A stretch of 52,996 nucleotides of DNA, filler included, from Sphacelaria rigidula (taxonomy: Eukaryota): assembly GCA_964200075.2 (NCBI GenBank). It is 2 parts of 2 records of this genome, joined end to end, with 100 filler letters (N's around TTAATTAATTAA, not from the genome) between each part and the next. Parts side by side here need not be neighbours in the genome. Positions count along the whole stretch, not along the records: positions 26,565 to 52,996 come from CAXNAA020000138.1; 1 more part is not named here. One strand, given 5' to 3'. The notes under the pieces were generated by a model. It was not told the origin of the DNA. It did not search any database and saw nothing but the letters and a program-made list of their open reading frames with translations. Shown piece by piece: positions 1 through 52,996 of this stretch (positions within the stretch are counted from its first letter, which is position 1; each line of letters begins with the position of its first letter). The translations under genes were made by a program, and so were the position numbers.

Positions 1-338
1 CCTTTCCAATACCTGTCCTGTTATTCCTTATCATACACATAACCAAAAAAATAATAATAAGAACAGCGACGCCACGAAAACCGGTGAGAAGTAGCTCCCC
101 CGAGTTCATACATGTGTAAAATAGGGATACCTTGGTGGACAGTTCTTGCTGCGATGCGTTCTGATCGCTGCGATACGTTGAGCAACGTGCTATAGAGATT
201 GCTTCTGGACTAATAGCCCAAGCGTCAGTGGAAGTTTGTATGATAGTTGGCATGAATGAAAGCTGACCGCAACATCTTGAAGCGGATTGCGCGTGGGGTC
301 TTGGGACGATAGATCGTGTACGGAGCCTTTCGTGTGGG

Positions 339-407
339 GGGGCGTACTCATTTGTTGCTTGCCTTAGTCGTGTGACCATTGACCACGCATCCCTTTCGAG
401 ACGGAGC
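339..407 (-). mobile_element. Severely 5'-truncated LINE 3' end with oligo(C) tail and target-site duplication
   Basis: Reverse complement matches 20441-20512 (gctccgtctcga..gggatgcgtggtcaat..aaggc.agcaacaaatgagtacg.cccc). Flanked by the 19-bp direct repeat acggagcctttcgtgtggg at 320-338 and 401-419. Confidence 0.75.
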
Positions 408-613
408 CTTTCGTGTGGGATAGACAAAACACGAGCCCCCCCCGTCCGACACTGCTCTATTCGGGAAACAACACCGTCGAGTAAAAGCCAATGAACCCAG
501 TTCCTCAGGATTCGGGGTTAAACTACGATTGCAGCGTTAGGGTGCTACAGTCCTCGCCAAAGCAGAAATCCGAGTGACTGATCGATTGGTTTAACGAGCA
601 CCAAGTGTACATT

Positions 614-618
<5 letters not shown>

Positions 619-644
<26 letters not shown>
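619..644. repeat. (AT)n microsatellite
   Basis: Perfect dinucleotide run. Confidence 0.95.
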
Positions 645-645
<1 letters not shown>

Positions 646-1170
646 CCTACTCCAGCTTGATGCGTGGTTCGTCGGGTTGCCTATGCTCGCAACAGGCGCA
701 CGAGTGGAGGCGGTGTTTGACAGATTTCCCCAGGACAACGGCAGGGAACCAGCCGAATTGGTTGGGAACCTTCGTATTTCACTTCACACTGTAAGATACT
801 GCCGACCACAGTAACCATGCCCCGTACAGACATGGAATCATCGAAGGAAGCCTCGTGAGACCGCCTATACCTCCAGTCTGGTCAACCCGTGACGTCGTTG
901 GCGTCATGCGTTTCCGCGTCTCAACCTCTTCGGCCCGAGATTCCCGAGGTGTGCGATAAGTCGACCACTGGGAATATGTGAAAACAGATGATTTGGTGAA
1001 AAGGTGACACTAGTCAGGGTCGCTGACCATAAAATACCCGCTAAGGCGTCATTGGAGATTATGCTCGGAAACCAAAGAAGAGCTGCTTCGTAATAGCGTC
1101 CGGGATATCGGCGTTCAACGCCAGTCGGCCATATTGTGCCGAAAGGAGGTATGGCTCCCAAGTGGTTGAG

Positions 1171-2800
1171 TCACAAATACTTTCTGCTATCCATCATCTC
1201 ACTAAAGGGCTCACTATTATACAGTAACAGTGTGCGTTGCATCCGTAGGGCTCGCGGATGAGAGCTTATGCAAAAATCCGAAATAGCTGTGCCGCAATCT
1301 TCTTTCACGGCATCTTGTTTTGTTTTGCGTGTTGCATGGGTGTGCGTGTTCAATGACCACGGTGTCATCGCCTGAGGCCATTCTGCAGGGGCCGGACATT
1401 TCTAGTATGTTTCCATCAATTCTTCCTTGCGACCGGTTTCGTTTTGTTTCTAGCTCTTCCCGTTATTTCCTCTCTTCTTCCATTTCTCTGCTCTGTGTTG
1501 TTTGCATTCTGTTGTGATTTGTTTTTTTTATTCTTCAGTTTTCTTCGCTTGTCTGTTCTCATCTTCTTTCCAGTTTCACGTTTCTTTCCCGAATGTTTCC
1601 GCTCTGTTCACCTTGGGCAATGTACGTCCATCTCATGACCACGGCTGGATTCGTCGGGGATCAGCTAATGGGCGACAATCAACCAAACAATCAACGTGGT
1701 GGTATCTCCACAACAAGGCCTGTCCGTCAAGGAGAGCAGCGTTTTCGATTATACACTTGGCTACCCGTACCACAACTTTGCACCGATGACCGGGCATTTT
1801 GCAATGGTCCGGGACTTGACAGAGATTGTACGGTCCCGTCCAGGACGCACTAACCGCGAGTCCATGTCTCCCCGCGGATGATCCATTGGGGATTGATTTC
1901 GAGCATCGGCCACACCGCAGTAATGCAACCAATATCTCGACAACAAGGGTGGTGCTGAACCTAATACAGTGTTCGGCCGCCGAACGCATCTCCCAAGCGC
2001 TATATAATTGTGGACAACGTGGAAGAGAAGAACAGAAAAGGATTTCCACGAAATTTGCAAAAAAAAAGGGGCTGCTGTAAAAGTAGTGGGTAAATCAAGG
2101 GAAGGATACTGGGGTCGGCGTAGGAACGCACCTTGACCGCCGGGAGTCCTTCATCCTTCAGAATGGCGAGCGCGTGTTCCTGTGTACTCTCTTCGACGTC
2201 TAGCTCGTCCATCATGGCCAAGAATTTCTCCTTTGCTTCATCTTCATCGCCATCGCTCGTGGACAGCTCTGTCTCCAATTCCGTTATGCTTTCTCCCATT
2301 CTCCTTACAGTGCTGTACCTGCGCGTAGGGTTAATCGGTAAAATGGAGCACGGGGTTGATCGCCTCCATCTGTTTTCATCCGTATCTGTATACCTTAGCG
2401 TGGTTGCAATCACCCGCTCCCACTACTACTACTACTATCACGTCTACTACGACTACGACTATTACTGCCGCCACTACTACGAACACTACTGCCACTCCCA
2501 CCCCCACCACTACAAATCAGCTAAACCGAAAGGATGACAATACGCACTACTACTACTACTACTACTACTACTACCACGACTACTACGACTACGACTATTA
2601 CTGCCGCCACTACTACGAACACTACTGCCACTCCCACCCCCACCACTACAAATCAGCTAAACCGAAAGGATGACAATACGCCACACCACGGAGGGACTCG
2701 CCTTCGTAGAACATCAGTTTCCTCTTTTGCGCCAGGATGGCCACCGAGAACCAGTGGGACGTTCGGTAGCGGTCTGCTTAATCCTCTAGTATCCCGCTGC
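1171..2800 (-). pseudogene. Possible degraded, spliced Ulp1/peptidase C48-like (SUMO protease) coding remnant
   Basis: Minus-strand motifs in the expected order: SHWFSVAILAQKRKLMFYEG (2700-2759), an exon-like acidic segment 2132-2318 bounded by cgcag| and |gtgcgt, CPAPAEWPQ (~1372-1398), and EDCGTAISDF (DCG at 1291-1299). In-frame stops and imperfect splice phases are present. Confidence 0.35.
2421..2681. repeat. Tandem duplication (~125 + 136 bp) built on an (ACT)n microsatellite
   Basis: Both units end in actacaaatcagctaaaccgaaaggatgacaatacgc (at 2545 and 2681) and differ mainly in ACT copy number. Confidence 0.95.
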
Positions 2801-5800
2801 ATTGTCCGGCGTACATGTGGACGTGTTGGAGTCGATGGGCATTTGAGGTGTGAAGCGGTAAGCGGACCTACTCCCGAAGAAGGGCATTTGTTTGTTGTAC
2901 ATCCCCTTTCAGTATCCGTGCTCGACCACTGTTTGACCATATTCAGCACGTATATAAAGAGTTCTTCTCTTCCTGCAGTAAGATCGGATGCATCGCACGG
3001 AGAGGGGTGATTTACGACTCTGTAACTGCTGGCAAGGGCACCCACCTCTTGCAAGAGGGAAGGGTCTCGGGGAGTGCAGGCGCCCATGATATCCCGTCCG
3101 ACGAACACACACGATGGCTCAGCGTTACAATCACTCCTGCCGTGTAGAGGTCACCGGCCACGATACAAGGCGCAACAAGCAAGTTTGGTCGTATGTGGAA
3201 TAGGTCGGTTCTCTTTTGTAGGCGGCTGGGCAACCTCGTATACTTCGTGCGGTCAAACGCCGTCGAACACAGTCGATGACGTGGATTGGCGTGTGGTAAT
3301 GTGACCAAGAAGTGTGTGTGCGTTGCACCTTCTCGAGACGCGGTCGCCTCACCCTGCGTATGTGCGCTGAACGACGTACAGCACCATTTTATATCGTCAT
3401 CTCGATTTTTCTGCTTCTTCGGCTCACGAAAGAGGTGAAATATATCCACGACATCAAGTCAACGTAGCACGTGCTACCAACCTTTAGTGTGCCAGTCAAA
3501 GGCATTCATATCATACTGTCGGAGCTGCTGTTCCAGGAAACGGAAAGAGCACATCTCGCGTCTACCTACGTGATGTGTGATGGGCCACGCGTCACCCTCG
3601 GCAAGCGAATTTCCATCGTCTATTTGTTCGAGGAGGACGACCGTCCACTTCGCAAGACACTTTTATAATTTCCGCACGAGATCTTTTGAGCGACGCACTT
3701 CACGCATCTGGCGGTCGCAGTTTTGAGATAGCAGTGAGATGAACAGCGTATCCCACGGAGTGCTATTCTCTGTCCCTCCCTCACAAGGGGAAGCAACGCA
3801 TTTCCGAGCAATCAGCTGTGACCCGTACTTCCGCTGCTCCATCGTGCCCCTTTGTATCCCAGATAAGGCCACTTCTTGACAAAGCACAACAGATCCGGAG
3901 GGCTTGGACCTTGAACAAAGGATTAGCAATAACCCCAAACGGTGCTTGATGAACCCTCACTGTAACAGTAATCCTTACCCAACCATGTATGATCTGGTTT
4001 TGGCTTGGATCCGTCAAAAACTGAAGTGGAAATAGTCGCTCTCGCAAGACCGCACCGCACGAGTGGTGTCAGAACTGCGCATTCCAAGGAGGAAAAGCGA
4101 CACAATCGCTTGCGCCCATCGTCGATGCTCGCCCAGTACGGGATGAAGTGCAACCGCTCCTGGCACCATGTACTCCAGTGGACTCCGGCTATCTATAGTG
4201 TACGCGCGTCCTGCTATGGATGCCAATACGCGATACTGCATGCAGTGAAGTTTCAAGTAGATGATGGCATCTTGAAATGCTCTGACGCACGCTGAGACCA
4301 AAAACAGTGTGGGACACAGAAGCAACGACACACAATGAGTGAATTCGTAGCCGTCCCAAAATGCAACTTGTGGCGCAAGCCCACGGTTATGGGAAGATCA
4401 CGCGGGATGAACCGGAATACTAAAATCTCTGAAATGTCCATGCTGGAAAACCAACCATCTGTGTCAACATTAGTTTTGATAACACGCGCAGGTTTTCGTT
4501 GACTGAGCCTGAACAAGGTGAAGACATGAATCCCCTGAGAGAGACATGACATAAAAGGCAGATAGGCGCCTAACCACTATTCAGCCGGGCACGTTGTGCC
4601 TTGATCCATGGGGAACCATACTGTGTTGAGGGTATAGCACTAATTCGCGTGAACTTCAAAATCTGTCGGGGGGGGGGGGGGGGGGGGTATTGCCCTTTTT
4701 TTAACAATTTTTGTTCTCTTGGGGGCCGCCCCAAACTTCCCTTTTCGGCCCCAAAAAACANNNNNNNNNNGTTGGTCGTGGTCGTAGTGGGGTGTGGGTG
4801 GGGGGGGGGGGGGTGAGGGGGGTTGTCAGGCATGGGCGGGGGGGGGGGGGGGGGGGGGGGTGATATTGACCGTTTGATAACAATTTCAGTCATCATGAGC
4901 GCGACGCAACGATCGTCCTTTCGGCACCAAAAAGCACAAACAACGCACAAGGCATTGGCAATCGCAAGGCCTACATCGCTGGTTATCAGATGTCTCAACT
5001 GTCAACGTCAGCAGAGGCGTGCCAGCTCGCGCTTATTTTCTGTCGAAACAAACGATTATCAAGAGTCAGGATCCATTTTGCAGTCTCGTAAATCTGGGTG
5101 ACTCGATACAATATAGCAACGGTCGGACAAATAATGGTTCGTCTGGAAATTACTTGGTCTTAGTATAATTGATTCGACTCGTACAAATCAATCCCTAGGC
5201 TTTGTTTTCAGCGCGGCAACCCAGGTACACGCAGCCNNNNNNNNNNGACCTGCGGTCAACTTTTTTCTCCCTTTTGGGCAATCACGCCGAAGAAATCGCG
5301 GATTTGGTGATTTGCAGTCGTGATGATTCGTCCTAACCGTGCAAAATATATAGTCTTCCTCATTTTTTATCGAGTCAGCCATTTTTTCGGCTGCACGAAG
5401 TCGTAACAGTAGCATATCTGTTATTCTATCCCCATAAGAAATGTTCCTGGCAAAAACACACACACACAGAAGGGGTCATTTTGTATCGCTGATTCTTTTT
5501 CCGCAACATGTGGTCTGATGGCACTGCGAGTAGTCTGTGTTGGGTTCTTGACAAAAAACTGCTCATTTTTCCGATACCAGGCGAGTGTTGGGATGTTCCC
5601 AAGGCACGAAAAAAATCGAAAGCAATTTGATTGGGGTTCCGGGAAGCGGATCAAGCAATCACCTTACATACCTTCATTTCGTTTTTCGTTTTTTCAAAAT
5701 ACGCACTTACTCGGAAGGTGTAGAAATTAGTTTGGGGATCTACTTCATTCCCACTCTGGAGGTATATGACCCCTGGTATATTCTCCGCTAACGTAGATAC

Positions 5801-7403
5801 CTGCTGTGGTCTAGTAAACTGTTCTGATGTGGAGCTCTTCCCTCTTGTTGCCATCACTTACCTTCCCCCGCCCATTTGCGGATGTATGAGCTGAGCCTGT
5901 ACACCGATGTTAGTTACCACCCATGATCCGAACAATCGTGCAAAACTCGTATGCTCCCACAGAGTGGTGCATCACGAGTGTTTGAAAGCGCTGCACAATG
6001 ATGTATTGATATACCGTGCAGTATCCCCATCCCTAATCTTCTGCGGGGACTAACGATATACACGTTGGGTAGACAAAAATGAATCAGGTATGGCGATGTG
6101 TGTGTGTGTGTGTGTTCGTCCCATTTACTCTGGATGCATTCTGCACATCTTCCGGTGTATGTGGGCGCACCAGCCGGGGGCCCACAGGAGCAAGGTCACA
6201 CGGGAGGTTTCACCCTCTTCACCTTTCTTTTGCGGTGCTTGCCTTTATTTTTATCCGCGAGAAGGATTCGTCCGTTCCTGTTCAACTTTGGATTTCAGTG
6301 TGATCCCTTCTCAATGTATTTATCGGGGCATTTGACCTAATTGTAATTCATACCCCACATAAGTCGTCCGAGATAGTCATTCTCCAAGGCGTCAAATATG
6401 CTGAGACAAGCCTGGCAGACGTCCTTGGAAGAGAGATGACCACATCAGCATGGCAACGTGGTGCCGCGACAGTGTGGACGCCTCAGGCGGCGGGGTGGCA
6501 AAATATGCATGCCACTACGGAGAGGAAGCATATAATACACGGAATGTCTTGTGGCAAGGTAATACACGACGTAGTTGACACTGTGTGCTTATACCGGCAG
6601 TAAAACGTGAACTGTACGTAGTACTCACTGTATGATGCAAACCACGCCTCGGCAAAGCCAGAAAACCCGCGACCCATCCGTGAACATTTCAAAATTGCAT
6701 CTTGCACTCCTTCCTACTCTGCCACCAAGTGAAATAATGAAAAAAAAACTCTGCAAAACATCGATCAAGTGCGTGTGGGGGAAACCTCAACATATTCACG
6801 TGGGAGCGTTGTGGGTAAGGACTTCAGGTCGATTCTGGTTAGAAGGAGACTACAGCAACCGCCCCTGTCCTTGTCAGGCTGCCGGGGTCTCCAGCAGCCG
6901 AAGTCCGGCACTGTCTGTAGCGAGACGTTGCCCCCTTACCGAACATCTTCACAGTGATTCTTGGCATGAGATACGCTTCTCCACGGCTCGGCTGTACGGC
7001 CGCGTCTTTCGCGTCTTTCGATAGACGGCGTACAAAACCTGAGGACACCTGCCTCAAACACACGACCAAGTCTGGCTGGCGGTTGTTCCCGGTGTCACCG
7101 CCACCGTCGACCGATAGGCGGCCGACGCAAACAACAAAACTGGCAAGATCTGTCGCTACCTCCGCGCGGATGACATCGTTTCCCTCTAGACTTGTCATTA
7201 GAACAGTTCAGCATCGGGGATAACCATCTTTCAAATTCATGCAGCGCACAGAACGCCTTGGGTCGCCGAATACGCTGCGTCAAAACCTACATACATGAGG
7301 CTTCAAGCTGCACATCCGTGAAGTTTCAGCATCATCAGACGCCAGGTACGCTATGTTTGGGCGTCGAGCTGTAATGTTTGCGCCTCTACATTAATGAAAA
7401 GTA

Positions 7404-8241
7404 AGACCGATTTGTATGGCAATCAATCCCGGATCTGGCGGGACGCGAATCTGTGCCAAAGCGGGGAGACCCAGATTCGTGAAACTCAGACTCGTGTGTA
7501 CCCCTGTATGGCTTCACGTATTTGTTGAAATTGTTCTGTACACGAACGGTCATTTTCTGGGCGGGTGTGGTATCACGGTGAAGGCGAAGAACAGGCCGGC
7601 AAGACATCATCCTTCAAGGGCAGCGTCGTACCGTGGTACCCTGGGGTATTATGCATTGCAGTACACTGCACAATGACAGTATACGATAATGCCGTGTGGT
7701 AATACATGATGGTACAGTCGGTATTGCGAGAACAGCGCAGTGTACGACAAGAGTTCACGAGTGCAGTGTCATTTCACCCTGCGAGTACAGCGACAGCAGA
7801 GTGTAGGATAGTACAGTACCGTTCGTTATGATGATACATACAAAAGTACAGAGCAGCATAAAATATTGACATCGCCGCAGGGTACGGCGTAAACACTTCT
7901 TATCCGCTTGTCAAACCCCGTGCGGAGCTGCGCCAGCAGCCGGCGCTCGCAGGCACGGTCGATGCTGTCACGAGACTGTCTGCTGCTGTTGTTGCAAAAA
8001 TATCAAACGCCTGTTGCCCTATCACCGTACGTCAACATACGTACGTCACTTCCCACAGATTCGGGGGACCTCGATTTTGGACGGATCTGCGCTCAGATTA
8101 GTGTAAAATTATTCTAACATCGTGACAAACGAATCTGAGCTGCCCTGGTTTGGGCCAAAGTGGGGTCCATACAGTGCGTTTCCGGATCTGAGGTCCCCCG
8201 ATCTGCGTACAGATCCGTTTTTGTGACCACCACACAAGGTC
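7404..8241. mobile_element. Degenerate non-autonomous TIR element related to 15396-16272
   Basis: Core 7520-8010 aligns with 15505-16015 (tgttctgtacac..ggtaccctggggta..ttatccgcttgtcaaa..aaatatcaaacgcc). Left end agaccgatttgtatggcaa..cggatct resembles that element's TIR. Confidence 0.65.
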
Positions 8242-8272
8242 AAACAACGATGCAAAAGCAGGTCGAGGAGCG

Positions 8273-8727
8273 TATACTCAATACTCAGTATTTTCGAAGA
8301 GTCACACTTTTGGTACTCAATTTTTGAGTAGAGTATTGAAGGAAGTACTCGATCTCCGCAAACTTGAGTAGAGTATTGAGGTCATGCTCAAGTGATTCTC
8401 TATACTCAGGTATAACTGAGAGTGCTTACTCAATATTTGAACAGAGTATTGGAGGTCGTGCTCGATCAACTCAAAAATTGAGTGGAGTATTTGAGGCCAT
8501 ACTCACCTATTCAAAAATTGAGTGTAGTATTTGAGGCCAAACTCGATCTACTCAAGAATTGAGTAGAGTATTGAGGTCATACCCAAGTGATACTCTATAC
8601 TCAAGTATTACTGAGAGTGCTTACTCATTATTTGAGTAGAGTGTTGGAGGCCGTACTCGATCTAGTAAAAAATTGAGTAGAGTACTTGAGGCCGTATTCG
8701 ACCTACTCGAAATTTGAGTAGAGTATT
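8273..8727. repeat. Minisatellite of ~40-bp palindromic units with ~195-bp higher-order period
   Basis: Recurrent tactcaa(a)aattgagtagagtattgagg. The longer variant unit begins at 8364 and again at 8559. Confidence 0.85.
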
Positions 8728-8730
8728 TAA

Positions 8731-9622
8731 CCCTTACACAGCGACCCCCCCGCTGGTAGACTGAGGTAGACACTCCACTTTTGGGGTTCAGAATCATTCC
8801 TTTGTCACAACTAAAACCGCCTACTCTACGGCGGAAGGGATCGGGAGTGCACAAGAGGCACGTAGTTGTGAGAGTCACAAGATGGACGGTGGTGTGATTG
8901 TCGACCACCTGATAATTACGCCGCATCTTTTTGCTGTGCAGTCTGTAGTGTATCGTGTCGCGGCTGCACGTGCGGTCTGCAGCATACTGGATCTTACAGT
9001 GTTGAACGTACCGAGTGTACGCAGCGTGCGTTTGGATATCGCACCATGACTACCGCCGCGAATACCCCTGACTACCGTAGAGCAATTGCTCGGCGATGGC
9101 GGTCGCCTCACCATCGAGGTACTTGTCTACATCTAAATACGTGCGTAGGATACTCGTGGTCGCCGCTCGCGTGTTGCGCCTTGACGTTTTATACCAGATG
9201 GAGGTGTGGAGTTAGTAGGACGATTAGGCAGTACTGAACACACAGACACATTGTACCGAAGATGCTCGAACACCTGCTTTTTGGTTATAAAATCTATGGT
9301 CGATTTGGTATGATCAAAATAATATTTGAGAGTAGACGGCGAAGGTGTCTACCAGCTGTCTACCTCTACCGGAACAAAAGTGCTCATTTTGACGACCGTG
9401 ATTGGTCAGAATGGTCACCCCACGCTCGGGCCTCGTGCACGGCTCATAATTTTCCGCGGGAAACTTCCACACACACATGGTTGACTGCGTGAGCTTCTCC
9501 GATGCTCCGCCGAGAGACACCTCCTCCCCTGAACCCTCCCCCCCCAAGCTCTGGAAACCCCCGGATGACTCGGGACTGCGAGCCTGTACAACTGTTCCGA
9601 GGCGACGCTCGTCGTCTAAGGG
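8731..9622 (+). mobile_element. piggyBac-like non-autonomous element
   Basis: TTAA at 8727-8730 and 9623-9626; ends ccctta.ac...gt.taaggg. Confidence 0.8.
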
Positions 9623-9626
9623 TTAA

Positions 9627-9715
9627 CTCTTCGACAGCGACCCCCCCGCAGATGGACCCAGTTGGACTATGCCACTGTTTGGGCTCAGAATCCTTCCTTT
9701 GTCACAAACAAGACG
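9627..9715 (+). mobile_element. Left end of a second piggyBac-like copy sharing the TTAA at 9623-9626
   Basis: ctcttcgacagcgacccccccgc...cagaatc.ttcctttgtcacaa matches 8731-8810. Confidence 0.7.
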
Positions 9716-10033
9716 CCTTTTTCACGAAAACGTGAATACTTGTTTCTTATACTGTAGATTTGATAGGTCCACCGCGTTCATATTTCCTTGAAGGAAGGCT
9801 TCGACTCAAAATTATAATTAGCGGCGCGCAGAGAAGAGTGCAACGAGGTAAAATACAATCGTTTTCGAAAAGGGAATTTTAGGAAGTGAACACTTCCTGG
9901 AACCCCCCCCCAAAAGAGATTTCTGGGTTTCTGGTTTCTGGGCTCGTTTTTCGGAAAGTGGTATCGAAGCGAGCAATCAGCGGTCGTTTCTCAAAAAGGG
10001 GAGTTTGAAGAAAGGGAAAATCCCCTCTATGAA

Positions 10034-10137
10034 CCCTTTTTGACCGCGGTGCAGGTAGTCCATTTGGATCATGCATACTTTTTTCAAGTGAATATTGATG
10101 CCGATTCAGCAGATAATCTATCCTCACGGTCAAAGGG
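10034..10137. mobile_element. ~104-bp piggyBac-like micro-MITE
   Basis: Ends ccctttttgaccg...cggtcaaaggg; an inverted copy lies at 28979-29081. Confidence 0.7.
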
Positions 10138-10141
10138 TTGG

Positions 10142-10375
10142 CCCTTCGACAGCGAGCGTCACCTCGGAACAGCTCGAGAACCTGACAGTCCTGAGACACC
10201 CGGGGGTTTCTGGTGGCCGGGGTGTGTGGTTTTGTTTAGGGGGGGTGTCCGTCCGCAGAGGAGCCGGAAAGCTCACCAAGTCAACCATATGTATTTGGAA
10301 GTTTCCCGCGGAGAATTATTAGCCGTGCACGAGGCCGGAGATTCTCGGGATGCCCATTCTGACCAGTCAGGCCGC
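10142..10375 (-). mobile_element. Right end of a third piggyBac-like copy, inverted and truncated
   Basis: Reverse complement of 9400-9622 (gagcgtc.cctcggaacag...ggaagtttcccgcgga.aattat.agccgtgcacgaggcc). Confidence 0.75.
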
Positions 10376-10381
10376 TTTTTT

Positions 10382-10631
10382 TAGACTGGAGAAAGTCTCT
10401 GAGAAAAGTCATTTTGGACGACTTTTCTCACAGAATTTTTCCAGAGAAATCAGTTTTCAAAACCCCACCTTTTAGTCCATGAAAAAATCCTGGGGATTTG
10501 TACACCCGAGGCCATTATCTATCTTGCGTGCAGACGGTGGTAGTGGTCATCATTTGCATCTTGTGCTTGTGCCACCTACGGTGAACCAACACGTAAAAAA
10601 TCCCATCGAGGTACAGGATAGATGGGATGGC

Positions 10632-10686
<55 letters not shown>

Positions 10687-11422
10687 GCATACACACGCAC
10701 ACGCACAGTAGCTTCTAGTAAACAGTAATAGGGATCGAAATGATCGGCGGATCAACCCTCACTTCAGCCGATCGCCGCTTGGTACAGTAGTCGTGTCGTA
10801 AGTGTAATATGTGCAGCAGACGGTTTGTGCCATACCGCACACAACAAATTCACGTGACAGTAGTGCGGTAGCAACCGTCGTAGTACACAGAATACTACAC
10901 AGTCCGAAATCGGTGGCGGGCACGACGAGCATGAAACGACACGAGCAGTCAACGCAGCCAGCAGGGGCTACATCGTGCTATATTACGGTAGTAACGCTGC
11001 CGGTAAAAAAGCACTGTACTGTCGGTACTGTCTGTCCCTGGTCCTACGGTCACGAAGAAGATGCCCGAAGTGCTGCAGCAGCTACGCTATTGCCACGGTA
11101 CTGTACATACAACATGGACAGCTACTTTTACACTGACTGTACCACGCTTGTATGCGAGTAGTGTGTAATGGAGTACTGATTGTACCATTGCAGGTGCGGT
11201 GTGCGAGGAATGTATGATGGAACGACAATTCTCAGACAGGGAAAAGTCTCTGGGAATCGATGACTTTTCGCAGAGAGATTTGGGAAAATCCTGGAGTCTG
11301 TAAATTTTGGCCTGTTTCCAGAGACTTTATTCATGAAAAATGGCCCAATTAGGTAGCGTTCTGAAAAAAAATGTCTGGAAACTGACCAAAACAACTTTTC
11401 TCAGAGACTTTTTGTCAGTCTA
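10382..11422. mobile_element. Non-autonomous TIR element with ~36-bp TIRs, superfamily unresolved (possible TA TSD)
   Basis: Left tagactggagaaagtctctgagaaaagtcattttgg vs reverse complement of right end tagactgacaaaaagtctctgagaaaagttgttttgg. Contains (CA)n at 10633-10682. Confidence 0.8.
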
Positions 11423-12745
11423 TAAGGGCCTGTCTTGGCACTTCATTTTCGATCGAAAAAATGGGGCGGTGGAATCGATTTGAGCGAAAATTTCTCGTTT
11501 TGATCCAGTTGGGTTCAAATGGATTTTCAAGCTTTCGATCGAAAAAAGTCAGTGAAAGTCGTGAAACGGTTCATGGTCACTCGTTACAGTACAGACAGTC
11601 CGTAATGTCTGCACTGCTTGCAAGCAAGGTGTCTTGAGTGCGTGTGTGCGTGTTTCGTGTAGGAGGATATAACGGAGAAACGGGCAACGTGTAGTGCAGA
11701 CAGCCCTGGACTATCACTTCTCTCTTCTCACAATGCGACGTGAAGAGGACTTCAGCAACGTGCAGCTTTGCGCTGCCTGCACTGCCCATGAGCATGCACC
11801 CAACTCGGTTGTCCACCGTGCCACGCAGTTCCGTCGCTGGTCCCTACCCTGAGAGAAGATGCGCAAGTTTTCGCCAACAAAAAATAAACGAAGCACCCCC
11901 GACTACTGCATTGTATCTATCCCTGTGCTCATCTCGTGCTCTATGCTGCAGGGTTGCGATGGTAACGGAGGATGAGTTGGATGGAGTTTGCATGGTCCTG
12001 TGAATAGGTGTTATTTGGCGCGGTGGTCTGTAAGATGTGGATCAAGTGCCGCTTCGTGCCTTTCGACCTCATGTTTTTGATCGAAACGAGATTTCCGGAC
12101 ACCTCGAAAGGGAACATGCATGTCCCGTTTACAGAGGCACATGCAAAGGCTTACCACACAACCCAACGTAATCACAGCTGAACCTGAGAAACTTGGTGTC
12201 CCTGCGAACCAAGGACACACAGCTCGAGCCGTAGCTGCTCATCAGCCGAGCACGTTGTGCGTGACCTTGCCCAAATCTGTCCAGAAGTTGTCGAGAAACG
12301 ATGATTTGCGTGAGACGGCCGCACAGCACACGCGCACAAACAGTCAGCAACGATCCGTTTTCGGTTGTTTTCGACACGAACGCGGCCACCATCCGTCCAA
12401 TTCAGAACGGATCTCCGTCAAACAAAGACTGCCGTATATAGATTAGCAAGGGCTAGCGCTGGAAATAATGCGCGTGACTGGTGGGTGTCCGCGCGTATTT
12501 TTTTGGGGGCTGGGTGTGTAGGTATGGTACTGCCTTCTTGAGTCTTGTCTGTAGCATTACATATACGTTGGACTAACGACCACTTCCGGACCCGCCGCAT
12601 ATCTAAACCTGTGTGCAGATCGAGGGTCCGATCTGTACAATCCTGCTTCTCGATTCGGGCGTGTCTTAGGCAAACCGCATTCCCTGCACAGGCCGAACAA
12701 GAAACACAGTCAACTCAAACCCCGCTTCGGATTTCAACAAGACGT

Positions 12746-13155
12746 TCATCCGAAGAAACTGCGCATATCACTCGGTGTAGACCGTCGCACAGCGTATGCG
12801 TCAGTAAAGGTCATCTTGGCCTCGCGAATCCCTGAGTACGCATCCTCAATTCCACACCGTTCAGCCCGTTCCTCGAGAAAATCCAACTGATCGCGAACTG
12901 TATGGTACGAGGGCGTTGAATTTATGCGCGCTACGGTCCGAAGGGTAATTTTGAACCTCCTGGTTATCTCTGCGCGTTGACGCCGTTCTCCATCAGTTTC
13001 ACCATCTCCGCCTTCTCCTCCGTCGATAGCCGCCTGCGCTTTTTCGCGCCGGTGGCCTTCTGCTGCCTCTACGTTTTCTTTTCGGTGTTTCTTTAGATCT
13101 CATCGCTGTCCGACGAGCTCGATGAGCCGCCGTAACTGCTCGACGATGCGCCCAT
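12746..13155 (-). pseudogene. Internally deleted pogo/Tigger-like transposase remnant (CENP-B/psq-type HTH fused to C-terminal tail)
   Basis: MGASSS...KKRRRLSTEEKAEMVKLMENGVNAQ/ITRRFKITLRTVARI then PSYHTVRDQLDFLEERAERCGIEDAYSGIREAKMTF...DMRSFFG*. Two stops and one frameshift; no DDE domain. Confidence 0.7.
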
Positions 13156-13505
13156 CCCCGCATCAGCGCTGTGCTGTGCCCTCAAGCATGTGTCGCACAT
13201 CCTGTGCAATTTGTTTCCACTTGCGGGACCTTGAACACCGCAAAGACCGTGCTGGTAGCCACCACAACCTCCACGACATCGATGTGTGCCGACTGTCGAC
13301 ACGCTGAGGGTAAGACTCGGGAGTTTGCACTGCTCGCCTGCTACGCAATGCATGGTTTCCAACGAAGTGTGCGGGTCCGCACGATACAGCACGCTCTGAA
13401 TCATGACTAACCAGCTTCTTCGACTATTAGAACATGGCATCTGTACAATTTTCAAGATGTGGCCCTTTTTACGGCACACTGTATTATATATAGCGGACAC
13501 GAATT

Positions 13506-13625
13506 GGGGCGGCCGAAAAAGTGTGCCATATAACGGGCCAGTGCCTTAGAACCAAAAGGGGCGGGCGAAAAAGTGTGCCATATAACGGGCCAGTGCCTTA
13601 GAACCAAAAGGGACCACCCTCTGTA
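13506..13625 (-). repeat. pogo-like terminus (TA-CAG...) with 2 x 52-bp subterminal direct repeat
   Basis: Near-identical units at 13506-13557 and 13558-13609. End ...accctctg|ta lies upstream of the minus-strand transposase remnant. Confidence 0.7.
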
Positions 13626-14126
13626 TCGTATTTTTTTTCAAGATGGTCGAAATCGCGACCTGCAGATCGGAATATTTGTTTTCCACTGCACTTGTTTCGA
13701 TCGGAAAATAATGTGCTACGAAGACACGGCCTAAGGCTACTTATGTATAAAAAACCAGTGTGAAAAAACGCGTTTTCCGATAGAAGGCCAAAACCCCACT
13801 TGTTATGTGATCAGAAATCGTGTTTGATGATGAGAATCTTTCTGTTGATATTTTCCGACATCTCAACTTAGGCCATAAAAAAATGTTCTCGAAAAAGCGC
13901 TTGAAATCCCACCGCCCGCCAACACACCCTACAGCCCACGACAGCACCGGTGATGACTTGCCTGCCATCACTACTGCTGTCGTTGGTGCTCGCGGGCAGT
14001 CAACGTGTTGCATCATTGTCCTTCCCTCGCCAGTAGCGTGGTGGCCCTTTACCCCATGAGAACAGTACAGGGCAGGGTCGATGACGAGTGCTGTACAGAC
14101 AGGACAGTCTGTATGTAGTTCGTACA

Positions 14127-14586
14127 AAATTGTAGCTCAGTTCAGGTCTGTACAGGCAGCGCGTTGCGAACAGCCGTCGCAATGCTTTACAGATTTCCCA
14201 CGCACCCAAGCCTCGTAGAGACAGGACCGGACTGACAGTACACACAAGACTATAAGATAAATAGTGCTACTTCTTTAGCACATCTAATGCATACAATACA
14301 GCACTGTCTGTACTGTTGTCCGTGCTGTCCGTACAATCGAGTACTACCGTGCAGCGAAATTGCAGCTCACTTCAGGTCCGTGCATGCAGCGTGTTGCGAA
14401 CAAGCGTCGCTATGCAGTACAGACTGCCTACGCACCCAAGCCTTGTAGATACAGGACCGTACTGACAGTACACACAAGACTATGAATGGTGCTACTGTTT
14501 GAATACTACAGTCAATGCAAACAATACTGCACTGTCTGTACTGTTGTCTGTGCTGTCCGCACAATCGAGTACTACGGTGTAGCGGA
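14127..14586. repeat. Diverged tandem duplication, period ~230 bp
   Basis: aaattg.agctca.ttcaggtc...cacccaagcct.gtaga.acaggaccg.actgacagtacacacaagactat starts at 14127 and 14357. Confidence 0.9.
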
Positions 14587-15066
14587 AGAGCCCAACCGTC
14601 AGCTCTACAGCCGCTTGGTACAGCAAGGCGATGTTCTTATTGCTCGTCTTGTGTCACGCAGCCCATGTATCGCTCGGTCAGTATATTACAGTATTACAGC
14701 CAGACAGTGCGGACCGTCCACCACGACACGACAACAGAGTGTTGTGTCTCTCTCGAGCGCCCCAGAATTTGAAATTATGCCCTCACGCCTTGTAGAGAAC
14801 ATCACGGTCGACGAGGGAAAGGGATTGCCGAACCCTTCTCGTGATAAAAAGTACGGCAAGACGTCACAAGGAAGGTGGGGTGACGAGAAAAAGAGGAAAA
14901 CACTCCAGTCTTGACTTTCCTCCTGTGTGATGACACACAGACACACACACACATAGACGGAGGAGCAGTTTGTTGAGAATACGAAACCCAAGGAAATTGG
15001 GATGACAAGCGCGGGCTGTTCGGCTTATCATGCGGCGTGGACCCCACACCACAGGTGCACAATCAA

Positions 15067-16299
15067 TAGAGCTCGGAAGTGGTTTGTCTAACCATTAACC
15101 AGTGAAATGATAACGGTTTGGTCATCGAGCGGCGCAGCCGCGAGCCGAAAAGCCCCCCTCGGCAGAGAGGACCTCGCCGGAGGCTCCCCCGGAGGGCCCC
15201 GCTGGAGGCGCCGTGCTGGAGGTATGTTTTTACGCGATTTGGCTTCACAATAGCTAAAACAATACGTGTGCTGCATGCAGCATACGTAGCCGGTAATGGC
15301 TTATGAAGCTGGTAACGGTAAAGAATAGTTTGAAACCATTATCCAACATGTTCATATAACCATTGCAATTATTACCATTATAATGATAACCACATAGACC
15401 CACTTATGGCAACGGATCTCGTTTTTTTGGAGACCCGGATTTTTTCCTCAAATTGGTGGACTCAAAATCGTGGTGACCCTCTTATGATACAGACAGTACA
15501 GTATCACAGATTTGTGAAACGGTTCTGTACACAGACGGTCATTTTTTGTATGAGAGTGGTACTGCGTACTCGTGCATGAAGCCGAAGAGCAGGCAGGCGG
15601 GAAACAATCCTTCGAGTACAGTGTCGTACCTTGGTACCCTGGGGTAACACAGTGCAGGACACTACATCGGTACAGTGGATGATAATGCCGTGTCGTCGTA
15701 CATGATGGCACAACCGGTGTTGCGAGAACGGAGAACGAACGGTGCGCGAGCAGAGTTCAGTAGTGCAGTGCCGTACATCACCCCTTAAGTACAACGACAA
15801 CAGCTAGGAGAGTACAGTAGCGTCCGTTATAGTGATACAAACGGCAGCGCAGCGCAGCATAAAATATTACTACCGCCACAGGGCACGGCGTGAGCACTTA
15901 TTATCCGCTTGTCAAATCCCGTACGAAGTTGCGTCAGCAGCTGGGGCGGGCAGTAGGCACACCCTGTGCTTTCACGAGACGGTCTTCTGCTGCCGTTGCA
16001 TAAATATCAAACGCCTCGAACTCTAGCATCATACGTCGATGCACGTACGTCACCTCGAAAAATTCCGGGGGAGTCACGGTCTCGGAACGATTTCCACCCA
16101 ATTTTTTCGAAAAATCGGGATAAACTGTTCTGAAATTGTGACTCCCCGATTGTTTCGCCCCCGATTTGGTCCAAATCCGTGTCCATGAAATGCGTTCCCC
16201 GATTTTTCCCGAATTTTTCCCCCCCCGATGCTCGAAAAAATCGAGATCCGTGCCTGCCATAAAAGTGGGTCTTATAACTGGCACCATCTCCTAGCTCTA
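15067..16299. mobile_element. hAT-like MITE interrupted by a nested element
   Basis: TIRs tagagctcggaagtgg / tagagctaggagatgg. 8-bp TSD acaatcaa (15059-15066) / acaatgaa (16300-16307). Short aacca/tggtt subterminal repeats. Confidence 0.75.
15396..16272. mobile_element. Non-autonomous TIR element nested in the hAT-like MITE
   Basis: TIRs agacccacttatggcaacggatctcgtttttt vs agacccacttttatggcaggcacggatctcgatttttt. Confidence 0.8.
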
Positions 16300-16307
16300 A
16301 CAATGAA

Positions 16308-17594
16308 CCTTTACACAGCAGGCGTCGTTTCGGAACAGTTTCACAGGCTGACAGTTCAGGCGACATCTGGGGTTTCCAGCGGGCAAGGGGGGTTGTCAGG
16401 GAGGTGGGGATCTCTTCGCAGAACAGCCGAAAAGCTCACCAGGTCTACCCTATGTGTCTGGAAGTTTCCCACGGAGTATTTCAAGCCAGGAACGAGATCC
16501 GAGTAGAGCGGAGTAACCATTCTGAGCAATCACAGCTATGTAGATGGTCACTGTGTTTCCCTTCAGGTGGACTACTTCGCTGTCTAGTCGTACAATATTT
16601 CTTATTTGGTCACAATCCAACCAAAGCTGCCATGGGCACGAATAACCTGGTTTTTACGCTGCTGGTGGTCTGTGCCGCTTGCCCTACCCCTCATGCGCTC
16701 ACAGCATAGTTTCACTCTGTCTATACAGTAGTGGGCAGTCTCACTATTCATTTTGTGGCTTTTTGTAATGTTTTCGTCATGGGCGATTTTCTTGGGCTCT
16801 TTTCGCTTGCTACCGCTTATCACATTGGGGATCTGAAGACATTTGTATCCGCTCCACATTCCAAGAAAAAAAAGTCACCTGTACTCAATTTTGACTGACT
16901 TACGGGCTGACCGATCATCGGGGGTCCTGCCACGTTTCAGCCCAGATTCTTTCTTCTCGGTATTTTCGGTCGATCGAGCCTGTCCCGTTCATATGTTGGA
17001 AGATATGTACAGCTTATTTTTTTGAAATTCTACCTACTGCTTGCACTAGAGCCGAAAAACTGTGTTTCATGGTCAACAACACCCTCCTGATAAACGGGGT
17101 ATTTACTCGTATCGCCCGATAACACCAACTAACACTGACTTGGGCACTGTTTTTCGAGGATGACCTGTTCATTGTAGCAAAATCTACCAACGCGAGAAAT
17201 TTCGAGCTCTATCGAAGAGTAGTACGCGAGGAAAGCCTCAAAACACCCCTGAATGGTTGGACTGTCCACTGTTGTAGTGTTGTGGAACACTAGGCAGAGA
17301 GAGACATCAGGATCATACAGTAGATTGTTTTTAATGGAGAGCGACGGTACGCTAACTGTTTCTTGCTGTTGTATCCAGTGAAGACAAACAGCACACACAC
17401 AACCACTGACTCTGCACGCAATAGATTGCAGGGTTGAATTCGGTCAGGGCTTCTCCGGGACTATTTTGTGTATTCATTTCCAACATCCTCATATCATGAA
17501 AATGAACGTTTTGTGCAGCAATAGCAGAGCTGTTCAAAACTCCAAGTGTGGCATAGTCCATCTCAGCCCTCTTGCGGGGGGTCCCTGTCTGGGG
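16308..17594 (-). mobile_element. Older piggyBac-like copy of the 8731 family, inverted
   Basis: 16308-16530 matches the family right end. 17545-17594 (gtggcatagtcca...gcggggggtccctgtc) is the reverse complement of the left end. Flanks tgaa/tcaa resemble a decayed TTAA. Confidence 0.65.
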
Positions 17595-20271
17595 ATCAAA
17601 GTGTTGCGCCAAAAGAGAAAAAAACAATCACATCTTAGCTAGTACCGTGTGGAAAATAATTGTATAGTGTATCGGCTGATAGCACCCGCATTCCTGACTG
17701 AGTTTGCACGGCCGACGCCCCCCAACAAAGAGGTACGGGTTCAACCGGCAGAGCGCAGGAAAGCTGTATCCAAGGCGGAACTTTGGGTGCCAGGTCCTGA
17801 TTGCAAACGTGACGGGGTCCCGCGTTAGGTCGGATGACCCGTGTTGCTCTGTTTCGGTCCCATGTGTTCAGCACGGTACGCCGCTAGGTGACAACCACCC
17901 TGTCTGCTGAGCCCTCGTGCGATATGGAGGGGAAAGCTGTGAAGCCGTAGCCGACACAGGAAAAGGGCTCATGAACGTCGATGAACTCATTCTATTCTGC
18001 AAAGATTGTACTGTACGGACTGTACTCTGCAGTGTATGATACTGTTGCTGTCTCTGAAAAAAGCTGTGTAACCCATTCTGCTGAATCTTGAGACTGTCGA
18101 ATGCGACGCTCGTAAACAAGGTTGCACAGAAACCTTGAGTGTGTGTTTCCACCGCGGCTGCTTGCCCCATCCCCACACTTTGCGCATGAGTTCAACCCTA
18201 CACAGGCAGCATATGCATCAAGTGGCGGTGTCGTTGGATTGCTCGCCTCGATGATGACAGTGGTTTGTGATATCTGGGAATTGCGTCGAAACGACCCCAA
18301 AGCGGTTATTCCGCTGCCCAAACTTCGCACACCATGAGTGAATGAATGTGTCTCACCGCTGGTGCAGCAGCTGTCGGGTCATGTACAGTTGGGCGCCTGG
18401 TGAAAGTGTCGAAATCCGGGTTTCCCCTGCAAAATGGCTATTCGTACAAATTTCGTGCTCGTATCGTCTTCAGAGCTGCCCATGTTCAGAGATGCTGTTG
18501 TACACGCGCTGTAAGGGCTGCACGGCGCTAAGACTTCACCCAGATGTCATGAAAAGTACAATAAACAAGCTGTTGTCGCTGGTACTGGTCTAGCGTGTTG
18601 CAGGAGCGTGCAAAGGGGCGAAAAAGAGGTCAGGTTTTGAAAACAAAGACTTTTTTTTCTTTCTTTTGGTGCGAGACTGAGTATGTACGATCGAGTGCTC
18701 CACGACTTTCCCTCCGCATACGTACGAGTTTTTGTTGAGGTACGATACCGTAGTCAATTTTAAAAACGGCCCAGCCTGTCGATGGATGAAGTTCTTAGTT
18801 TCAGTCTTTTAGCCTGACGGTCCCGCAACTGCCGGCCGTCTTGGTCGTTGTCGCGGCGTGCTGCAAACAGAGGAGTCTTGTGCACGGGCTGCAGTTGCGG
18901 GCCATCACCTGTTATTTTCGGTGTTTACAATATGTAGTTACAATAAGTAGTCGACTGAGTTTTTTAACGTGAGTTGACGCGGTGTGGTAGTGCTGACCCA
19001 ATCCGCGACACAAAAGTGCGAGGGATGTCGCTTGAGACCGCGGACTCGTCCCGAGGAAGGGCAGGGGTTCAGAGTACGATAAAAAAAGTTACAGCATCGC
19101 ACGGCGCACTCTGACAGGAACGCCACACGTACTTTATATAGTTTTCTTGGTGTGGTGGCCCAATATCATAGTAGGAGCAGGGCGGCCGATTTTCCGGAGG
19201 TGGTGTAGGGGGCCTCACCAGATACAGGCTAGCTCTGTCCCCCTGTCATCACAGGCTGTCCTGAATGGGGAAAAGCTGCGGCAAAAACTTTCGTTTCTGT
19301 TTCTCGACCAGTATACGCAATTGAACAACGCCTTCAGCACCCAGGGATCGCCTGTGCGTGAGCAGCTCAAAACTGGAGAGAGATTTTGCGCCAGTTCTCT
19401 CGGTGGCCGGGGAATGGGGCGGTTTAACCGCTAGATAATGATTTTCGAGTTGCACGGTGGGCTGAAAATAGGCCAATGCCCGAATGCAGTGGTCAGTGAC
19501 AAAACTGCGCCTACTTTGTTGGGGGGGGGGGGTACTGTAGTTTTTGTGCTAGATGTGAGGTACACCATGCTCTATTAACTAGCATAAAAAATATCCTGAT
19601 TTTACCATGACGGGTGATTTACTTCGCTTGCCTTCGGGCAACTGCACTGTAGACACGCCCAATCTTCATATGTAATTGTAATACTTCCTCTGTGCCATAA
19701 GTAAAGTCCGTTACAGTACGGGGGTCAGATCTTATCTCGCCAATGGAGTTGCCGACCATGCCACAGTTAGGTTTGCTGAAAAGCTACAGATGTGGTGATG
19801 CTCATAAAAAAGAAAAAAATCACGTCGACTTCTCTGAGAATTAGTGGGTCGAAAACTGGATATTTTGTGGGGGTCTACACGTTACACGTTCACGTCACCT
19901 TTCGTTTGGGACGTTGAAAACATTTAGCCTTGCGTTAACGTTTCATTTGAAAATGTAACGTGACGTTCACTCGACATCTCGGAGTTGCTCCCTCCACGTA
20001 GTGTGCTGTTTCAGCTTCAATAGCGTCCTGCTACGATAGGGGGGGGATATTTTGGGTCGTTTTCTTCCAGGAAGTTTATACTTTAATCGTCGTTGAAAGC
20101 AGCAACGGTTAACCAAACGGCCTTGCTTCCGATAAATAACGTTCATTCACTCTACTTGATACCGCTTGAACCCAAAGACAAGCGCGCCGCAATTGTGTTG
20201 GGTCGTTTGAGGCACCTATGAGCCCATTTTTTCGTGAAACCGAACACCCCCCCTCCCCCTCCTTGTCGTGC

Positions 20272-20512
20272 TTGATGCATTAGACAGTAGCGAGAAACGA
20301 TGACTACATTAGGAAGCAGATGGTGGCCACAGAGGGCGACACAGGAAGGAGATGAGATATGTAAAAGGTTTTGTGTAATGTATGGAAGAATTGTAATGGG
20401 CGCTGGAATGTTGGAGGTGTCTATTTATAGTAGGAACGGTGCTCCGTCTCGAGAGGGATGCGTGGTCAATAGCCAAACGACCAAGGCGAGCAACAAATGA
20501 GTACGTCCCCCC
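20272..20512 (+). mobile_element. 5'-truncated LINE 3' end (ORF2 C-terminus, very short 3' UTR, oligo(C))
   Basis: LDSSEK..TLGSRWWPQRATQEGD...SRNGAPSREGCVVNSQTTKASNK* followed by gtacgtcccccc. Second copy at 339-407. The LINE assignment rests on 5' truncation plus a TSD and on recalled similarity to brown-algal LINE tails. Confidence 0.65.
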
Positions 20513-21956
20513 TACCGTACATTACTCAATATGTTCGCTGACGATATGTGGGATACGGCTGCTATTTTTTGCAACCAAGGACGCTCGGCAGGGAAAAACA
20601 ACGTAGAGCTGGCCCGGACCATGCACCCGCAGATACCTTCGCACGCCGGCGCGCATCTGCTGAACCTTTTCTCTCCGGTACCGACGCATGAACCGTGTCG
20701 CCACGGTGCGTCTCGGCGTTGTCGTAGAATATGGTGCAATATAGACCGAGTGTGCATCAAAGCAATGAGAGCAAAGATGGCAGCGGTGATGTTCTTGGTC
20801 TGAACCCACTGTCTAGTACCTGTTTCACTTCTGGTCTTCGCCGTGGCGGTATGTCTTTCGATATTCTCGAAGAAGAGCACGAATCTTCAACGAGTAGACG
20901 CAGTCGTTGTCTAAGTCGAACATTTCTGAAACTTCCACACAGGCCGCAGAGTGATCCTACGCACATTTCATTTCACCTCGGTAGGTATCCGCCGAGAGAT
21001 TTCAGGTCTTCCCACCGCTGGTTCGATCATACTCTGTCAGCACGTCTTTGCTGGTGTGATTCGGATGTCGGCTTCCATACAAACCTGAGTCTGTGTCATC
21101 GTTGTTCCCACGAAGTTTGCACCACAGATGGCAGCTGATTCTAAGTACTGTAGAGATTTACAAAATAATCGCAGTCACACCTGCGGTGAAATGATAAACA
21201 CGTCCCCTTTCGACTTGTACTGTCCGATGATCGACTATCGCTGTGAACCTTCTTCCAAGCCATGATTCGTTACGTGATTTTTTTCTGGTGCTGTTGACGT
21301 GGAAGAGTGACCGCCCCCCCCACCATGCGCGCTCGTTCAACGTGTATCCAAGTGTAGTGTACATGATACTGCACAGCTCTCGCTCACTGTGTTGACAATA
21401 TTGCCTGACTAATGATTTTGTTTATATTTTTAGCTAGCTTGTCCTTTCTGACTTGCAAACCCGGGCTTGTGTACTTCGGCATGTATAATGAATACACCAT
21501 GGCTTCAGATTTCTTTGTTATAGCTGGGCATGCTTTGACACTGGTATTTGTGGTCACATGTCTTCTGCGGCACGATCATCCTGCTATTGTACGATACGAG
21601 TGCTTTATTCGCTTCCGATTCCTGTTGAAATAGTGTAGAGGACGTCCCATTGGCTGGATTCATCTTGTGAGTAGTGCCGTAGTTGTTGGGATCAGCTTAC
21701 GTGAAGAGTCGTCTGCGTTGATTGCAGGCAGCTGCTTTTTCTCCGGAGTATGTGCCGCAACATATGCCATACGTTCCGCAAAGCGTCTCAACTCTCTTTC
21801 ACCCTTGGCTCACGGAATAGTTTCTGCCGTTTTGGATTCCGTGCTACCGTGAACAGTTTGCTTTCGAAGAATTACCACGCGAGCGAGCTCATGGCCTAAG
21901 TCGCGAGGAAAACGTACATCAGCCAGGGCTGCTCTGAGCCGCCATCTGACGGTTTA

Positions 21957-23993
21957 TTGGGTTTCAAGACGGAGTTTTGCTCCAAGCAGGCCAGGTCGGG
22001 AATGGTGCATGTGGTGAGAAGGAAGTGCCGTGATGAGGGCTGCCCTAAGCGGCCGTCGTACGGTGTAGCGGGAAGCAAAAAAGCGGAGTTCTGCTCCCAC
22101 CATGCTCGAGCGGGAATGGTGGATGTGGTGAACAAGAGGTGCGGCTATGATGGCTGCTCTACGCAACCGTCGTATGGTGCAGCGGGGAGCAAAGAGGCGC
22201 AGTTCTGCTCCAAGCATGCCACGGCGGACATGGTGGATGTAGTGAGCAAAAGGTGCGGCTACGAGGGGTGCTTCACACATCCATCGTATGGTGTAGCGGG
22301 GAGCAATAAGACGCAGTTCTGCGCCAAGCATGCCGCGGCAGGAATGGTGAATATGAGCAGGAGATGTGTTCACGACAGCTGCTCCACGCGGCCGTCGTAT
22401 GGTGCAGCGGGAAGCAAGACGGTGCAGTTCTGCGCCAAGCATGCCACGGTAGGAATGGTGAATTTGAGCAAGGGGTGCGGCTACGACGGCTGCTTCACGC
22501 AGCGGTCGTATGGTGTAGCGGGGAGCAAAAAGGCACAGTTCTGCTCCAAGCATGCCAGGGCGGGAATGGTGAATGTGAAGAATGGTAAGTGCGACGACGA
22601 GAGATGCTTCAAGCTCCCGTCGTATGGTGAAGCGGGAAGCACGAGGGCGAAGTTTTGTCACGAGCATGCTAGGGCGGGAATGGTGAATATGAGGAACAGT
22701 AAGTGCGCCGAGGAGGGATGCTCCTCCCGTCCCTCGCATGGTGTAGCGGGAAGCAAGAAGGCGAAGTTCTGCGTCAAGCATGCGTGGGCGGGAATGGTGC
22801 ATGTAGTGCACAGCGTGTGCGGTGACAACGGCTGCTCCAAGCTTCCCACGTATGGTGTGGCGGGGAGCAAAAAGGCGGATTTTTGTTATGAACATGCTAA
22901 GGCAGGAATGATGAATGTGAAGAGCAAGAAGTGCAGCGATGAGGGCTGCTCCACGCGTCCGTCGTTTGGTGTGGCCGATAGTAAAAAGGCAGAGTTTTGC
23001 TTCATGCATGCCAGGGCGGGAATGGTGAATGTAGTTGACAAGAGGTGCGGCGGCGAGGGCTGCTCGAAGCAGCCGTCGTATGGGGTAGCGGGAAGCAGAA
23101 AGGCCGAGTTCTGCTTCCACCATGCCAGGGCGGGAATGGTAAGTGTGCTGAAGAAGAAGTGCGGCCACGAGGGCTGCTCCATGCGGTCGTCGTATGGTGA
23201 AGAGGGAAGCAAGAATGCGGAGTTATGCTCTAAGCATGCCAAGGCGGGAATGGTTAATGTGGTGATCAGGAGGTGCAGTGAAGAGGGATGCTCCAAAGGG
23301 GCAATCGATAAGAAGGACAACGGTGGTGAGGCAAAATTTTGCCGACGGCATGCTGTTGCGCACAATACAGCTGCAGTGTCCGATGCCGCGAAGCTCAATT
23401 CTGGGAAAGACACTCCCAGCTGTAGCCCGACGGAGGGTGGTTGGAGAAGTGTTGCTGATATACGAGGAACGAAACGCAAGGGCGCGGCACTCTGGGGCTC
23501 TGCTACAAACGACGGCGCTGGTGCTCGCCGTAGCGTGTGTCCCGGTTCAAGGCAGGGTGTAAGAACACCGTTGCTCTTGGGACACCCACCTTCGAGGGCT
23601 GATGGCGAGGTGTCTTTGGTGACAAAAGCCGGGGCAGGAATGAAGGTAGAGCTGGCAGTCTCCTCTCCTGCACACGGTGATGTATCGTTTTGGGCAAAAA
23701 GAGGGGCGGGGATGACGATAGACCTCGCCGTCCCCTCCTCCACACACAGTAGCGATGGGGTGAGGGAGTGTCGCGAGCAGGTTGCCCCTCCGAGTGGTTG
23801 GAGAAGCGGTGGTGGTAGTCGCAGCTCCAACAGCGGTGATGGGAGTACGGGGCGGCTCTGTGGTTCGACGGCAGTGGTACCTGGACGCATGGACACGTGT
23901 GATACTGTAGACTGCGGAGAGGCAGGGGGGGTTTCGAACGTGAAGTTGGAGCTAGGCGTGTCTAGTTCTCCTCGGACGTTCGATAATTGGTAG
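21957..23993 (+). CDS. EsV-1-7 cysteine-rich repeat protein (about 12 repeats) with low-complexity C-terminal tail
   Basis: 678-codon ORF. Eleven 37-38-aa units C-x4-C-x3-PSYGxxGSKKAxF-C-x2-H-ARAGMV plus one divergent unit (22026-23351). Start uncertain: first in-frame ATG at 22002, in-frame TAA at 21897, and an upstream exon is possible. Confidence 0.92.
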   Translation: MGFKTEFCSKQARSGMVHVVRRKCRDEGCPKRPSYGVAGSKKAEFCSHHARAGMVDVVNKRCGYDGCSTQPSYGAAGSKEAQFCSKHATADMVDVVSKRCGYEGCFTHPSYGVAGSNKTQFCAKHAAAGMVNMSRRCVHDSCSTRPSYGAAGSKTVQFCAKHATVGMVNLSKGCGYDGCFTQRSYGVAGSKKAQFCSKHARAGMVNVKNGKCDDERCFKLPSYGEAGSTRAKFCHEHARAGMVNMRNSKCAEEGCSSRPSHGVAGSKKAKFCVKHAWAGMVHVVHSVCGDNGCSKLPTYGVAGSKKADFCYEHAKAGMMNVKSKKCSDEGCSTRPSFGVADSKKAEFCFMHARAGMVNVVDKRCGGEGCSKQPSYGVAGSRKAEFCFHHARAGMVSVLKKKCGHEGCSMRSSYGEEGSKNAELCSKHAKAGMVNVVIRRCSEEGCSKGAIDKKDNGGEAKFCRRHAVAHNTAAVSDAAKLNSGKDTPSCSPTEGGWRSVADIRGTKRKGAALWGSATNDGAGARRSVCPGSRQGVRTPLLLGHPPSRADGEVSLVTKAGAGMKVELAVSSPAHGDVSFWAKRGAGMTIDLAVPSSTHSSDGVRECREQVAPPSGWRSGGGSRSSNSGDGSTGRLCGSTAVVPGRMDTCDTVDCGEAGGVSNVKLELGVSSSPRTFDNW

Positions 23994-24264
23994 TTGACAC
24001 CATTCCTTGTACCGATCTCGTTGCTCATATTGCCCGGGGAGTATGTTGGTGTGTGCTCGTGTGTCGGCGGTCTCCAACGACACGTGGTCGGCAGTTTGTT
24101 TTCCTGTGCCAAGCAGTACGTAAAGTTGTGGGGTCTTTTTATCCGAACGTCACGTTCCACCAGTTTCTCGTCGAGGGGCAGTTGCGAGACATTCGTTGGC
24201 TGTGTGTGTTCTATTGGCAATTTGCCAAGGGCTGGACAAAAATATATGTACCGTAGTAGTCGGC

Positions 24265-24485
24265 CCTGTAATGCGTGAGAGGACCGCGTGCTTAAAGGAC
24301 CGCATCTGAACGTGAACATCCTTATGGTAAGTGTTAGTGTTCGTGTTCGTGTTAGTGTTGGGGTTAGGGTCAGGGGCGTGGTTCTTGCAGGGACTGGCCC
24401 GATTGGTTTCGAAAAACGTCGATCCTGAGGTGTTTTGGACTACGGCGCGGTCCTCTAAGCACGCGGTCCTCTAACGCATTACAGG
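24265..24485 (+). mobile_element. MITE with ~39-bp TIRs and internal degenerate telomere-like (GGGTTA)n tract
   Basis: cctgtaatgcgtgagaggaccgcgtgctta...taagcacgcggtcctctaacgcattacagg; internal gttagtgttcgtgttcgtgttagtgttggggttagggtcagg. Confidence 0.85.
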
Positions 24486-24856
24486 CCCCACGGTGAACGG
24501 TTGCATCACCTCTTGTCTTGAAATTTGTACTTTTTCCACTTTCTTTTTTTGACTGGTGCAATCTGCACTTATCACGCTTGCTAATCCTACAACAGCATCT
24601 GTACCCCGAACCGCAGCACGTGCATTTGATAAAGACGTCGATGACGGAGCACTTCTGTTGCCCGACCATGGGTATCCGGAGAGTATCACAGGCTTCGTGC
24701 TGTATTCCCAGACACGTGTTCTGTATGTGGCATGTGGCTTTACCTTGCAATACCGCGTTGCGCCTGTGCCCCAACTGGTACTCCGTCTAACCCGGTTGGA
24801 GCGAAGTTAAGGTTTAGAATTCCCGTGGATATGATTCGTCTATGAGAAATATCGGC

Positions 24857-25010
24857 GATGTAATGCGTGAGAGGACCGCGCCGTAGTTCAAATATCTCAG
24901 GATCGCCGTTTTCCAAAACCCAACTCTAACCCTATCCCTCACCCTAACCATAGGGGTGTTCAAATTCCGATGCGGTTCTTTAAGCACGCGGTCCTCTCAC
25001 GCATTACAGG
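24857..25010 (-). mobile_element. Second, shorter copy of the same MITE, inverted
   Basis: tgtaatgcgtgagaggaccgcg...cgcggtcctctcacgcattacagg; internal ctaaccctatccctcaccctaacc. Confidence 0.85.
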
Positions 25011-26464
25011 CGTTTCGTCGTCAAAAGTGCAAAGGTCTGATCCGCTTTTACGTCGCATGTTTTTTCAACACTCCCCACCCAAATGTCAATATCTCGATAC
25101 ACACAGCAGCTGCAGGGACAAACCAAGTTACTCTGTGTGGCTAAGACACATACTTACCAGCTTTTCACGTTGTGACTGCGCAGATCCTTGCTGGAGATGA
25201 AAATATCGAGCTTAAGCGAATGTCATATAGTACACATATATGCACTATCCCCAGAGTTGATTGATCCACGCCTTGTGCTGTGACCACAAGCTGGTTGTAT
25301 CTACCTGTAGAGTTTTGGCTTGCTGACATTCACTCGTGCAGTACCGGTAATCCTTCATCACGTGTAGGACGGGTTTAGTCGAGGATTACTTTCGCTTGTA
25401 CGAATAATAACATTTGCCTGAGCTGCGTTGGAAGGGGTATTCATCGTTGGTTTGTGTGCGGTACTGGGTGGAATTGAGCTCCCCTTCGGTGAGGACATAG
25501 GTTCAGGTACATACTACCGCTGTCCATCACGATCATTGTCATTTTTTACTTTGTTCACTTCTTTGACTCCGGCACGTCTTGTTTTTGTGCTGATGGAGAA
25601 CATGATGGCACTAAATCGCGCGCAGCATTGGATCCCTTCGACCGGGAAGTCTAAGTGGTGAACGAGACTCTAGCAGCGGAGGTCACGAGTTCGGATACCC
25701 ACATAATTTCTTGTGTGCATGATCTGGTTTCGTTGTCAACCCCTTTGGAATCCTCCCCTCCTGTCCTCGGGCCAAACGCCTTATCATGAGAAGCCCAGAA
25801 AAAGAAGAAAACATGGGAGCAGATGTCCTTCCTGGAGAGGTCGGGTGAGGTTTATCCAATCATACCACACAACGGATGAAGTGTGTCCAATAGTATCCAT
25901 CGTCAATAATTAGCAAAAACATTATGAAACATTCCATTGAGAAAACAGCAATGGGTTCCAGGGTCTGGTACGGCACATCGATAAATACAGGCTGGTTCAC
26001 GCTTACCACCCAACATTGTGTCACCGGCAAGTGCCTTTCGCAATACCTACCCGATAGTCGCATACATGATATCATACTGACCGCCATGAACAGCTAAATA
26101 AAGAGCGTGACAAAGCCGGATTTGAGTGTAAGGCCATAGTGATGGCGCGATGGGCACAAAGGTATATCGACCAATCAGCGCCCGTCAAATTGTTCCGAGA
26201 TCGAGATTACGAATTCAAGCCCAATTTCCACCCAATCTCCACATGTTTCAAGTCTTAGTAACAGTAATCGGCTCGGGAATCTAAGGAAAAAAACATATTT
26301 TAAAACGGTTACCGCAGGGTCAAACTATACCCGAAACCGTGATGTTTCGGTGATGTTGGGTGTTGTCGTCTAATATCCACCAATGATACGCACGAAAGAC
26401 CCAGGGAGCCTCGTGACAGTGTCCCCTATATCTGTTGTAGAAAAGCTCAGATCGCCCTCAAACT

Positions 26465-26564
26465 NNNNNNNNNNNNNNNNNNNNNNNNNNNNNNNNNNNN
26501 NNNNNNNNTTAATTAATTAANNNNNNNNNNNNNNNNNNNNNNNNNNNNNNNNNNNNNNNNNNNN
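26465..26564. other. Artificial scaffold-joining spacer (44 N + TTAATTAATTAA + 44 N)
   Basis: Exactly 100 bp and symmetric; the 12-mer gives stop codons in all six frames. Confidence 0.97.
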
Positions 26565-26627
26565 ATAAAGGGCTCCTAACAATTCTAACCTCAGAAAATA
26601 TTTGTGCACCCCTACCGTAGCATCACT

Positions 26628-26860
26628 CGACGGCTAGGTTGGCTGGAACTGTTGCGTGCAGCTATGGCAACGCACAAGAAAGTGGGTGATGCCGATGCAG
26701 GTGAAGAGGTGAAGTTTAAGTTTACTGAGCTCATACCTGCAGGATCGCTGAAAGCCCCAGAGTACGGACGGCGTTTTAGCGAAAATGCGTCCTGACGTTT
26801 TTATCAGAAATACGAGCAATCTTGTGACCTTGTTCTGAGTCCAGGAGGGAGGGCTCTATA
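26628..26860 (+). mobile_element. Gypsy fragment: gag 5' part fused to LTR 3' tip
   Basis: 26628-26814 matches 35778-35964; 26815-26860 matches the LTR end 35600-35641. Confidence 0.85.
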
Positions 26861-27335
26861 GGCTTCAGAATTTGAAGTCCGTTGACGTTCAGCGGTTTGG
26901 AGTCAGGAGACTTGTTCGAGGCATGGGTTTGAGAATTGGGCGTCAACTATCGCTCCGTGACTCGGTACGATGCAAGTAGCGTGATTGCGTGTTCATGATG
27001 GACGTTTTGGATCTCTTGCTAGTTGTTCGGAAATTGGACAAGCTTGTCTGGCTGTTATCGTATCCTGCGGTAGGGATTGCCATTCTATGTGAAAAATGAC
27101 GGTAGACTTCGGCAACAAGATGTGTGAGTTTATCAAGATCTAAGTTGACTACTTGTTGGTAGTAAGCGAGCTTTGGGGATGCTCTAGACTTCGGGCAACA
27201 TTCTTACCTTGATTCGTTACATGACTGCAGTGGAAAAAATGCATTGCAGGCGTTTATAGTCTGGTTGATGGATAACGGGTCTGAGAGTATGATCGGTGGA
27301 CTTCGTGATGTATGGTGTTTGCATACGAGCTGCGA

Positions 27336-27464
27336 GATCACTTCTGGTTAAAGAAGACTGCTGTTTGTGAGACTGCTTGAGTCTTGAAGTCTCTGGAGCC
27401 CGTGACAGGGAGGAAGTCTCTGGAGCAGCGCTGTAACCTTGTTCTGATTCCAGGCAGGTTCACA
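27336..27464 (+). mobile_element. LTR 3' portion (R/U5) of a Gypsy family; 5' boundary unresolved
   Basis: Matches reverse complement of 31480-31607; ends caggcaggttcaCA. Confidence 0.75.
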
Positions 27465-27813
27465 TACCTCGTGTCGCTCAAAAACCGACGCACTTGAGCC
27501 AAATTCTTGCTCACCATGCAGTAAGTACGTTTCATACATATTACAATATATATGCGGCGGATTTTAGATGTGATAGGTGTGATCTTCCTTATGCCTTGAA
27601 GTAAATATTGCTTTCACGGAGTGGATTCAGGAACGAAATGTGACAGCTGATCGTGCAAGCAGCTGTAAGATGAGACAAATTGATGCTTGCTTTATACACC
27701 ACATCACTGTTGACGCTGAGATGAAATGATTCTCTACCCCGCTTTGCTATGTTCTTCGATGCCATAGCTGCTGTACGCCCGATTTCTGCTGTGTAATGCA
27801 GCTGAAAGGATTG

Positions 27814-28249
27814 TGTGACGCTGACTGGTCAGTAGTCTAGTTGGTTGTCTCTTAAACCGTCACAAAAGTTAGTCGCTAGTTCGATTTGCGTCGGACGCAC
27901 TTTCTTTGAAGAAAAAAGATGAGAGAAAACCTCTGATAAAAAATTGGCCCCAACGAGAGAAACCTCCGTAACAAATTGGCCCAAAAGAAAAAAGGGTGGG
28001 GTATAGCCTGGTGGCTATATTTGGAGTTGGCTGCTAAGGATCCCAGTACACACACTCTGGGAACGAGTGGGGGAGACGAGAAACTCTCGGGTACGGTGAG
28101 AGTGACACATTAGAGGTCCTGATGGCAGTCAATAGAGCGCTGGCAAGGGGAGTCGCCCTCCTCGGAGTGAAAGTGACGGGGACTGGACCCCCACGACTAA
28201 CTTTTGTGACGGTTTGAGAGACAACTAACTAGACTACTGACCAGTCACA
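27814..28249 (-). mobile_element. tRNA-derived TIR element (TGT...ACA), copy with shortened outer arms
   Basis: ~55-bp inverted repeats tgactggtcagtagtctagtt.gttgtctct.aaaccgtcacaaaagttagtcg at both ends; body matches 47167-47631 in the opposite orientation. Confidence 0.85.
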
Positions 28250-28721
28250 AGCGACGCTACGCTGCCTCACACGTTAATCTTGCGGTTTACTGCTGTATTC
28301 GCCACATGAGGTCGAACTACTGTGCCTATTTCACATCCCCCGTTTACTCATGCCAGCTGGGCTTGGTGTTGTTCACCCCGCGCCTGCGCAATGATGCCCC
28401 TGCAGCTTCACAACGCTGCCGTGTGATGGGTAAATATGATCTTAAAAAGGATGGCTATTAGATTAACGACATGCGTTGTTGTTGTATGTTGTATCTTTCA
28501 ACCCCCGAAAGCACATGACGACCTGTCTGTGGCGAATAACTTGCTTTTACTTGGGATGTCAACTGCAGGCGGGTTGAATCAGGTGTTACCACTCACGCAG
28601 CTACTACTGTAGGCTATGATTTCGCCGTGTGATGAGACAACGCCATGCTTTCTTTATAGCCGTGACAGGTCAGATCTTTCGCATACAGCAATAAAAAAGT
28701 CGGAGCGATTACTCTTTACAC

Positions 28722-28889
28722 TGTAGACCTAGCCACCATTGTTACTTAAGGTCAGGAACTTTGTAGGTGGAGTTGCGGGTCTGATTGCCGGACTCTGTGA
28801 TGGTGACCTCCATGACGAGTAGAGCCGGTTTTGCTTCTCTGGTGGAGGGAGGCTATGGTCCTGTTCTCCTGTAGTGACAGAAGTCTACA
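28722..28889 (+). mobile_element. Solo LTR with internal deletion
   Basis: TGtagac...gtctaCA with perfect 4-bp TSD acac (28718-28721, 28890-28893); homologous to 52656-52914. Confidence 0.9.
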
Positions 28890-28978
28890 ACACCCAGTGA
28901 TGTGGATGAAACAAACAATACTGCTCTATACACCGCGGAGAGGGGGGCTGTACGCCGCCCTATCGTTGTGAGTATTAT

Positions 28979-29081
28979 CCCTTTTGACCACGAGGGTAGC
29001 TCACCTGCTGGATTGGCATCAATATCCACTTGGAAAAAAGTATGCATAACGCAGATGGACTACCCGCACCGCGGTCTAGGG
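28979..29081. mobile_element. Micro-MITE copy, inverted relative to 10034-10137
   Basis: cccttttgacc...ggcatcaatat.cacttg.aaaaaagtatgcat...atggactacc.gcaccgcggtctaggg. Confidence 0.75.
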
Positions 29082-31293
29082 TTCAAGACGCTGTACTGTG
29101 TTGCTCTGTCTGTACTACTGCTTGCAACCGCCGTACTCGGTGTGCACACAAAATTGTGTTGCTGCATTCACGTCTTGACTGAGTGGTGACCTTGGTGTGA
29201 ATGTGCAAACAAGAGCTCTCCCAACAACTGTCGTATTTTGCTCCGACAACCGGTCGCTTGACAGAGTCGAATCTCCTGCTTCATAATTCGCTCTGCACAC
29301 AAATTCGGGACAATTATTCCGCACTTGGAAAAAACAAAATATTAATAATAAGCGCGTGGGTGACTGATGGGAAAGTGAAAAGTCCCAGTGTGACTTGCGG
29401 GAAGTATCGTAGACGACACTTCAGATCTAATGTTGGAATCGGCTGGATATTTTATAGATGTAACGCACAACAAAATAATAGGCATATCGCACCACTGTCT
29501 AGGCTGTTTCTGATAAAGCAATCCTGGTCTTCTTCGCAATTCATAATGCTGTAACCACACGCTCGGGGTGCGCCCCTGGACGGACCAACGTGAGACTTGT
29601 TCACAACTGACGCTGCTGTTGCTATACGGTATGATTTTGCAGTTTGATACAGCTGATATGGAACCACGCTATCCTGCTCCACACATGCTCAAACGCGACG
29701 AGACCCACTGGATTAAAAAGATCGCTTGTGTCTCCGCACATTTGGTTGCCATGTTACCCTTCGGTTTTACCACTGCTTCCGTTGTATTCATTGTGATGCT
29801 GTTTCAGGGTGGCTGTACAAAATGACCGTACTGATTGTATACGGCCTGCACTATCTCATCCTTAAAACCCCACCTGTGTACTCAGTCTAAAAGTTCATAG
29901 GTAATAGCTCATGAGTAATGTGCTTTAACTGTGGAGACAAACCGTAGCGAATCACCATCGAACATCGAACGTCAGACTATGCTCGCAGAAGATGCCCAGA
30001 TCATCTCTGCCATCTACTTTTAATTCGAGTACATATACTGTAAGGACGCATGTATTGTAGTAGTGATCGTGCTGCATGAGTTAAACTTTTGGCCGCAGTA
30101 TTTGACCAGGTAGACGTGAGTTAACGAACTGCTCTCGCATGCAAAAGAGATGAAAAGGGACTCCCGAAATGTCACATGCTAAAATTAATGATGGATAAAG
30201 CATGTCGTTGGAAACGGAGGCCACCAACCAACCGTATCTCATACATGACCGTGTATACAGCTGAGAGAGAATGAAATTGTTACGCTGCCGTCCGTTGATG
30301 CGCGAAAAATGTTTGTGTAACCGTAATCTCATACTGTCTGCAAACATGCTACCAGGCACGGTACTGTGTAAGCCGATTTGCCGTGAACGGAAATTGCGAG
30401 GCTTGAATGAACGAAACATGAGGTATTTACCCTACCCCCTGGTCAGGGGAGCCAGATCATTAATGTTCGGAATGTTTTATTGTCCTGCAAAATGGATGTA
30501 ACCTCAAGGTGGTTCCCCCTGTTTGATCGTCTGCGCCCTTGGTGGATATCTCCGAAGGGTATAAACGAGCCACGCATGCGTTATACAAATTGGGAGTCAT
30601 GTGAAGTCGTTTCGAGCTTGGGATCAAACCCAAACATGTACTTTTAGATTACATTTCGACTTTGAACACGTGGGTGGTTGTTTCCAGGTGCACTGCTGAA
30701 CATACTATTATTTGATTAAATATTATCCGCAGCGGTGGATCACAAGACTGCATGAAGCCTGCAACACTTACTCGTCAACAACTATTGCTGATGCCCGCCT
30801 ACCAATTACTCTGTAGCTACTCGTGAGGGTGATAATCAACCCAGATCCACAATGATTGAGCGGATATGAGTGAAGCTGCATGCTAGTGTGTTTGCATGAG
30901 GCCACCAGACGGATGCTCCGTCAGTTCCCATGGACCGTCTATGCTTGTGCACGCTCTGAAAAACATGCCTGCGTGCGCTACTACCCTCCCTGGGGCAGGG
31001 CTACATTCTTCTGGTCTTGACAGTCGATGGATTCCGCACATTCCTTTGCCGAGATCTACACCGGAAATAATCTGACGAAAGTTGTTGGCTTGTAATGAAC
31101 GACTCGTGTGTTTATCGTGGAGACTATGCAAGTTGCTAACATACAAGCCGGAATATCGAATGAATGAACGAGAAAGTTGTATAAACCATATATATATATA
31201 TATATATTCTTGCACCATGCAGCGAACAAGCAGGATTTGATTGCATACGGGAAAATGAGTGAGGACGAAGGTTCAAGATGTCAAGACCGTGCT

Positions 31294-31479
31294 TGTTCGA
31301 ACAGGTTGACAGGGGGCCAAGATTTTCCCATGAGTGTTCGAACAAGTTGACAGGGACCCAGGATTTTCCATGCTGTCCGAACAGGTTGACAGGGAGCCAG
31401 GAATTTCCATGCTGTCCGAACAGGTTGACAGGGAGCCAGGAGTTTCCCATGTGTGTTCGTACAGGTTGACATGGAGCCA
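31294..31479 (-). repeat. Five 39-41-bp tandem units abutting an LTR end
   Basis: aca(g/a)gttgac starts at 31301, 31342, 31381, 31420 and 31461. Confidence 0.95.
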
Positions 31480-31745
31480 TGTCAACCTGCCTAGAATCAG
31501 AACAAGGTTACAGTGCTGCTCCACAGGCTTCACCCCTGTCACGGGGTCCAGAAACTTCAAGACTCAAGCAGTCATACAAACGGCAGTCTTTCGTTAACCA
31601 GAAGTGACCCTTATTTGCTCCCCGAACAAATACAATATGCTACGCATTTAATAATCATCCTCCAAACCATTGTCACACGATCCAATCTGATATCCATATG
31701 TTACCCTACTCCCCATGCTAGAGGTGCTACTGTACTTTCTCTTCA
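31480..31745 (-). mobile_element. 3' LTR of minus-strand Gypsy element
   Basis: Starts TGaagag after purine-rich gagtggaaggtagcgtgggagtgc and ends ggttgaCA; homologous to 50751-50976. Confidence 0.8.
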
Positions 31746-31929
31746 GCACTCCCACGCTACCTTCCACTCAAAGGCAGAAAACAAGCTTGATCATCAGTAC
31801 TCACCGAAAATAAAATCTGGGATGTCAACGAAGAATAATCATGCAAGCGATAACCAAGCGGTATACTCGACGAACACCAATCGCATGATACAATCCATCC
31901 ACGAAGCACCCAGACAACCAGTTGCAGCT

Positions 31930-34900
31930 TGACACCATATTTGGCCTTCAGACACTCCCGTTTCTGCTTATTCAGTCTCAACTTCCGCAGTTCAGACCGT
32001 ACAAACTGCGGCGCTCCTCCCCAAATAACATCCAACGGCTCCCATTAACACTCGTCCTCGTCAAAACCTACCCATTCCACACGTACATCGTAGCCATCTC
32101 CTTCGTGAGCCTCAGATATCCCGGCGATGGCCCCCATCTCAAAGTCTCCGTGAGCATAGGCATGCTGGAACACCTCCTTCAGATCCGCGGTGACCTCCAG
32201 TTCGTTGTCCGCATAGTACCGAAGACGGGCGACATGCGCATCCTTTACCTCGCCATTCACGATATTCTGAATCTCGTAGACATGTTTTTCCTCCACTGCC
32301 ACGATTCTCCAAGGCCCTGTCAACGTAACGTACTTACGAGTTTCGGCGTTGTTCCTGAGCGCCTAACCCGCGCAGCCAACACATGATCACCCACCATGAA
32401 ATTTGGCAACTGTCTCACACTAGCAACACGTCGTTGCATTTCACGAGTCTTCTCAATACGCTGCGCCACCTCCTTGTGCAGCTCTTGCTGCGCCTCCACG
32501 ACTGATTCCATCTTCTCCCGCAGCATATCCTCATCCAGCACACCAAGTCGCCATTCGCCGCCGGTCGACGATGGCAGGGATGAAAAACTTGTTCGCGGCG
32601 CCCGTCAAACATCACATGGTATGGCGCACTGGTGTAGCGCTCGCAGAATAACGTGTTCAATACCCACTGTAAGGCAGCCATCAGTCCCACCCAGTCACGA
32701 ATGTCGCGCCTCTCTTCTTGCAGTATGGGCTTCAAAGTACGGACAACCTCTCGTATCATCCTTTCACACGTACCATTTGACGATGTCGAGTTTGGAACCG
32801 CGAACCTCCTGTCCAGCTTCAGTGCCTTCTCCAGTGCTCGCATCACACGGTTCTTGAAATGCGACGCGGTTCCACTAACCCAGACCTCCGGTGGACCGAA
32901 CGCCTTGCACCACGCCACCAGATGCTGCACCGTCGCTGCAGCTGTACAAGACTCGGTGAGCTCAAAGCACGCGAAATTGCACAGATCATCCTCCAGGCCG
33001 CTCTCGCCCACCGGATCACGTTGGACAACGTACAGATAATCAAAATGCATCACGTCACGGGGCCGTGTGCCGTGCAGTGTCTCCCCTAGTGGCCGCGGGA
33101 CCGTCTCACCCGCTTTCGAGTCCACATAATGCAAGCATTTCCTCACACAATCTGTCACATGAGCTTCCATCCGAAACCAACAGCAGTACTCTTACAGCCG
33201 GTGCAGTGTCGCCACAACACCCCGATGGCCCGCCTCCTTCATGTGAGCACACACCATCATCCAGCGTGTTTGCAGCTCTTTTGCTTGCGGCGGGATCCAC
33301 AACATATTCCACCCTGCTGCATGCACGCAAAATAAACCCTCCCTGTCTTTCGCAACTCGCCCAACAGCTGCTGCAAAAGTTGGGGCTCCAGCAACCATCA
33401 CTCCGAACCCGGCTCGAGCCTGCTCTTGGGCCTCACGAATAGCGTTCTTCGACGGCAGCGTTTCATCAGGCTGATCGCTTGCAAACACGGCCGCAGCACG
33501 CACAGACACCGCCGGGACGTTAACCCACCTTGACAAGAAGTTTTCCAAGCAGTTGCGCTCATCAGCAATATGCCTGATGAAGTAATCCCACTGCCCGAGC
33601 ACAGCCTGCTATTGCTCGAGCCTCTGGGCAGCAGTCTTAGACACGGATGCAACGCACGCCTCGGGATTAAAAACGTATGCTAGGTTACGATGATCGGTGA
33701 TGATATGTACCCCACCCCATTGAAGATACTACCCAACCTACGGAAAGTACTCACGATTACATTTGTCGCTTTCACCGTATCCTAGAGTTACTCGTCTCCC
33801 CCATTCATTCCAAGAGTGTGCACTGGGGTCCTTGGCGGTACACTCCAAATAAACCCCACCCTTTTTTTTTTTGGGCCAATTTTTTACAAAGGTTTTCTCT
33901 CCCTGGGGCCAATTTTTTATCAGAGGTTTTCTCTCCTCTTTTTCTTCAAAGAAAGAGCGTCCGACGGGAATCGAACCAACTAGACTACTGACCAGTCAGC
34001 GCTGACTGGTCAGTAGTCTAGTTGGTTATCGCTTGAAACACCACATGCATCAGCCGCCAACAGCATCTGGTAGTAACCCTGCAGCATATCAATCGTGCCA
34101 AAACACGCAGCGCCTAGCAGGTCGATCATCTCCGCCTCGTTGCTATGCATAACATTCGGACCCTTCTCAATCTGCTTTTTTACCGCGCGATAGTTACTCA
34201 CCAGTCGATAATTGCCCTTCTTCGGCCTCGCCATGGCCGTACTCGTCCACACTGCCTGTAAGCTGCGAAATACTAGCCCAAGCGCCACCAGTGTCGCCAT
34301 ACACCCTGCTAACCACGCGGCCTTTACAGGGCAATAATACACCTGCGGGCTCGCCTTGACTGCTCTAGCCCCAGGTTTGAATTTCACCCTCAATGGCTCT
34401 CTCTCTACACGAGCAGGCGAATAATAGCGCAATGCTCACCGAAAAGCGGTGACACGTCGCCCAGTGACCTCCCGACGCTTATCAACGCCGCTCGTCGATA
34501 TCCCCTTGTCCGCAGCCGCCTGTACTACATGATCCGATGAAACACGAACCTCTGCCAGCTCCTCCTCTTGAGTCATGTTCATCTCGGCACAACGCGACAT
34601 CAATCGCTCAACGGAGGGATCCACAGGCTCCTCTTGCCCACCTGGATCTTGTAACGCCTCAATCGCAATGCTCATGCGCCTACATTCTCGGAATTCAGGC
34701 GCATCTACACCTCTCACCAACGCGTGTCTTCAGCGTGCGCATGCGTCCAGCCACTGTACACGTCAATGCCCATGGCCTCCAGCGTACCGCTCTCGATGAT
34801 CACCACATCATCAGCACCTGGCATGACCGCATAATGACACGGATCCAGCACCACCGGCCCCCAGCTGGTGTGCAGAGCGGTGCGCACTAGGCACGTCTTT

Positions 34901-35200
34901 GACTACATACTCCGTACATCACTATCAGCTAGTTTCACCGGGTGTGCACGAGCCATGCTCGTGACAACTGGCACATCAGGGAACACTGCTTACAACTGGG
35001 CCGCCACTTTTTCAGACATGATAGTGATGCCAGCCCCCAAATCCAAAACGGCGGTAACAGCGCAAAGGTTTTTGGCTGCGGAACCAGGAACGGACAAGTC
35101 TGTCCGGCAGCATCGCTGCTTGCGGTCAACTACCACACCCTCAGCCTGTAAATCTGCCACCTCCGTGGTGTGCAGACCCCGCCATACCGGCATTGTCTGA
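31930..35200 (-). pseudogene. pol: Decayed Ty3/Gypsy pol (protease-RT-RNase H-integrase-chromodomain)
   Basis: AVLDLGAG (protease); YRLVSNYRAV and FGTIDMLQGYYQ (RT); TDHRNL and DYFIRHIADERN (RNase H/linker); H-x4-GH zinc-binding region, HFDYLY, SNGTCERM, GPW (integrase); VRVEWVGF...WEP (chromodomain). Many stops and frameshifts; RT core lost at the insertion 33762-34045. Confidence 0.93.
33762..34045 (+). mobile_element. Truncated copy of the tRNA-derived TIR element inside pol
   Basis: Body is the reverse complement of 27880-28105; contains the perfect 54-bp palindrome 33974-34027; ends aaacaccACA. Confidence 0.85.
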
Positions 35201-35361
35201 TACGTTCACTCCTGTGCCGGTCCCGCCGGCAGTTGGGTTTAAGCTGTAGGAGCCGGAGCGGAAGGCCGGGGTGGCACCATGCTATCCGCACTACTAGCAC
35301 CCCCTTGCATTCCATCCCCTGAGAAAACAGCCCGTGTGGGAGCAGGACCTTTACTTCCCCC

Positions 35362-38300
35362 TGTAGAGTAGTCCACCTCCGGTACACGTACGTGCAGGTT
35401 CATGATGATCTACAAATGGAACAATCCGCTGTAGGCGTTTTCTATTGGTTGACGGGCTTGCGGGTCTGATCGGCAGATTATGTGGATTTGAACATCACAT
35501 GCTTCACGCATGCGCTTACTTCCGATAACGAAGGCTGTATGTTTATGAATAACAACTGTCTTGAAGTCTCCAGGCCCTGGTGAGGGAGGAAGCCCTTGGA
35601 GCAATCTTGTGACCTTGTTCTGAGTCCGGGACGGCTCTATAATAAACGTTTATTAAGAGGAAACCGCTAGTTTCTGAAAGAAGTTTGTCAGCTGTGGACA
35701 GCTGGGAAAAATTATATCAAAATTTGAACACAGTAGAGTGCACACTGTATTGTGAGGGAGCTCGCTGGCAACGGAGAGACGGCTAGGTTGGCTGGAACTG
35801 ATGCGTGCAGCTATTGAAACGCGCAAGAAAGTGGATGATGGTGATGCAGGCGAAGAGGTGAAGTTTAAGTTTACTGAGCTTATGCCTGCAGGATCGCTGA
35901 AAGCCCTAGAGGACGGACGGCATTTTAGCGAAAATGCGTCCCGACGTTTTTATCTGAAATACGTCGAGTATGAAGAGGCGATCAAAATGAACAACAAAGG
36001 ACGTAGCATGCAGGCCATCTTACTGACGGTTACTGAACTGGTGCCGAGGCACATACGTGCGTGTTTGTCACGCGAGTTTTGACGGATCTGTGCTTGACGA
36101 AGACGATCTCAAGGAGGCACTGGGCCGACACGCGAAGTGTTGGGAGGATGAAGAGATTGATCCTTCAGTTGCTGCTGCTGGTGTGCGGAAAGCGTTGGCT
36201 GCTCGCAACGAGCAAACTGCAGTAGGAAGAGTAGAAGGGCAGTGGGGTGCCCTGGAGGAATTTTTTGCGGAGAATACTAGCGCTGAGCGTGCGTTCCGCG
36301 ATGATGCAGATTTCAAACCGGGACCCGCTCAAATCATAACTTGGGAAATGTTGAATGGACCGACCCCCCCTGAATTCAAAAGTAAAGTCCTCAATATGTT
36401 GAACATGAATGGGGGGTGGAAGGAGGACCCTGGGCTTGTGTTTAACACGGCTCGGGAAGCAGCGGAAGCATGGAAGACGGTGGAAGCGCCGTCAGCAGCC
36501 GCAGCTGAAACAAAGGAGTGGCAGCGGGACCTCCGGATCCGAGCGCGAACCGAATGGTGGAAAAACGGCGACCGCTGGCAGTGAGACACCAGTTCCAGGA
36601 AATCTCGGGAACCAGGTCCAAGCTATGCACGTTGTTTCTCATGTGGAGACAAGGGCGACTTCGTGAAGAAGGATTGTAAGCAGCAAAGCCAAGCTGCTGC
36701 TCCGATACTACAGGTGGGTAATCGAAGGCCGGCGACAAGCAGCAGCAACAACAGCAGCTGTCGCAGAACCCTGGACAGGTGCCTCGCGGAGGGGGCACGA
36801 GTCCCGCCCCTACAAGGGCTGTCTTTTCAGCCGATGGACAAAGTGCTGCCAGCGGGGGGGCGACGTTGCCACCAGAACCGATCGTTTTTACTGGTGGCGT
36901 GCAGCAGACCATCTCATCGCACTCGTTCCCGGGTTCGAACTCTGCGGCGGTGCCAGCAAGGAAATCGCTCAAAGCGGGTGAGATGTCAGGTTTTCAATCT
37001 AAGGGTCTGCAAGTAGATCACAAGGAAAGGTGGTGTCTTGCCGACTTGTCTGTCCCGAGTGCCGGAGCAAAGGGTGTTTGTCCGGTCAAGGCCATTTCAG
37101 ACTCGGGATCTGGAATTCCGACCATGTCAGTGGGTGTAGCGGTGAAATTACAAGCTATGGCTCCAGATGTTCGAGTGTTTACACCGATGGTCGATGAACG
37201 GCAATGTTGAGCGTGTGAAGCAGAAAACTTGCGCTGTCCGCATCGCTTTACACACCAGCTTGGGACCGGTTGTGCTGGACCCATGTTCATATGCAGTCAT
37301 GCCAGGTACAGATGGTGTGGTCATCATGGGGAGCCCTACGCTGGAGGCGCTGGGCATTGACGTGTACAGTAGCTTGGGTGCCTCTGCACGTGCAAGAAAC
37401 ACTTCGGTGCGAGGTGTAAACACGCCTGATTTTACGGACTGTCGGCGTGTCAGTACCACGGGTGACGCTTTACAGCAACCAGGAGGCCGGGTGGAGCCCG
37501 TTTATTCCTCAGTCAAGCGGTTGTTGTCGAGAAGTCCGGCGATGAGCACATCCCCGGAACAAGAGCTTGCTGAGCTTGATGTTGCGCCGGAGGAGGCAGT
37601 ACAAGCCGCCGCGGATAACGGCATATCGGAGAGCGACGTGAGCCAGATTCGTGAACCTGTACGGAACAGAGCGAGCATTTTTAGATGAGTGCTGCATGGT
37701 TATCGGCCTGCTCGCGTCGAGCCCTGGAGGGTGAAATTCAAACCTGCTGCTGTGGAGGCAAAGGCTCGGCCGAGGGCATACTTTCCGGTCAGGATGGCGT
37801 GGTTGGCACGCTTCATCGCAACATTGGTGGCGCTCGGGCTCGTGTACTGCAGTTTGCAGGTAGAGTGGGCGAGAGCGGCGATTGCAACGCCCGAGAAGTC
37901 CTGTTTTCGCTGGATGAATGCATACAAGGCGGGGGAGGGAGTTTCCCGTCACCACAAGGAGGTCCGCTGGGGGATAATGGCTTGGACAAAGGAGATCGGT
38001 TCAAGTATATATTGGTAAAGATGGATGACCCGGTCGACTTCGTGCGGTTGGGGCCCGCGGAGTCGTGTACGGCAGCAACGACGGTGAAGCATCTGTTAAC
38101 ATGGTGCGAAGCGCTGGGGCCGCAGGAGGGATGGGTCAGAGATGCGGTATCGCAATATGAGAATCGTGTGGTGAGAGTGCTCAAGAAGGCGCTGATGGAT
38201 CGCAGATTCGTGGTGGCCAATTCGCGGTCGTCACATCGTGAATGTGAGCGAATGGTGCGTGACATTGTTCGTACCTTGAAGGTCATAATGCAGAGAGAAA

Positions 38301-39820
38301 CACTCGATGCCAACGCCTGGGTGGGTTTGGTACCTGCCGTGTAGTGGGCATTGCACACTGGTTTTCGGGACAGCTGTGAGAGCTGTAGCTGTATCTATGA
38401 TGCGAGGAGCCTGTTGGAGTGGAAATGCTACTCTACGGTGTGGACGAGATTGTAGCCGGAGAGCTGCTGTTTCTCAGGAGGAGCGCAGGAGAATTACAAG
38501 TCAGGCATTGCCTGAGGTGCTGGATGTTGCGGTGAGCGCCGGGTTGGGTGATGTTAAGGAGCATGTACTAGTGGAATTTCTTGTTGAGAATGAGGAAGCA
38601 CATTGTGACCTGTATACCTGAATCGTTTTGAGGACGATTGTAGGTGGTGGTGATGTGGTTCCTGGACTTGTCTGTTGTGTTGAGCTGGTTGGCACGCATG
38701 ATACATGGTGGTTTCTACGAAGAAGCTGCTGAGTGAAATATGAGCATGCAGGTGTGACTGATGTGCATGGTGTCTGATAAAGAGTCAGAGTGAGGCAGTT
38801 TCCAATACACTGCTGTGTGCTGAATGAAATACAGCTCGTATATTATTGTTCGCGCCAAAAGTGGAATCATCTTTGTGCGGTTTGCAAAAACTGGCTGTAG
38901 GAGATGGTGATTGCTGCTGCTGGCGTGAAAATGAGCGGAAACTACGAAATGCGTATGCTTGTATGTGAACAAGTATAACGTGAGTATTTCCAGAGGTAAA
39001 CGATGAACGAAATCGTACGCGGATACAGTGATCTTTTACTGTGGTACATCTTTGATGGCTTGTCATGTGTTTGGATAAGCGCATAGATGGTGTTTCGCTC
39101 TGAAAAACGGAGAATGTGGATGGTGTGCCTATTTTTCTGGAAGGAGCACCGCCTATTTGTTCTAAGCTGCGTCAGTAAGAACTGAGTCAAACGGTGCGGG
39201 CACGGTTGTAGGCAAAGTACGGTATCAAGCTTTGAGTGCATGGTATGATCGAATGCTATGGTTTGAAATGGTATTTTCCTCGGCGCGTTTGCTTTGTGTG
39301 AGCATGCCACGACTGGAAATTGTCGTTGGGTGAATTATTGACTTCACTAAATTCGATTGAGACGCTGTGTTCAAGTGTCGTTATTCAGCGTTTTGCGAAT
39401 GATCATTTTCTTTGTGAACATGACATAGCATGGTCATGTGTCACCAACAGGCGGACAAAGGTAGCATGAACGTGTTTGTCGGTGTCTATTGTTTGTCAAA
39501 CTCACTTCCTACTTCGAGCAGTGCGGAGTTTTGGGGGTGCTGTAGAGTAGTCCACCTCCAGTACACGTACGTGCAGGTTCATGATGATCTACAAATAGAA
39601 CAATCTGCTGTAGGCGTTTTCTATTGGTTGACGGACTTGCGGGTCTGATCGGCAGACTATGTGGATTTGAACATCACATGCTTCACGCATGTGCTTACTT
39701 CCGATAACGAAGGCTGTATGTTTATGAATAACAACTGTCTTGAAGTCTCCAGGCCCTGGTGAGGGAGGAAGCCCTAGGAGTAATCTTGTGACCTTGTTCT
39801 GAGTCCAGGACGGCTCTATA
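35362..39820 (+). mobile_element. Internally deleted Ty3/Gypsy LTR retrotransposon with both LTRs
   Basis: 280-bp LTRs at 35362-35641 and 39541-39820; I count 9 substitutions, 8 of them transitions. Termini TGtagag...ctcTA-TA. TSD imperfect (cccc/ttcc). Confidence 0.95.
35801..38370 (+). pseudogene. Frameshifted gag-pol remnant
   Basis: gag with degenerate knuckle CFSCGDKGDFVKKDC (~36633); protease AISDSGSG (~37091); RT N-terminus 37690-37930 joined directly to integrase core (KYILVKMDD...ECERMVRDIVRTLK). YxDD and RNase H are absent. Confidence 0.9.
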
Positions 39821-39989
39821 TTCCTCCCTTTTTTACAGCGGATACTTCAAGTATCTTGGTCTCCGCTGACATTCTTCATCCCAGGTCAGGCGCAACCAGC
39901 AGTGTACATATTCCATGCTCAGCTGCCGGCGCCGCTGCCGCCACCCGCGGCTCTGTAGCATCGATCTAGGGACTAGGTTCCACCTCACC

Positions 39990-42810
39990 CGGTGGGTACG
40001 CAAGCAAATTCATTGTATGGGTCATTTCACCCGTCCGGGGCTATCCCTGCCTCAAACGCCATTTCAGCCGAAGCGAGTAGGAACGATGCACAGCAGCTGT
40101 GGGTACAAGCTGAAGTTTGGCACCACAGCAAGAGTAGAACGGTGTTACTGGGCACCGGGGCAGGGGGAGAGAGCTATTTATCGAAAGAGTGGTGGAGGTT
40201 GTTGGTAAGATGGGGTAATATAGCAAATAACTTACAACGACATGGAGCAGGAATTTTTAGGTCCGCTAACTCTAGTAACAGCAAGATACCTCCGATGAGG
40301 ATTCTAGGGTCAGCGGTAATTCCTATTCGTTTCCACACAGAGGATAAGCTAATAAAGGTATGGGTCCGGGTGGTCCATGAATTACCATACGGATTTATTT
40401 CGGGAGCGAGTTTCTTCAGTTATCTTTCGAAGGGCGATCGAGATTTCAGCCTTTACCGGAGGCGCCATGATGACGGTTCGTATCTAAGTCCCCCAAAACT
40501 CAGAGCTCTTGACACCGAACACCGCACCAGCCGAGAAGATTCGGCAACTTTGGACCTCTTCCGTCCTGTCAAGCCAAGTGCGCTCGGTGACGACTCGACG
40601 GGGAGGTTCTCTGGTCGGAGCGAACTGGCAGCATCGAATGAGGTGTGGAAAAGCATTGAAGTGGCGTGGGAGGACGATGCTACGCAGCAGTGGCTGCTGC
40701 ATATAACGGAGGATGTAAGCTCAGAAGGATTCGCTCACAAGCTAGTCCCGTGCTACGTGCAATCGACGCCAGCTAGCATGGGCAGCCAACTATGTCACGG
40801 TTCGAAAAAGGGACGGACGGTAGTTTACGACCCTGTCAAGATTATCGTTGACTAGAACCTACTTCTGGAGTCATACAGCGGCAGTTTGAGGGATATTCAG
40901 ACCATATATCGTGGGCTAGCAGAATCCAAGTACGATACGAGTGTTGATTTAGCGCATGGGTTTTTCCAGTTGGAGGTAGAGAGAATATATTGGAAGCCAA
41001 AGAGTTCGTGGAAGTGATACGCGGACGCGGACTGGAAGGTGTTGGATTGTGTTGGAGTAAACCAGATTGGAAAGGGAGTCAGGCTGGTACGTACGAGTTC
41101 AGGGCGGTTCTTTCCAGAACCTTGTGGAAGAAGTGCAACCAAAAGTGTTGGTAAGGGATACAAGTCGGATTGCACCAATCGAAATGGCCGAGCCGGGGTC
41201 TGCATCAGCCAGCGTCGCCAAAGAGTTGGTCGAGTCATTCCTCTCATCAACCTCTGTGACAACGCTGATCTTAGAGAGTACTGCTGTGATGGTGCGCTCT
41301 CCTGGTTGGAACGAGCTCGTTGCCCCATGTCAAGCGGAGCTGGGTGTCTCACTGAGCAGGCCTCAGTCTCAGCCATGCAGGTGGGCGCACCATATCGGAA
41401 GAGACGGACACATGTGGTGGCCTTGAAAGCTGATCGTCGGAGGGAAAGATAACTGCGAGCGTGGAAGGAAGCAGCGAGTGGAAGCGTACGCCGTCGCCTG
41501 CCCCACGTTGGGTTAGCGATTAGGGCGGACAGGGATTTATTTTTCTGGTGCCGACAGGACAGGGCCAGGTGATTCACACTTCCGAGAATCCGACGCCTAT
41601 ATTATCTCGTTCTCAGCTGACGAAATGGAAACCAAGGCGCGAGGAATTCAGACCCCATAGGGCGAACGCAGGTGGATAGGAGGAAGCAACCGAGCTGGAA
41701 AGAGACGATTTCGTGAAAATTGCGCCTTCTCTCGACTGTTACGAGACACCACCCCGGTAAATAACGACGCCATGCCATAGATTGTGGCTGATTTCGTTCA
41801 CCTGTGGATGATAACGGCGGTTCTATCCAGTGGAAGTGGAAGGTTTGTTTAGCCTGACTCATATCCAGGGTAAAGATGAGGATTTGAGTACGCTCGCTAC
41901 GATTTGGCCTCGTGACGAAGCAGAGTTACCAGATAAAGACCCTGGTGGGCGGAAGTCAGATCAAGACCCTGGTGGGCGGGAGACTCCGACTGAGGAGCCA
42001 CGGATACGAAGTAAAGGTAGCCCTCAGACCGTTCTCGGGCAGGCGAGAGCGATTCTGATGAACAAGCCACGACTGGTTTTGCTGCAAGAGCGGGACTCCC
42101 GGCTTTGGCCCATCAGGGATAGGACGAGGGAACGGGTAAGAGACAGGAAGCGTACGTTCGAAAATGACGATGATCTTCTATAGTATACCTCACTTAGGGC
42201 GCCAGGTAGGTTGGGCGCCAGGTAGGTTGGCTGTGCCACGCAGCGTAGTGCCCGGCCTGCTCGCGTTGGTGCACACTACGCATGGGTACGCCAGAGTGAT
42301 GAAAACGACTGTAGTGGTCAACACACGCTATGAGTGACCCGGTCTCATCGCTGACACTCGCAAATACGTGCTGTTTTGTGGATGTCGCCGACGCAAACGT
42401 ACTAATAGTCATATCATAATGATACGACCCGTCCGCTTCTTGCAGTTCTGGGCGATGATGTGGATGGACATATCGAACCTGAAGCAGATTTCTACTTCTG
42501 GTATTAGGTACTTGTTGGTTCTAATGCATCGAGCGACCAAGGTTTCCTTGCTCTCCCACTAGCAGCCAAGGTTACTGAGCACGTAGTTAGGGATCTGCTG
42601 AAACTGTTCTTGACGCTCGAAGCGCCCTATTTGTTTTGAAGCGACGCTGGGGGGGAGTTCACTTCGGAAGTAGTAAACCATGTATGCCATGTGGATGAAG
42701 GTGGACCTGGATCATGGCCCCGCAGATCACTCTCGCGATCAGGGCGCGGTGGAAAGATATGGAGAGGGTTTGCATGGCGTTTGAGCCGAGCTACGTAAGC
42801 AGTGGCTGGG
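39990..42810 (+). pseudogene. pol: Heavily decayed pol of a different Gypsy lineage
   Basis: VLLGTGAG (protease-like); SVDLAHGFFQL (RT, ~40940); LVHTTHGY...YVLFCGCRRRKR (integrase zinc finger, ~42260-42400); SGIRYLLVLMHRATK (integrase core). Confidence 0.8.
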
Positions 42811-42827
42811 ATGGTGGTAACATTCGA

Positions 42828-44623
42828 GCAAAAATTCGCACATGCCTGCCAAAATACCACTCAGCGTATGAAAATCCGAACATGCCTGCCAATATTTCAC
42901 TCGTCACATGCAATGCCACCTTCCTCGCAGCAAACACCATGCAACGTCCGTGACAACCAGATCAGCACAACACACACATGCCAAATACCCACATGTACGC
43001 CAGAGTTTCACTCTGCACACGCGATACGATCATACTCGCTCGACAACCATGTTTCATGCGCAAAGATGACCACAAACCACACAATAACAAGCTGCAATCA
43101 TTCTCAAAACGATTCGCGAATACCAGTCATGATGTGTTTCCTCATTCTCAACAAGCACTCAATCACCTCAGCACTTGCTCCTCAACATCAGCACCCAACT
43201 CGGCGTACACCACAACAGCAAACACCTCAGGAAATGCCTTCTTTGTAGTCCTCCAGCTCGCTCCTGAGAAACAGTAGCACTCGAACCACAACCCCGTGCA
43301 CAGCGTAGAGCAGCGCTTCCTCTCGGATACCCCCTTCTTTTACCTTTAGTCTTGCTACACTTGGCACCCCCATGGTGTAGCTCAACACACCGCTCAAAGG
43401 TACATTCGCACTGCGAAACCTATGCGACAGATCCTCCGCCTCCACAGCTGCTTTGGCAGTACTGAACACCTGTGCTTCAGTCAGTTTCACAAAGGAAACC
43501 AGAGACGAAACGGGAACAGCTACACAGTCCCGAACAGCAACACCTCCTGATGGCACACTCTCCTCCTCAAACACCCCGCGGCGCAACAGTGGAGACACCG
43601 CCGCCATCGCCGCCAAATACACCAAACCTGTCCATGCATACAGCAGTGCACACGACCACCCCAACACCATGCCACGCTCGTCGTCGTCGTCGGAATTATG
43701 ATCGCTGACAGCATCACGAGCTTGCAGGTCGCTCTGCATACCCACTTCACGCGGGTCACACGCCCCTGTTGTCTCGATCATGCAAGGCGTGTCCACAGCT
43801 ACGCGCTAGTCCGGCGGCAATTCCGCCAACCCGGCATCCACCTGTCCTTCAAGCAGACACCCCTGCGAATCATCTGAACGATGTTCCGCCCTGTCACTGG
43901 CGCGGATAGATTCACCGGCATGAGGTCAGAAACTGCTGCCACCTCATAGAGGTTTGTCCACCGCGCGTTCACCTGTTCTACATCTCGAAAATATTGCTCA
44001 CATTTGCGTAAAAACTGGGCAGATTTCTCTCCCGAAAACTTGCGGCCGTAGTCCGGCATCTCCAGCGCCAGTACAGGAACAACACGACCATCGACGATGG
44101 CATATTCCTGCGCCTCGTACATTTCGGTCAGCAGTACAGTACTCCACACGCCTTCTTGAAAAACAAAGTCGCCTCCCACTCACAGGAACAACAACTCTCT
44201 CCTTACACCGAGACGCGCTGTACCACCTTACAACGACAACGGCCACAGCACCTCTTCCTCACGCAGGTCTCACCACGTGTTTGACGTCCTTAGACTCCTC
44301 TTCCTGGCCGTACCTGGCCAAGCGTGGAACAAGCAACGCTCGCTGGCTTCACTAGGCAGTGATTTCGCCGCTTTCCTGGAACGCGCACGGGCTCGCCAGC
44401 TGTCAGTCAACCCCCCGCACCTCTCGCACGAGCGATACCGCAGCCCAACCTAGCACTGCCTCAGAACCTCCTCGGCTCTACTCCTCCAACTGCTCGCGAC
44501 GTTAACACGCCTTGAGCTGGTCTCGTTTGCTGCAAACTGATCAGGCCTACAGGCTTCCCTATCTTGAAATGTCAGCTGCTTTACAGCGAAACTACCGCCT
44601 CAGCGGACTCAGTGAACGTTCAT
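42828..44623 (-). mobile_element. Internal region of a non-autonomous LTR element (gag N-terminus, no pol), copy A
   Basis: MPDYGRKFSGEKSAQFLRKCEQY...VSDLMP resembles gag at 35890-36050; collinear with copy B. Confidence 0.8.
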
Positions 44624-44882
44624 TATAGACTTCTGTCACTCATATCAGATCGCCATGTGGACTCCTCCCATGACGGGCACATGGACTTCAGCAGCTTTGC
44701 TTATTTATGTAGTAACCCTCAGCATAGTACAGGAGAACAGGACCATAGCCTCTCTCCACCAGAGTAGCAAAACCGGGCCTACTCGTCATGGAGATCACCC
44801 ATCACAGAGTCCGGCAATAAGACCCGCGACTCCACCTACAAATGCCCCTAACATCAGGTGACAATGATGGCTAGAGTCTATA
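44624..44882 (-). mobile_element. 259-bp LTR between copies A and B
   Basis: tatagac...gtctata; reverse complement of 52656-52914. Confidence 0.9.
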
Positions 44883-47700
44883 GTGCCAACCAGATCAGCA
44901 CAACACACATATGCCAAATATCCACGTATACGCCAGACTCTCATCCTACACACGCGATACGATCATACTCGCTCAACAACCATGTTTCATGCGCAAAGAT
45001 GACCACAAACCACACAATAACCAGCTGCAACCATTCTCAAAACGATTCGCGAATACTAGTCATGACGTGTTTCCTCATTCTCAACAAGCACTCAATCATC
45101 GCAGCACCTGCTCCTCAACATCAGCACCCAACTCGGCGCTCACCACAACAGCAAACACCTCAGGTAATGCCTCCTTTGTAGTCCTCCAGCCCGCTCCTGA
45201 GAAACAGCAGTACTCGAACCACAACCTCGTGCACAGCGTAGAGCAGCGTTTCCACTCGAACACTCGCTCCTTGAGCCATGAGTTAAGCTACAGCTCTACC
45301 CTCGTGGATTTGCTCAGCTCGTCACTAAAAGGTATATCCGCACCGCCGAACCAATGCGACAAGCCATCTGTCTTCACAGCTGCTTTGGCAGTACTGAACA
45401 CCTGTGCTTCAGTCAGTTTCACAGAGGAAACCAGAGGCAAAACGGGAACAGCTACACAGTCCCGAACAGCAACACCTCCTGATGGCACGTTATCCTCCTC
45501 AAACACCCCGCGGCGCAACAGTGGAGACACCACCGCCATCGCTGTCAAATACGCCAAACCTGTCCATGTAAACAGCGGTGCACACGACCACCCCAACACC
45601 ACGCCACGCTCGTCGTCGCCGTCGGAATTGTGATGGCTGACAGCTTGCAGGTCGTTCTGCGTACCCGCTTCACGCGGGTCACACGCCCCTATTGTTTCGA
45701 TCATGCAAGGCGTGTCCACAGCTACGCGCTGGTCCGGCGGCAATTCCGCCAACCCGGCATCCACCTGTCCTTCAAGTAGACACCCCTGTGAATCATCTGA
45801 ACGATGTTCCGCCATATCACTGTCGGGGATAGATTCACCATGAGCACGGCAAGCTCCCAGCTCACCCTGCTCGTTCGCAATACGCGAATAACACCACCCT
45901 ACAGCTTTGAGCATGCAAGGATTATCTCCAGCTACGCACTGGTCCGGCGGCACTAAGCAGCTGGGACCTCCACCCACCAGTACTTGCCCATTGGCCCATG
46001 TAGGCCTCGCCCTCTCAACATCGCCAACAGCAGCAGCGGTATCACCCATATTCGCTACAGCCGCCACCTCCTGTCCGGCTTGCTGCTTGACGGCAATAGT
46101 GGCAACGCCTCCAGCGCTCTCGTGCCTGTTCCCTCGGACTAGCGATGGCTATGTGACTTGTTCGACTCGTCCAACAGCACTGCCAGCGGCTGCTAATTCA
46201 GCAACGACTACTGTACTCTCACTGTTCTTGCTGCCGAGTGCGTCTCTTCGGACAGACACATGCGTCGTCACCTTCGCGCCCCTCAAAGTGGCACCGTGTT
46301 GTTGCTTCAGTCCCGGGCGAGCGGTTTCTACTTCTGCACGCTCAGCAGGTGCACCATCGTGCCTGTCGCCTCGGGCAGACACATGCTTCTCGGCTTTCAC
46401 AGTGCAAGCATTTTCCCTGTATCGTTGTTTCAAACGCGGACCACCTACTGCACGTTCGGCGGGTGCACTGTCGTGCCTCTCCCCTCGGGCAGACACATGC
46501 TTTTCGGCTTTCACAGTTCAATGCGCCCCACTGGACGAAGCATGCTTGCGCAACGCGAAAAGCAACTGCTCGTTCTCAACATCATAATTATGTTTCAATA
46601 ACGCCTCACGCAGACATTGCGCAATATGTTTCGGCATAAGGTCAGAAACTGCTGCCACCTCAAAGAGGTTTGTCCACCGCGTTTTCACCTGATCTAGATC
46701 TCGCACGTATTGGTCTTATTTCGGTAAAAACTCGGTCGATTTCTCGCTCGAAAAACTACGGCCGTAGCACGGCATCTCCAGCGCCAGTACATGAACAACA
46801 CGACCATCGACGATGACATATTCCTGCGCTTTGTACATTTCGATCAGCAGTACAGCACCTCACACCGCCTTCTTTCGAAAAACGAAGTCTCCTCTCACTC
46901 ACAGGAGCAACAACTCTTTCCTTACACCAAGACGGGCTGTACCACCTTACGACGACCACCACACACGCCTCTTCCTCACGCGGTTCTCACCACGTCTTGT
47001 AGTCCTTAGACTCCTCTTCCTGACCGTACCTGGCCAAGCGTGGAACACGCAACCCTCGCTGGCTGCACCAGGCAGTAGCTGCGCCGCTTTTTCTGGAACG
47101 CTGCTGGGCTCGCTAGCTGTCGACCAACCCACCGCACCTCACGCACGAGCGATACCACAGCCCACCTGTGACGATTCACAGGCAACCGATCATTAGATTA
47201 CCGTACAGTCAGCTTACGGTAGTCTAGTCGGTTGCCTATAAATCGTCACAGAAGTTAGTCGTGAGGGTTCGATCCCCGTCACTTTCACTCCGAGAAGGGC
47301 TGTCCCCTTGCCAGCGCTGTAAAACTGTTCGCGCTCACGGTATCGGTCTAATGTTGGCAACACGTATCCTGTCGGAGTTTCCCGTCTCCCCCACTCATTT
47401 CCAGAGTGTGTGCACTGGGGTCCCTAGCAGTCAACTCGGGGATTGGACTCTCCCACATGACCCTCTTTTTTACCGGAGGTAGGGTTTTCCTCATTTCTTT
47501 AAAAAAAGTGCGTCCGACGGGAACCGAACCAGCGACTACATTTTGTGACGATTGGTACGAAACCGATTGGACTACCACGCAGTCAGCGCTGGCTTTGCAG
47601 ACGTCTAATCGGTTGCCTATAAATCGTCACACGCCCTAGCACTACCTCAGAACCTCCTCGGCTCTACTTCTCCAACTCCTCGCGACGTTAACCCGCCTTG
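44883..47700 (-). mobile_element. Internal region of non-autonomous LTR element, copy B (longer)
   Basis: 44887-45840 repeats 42954-43915; 46635-47165 plus 47636-47700 repeats 43915-44515. Extra ~800 bp includes a ~117-bp internal duplication at 46330-46520. Confidence 0.85.
47167..47631 (+). mobile_element. Complete tRNA-derived palindromic-TIR element (Ginger-like or integrase-mobilised)
   Basis: Boundaries defined by the empty paralogous site at 44442-44456. Termini TGTgacgatt...aatcgtcACA; 4-bp TSD cacc/cgcc. Confidence 0.85.
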
Positions 47701-48364
47701 ACAGCAGCGGCCCAAGGACAGCAAAGAGCCTCACAAAAATAACTGCACACCTATACCGTGGTAGTGCTCTGAAGATATCGATGAAATGATTTACCATGAT
47801 GATTGAATGATTGATTAATTACATGATTGTCGCACTTCCCCTGAGCCCTCAGGGATTCAGCCGTGGTCACATTATAGGCAGACGTACCCCAGACGAAACA
47901 CATCTGAAACACCCGCTGAAGAACAAAAATGATTACGCAGATAAAAAAATACATTGATGTTTCACCCCTGCATTTGACGTCGCTCGATTCCCCCTCAATC
48001 AAAAGTCACAATTTTCCATTCTGTGGTCACTGGCTTTCTTTCGTGTGCCTCGGTAGTGCTTGTTGCCCATCATGTACTTGGTCGGGCTCTATCTACCAAA
48101 AACATATGTCACGGTCAGGAAAGGTGATGGCGCTGTTGAATCACAGTACTTGTCAGTGTTTGAAATTAAAAAATACGTATTGGCTGGGGTGCTAAAAAGG
48201 TCCTACTCGTGGGTGGCATATTGTTCCGCATATATTCATCGGGGGGATGAATACATATGGGTGAAACTTTAGCTTTGAACTTTTGAAGAGCTTCCAAATA
48301 AAAGCTACACGTTTTCGTTCTGGGGAAGTTGTCTTACGCAGGTGCCAGAGGATGAGCTGGGTGG

Positions 48365-48577
48365 TGTAGGCTTGTCTGAATACAGAACATGGTCACAGTG
48401 CTGCTCCAGAGGCTTCCTCCCTGTCACGGGCTCTAGAGACTTCAGGATTGAAGCAATTACACAAATAGCAGTCTTAGTTCAAACCGGAAGTGACCGGCAC
48501 ACCTCGCATGCAGACATCATACATCACGGAGTCCATCGATCATACTCTCGGATCCGTTATCCATTAAGCAGCCTATA
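48365..48577 (-). mobile_element. Probable solo LTR
   Basis: Inverted tips tgtaggct...agcctata; contains the shared R/U5 block at 48385-48494; no clear TSD. Confidence 0.65.
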
Positions 48578-50750
48578 AACGCCTGCTATGCATTTTCTCC
48601 ACTGCAGTCATGTACCAACCAACGTAGCACTGTTGCCCGGAGTCTATACGCTGTATATTTGGGTATGTGAGACGATGTGAGACGATGTGAGACGATGTGA
48701 AAGGAAGAGCACGGACAGGAAGAGGGCGTCGGACACAACAGTGTATAGTGTAGAAAAATTGTTCCGAAAATGATCATTTAACTTGGATTGAGTATAAGTT
48801 TGAGCTTCACTTGCATGCCAAGTTGAGTATGATACGGAGAGATATTTACGCCATCAATAACTTGACCTTTACGTGAAATTGAATGTTGAGCGTTGATTTA
48901 GAGCGATTTGTACTGTTCGCTCTACCTTGCTAATTTTTCATTTCAAGTTTTTTTTTTATATCGACATCCTACTGAGGGATGTCAAAGACTTCAGTGGTTA
49001 GCTACTACAGCAAGTGTATCGGGCATCGTGGAGGGGCATTTCGGAACGGAAACATTTCATTCATTCATTGACGGCTTCTCACTCTCAATCGAGTCCTGGA
49101 CTTTCAATCTCACGAAACATTGTTGAATACGAACCAATACTGTACGTTTCCTTGAGCGGACAATAAGGAAAATAATTATATTGGGGAACATGCCTCTTAC
49201 TGGTGTGCCATATTCCCTCGTACATTATGGCATACATTTCAAAATTATTTTCGTCAATTGATACGCTGAATGCGAGTGTAGCGTATTTACCCGCCGTGAT
49301 ATAACAAAAAGATAGTGTGTTGGTGTTTGTTTGATCTCGGAATATATGTGAGTAATGCCATGGTAGTACCGGCGCACAATTTTATTCACAGGCTTTTGAG
49401 TTCAGGGGTGTTTCAATATGGAACATCTGGGCCCAGCCATGCAACCTCAGACAACATTTGCCCTCAGAAGTGCATCCTTACTATAGCACGACTAATATCA
49501 ATAAGTGAGTACCTCTTTGGAATCCTAAACCTTTGATCGCCAAGGTTGGTAATTTGGGTCACGCAGTAACTTTTAGGTGAAAATGGGCTGAAAATTGAAA
49601 AAAGCACACATTTCACATGCGGCCGATCGCCTCCCATCCAGGCTAATATTGTTTCAATCCTTAGAGTATCCCTTGATACTCTCTGCTTTGATCGCTGTTG
49701 CTTACTCGAGAGTATTTGCAGTCCTCTGCAATCCTCTGGAGGGCTTGATTCCCTCCACAGGATTTTTTTCCCTTCAGATGTTTGTTTCACACACGGTATA
49801 CTCTCGAGCAATCTTTACCCTCTAGTGTATGCTTTATCCTGAAATACTCTATAGGTATGAAAAACCTTGTGGCAAATAACATCAGAGAAATATTTGCAAT
49901 CCAGAGATTTCACGGGCCGTATGCTCAAGAATCTAGACACTGGAGTAAATATATAAATATCCTCTCCAGTACCATCATATACTGGAGATTCATTTTAAAC
50001 GGGGAACCGACCCGCAACGTGTATAAATCAAGAGCTCGACACTCCATCTGGCCATAAGGTTGTCCCTCGCGGAATATGCACTAAAGTAAAGGGTCCTACC
50101 GCATGAAGTGGTGGCTGGGATAATGTGCATTTGATTCATGTCGCACGAAGGATTGATGAGAAGAGACGTCAGTATGATTCATGCGTATGGGTGATAGATG
50201 GGAAGTATTACGAGCTGGTTGACGTTCATCACCTCAAATCCCTTCATCAGCAAATGTTCACACTGAATCTTGGAGTTAGACTCTAAAGCTCTGCACACAT
50301 ATTCTATTGAACATTGCGAAACTTTTGATGGAAGGGGTCTTCTGCTTTTTGTGTTCGCCAGTATCGGGGGTCCCAGGGCTCTGGGCGTTTTTGAGGGATC
50401 ACAGGCCCTTCTGGAACCCCCGACCACCAGCGAAGCATATAAAATCACAAGACCCTTTTCGTACGTTTTTCGTAATGTTTCACAGTATGTGTGTGCAAAG
50501 TATCAGAGTCTAATTCCAAGAATCAGATTCCACAGTTTATTAAGTCCACAACTTAGACGAAATATGGTCAATAGTTTCAATAAACAAAAACAAATCGACG
50601 TAAAATATAGGGCCAAAAATCTTCTGGAAATGAGCGAACATAATCCGAAGTATTTTCGATCCTACCACCCTCCAAACAATTTGGGAGGCTGGTCGTTGCG
50701 TGGGCGTGGACATACTCCACGACGAGATTCTGCTTCATATATCTGGTGTA

Positions 50751-50976
50751 TGTAGAGAAGGTACAGAAGCGCCCCTAGCATGAGGTGAATATCAGGTTGG
50801 ATCTTCTGAGAATGAGTTGGAGGATGATTATTGAATGCATATTATACTGTGTATGCAAGGGCAGCAGAACAGGGATCACTTCTGGTCTTCACGAAGACAG
50901 CTGTTTGTGTAACTGCTGGAGTTTTAAAGTCTCTGGAGCCCTTGACGGGGAGGAAGTCTCTGGAGGAGCACTGTCA
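50751..50976 (+). mobile_element. 3'-truncated LTR
   Basis: TGtagagaaggtacag...ttggaggatgattatt...cacttctgg...gaagtctctggag; homologous to 31480-31745. Confidence 0.8.
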
Positions 50977-51861
50977 TGGGTGGGACTGGGGCCCGATTTT
51001 GGGTACTATATTTCGGGAAAATGGATCACGAACACTATATGCGTAAGAAATGGATCGTAATCAGGCGAATTATATTAATAAAATTAATGCATCACCTAGA
51101 AACAACGACCTGGCTCATATAAAATGTACTATAAACATGGGACATATCTTCAAGCCTGTGAGTGCTCGGTGTTGAGATGATTTCTCCTCCGCATAACTCG
51201 CTCCAGACCAGTGGGTGGAAACTCTTGGTGCACTAGTGTTCAGCTGCTGTACTACTCGGGAAGCGCACGCGCCCGAGCTGCCACCCCACATTTACCACCA
51301 TTGCGAATGTAACAAAACAAGAAGACCTACAGCAGTAGTTGTGGCCGCCACACACCAACGCATCTGCAGTGAAAGGCGTGCCTGACATCGTGCTAGAACG
51401 AGAAAGTACGAAAATTTGGGTACCGTGAGCAGCAGCGTTGCGCATCCCTTGGGTTCTGTCTCGAAAACGTCTGTCACAAGACGGCCGTATTTCATCGGTG
51501 AACTCGTCCTCTACAAACCAAGGGGTGACAGGGCATTCACTCATGATAAGTGAGGTTGTCCTTCATACACATCCCCACAGAACAGAGCAGCACGTGGCTG
51601 ACCGCCACCAAAGCAAGTGTCGTGACATTGGTGCCAAAAAATAGCATTTGGTCGAAGATGCAAGTTGGTGTAAATCGCATGGTTTACATACTATTTTCAG
51701 TATGTACAGGCAGTCAGTTAAAATATCGTGGCTTTGCTGACCTGTTCGTATATATTCAGTGTGTAGTACAAAATCAAAATCGCCCTTGGCGCCCTGGTTT
51801 CTCCGCTGGAACCCTCAGATCCAACAGCCGAAGTTCATGTGTTACGTCGCCCTTTGCAACT

Positions 51862-52295
51862 CAATACATAAAGGGTACTCGCTGTTGAAAGGCTAAGTTG
51901 CTTATTGTGCACAGCCGTACAGAACGAAGCAGCACCTGGCGGCACGCCACAAAGTGAAACACCGTCACACACTGCTCGCTGCAAGAAAAAAATATGCAGC
52001 CCAAAACGAAGCTGTCGACCGTCGCATAGTTTGCATCTCAGTCTTATATTAGTATAATATAAGCAGACAATTACCAAGTACATGATCACAACAGTCGCCA
52101 GAAGATGTAAGGCAGTGCAAGTACTACAATCGCTCTAGAGGCCTCGGCTTCTGCACTGGAGCTCTGACACGAAACAGCCGCTAGCTTTGTCTTTTTTCTG
52201 TGAACTCCCCCTCTAAAATTCGATACTTGAAGGGATACTCACTGTTGAAAGGCGGAATTGCCTCTTGTGCACAGCCGCACAGAACTAAGCAGCAA
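51862..52295. repeat. Diverged ~70-bp direct repeat pair
   Basis: tactc.ctgttgaaaggc....ttgc...ttgtgcacagccg.acagaac.aagcagca at ~51876 and ~52236. Confidence 0.8.
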
Positions 52296-52419
52296 CGCCT
52301 GCCAGATGAATGCGCGGTGAACAAACCGTTTTGAGGTGACAGCAGTTTCTCACCTCATGCCAAAACATATTGCGAGATGTCGGTGTTACACGTTCTTGGG
52401 GCATGATTATGACGTTGTG

Positions 52420-52655
52420 TATAGACTTCTGTCACTCAAGATCAGATCGCCATGTGGACTCCTCCCATCTCGAGCACATGGACTTCAGCGGCTTTAGTTA
52501 TTCATATATTAACCCTCAGAATAGTATAGGAGAACAGGACCATAGCCTCTCTCAACCAGTGTAGCAAAGCCAAGCCTCACGTCATAGAGGTCAAGCATCA
52601 CAGGGTCTGGCAATCAGACCCGCAACTCCACCTACAATATCCCTAACCTTAGGTA
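52420..52655 (-). mobile_element. Older LTR copy, truncated at its U3 tip by the next element
   Basis: Collinear with 44624-44860. Confidence 0.85.
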
Positions 52656-52996
52656 TGTAGACTCTAGCCACCATTGTTACCTGAGGTTGGGGACGTATGT
52701 AGGTGGAGTTTTGGGTCGGATTGCCGGACTCTGTGATGGGTGACGTCCTTGACGAAAGAGCCTGGTTTTGCTACTCTGGTGGAGAGAGGCTATGGTCCTG
52801 TTTTCCTATACTATGCTGAGGGTTACTACATAAATAAGCAAAGCTGCTGAAGTCCCTGTGCCCGTCATGGGAGGAGTCCACATGGCGATCTGATATGAGT
52901 GACAGAAGTCTATAATGAACGTTCATTAAGTCCGCTGAGGCGGTAGGTACGCTGTAAAGCAGCTGACATTTCAAGATAGGGACGCCTGCAGGCCTG
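52656..52996 (+). mobile_element. 5' LTR (52656-52914) and leader of an element running off the window
   Basis: 259-bp LTR TGtagac...gtcTA-TA; leader is the reverse complement of 44542-44623. Confidence 0.9.

What the first reader, a model, noticed from the sequence alone, without database searches (positions are those of the whole stretch)
35640..35655. Covarying 16-bp palindrome instead of a tRNA primer-binding site in two LTR families
Seen: after the 5' LTR there is no TGG-type PBS. Instead TAAT[A]AACGTT[T]ATTA overlaps the LTR end here, TAAT[G]AACGTT[C]ATTA does so at 52913-52928 in a family with a different LTR, and a decayed version sits at 44610-44625. The A-T to G-C swap is compensatory. 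LTR ends not followed by internal sequence (39820, 28889, 52420) lack it. Established: Tf1-group Gypsy elements prime without tRNA by pairing the PBS with the transcript 5' end, and palindromes drive retroviral dimer initiation. Inference: a distinct tRNA-independent priming route (hairpin or intermolecular duplex cleaved to yield a 3'-OH at the U5 edge), or a dimerisation signal occupying the PBS position.
Basis: partly seen in the sequence, partly recalled or inferred. Interest (0 to 1): 0.75.

Follow-up and report, generated by a model that had tools for sequence, protein, structure and literature searches.

The report
Palindrome replaces retrotransposon primer site
A wide group of jumping genes, including those in this alga-like genome, has a short self-pairing sequence exactly where such elements normally dock a borrowed tRNA to start copying themselves, which suggests that one copy of the element's RNA primes the other.

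Summary
Real, and wider than reported. The conserved unit is the last A of the 5' LTR, a 10- or 12-nt self-complementary core and a T; 16 nt occurs only where the LTR ends TA. In copies chosen by gag or RT similarity, 114 of 125 5' junctions keep it against 3 of 55 other LTR ends, and 0 of 125 have TGG. Related Gypsy (chromovirus-type) families in this genome change its letters only in mirrored pairs, centre included, and change its length, while its left edge stays on the LTR's last base; 5 of 6 metagenomic relatives with an independently fixed LTR end do the same, the sixth has TGG. Pairing with tRNA, own LTR or spliced LTR is at chance. Best reading: two genomic RNAs pair through the palindrome and one is cut to prime the other (about 0.5; inferred, no RNA-end data). 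Precedent: the fungal GalEa Copia palindrome (PMC5445492). This scan reported the same idea before on other DNA (e1-7622518). New variant of tRNA-free priming.

The parts
35362..35641 (+). 5' LTR of a decayed Gypsy element (family A1), TG...TA ends
   Evidence: 271 of 280 letters identical to the 3' LTR
35641..35654 (+). Conserved palindromic unit: LTR terminal A + 12-nt core + T, at the primer-binding-site position (16 nt, 35640-35655, in this copy)
35801..37210 (+). Broken gag-like frame with a zinc-knuckle-like motif, followed by an aspartic protease region
   Evidence: three-frame translation; protease families hit in the sister copy L036
37210..39529 (+). Broken and internally deleted pol region (most of RT and RNase H missing, integrase remnants)
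   Evidence: no Pfam hit in the window frames; sister copies show RT-RH-IN order
39530..39540 (+). Polypurine-tract position, same motif in families A, B and C
39541..39820 (+). 3' LTR, followed by flank without palindrome; no clean 4-bp target duplication in this copy
44610..44625 (-). Decayed palindrome of a family B copy; its LTR runs from 44624 to about 44880
52656..52914 (+). 5' LTR of a family B copy
52914..52927 (+). Family B palindromic unit (16 nt, 52913-52928, in this copy)
52420..52655 (-). Family B LTR whose end is followed by flank, no palindrome (internal control)
28722..28889 (+). Internally deleted family B LTR ending CA, no palindrome (internal control)

Best explanation
The palindrome is the primer-binding site of a tRNA-free, chromovirus-type Gypsy group. 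In the particle the two packaged genomic RNAs pair antiparallel over the whole palindrome. One strand is cut at the right edge of that duplex, most likely by the element's RNase H as in Tf1, which leaves a 3'-OH sitting at the U5 edge of the other, uncut RNA; minus-strand synthesis starts there. Plus-strand strong-stop DNA then copies the primer, and because the primer is the palindrome itself the site is rebuilt in mirror image, so any sequence works as long as it is symmetric and starts at the LTR end. Shown: position, symmetry, covariation, absence of other partners. Inferred: the RNA dimer, the cut, the enzyme, the priming.
For: 114 of 125 5' junctions with at least 5 of 7 (or 5 of 6) mirrored pairs against 3 of 55 other LTR ends, TGG in 0 of 125. 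Among four 12-nt cores all 10 letter differences from core A fall in 5 mirrored complementary pairs (chance product about 7e-7 under independent change); family C has a symmetric 2-nt shorter core. In all 11 families or elements of the palindromic type with an LTR end fixed by a 3' LTR or terminal inverted repeat, the perfect palindrome (10-16 nt) begins at the last LTR base (10) or one before (1), against a background start rate of 0.0016. Six different central 4-mers, all self-complementary. Isolated hairpin 0 to -0.9 kcal/mol, self-duplex -4.4 to -16.5 over 17 junctions (a palindrome pairs with itself by construction). tRNA, LTR and spliced-LTR pairing at chance. Two head-to-head LTR-palindrome-inverted-LTR junctions centred on the palindrome are what copying past such a primer would give. 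RNase H cleavage of an RNA duplex makes the Tf1 primer (PMC7175516, passage).
Against: No RNA or cDNA ends were seen. All copies here are decayed, so within-family variation is mostly neutral and the number of independent paired changes in this genome is small (four events). The model needs something to stop plus-strand copying at the far edge of the palindrome and to leave one RNA uncut; neither is identified. The predicted excess of mirror-image variants was not significant (11 against 4, p = 0.12). The head-to-head junctions are only 2, found in family B alone (0 in family A); one has identical arms at a contig end and may be an assembly artefact, and DNA fold-back repair explains both equally. 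In +/-30 nt context many monomers fold a stem-loop with the palindrome at its tip. One locus in the TGG clade (L268) has a 10-nt palindrome after CA at an unproven LTR end.
Confidence: 0.5

Rival explanations
1. Fold-back priming in cis: one RNA is cut just 3' of the palindrome, the end folds back as a hairpin and primes on its own U5; the second RNA supplies the intact template, and copying of the hairpin primer rebuilds the palindrome.
For: Same anchoring at the LTR end; extended U5-leader stem-loops with the palindrome at the tip are predicted for several families; copying the primer could keep the loop symmetric without selection; head-to-head junctions.
Against: 10-nt versions leave a 3-bp stem and isolated hairpins are 0 to -0.9 kcal/mol; the flanking stems are not conserved between families.
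Confidence: 0.17
2. The palindrome is a dimer-initiation or packaging signal that sits at the old PBS position; priming uses another, unseen route.
For: Full-length symmetry including the centre is what intermolecular pairing needs; palindromes serve retroviral dimer initiation (PMC5445492 discussion).
Against: The left edge is fixed on the LTR's last base over lengths of 10 to 16 nt, which a dimer signal does not need; it would cover the place where any other primer must bind; retroviral signals exist beside a PBS, in a loop.
Confidence: 0.15
3. An unidentified host RNA (tRNA fragment or other small RNA) is the primer and the symmetry is incidental.
For: Half-tRNA priming exists (PMC6317226 passages). 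In subfamily A1 eight letters overlapping the right arm match the anticodon arm of host tRNA-Lys(CTT). The tRNA set tested is incomplete (59 genes).
Against: That match starts 10 nt from the LTR end and is lost in A2, A3, A4, C and D. Best tRNA pairing 5-7 nt, shuffled mean 6.2-6.7; tRNA 3' ends 1-2 nt. Many different symmetric sequences would need as many symmetric primers.
Confidence: 0.06
4. The symmetry works at DNA level (plus-strand transfer, end processing or a cruciform), not in RNA priming.
For: A palindrome reads the same on both DNA strands; head-to-head junctions can come from DNA fold-back.
Against: Leaves minus-strand priming unexplained; sequence and length vary freely, unlike a protein-binding site.
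Confidence: 0.08
5. Tf1-type self-priming by the transcript 5' end inside the LTR, with or without splicing.
For: The elements are chromovirus-like, the group that holds Tf1/sushi and Tcn1 self-primers.
Against: Longest exact LTR complement 4-6 nt in 11 of 11 (three metagenomic LTRs only partly held), below the 10-nt criterion of PMC6317226; best spliced junction 4-6 nt.
Confidence: 0.03

Closest known systems
Conserved Hairpin Site of fungal GalEa Ty1/copia elements (PMC5445492; passages and first part of the discussion read)
   Same: No tRNA PBS; a short sequence right after the 5' LTR that is palindromic when the LTR's final A is included; paired changes at mirrored positions; proposed to replace the PBS, mechanism unknown.
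   Different: GalEa is Copia, these are Gypsy. GalEa has a second complementary 9-mer 12-41 nt downstream; none here (3-5 mismatches of 9 in 11 of 11). Length here varies from 10 to 16 nt and the centre varies freely.
Tf1/Tf2/Tj1 and the Tf1/sushi and Tcn1 self-priming chromoviruses (PMC7175516, PMC4600332, PMC6317226; passages)
   Same: Gypsy with chromodomain-type integrase tail; the element's own RNA as primer; RNase H cut of an RNA duplex as the likely source of the 3'-OH.
   Different: [quoted passage not shown]
Dictyostelid Skipper and SM-Tcn1 chromoviruses with unexplained priming (PMC5006619, PMC2864245; passages)
   Same: Chromoviruses with neither tRNA PBS nor LTR complement.
   Different: They carry polypyrimidine or T-rich tracts, not palindromes.
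Cryptococcus Tcn2-5 (only a review sentence seen: proposed novel priming, PMC7175516)
   Same: Gypsy elements proposed to prime by an unknown route.
   Different: Unknown: the original paper is not held, so it may already describe this palindrome.
Retroviral dimer initiation site (as described in PMC5445492)
   Same: Palindrome that can join two genomic RNAs.
   Different: Sits in a hairpin loop in addition to a tRNA PBS, not at the LTR edge in its place.

Membership tests
Ty3/Gypsy LTR retrotransposon | pol order PR-RT-RH-IN | tested here: met
   sister copies L081, L092, L088, L099; the window copy itself is deleted and broken
Ty3/Gypsy LTR retrotransposon | Direct LTRs, PPT, target-site duplication | tested here: met
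   exact 4-bp duplication in 8 of 17 two-LTR copies, 3 of 4 letters in 4 more; not clean in the window copy
Chromovirus | Chromodomain at the integrase C-terminus | tested here: inconclusive
   L092 tail aligns to the Pfam Chromo region of relative P0020 (27%, E 7e-16); Chromo hit in 2 of 4 relatives but not in L092 itself
Chromovirus | RT groups with named chromovirus clades | not tested
   no named reference elements were available; tree holds unnamed sequences only
tRNA-primed LTR elements | TGG-type PBS complementary to a tRNA 3' end | tested here: not met
   TGG in 0 of 125; 1-2 nt pairing with 59 tRNA genes plus CCA
Half-tRNA-primed elements (copia, Osser, Bianca, FunCo1) | PBS complementary to an internal tRNA region next to the LTR | tested here: not met
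   5-7 nt, chance level, incomplete tRNA set; tRNA-Lys 8-mer only in A1 and 10 nt off
Tf1/sushi self-priming | At least 10 nt of the 5' LTR complementary to the PBS | tested here: not met
   4-6 nt in 11 of 11
Tf1/sushi self-priming | RNase H cleavage of an RNA duplex yields the primer | not testable with these tools
   only contigs, no read ends
GalEa Conserved Hairpin Site | Palindrome that includes the final A of the 5' LTR | tested here: met
   11 of 11
GalEa Conserved Hairpin Site | Second complementary 9-mer 12-41 nt downstream | tested here: not met
   3-5 mismatches of 9 in 11 of 11
GalEa Conserved Hairpin Site | Ty1/copia GalEa clade | tested here: not met
   Gypsy domain order

The most novel reading that the evidence does not exclude
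A third general way to start reverse transcription, beside tRNA priming and Tf1-type cis self-priming: in a deep, taxonomically wide part of the Gypsy tree the two packaged RNAs prime each other through a palindrome whose only rules are symmetry and register, dimerisation and priming are one step, and the same solution arose independently in fungal GalEa Copia elements, which would explain their unexplained hairpin site.
Probability: 0.4. Interest if true: 0.85.

Novelty: new variant of a known kind. Interest (0 to 1): 0.7.

Why it matters
Priming is the one step at which LTR retroelements depend on a host RNA, and at which tRNA fragments can block them. A primer site that needs only symmetry would free a large group from host tRNA and tie priming to genome dimerisation. 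It gives a testable model for elements listed as having no detectable PBS (6% in the plant survey PMC6317226; GalEa; possibly Tcn2-5), and a simple annotation rule: a palindrome starting at the LTR's last A marks the 5' LTR in elements that tRNA-based LTR finders miss.

Tried and rejected
tRNA-Lys(CTT) half as primer: 8-nt match in A1 only, 10 nt from the LTR end, lost in other subfamilies. Tf1-type and spliced-LTR primers: chance level. GalEa-type second repeat: absent. Mirror-variant excess: 11 against 4, not significant. Link between TA-ending LTRs and the letters after the core: no consistent relation. Rfam on 6 junction loci: only miRNA-precursor models on the long inverted repeat of L276, all below gathering score; no ribozyme. 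Sequencing runs: no RNA holder listed; laying 4 of the 7 listed runs gave contigs only, which cannot show ends or strand. Scans without result: metagenomes with the narrow alignment, viral contigs twice. Gag search in the protein database: 1 unnamed hit; cluster look-up gave no taxon names. Metagenomic palindromes dropped: L243 (not at the LTR end), L264, L268, L274 (LTR end unproven). Head-to-head junction search in family A: 2 matches, neither a junction by its letters. The careful tree did not finish; the quick tree is used. A second set of 20 divergent-RT loci from this genome was not obtained, so further families there are unexamined.

Full report
Observation. The first follows a 280-bp LTR (35362-35641) that matches a 3' LTR at 39541-39820 in 271 of 280 letters. 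LTR ends followed by flank lack it. The pattern occurs at 67 places in the 244-Mb own genome against 1 for the reversed control; all 15 places fetched follow an LTR end of one of the two families.

The element. Sister copies encode protease, RT (WVDD motif), RNase H and integrase in Gypsy order. The integrase tail aligns to the chromodomain region of a relative. Target duplications are 4 bp, exact in 8 of 17 two-LTR copies. Family B copies with both LTRs are short, about 3.1 to 4.2 kb between LTR starts, and look non-autonomous.

Unbiased sample. To avoid selecting for the palindrome I took loci by protein similarity: 70 of 150 gag A hits, 50 of 150 gag B hits, 20 of 150 RT hits. These held 180 LTR ends, split by leader similarity outside the palindrome into 125 5' junctions and 55 others. 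At least 5 of 7 (or 5 of 6) mirrored pairs: 114 of 125 against 3 of 55; perfect: 53 of 125 against 1 of 55; TGG within the first 7 letters: 0 of 125. Five of the 55 (L073, L141, L158, L168, L174) are by position 5' junctions that missed the leader cut-off, so the contrast is conservative. The commonest cores after the LTR are ATAAACGTTTAT (A1 18 of 41, A3 13 of 25), GTAAACGTTTAC (A4 4 of 8), ATGAACGTTCAT (B 20 of 38), ATATCTAGATAT (D 5 of 7) and ATATCGATAT (C 3 of 6), each followed mostly by T. So the unit is terminal A + core + T; the 16-nt form is in 38 of 125. All differences among the 12-nt cores fall in mirrored complementary pairs (1, 1 and 3 pairs; rough chance product 7e-7), and C is shorter by a symmetric 2 nt.

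Beyond this genome. A protein search found many full-length relatives at about 30-41% identity; an alignment of 20 of them retrieved 80 metagenomic loci. By my reading the 5' LTR end could be fixed without the palindrome in 6 of the 80. Five carry a perfect 10-12-nt palindrome starting at the last LTR base (L205, L217, L240, L245, L275); one has a TGG site (L260). For L217 the 3' LTR differs in its last letters, and for L205 and L240 the end rests on the terminal inverted repeat. Seven more show CA or TA plus palindrome upstream of gag without a 3' LTR to prove the end (L197, L199, L201, L208, L248, L254, L258), and six more a TGG site by motif only (L229, L236, L244, L247, L251, L252). In a quick RT-RH tree (75 of 91 sequences; 16 too short or without a hit; SH-aLRT only, unrooted) all TGG elements lie inside one branch (support 98) that holds no confirmed palindromic element; palindromic ones lie in two supported groups (100 and 98) and two loose rows. 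A single origin is possible but not shown. L268, in the TGG branch, has a 10-nt palindrome after CA at an unproven LTR end.

Partners tested. Against 59 host tRNA genes (nuclear and organellar, not all isotypes) the site pairs over 5-7 nt, shuffled mean 6.2-6.7; with 3' CCA ends 1-2 nt; with its own LTR 4-6 nt; with any GT-AG spliced LTR junction 4-6 nt; with itself 12-15 nt (six families). With G-U pairs the picture is the same. No GalEa-type second repeat exists.

Mechanism. Two rules hold in 11 of 11 cases with fixed LTR ends: perfect symmetry, and a left edge on the last LTR base (one base before in A1), background 0.0016 per position. The centre takes six different 4-mers, all self-complementary. 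A hairpin loop would not need that; an antiparallel duplex of two RNAs does. Isolated hairpins are 0 to -0.9 kcal/mol, self-duplexes -4.4 to -16.5. In such a duplex the right edge of one strand lies on the U5 edge of the other, which is where a primer 3' end must be. I infer a cut there, by RNase H as in Tf1 (PMC7175516), and rebuilding of the site by plus-strand copying of the primer. Two loci show LTR, palindrome, inverted LTR end. In L284 the arms share private variants, differ by several percent, and the inverted arm covers LTR positions about 110-253; L285 has identical arms at a contig end and may be an artefact. They fit primer run-through and equally DNA fold-back repair. Open problems: what stops plus-strand copying, and what keeps one RNA uncut. 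Confidence 0.5; cis fold-back 0.17; dimer signal only 0.15.

Literature. Nine paper searches that ran (listings only) showed no description of a palindromic primer site in Gypsy elements. The library lacks most subscription journals, the Tcn2-5 paper is not held, and no supplements were read, though those of PMC5445492 and PMC6317226 list junction sequences that may bear on this. Seen as passages: PMC5445492 (also part 1 of 2 of its discussion), PMC6934838, PMC5371799, PMC6317226, PMC5006619, PMC4600332, PMC2806351, PMC7175516, PMC2864245. The closest precedent is the GalEa site, palindromic with the LTR's final A and unexplained.

Verdict. Real feature; new variant of tRNA-free priming; mechanism inferred. 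Interest 0.7.

Noticed in passing
G000:C10818:4767-4798 (L284) and G000:C24191:5748-5779 (L285): Head-to-head family B junctions: LTR, palindrome core, inverted LTR end, centred exactly on the palindrome.
   Followed up: partly
window 35362-35641, 39541-39820; families A1, A4, B, D: Non-canonical TG...TA LTR ends are common (A1 35 of 41, B 15 of 38, D 4 of 7, A3 0 of 25) and often the same in both LTRs of a copy, so integration seems to accept TA.
   Followed up: partly
window 52412-52914: Two family B LTRs back to back in inverted orientation at their U3 ends.
   Followed up: no
window 33974-34027: Perfect 54-nt palindrome whose arm resembles the start of an abundant tRNA-like repeat seen; copies at 27800-28250.
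   Followed up: no
own genome: 631 matches to a tRNA A-box/B-box pattern, most of the 100 listed from one or two tRNA-like (SINE-like) repeat families, many near contig ends.
   Followed up: no
window 21900-23993: 697-codon frame of 114-nt repeats, EsV-1-7 cysteine-rich motif, 12 matched stretches.
   Followed up: no
L236, L244, L252, L260: Metagenomic Gypsy elements whose TGG site lies 5-9 nt after the apparent LTR end, a longer spacer than usual.
   Followed up: no
window 8314-8740: Array of about 41-nt degenerate repeats.
   Followed up: no
L085:5495-8281: A second, distant Gypsy lineage (YLDD RT) in the own genome; its LTR junction was not located.
   Followed up: no

Follow-up and report, generated by a model that had tools for sequence, protein, structure and literature searches.

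The locus studied here raises the question of what kind of mobile element has palindromic ends with tRNA-type Pol III promoter boxes facing inward, and how such an element might multiply. The window, i.e. the whole stretch of Sphacelaria rigidula DNA that was analysed (52,996 nucleotides, two joined parts), carries a 465-bp insertion with TGT...ACA ends at positions 47167-47631, exactly where the first-pass annotation had placed it. We report that this insertion belongs to an old multicopy family without coding capacity in a 244-Mb brown-alga-like genome, and that our data support the earlier view of a non-autonomous element with integrase-type ends and tRNA-type Pol III boxes. We judge the chances to be about even that it is a TRIM-like, Pol III-transcribed mini-retroelement with palindromic LTRs, which moves through an RNA intermediate and uses Gypsy reverse transcriptase (RT) and integrase in trans.

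The insertion and its family

The element (subfamily A) is built as P-I-P, where P in the family is a palindrome of 88-90 bp with TGTGAC...GTCACA ends and I is an internal region of about 295-340 bp. In the window copy the left P spans 47167-47250 (arm 1, 47167-47213; arm 2, 47214-47250, shortened at the centre) and the right P 47544-47631 (arm 3, 47544-47587; arm 4, 47588-47631), and the palindromic character claimed for both ends is borne out by DNA folding (z = -6.7). The intervening I (47251-47543) is non-coding with a purine-rich minus strand; the element as a whole, P and I carry no strand assignment. The window has 69 frames of 120 aa or more; in the 30 of them searched against Pfam, only an EsV-1-7 array was detected.

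The insertion is flanked on the plus strand by CACC (47163-47166) and CGCC (47632-47635), and an empty site is present in a paralogous host repeat in the window (plus strand; motif 44441-44454, core CAAC at 44446-44449). Since five further empty paralogues read CGCC (three) or CACC (two) at these four positions, CAAC occurring once at the in-window site, we read the CACC/CGCC pair as a 4-bp duplication with one later change; the empty paralogue described earlier stands, and the duplication at this copy is not exact. For the family, 133 clusters were reduced to 121 loci after removal of duplicate loci, and inspection of the flanks corroborated both the TGT...ACA ends and the 4-bp duplications: these are exact in 33 of 53 two-ended copies (at most one mismatch in 43 of 53) compared to 1.25, max 7, with shuffled flanks, and exact 3-bp or 5-bp duplications were seen in 0 of 53.

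Solo P with duplications occur (L064, L066 and L069; likewise L067, which carries an extra part arm), as do head-to-tail P-I-P-I-P forms under a single duplication (exact in L017 and L098, 3 of 4 positions in L008) and head-to-head forms, each with one exact duplication and a single break at the P centre (L014, L156 and L158). Judged by the solo P and the P-I-P-I-P forms, P behaves as an LTR, and because it is palindromic it counts as a direct repeat. The family has several features of a TRIM: a size <1 kb, no coding sequence, two direct terminal repeats, TG...CA ends and a 4-bp duplication. Duplications also flank its solo terminal repeats and its tandem arrays, as in TRIMs. A SINE, for which a duplication of variable length, a 3' tail and 5' truncation are expected, was rejected given the fixed 4-bp duplication and fixed TG...CA ends. 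Likewise, what had looked like a third subfamily, with flip/flop ends (L110, L111, L118 and L137), proved to be a CCCTT...AAGGG piggyBac-type MITE sitting at the TTAA within the B arm.

The count of three copies in the window was correct, and the other two belong to subfamily B with different arm sequences: one at 27814-28249 (minus strand; flanks CGCT/CAAT), in which only the terminal hexamer is left of each outer arm, and a partial copy at 33763-34045 (plus strand), which retains the right part of I together with a truncated right P. A 25-nt family motif gave 0 matches in a metagenome scan, and a 17-nt motif gave one match in a viral scan, in an unrelated context and taken as chance. Family pieces were also found in the sequencing runs examined (4 of 20, all of them assembled contigs, two only guessed to be RNA), which are uninformative on strand, level and ends, and a few pieces in runs labelled as two other organisms.

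Promoter boxes and similarity to tRNA

Both inward units carry an A-box and a B-box at tRNA spacing, as proposed, with a score of 27.8 bits compared to a maximum of 14.6 in 300 shuffles; the Pol III box motif scores 28-31 bits vs shuffle maxima of 15-21, which by motif alone predicts a promoter. The boxes lie 13 nt inward from the P centre at either end, the A-box falling in P and the B-box in I. Their positions are 47220-47231 (A-box) and 47266-47276 (B-box) on the plus strand for the left unit, and 47563-47574 (A-box) and 47519-47530 (B-box) on the minus strand for the right unit. The left B-box is the more variable across copies and the right B-box, which has one private change here, is the least variable box of the family: 0.032 (right) vs 0.076 (left) among 31 A copies, and 0.048 vs 0.113 among 19 B copies, with the 40 loci that had been picked by B-box pattern excluded from the count.

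The identity of these units as tRNA-Asp, including an anticodon loop, had been put forward on the basis of the boxes and a GTC triplet, and is not supported. ARAGORN predicted 0 tRNA genes in the window, and the covariance models gave no Rfam tRNA match in four scans (best tRNA-clan score 11 bits, E 8.7); miRNA-family matches in one Rfam scan were below the gathering scores and reflect the hairpin. The acceptor and anticodon stems of the tRNA-like unit are unpaired, and in the B-box-anchored register of the right unit the triplet at the anticodon position depends on the length taken for the variable loop: it is CAC for 4 nt, TCA for 5 nt, and GTC for 6 nt alone. Behind the right B-box there is a tRNA-3'-end-like stretch (47509-47516, minus strand) without pairing to the 5' side, and a pattern search for parental tRNAs whose acceptor stem would match this 3' end found 0 places. 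Of the statement that the termini coincide with the GTCACA of an anticodon loop, the position of the terminus in a tRNA alignment stands, and the loop and its identity do not; neither being demonstrable, the idea that an anticodon arm was turned into an integrase attachment site is not supported. Among 60 tRNA sequences recovered, in which the nuclear set is incomplete, tRNA-Asp was absent.

Strand asymmetry, termination and RNA folding

The two strands of I are unequal with respect to T-runs. On the plus strand a run of four or more T is present inside I in 70 of 70 copies (in the window, the T6 at 47466-47471 would stop the transcript of the left unit inside I), and the minus strand is free of such runs in 62 of 70, A4+ runs being found in just 8 of 70. 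At the far I/P boundary the minus strand has a T4 exactly in place in 40 of 70 copies (24 unscorable, 6 with other lengths). In most copies this T4 is formed by the left inner inverted repeat (47251-47261, plus strand) together with the last A of P, and it is broken in the window copy (AGAAG). The T7 behind the right unit (47501-47507, minus strand) had been noted earlier; it is specific to the window copy and a few others, and most copies have AAAGAAAG there. The previously suggested dsRNA from convergent promoters is possible, although with strands this unequal it is not the best reading. The asymmetry may be a single ancestral accident, and the boundary T4 may be a leaky stop, since the first T-run behind 25 tRNA genes on non-organellar contigs is T4 in only 6 (T5 or longer in 17, none in 2).

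The inverted repeat continues about 30 bp past P, and the right copy of the inner repeat (47533-47543, minus strand) lies directly behind arm 3, where it would represent a self-priming site. RNA folding predicts a panhandle with a probability of at least 0.5 in 32 of 35 copies; this follows from the inverted repeat, which a DNA element would have too. The overall fold of the predicted RNA is no better than that of shuffled sequences (z = -0.45). For tRNA priming, we found no TGG-type primer binding site (PBS), the best match being 6 nt against the 60 tRNA sequences (nuclear set incomplete), and no polypurine tract (PPT) precedes the 3' terminal repeat in either orientation.

Homogenisation of the palindrome arms

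Within each subfamily separately, one majority sequence is common to all four arms, and between the A arm and the B arm there are 8 substitutions and 1 indel. In the inner repeat adjoining P, by contrast, the left and right copies differ in the same way in A and B, and therefore sequence copied between the ends stops at the P boundary. The P centre is an exact junction to other sequence in 14 cases (scored by eye; 25 non-standard among 187 arms). Individual arm variants are mainly mosaic rather than four-fold (B38A, for instance, in 23 of 103 arms with the XXXX pattern absent), with B19T as the single XXXX case, which argues against strict copying from one arm.

Between the ends, direct pairs (17 vs 5.5) and inverted pairs (13 vs 5.8; L024 dropped from both comparisons) alike have raised variant sharing, and LTR-type copying is therefore not singled out. 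Sharing within a palindrome is 19 vs 4.1 and 27 vs 6.4; host hairpin repair can yield such sharing, and also breaks at the tip. In an early set of 21 units (L015, L018 and L001 dropped as duplicates) a left/right asymmetry of 3 vs 14 disappeared in larger sets (20 vs 29; 19 vs 27), and an excess of direct pairs was largely due to two dimers. The substitution spectrum is strand-symmetric.

A chromodomain Gypsy as candidate helper

The window contains a chromodomain Gypsy copy on the plus strand with TG...TA-ended LTRs at 35362-35641 (5') and 39541-39820 (3'; 97% identical to the 5' LTR) and matches to a Gag knuckle, protease, rve and chromodomain, which makes it a candidate source of RT and integrase. 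Its family has 4-bp duplications and no TGG-type PBS was found in it. The element and this Gypsy have the same target preference, T-NN-[GNNC]-NN-A: on a matrix built from 161 element half-sites the 34 local Gypsy half-sites score 0.88 (r = 0.65) compared to a mean of -1.55 and a maximum of -0.24 for 10,000 random half-site sets, a comparison that has no second integrase family as control. The earlier suggestion that the local LTR family could supply the integrase is thus plausible. No sequence common to the element and the Gypsy LTR loci was found beyond stray copies, and we consider the Gypsy as a candidate helper, not the parent. According to the available part of a curated Ectocarpus library, complete Gypsy families all have 4-bp duplications (as in the ECR-1-like chromodomain Gypsy elements of brown algae, in line with our element) and Copia 5-bp; in that part Ginger is not listed as a superfamily, and one 'possible Ginger' MITE has a 5-bp duplication (PMC12477816).

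Mode of propagation and alternatives

For a Pol III-transcribed element served by Gypsy proteins we count the 4-bp duplications, the Gypsy target match, the LTR-like P, arm uniformity up to the P boundary, the strand asymmetry, the boundary T4, the less variable right B-box, the panhandle and the junctions at the P centre. Against it we count the lack of PBS and PPT, the possibly leaky T4, the weak overall fold, the mosaic arms, the symmetric spectrum, sharing in inverted pairs, and that no sequence is common with the Gypsy LTR loci.

An exact self-priming scheme, in which the 3' end of the element's own RNA primes Gypsy RT at the integration terminus and fold-back rebuilds the ends, is offered as a tentative and rather doubtful extension. 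Its first step, integrase-type insertion, is seen in the copies themselves (TG...CA, 4-bp duplication, Gypsy-like target preference). Pol III would then start at the centre of the right P, between 47587 and 47588, reading the minus strand, and produce an RNA that ends at the boundary T4 and in which a single arm is followed by I (total length about 340 nt in A and 385 nt in B). Folding predicts that the 3' end of this RNA pairs over 11-12 nt immediately behind the arm, and the paired 3'-OH would prime copying of the arm from the TG terminus, so that the terminus would be set without a tRNA primer. The cDNA arm would end at the palindrome centre, and fold-back with transfer at the inner repeat would rebuild P at both ends; second-strand priming is left unexplained by the scheme, there being no PPT. 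If true, the promoter, the primer and its binding site, and the two sites for integrase would all be encoded by one inverted-repeat module, neither a tRNA primer nor a polypurine tract would be needed, and an LTR-type parasite would have a new means of fixing its termini and initiating reverse transcription.

Alternatively, the family might consist of MITEs that belong to a Ginger-like (Gypsy-integrase-related) DNA transposon and move by cut-and-paste, with a TIR of about 114 bp, the outer 88 bp being palindromic, an account that we find possible and do not favour. The Pol III boxes would then be passengers from a captured SINE head, and solo P and multimers would arise through recombination between P copies or use of inner ends. 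The available part of PMC2836005 gives TGT ends and 4-bp duplications as characteristic of Ginger, the inverted repeat does extend beyond P, PBS and PPT are lacking, variants are also common to inverted arm pairs, and another small TG...CA TIR element is present in the genome (the L021 insert), although with a 5-bp duplication. Longer copies with the same TIRs around an integrase ORF, which this account and the earlier annotation lead one to expect, did not emerge from a small sample of a fragmented assembly: 51 truncated ends have no common continuation except the inserted TTAA MITE, and the terminal motif is present in 0 of 20 regions (19 of 150 scored rve matches, from 1,683 candidates, and one Gypsy contig). 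Moreover, the target is GNNC as in the local Gypsy rather than CCGG (Ginger1) or AT-rich (Ginger2 MITE, available part of PMC3845634), and homogenisation ends at the P boundary without covering the whole TIR. If correct, this account would point to a DNA transposon of integrase type that has not been recorded from brown algae.

An unlikely account is a DNA-only, hairpin-ended element, copied by host polymerase through fold-back (rolling-hairpin-like) and inserted by Gypsy integrase cutting at the CA ends, with transcription being incidental. It would fit the head-to-head forms, broken at the P centre, beside the head-to-tail dimers, as well as the strong arm-to-arm sharing inside each P. However, we found no nicking enzyme or Rep partner and, to our knowledge, none is known for such an element; the flip/flop end variant is the piggyBac-type MITE mentioned above, and the conserved right B-box, the strand asymmetry and the boundary T4 are left unexplained. 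Finally, a pair of tRNA-Asp units that were cut within the anticodon loop, the arm serving as integrase site and convergent promoters making dsRNA, would suit the box spacing, the position of the terminus and a predicted overlap of about 220 bases if both units were transcribed, and we regard it as very improbable given the missing covariance-model match, the unpaired stems, the 6-nt variable loop needed for GTC, the private T7 and the more decayed left B-box.

Comparison with known systems

The comparisons that follow draw on the accessible parts of the cited articles. Like Helenus/TRIMp3, the algal element is a short (<1 kb), non-coding LTR-type element in which A/B boxes of tRNA origin occur without a functional tRNA (Kojima 2024, PMC10886601), and solo LTRs, tandem arrays and, in the Gypsy-dependent (animal) families, 4-bp duplications are also common to Helenus. 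In Helenus, however, the tRNA part lies inside the LTR and a tRNA-complementary PBS and a PPT are present, whereas in the alga the boxes are split between P (A-box) and I (B-box), the LTR is palindromic, the promoter occurs twice facing inward, and both PBS and PPT are lacking; the tRNA-like part of Helenus does not prime, and those parts of the source report it from fungi, animals and Selaginella and not from stramenopiles (PMC10886601). Cassandra, a TRIM with a Pol III promoter in its terminal repeat and LTR-internal-LTR-internal-LTR arrays, is similar in these respects, and differs in being 5S-derived with a TGG-type PBS, a PPT and direct-repeat LTRs that are not self-palindromic (PMC7215508, PMC10886601). 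In these sources the Pol III-driven TRIMs Cassandra, Helenus and Ajax have retained LTRs of the ordinary kind together with a PBS for a tRNA (PMC10886601, PMC7215508).

The lack of a tRNA PBS is common to Tf1-type self-primers, fungal GalEa (Conserved Hairpin Site) and biv-TRIM, and for PBS-less LTR elements self-complementarity of the RNA beside the LTR has been proposed or shown to substitute for the PBS (PMC5445492, PMC6934838). The Tf1 primer is the first nucleotides of the transcript and GalEa and biv-TRIM use short local hairpins (same sources), whereas in the algal element the candidate primer would be the 3' end of the transcript itself; a Pol III T-run would fix its position, and its pairing would span the entire internal region.

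With Ginger1, Ginger2 and their MITEs the element has in common TGT termini, 4-bp duplications and inverted ends (40-270 bp in Ginger), but Ginger1 targets CCGG/CCGT and the Ginger2 MITE AT-rich sites, and palindromic or tRNA-like ends are not described in the accessible parts of these reports (PMC2836005, PMC3845634). The first-pass annotation mentioned tRNA-palindrome TIRs in aphid Ginger2 elements; the main text of Bao 2010 lacks 'tRNA', 'palindrom' and 'hairpin', and Ginger2, pisum and tRNA together gave no match in the literature searched. A description of the P-I-P architecture was likewise not found in that literature, the scope of which left out Repbase, Dfam and most subscription papers. 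Gypsy-type insertion, palindromic terminal repeats and inward tRNA-type promoters occur together here without PBS or PPT, and the available part of the curated TE list of the lineage has nothing described that way (PMC12477816). Whether the family is a Pol III-transcribed mini-retroelement or a MITE, its copies constitute a clean natural data set on the homogenisation of palindrome arms and on breakage at the palindrome tip.

Anatomy of the element and its insertion site

On sequence reading, the interval 47167-47631 is a mobile element of the form P-I-P, where P denotes the terminal palindromes and I the internal region between them. Its ends read TGTGAC...GTCACA and each P is built from two 44-nt arms, in agreement with the first-pass annotation, which had described an insertion with TGT...ACA termini and palindromic ends. 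The inverted repeat extends ~30 bp inward past P, the first 11-12 nt being perfect with divergence after. The 4-bp target site duplication proposed from comparison with an empty site is present but not exact here, the flanks being CACC on one side and CGCC on the other. The empty paralogue inside the window has CAAC, and because five further empty paralogues vary between CGCC and CACC, we interpret the flanks as a 4-bp duplication in which one position was altered afterwards.

The surrounding host repeat occurs twice in tandem (42950-44515 and 44883-47701, with a similarity of 86-94%) and again elsewhere in the genome; the frames scanned gave no Pfam match. A further repeat of ~340 bp is found several times in the window (44542-44880, 52303-52996 and 28719-28873), two copies adjoining in inverted orientation at 52655-52656.

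Copies, subfamilies and structural forms

Searching the 244-Mb assembly (27,214 contigs) gave 336 candidates with the window copy as query and 640 with a query from a second subfamily, 40 being scored in each, and at least 121 distinct clusters were collected, a few of them representing two pieces of one insertion. The element is thus one member of a sizeable family with two arm types, A (56 of the 121 clusters) and B (58), which are 8 substitutions and one indel apart. Three copies are present in the window as annotated, but the other two belong to subfamily B. Copies depart from the column majority by a median of 5.8% in A (31 copies) and 7.3% in B (39 copies), and the family is therefore not young. 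Among 53 two-ended copies the 4-bp duplication is exact in 33 (shuffles give 1.25) and has at most one mismatch in 43, while none has an exact duplication at 3 or 5 bp; the flank comparison suggested for genome copies thus came out in favour of 4-bp duplications.

Other forms among the loci fetched from the same genome (L numbers) include solo palindromes carrying duplications (L064, L066 and L069), head-to-tail P-I-P-I-P arrays under a single duplication (L017 and L098; L008 matches at 3/4 positions and L134 has no duplication) and head-to-head forms with one exact duplication and a break at the palindrome centre (L014, L156 and L158). At L002 and L003 the insertions lie at different places in one other repeat family and provide mutual empty sites (GGGT and GCTC). 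The copy at 27814-28249 has both outer arms deleted to the terminal hexamer and joined at the palindrome centre, and one end of L152 has the same structure.

tRNA-like unit and Pol III boxes

The annotated A- and B-boxes were recovered at 44-46 nt from each other (53 of 57 tRNAs show 42-45) and score 27.8, 30.8 and 31.1 bits in three copies, compared with shuffle maxima of 14.6-20.7, which supports a predicted tRNA-type promoter geometry. The proposed GTC (Asp) anticodon-like loop did not find such support. Covariance models called no tRNA in the element, its acceptor and anticodon stems are unpaired, and the anticodon position of the right unit reads TCA, CAC or GTC with a variable loop of 5, 4 or 6 nt, respectively. 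GTC needs the 6-nt loop, and tRNA-Asp identity is not supported; the comparison set comprised 60 recovered sequences, tRNA-Asp not being among them. The T7 run noted behind one unit exists in the window copy but is private, such a run inside I being seen in 8 of 70 copies.

Organelle-type tRNA clusters are present in the assembly; together with the EsV-1-7 array and the occurrence of this DNA in runs labelled algae metagenome, they suggest a brown alga as the source. At L049 (1500-1573) the tRNA annotated as Glu(CTC) matches the Lys(CTT) gene of this genome in its body but has a changed anticodon and lacks a T-run behind it, possibly an anticodon shift or a pseudogene.

Target choice and candidate source of the integrase

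The element target consensus is T-NN-[GNNC]-NN-A. Read in the direction of the element, the duplications start with G in 29 of 33 copies but end with C in only 21 of 33, a slight asymmetry of target choice between left and right. The LTR family at 35362-39820 belongs to Gypsy, its relatives matching Gag knuckle, protease, integrase and chromodomain, and exact 4-bp duplications flank 3 of 5 solo LTRs and one full copy, though not the window's own copy. A matrix from 161 element half-sites scored 34 half-sites of this family at 0.88, compared with -1.55 for random sets (maximum -0.24 in 10,000; r = 0.65), where each insertion contributes both of its half-sites and the comparison is with random sets, not another integrase family. 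In the available text on the curated Ectocarpus library, complete Gypsy families have 4-bp and Copia 5-bp duplications and the Ginger superfamily is absent (PMC12477816); published Ginger targets, as far as the available text goes, are CCGG/CCGT or AT-rich (PMC2836005, PMC3845634). Longer copies with the same ends were sought as an autonomous partner, and none was found: 51 truncated ends have no common continuation, and the terminal motif is absent from all 20 fetched regions, a small sample of a fragmented assembly.

The local chromodomain Gypsy family (window 35640-35655; L168-L197) has no TGG-type PBS. Behind its 5' LTR a 16-bp perfect palindrome, conserved among copies, takes in the last two bases of the LTR and has no 8-nt match to it, reminiscent of CHSeq1, a palindromic sequence in GalEa Copia elements of fungi, in the available description (PMC5445492).

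Mechanism of transposition

The likeliest mechanism, at about even odds, is that of a TRIM-like retroelement which Pol III would transcribe and Gypsy enzymes would mobilise. Of the boxes, the right B-box varies least (A, 0.032 vs 0.076; B, 0.048 vs 0.113) and would drive minus-strand transcription; within I, runs of T4 or longer occur on the plus strand in 70 of 70 full copies, while the minus strand is free of them in 62. A T4 lies exactly on the left I/P boundary in 40 of 70 copies (24 unscorable); against this reading, only 6 of 25 tRNA genes of the genome have T4 as their first stop run. The A-box lies 13 nt downstream of the P centre, a normal Pol III distance from start to A-box. The predicted transcript would comprise one arm and I, and in folding predictions for 35 copies its 3' end pairs, in 32 of them, with the 11-12 nt that immediately follow the arm, which would place the paired 3'-OH exactly where copying gives the TG terminus. 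A self-primed Pol III mini-retroelement without a separate primer is conceivable as a tentative model. Against an RNA intermediate in general, neither PBS nor PPT was found in the element, second-strand priming is left unexplained, and the whole-RNA fold is no better than shuffles (z = -0.45).

Within each subfamily one majority sequence is common to all four arms (the halves of left, then right P), and this sequence differs between A and B, while the left/right inner-repeat differences beside P are identical in both; it follows that exchange from one end to the other halts at the edge of P, LTR-like. Fourteen junctions to other sequence fall exactly at the P centre (read by eye among 25 cases). 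Speaking against an RNA intermediate, most arm variants are distributed as mosaics instead of occurring in all four arms. Their sharing is above chance in direct (17 vs 5.5) and inverted pairs (13 vs 5.8) and strongest inside one palindrome (19 vs 4.1; 27 vs 6.4). Host hairpin correction and cruciform breakage, apart from transposition, could produce the arm sharing, tip junctions and head-to-head forms, and for this reason a MITE that moves by cut-and-paste and has captured a SINE head is a serious rival, if on balance an unlikely one. A DNA-only hairpin replicon is the lesser rival and improbable.

Comparison with known systems

The anatomy of the element is unusual, and we found no earlier description of it in the literature searched (mostly open-access papers, outside Repbase and Dfam). 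As far as the available text shows, the element works most like Helenus/TRIMp3, whose defining features, a tRNA part inside the LTR, PBS and PPT, are missing (PMC10886601), and it is therefore not filed as Helenus. LTR elements without PBS are known (Tf1, fungal GalEa and biv-TRIM), with structures that differ in the portions available (PMC5445492, PMC6934838), and Cassandra, in the text available, is a precedent for tandem arrays (PMC7215508). The tRNA palindromes ascribed to aphid Ginger2 in the first-pass annotation were not found in the article text of the Ginger literature examined. The unclassified Ectocarpus repeat Sower is too thinly described in the accessible text for comparison (PMC3145265); its 2.5-Mb total (PMC3145265) equals that of RTEX-N1 (PMC12477816) in the accessible texts.

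Other elements and genes

At L021, arm 3 is split into pieces at 1277 and 1489 by a 211-bp TG...CA inverted-repeat element, which is flanked by a 5-bp duplication (CAACC) and contains telomere-like AACCCT repeats; a single copy was seen. A small CCCTT...AAGGG element with piggyBac-type ends occupies a TTAA of the B arm at L110, L111, L118 and L137, and at L137 it stands on both sides of I in opposite orientations with the outer arms missing, resembling a composite transposon. The window also holds a 697-aa open frame (21900-23990) with 11 EsV-1-7 cysteine-rich motifs and a 114-bp repeat unit.
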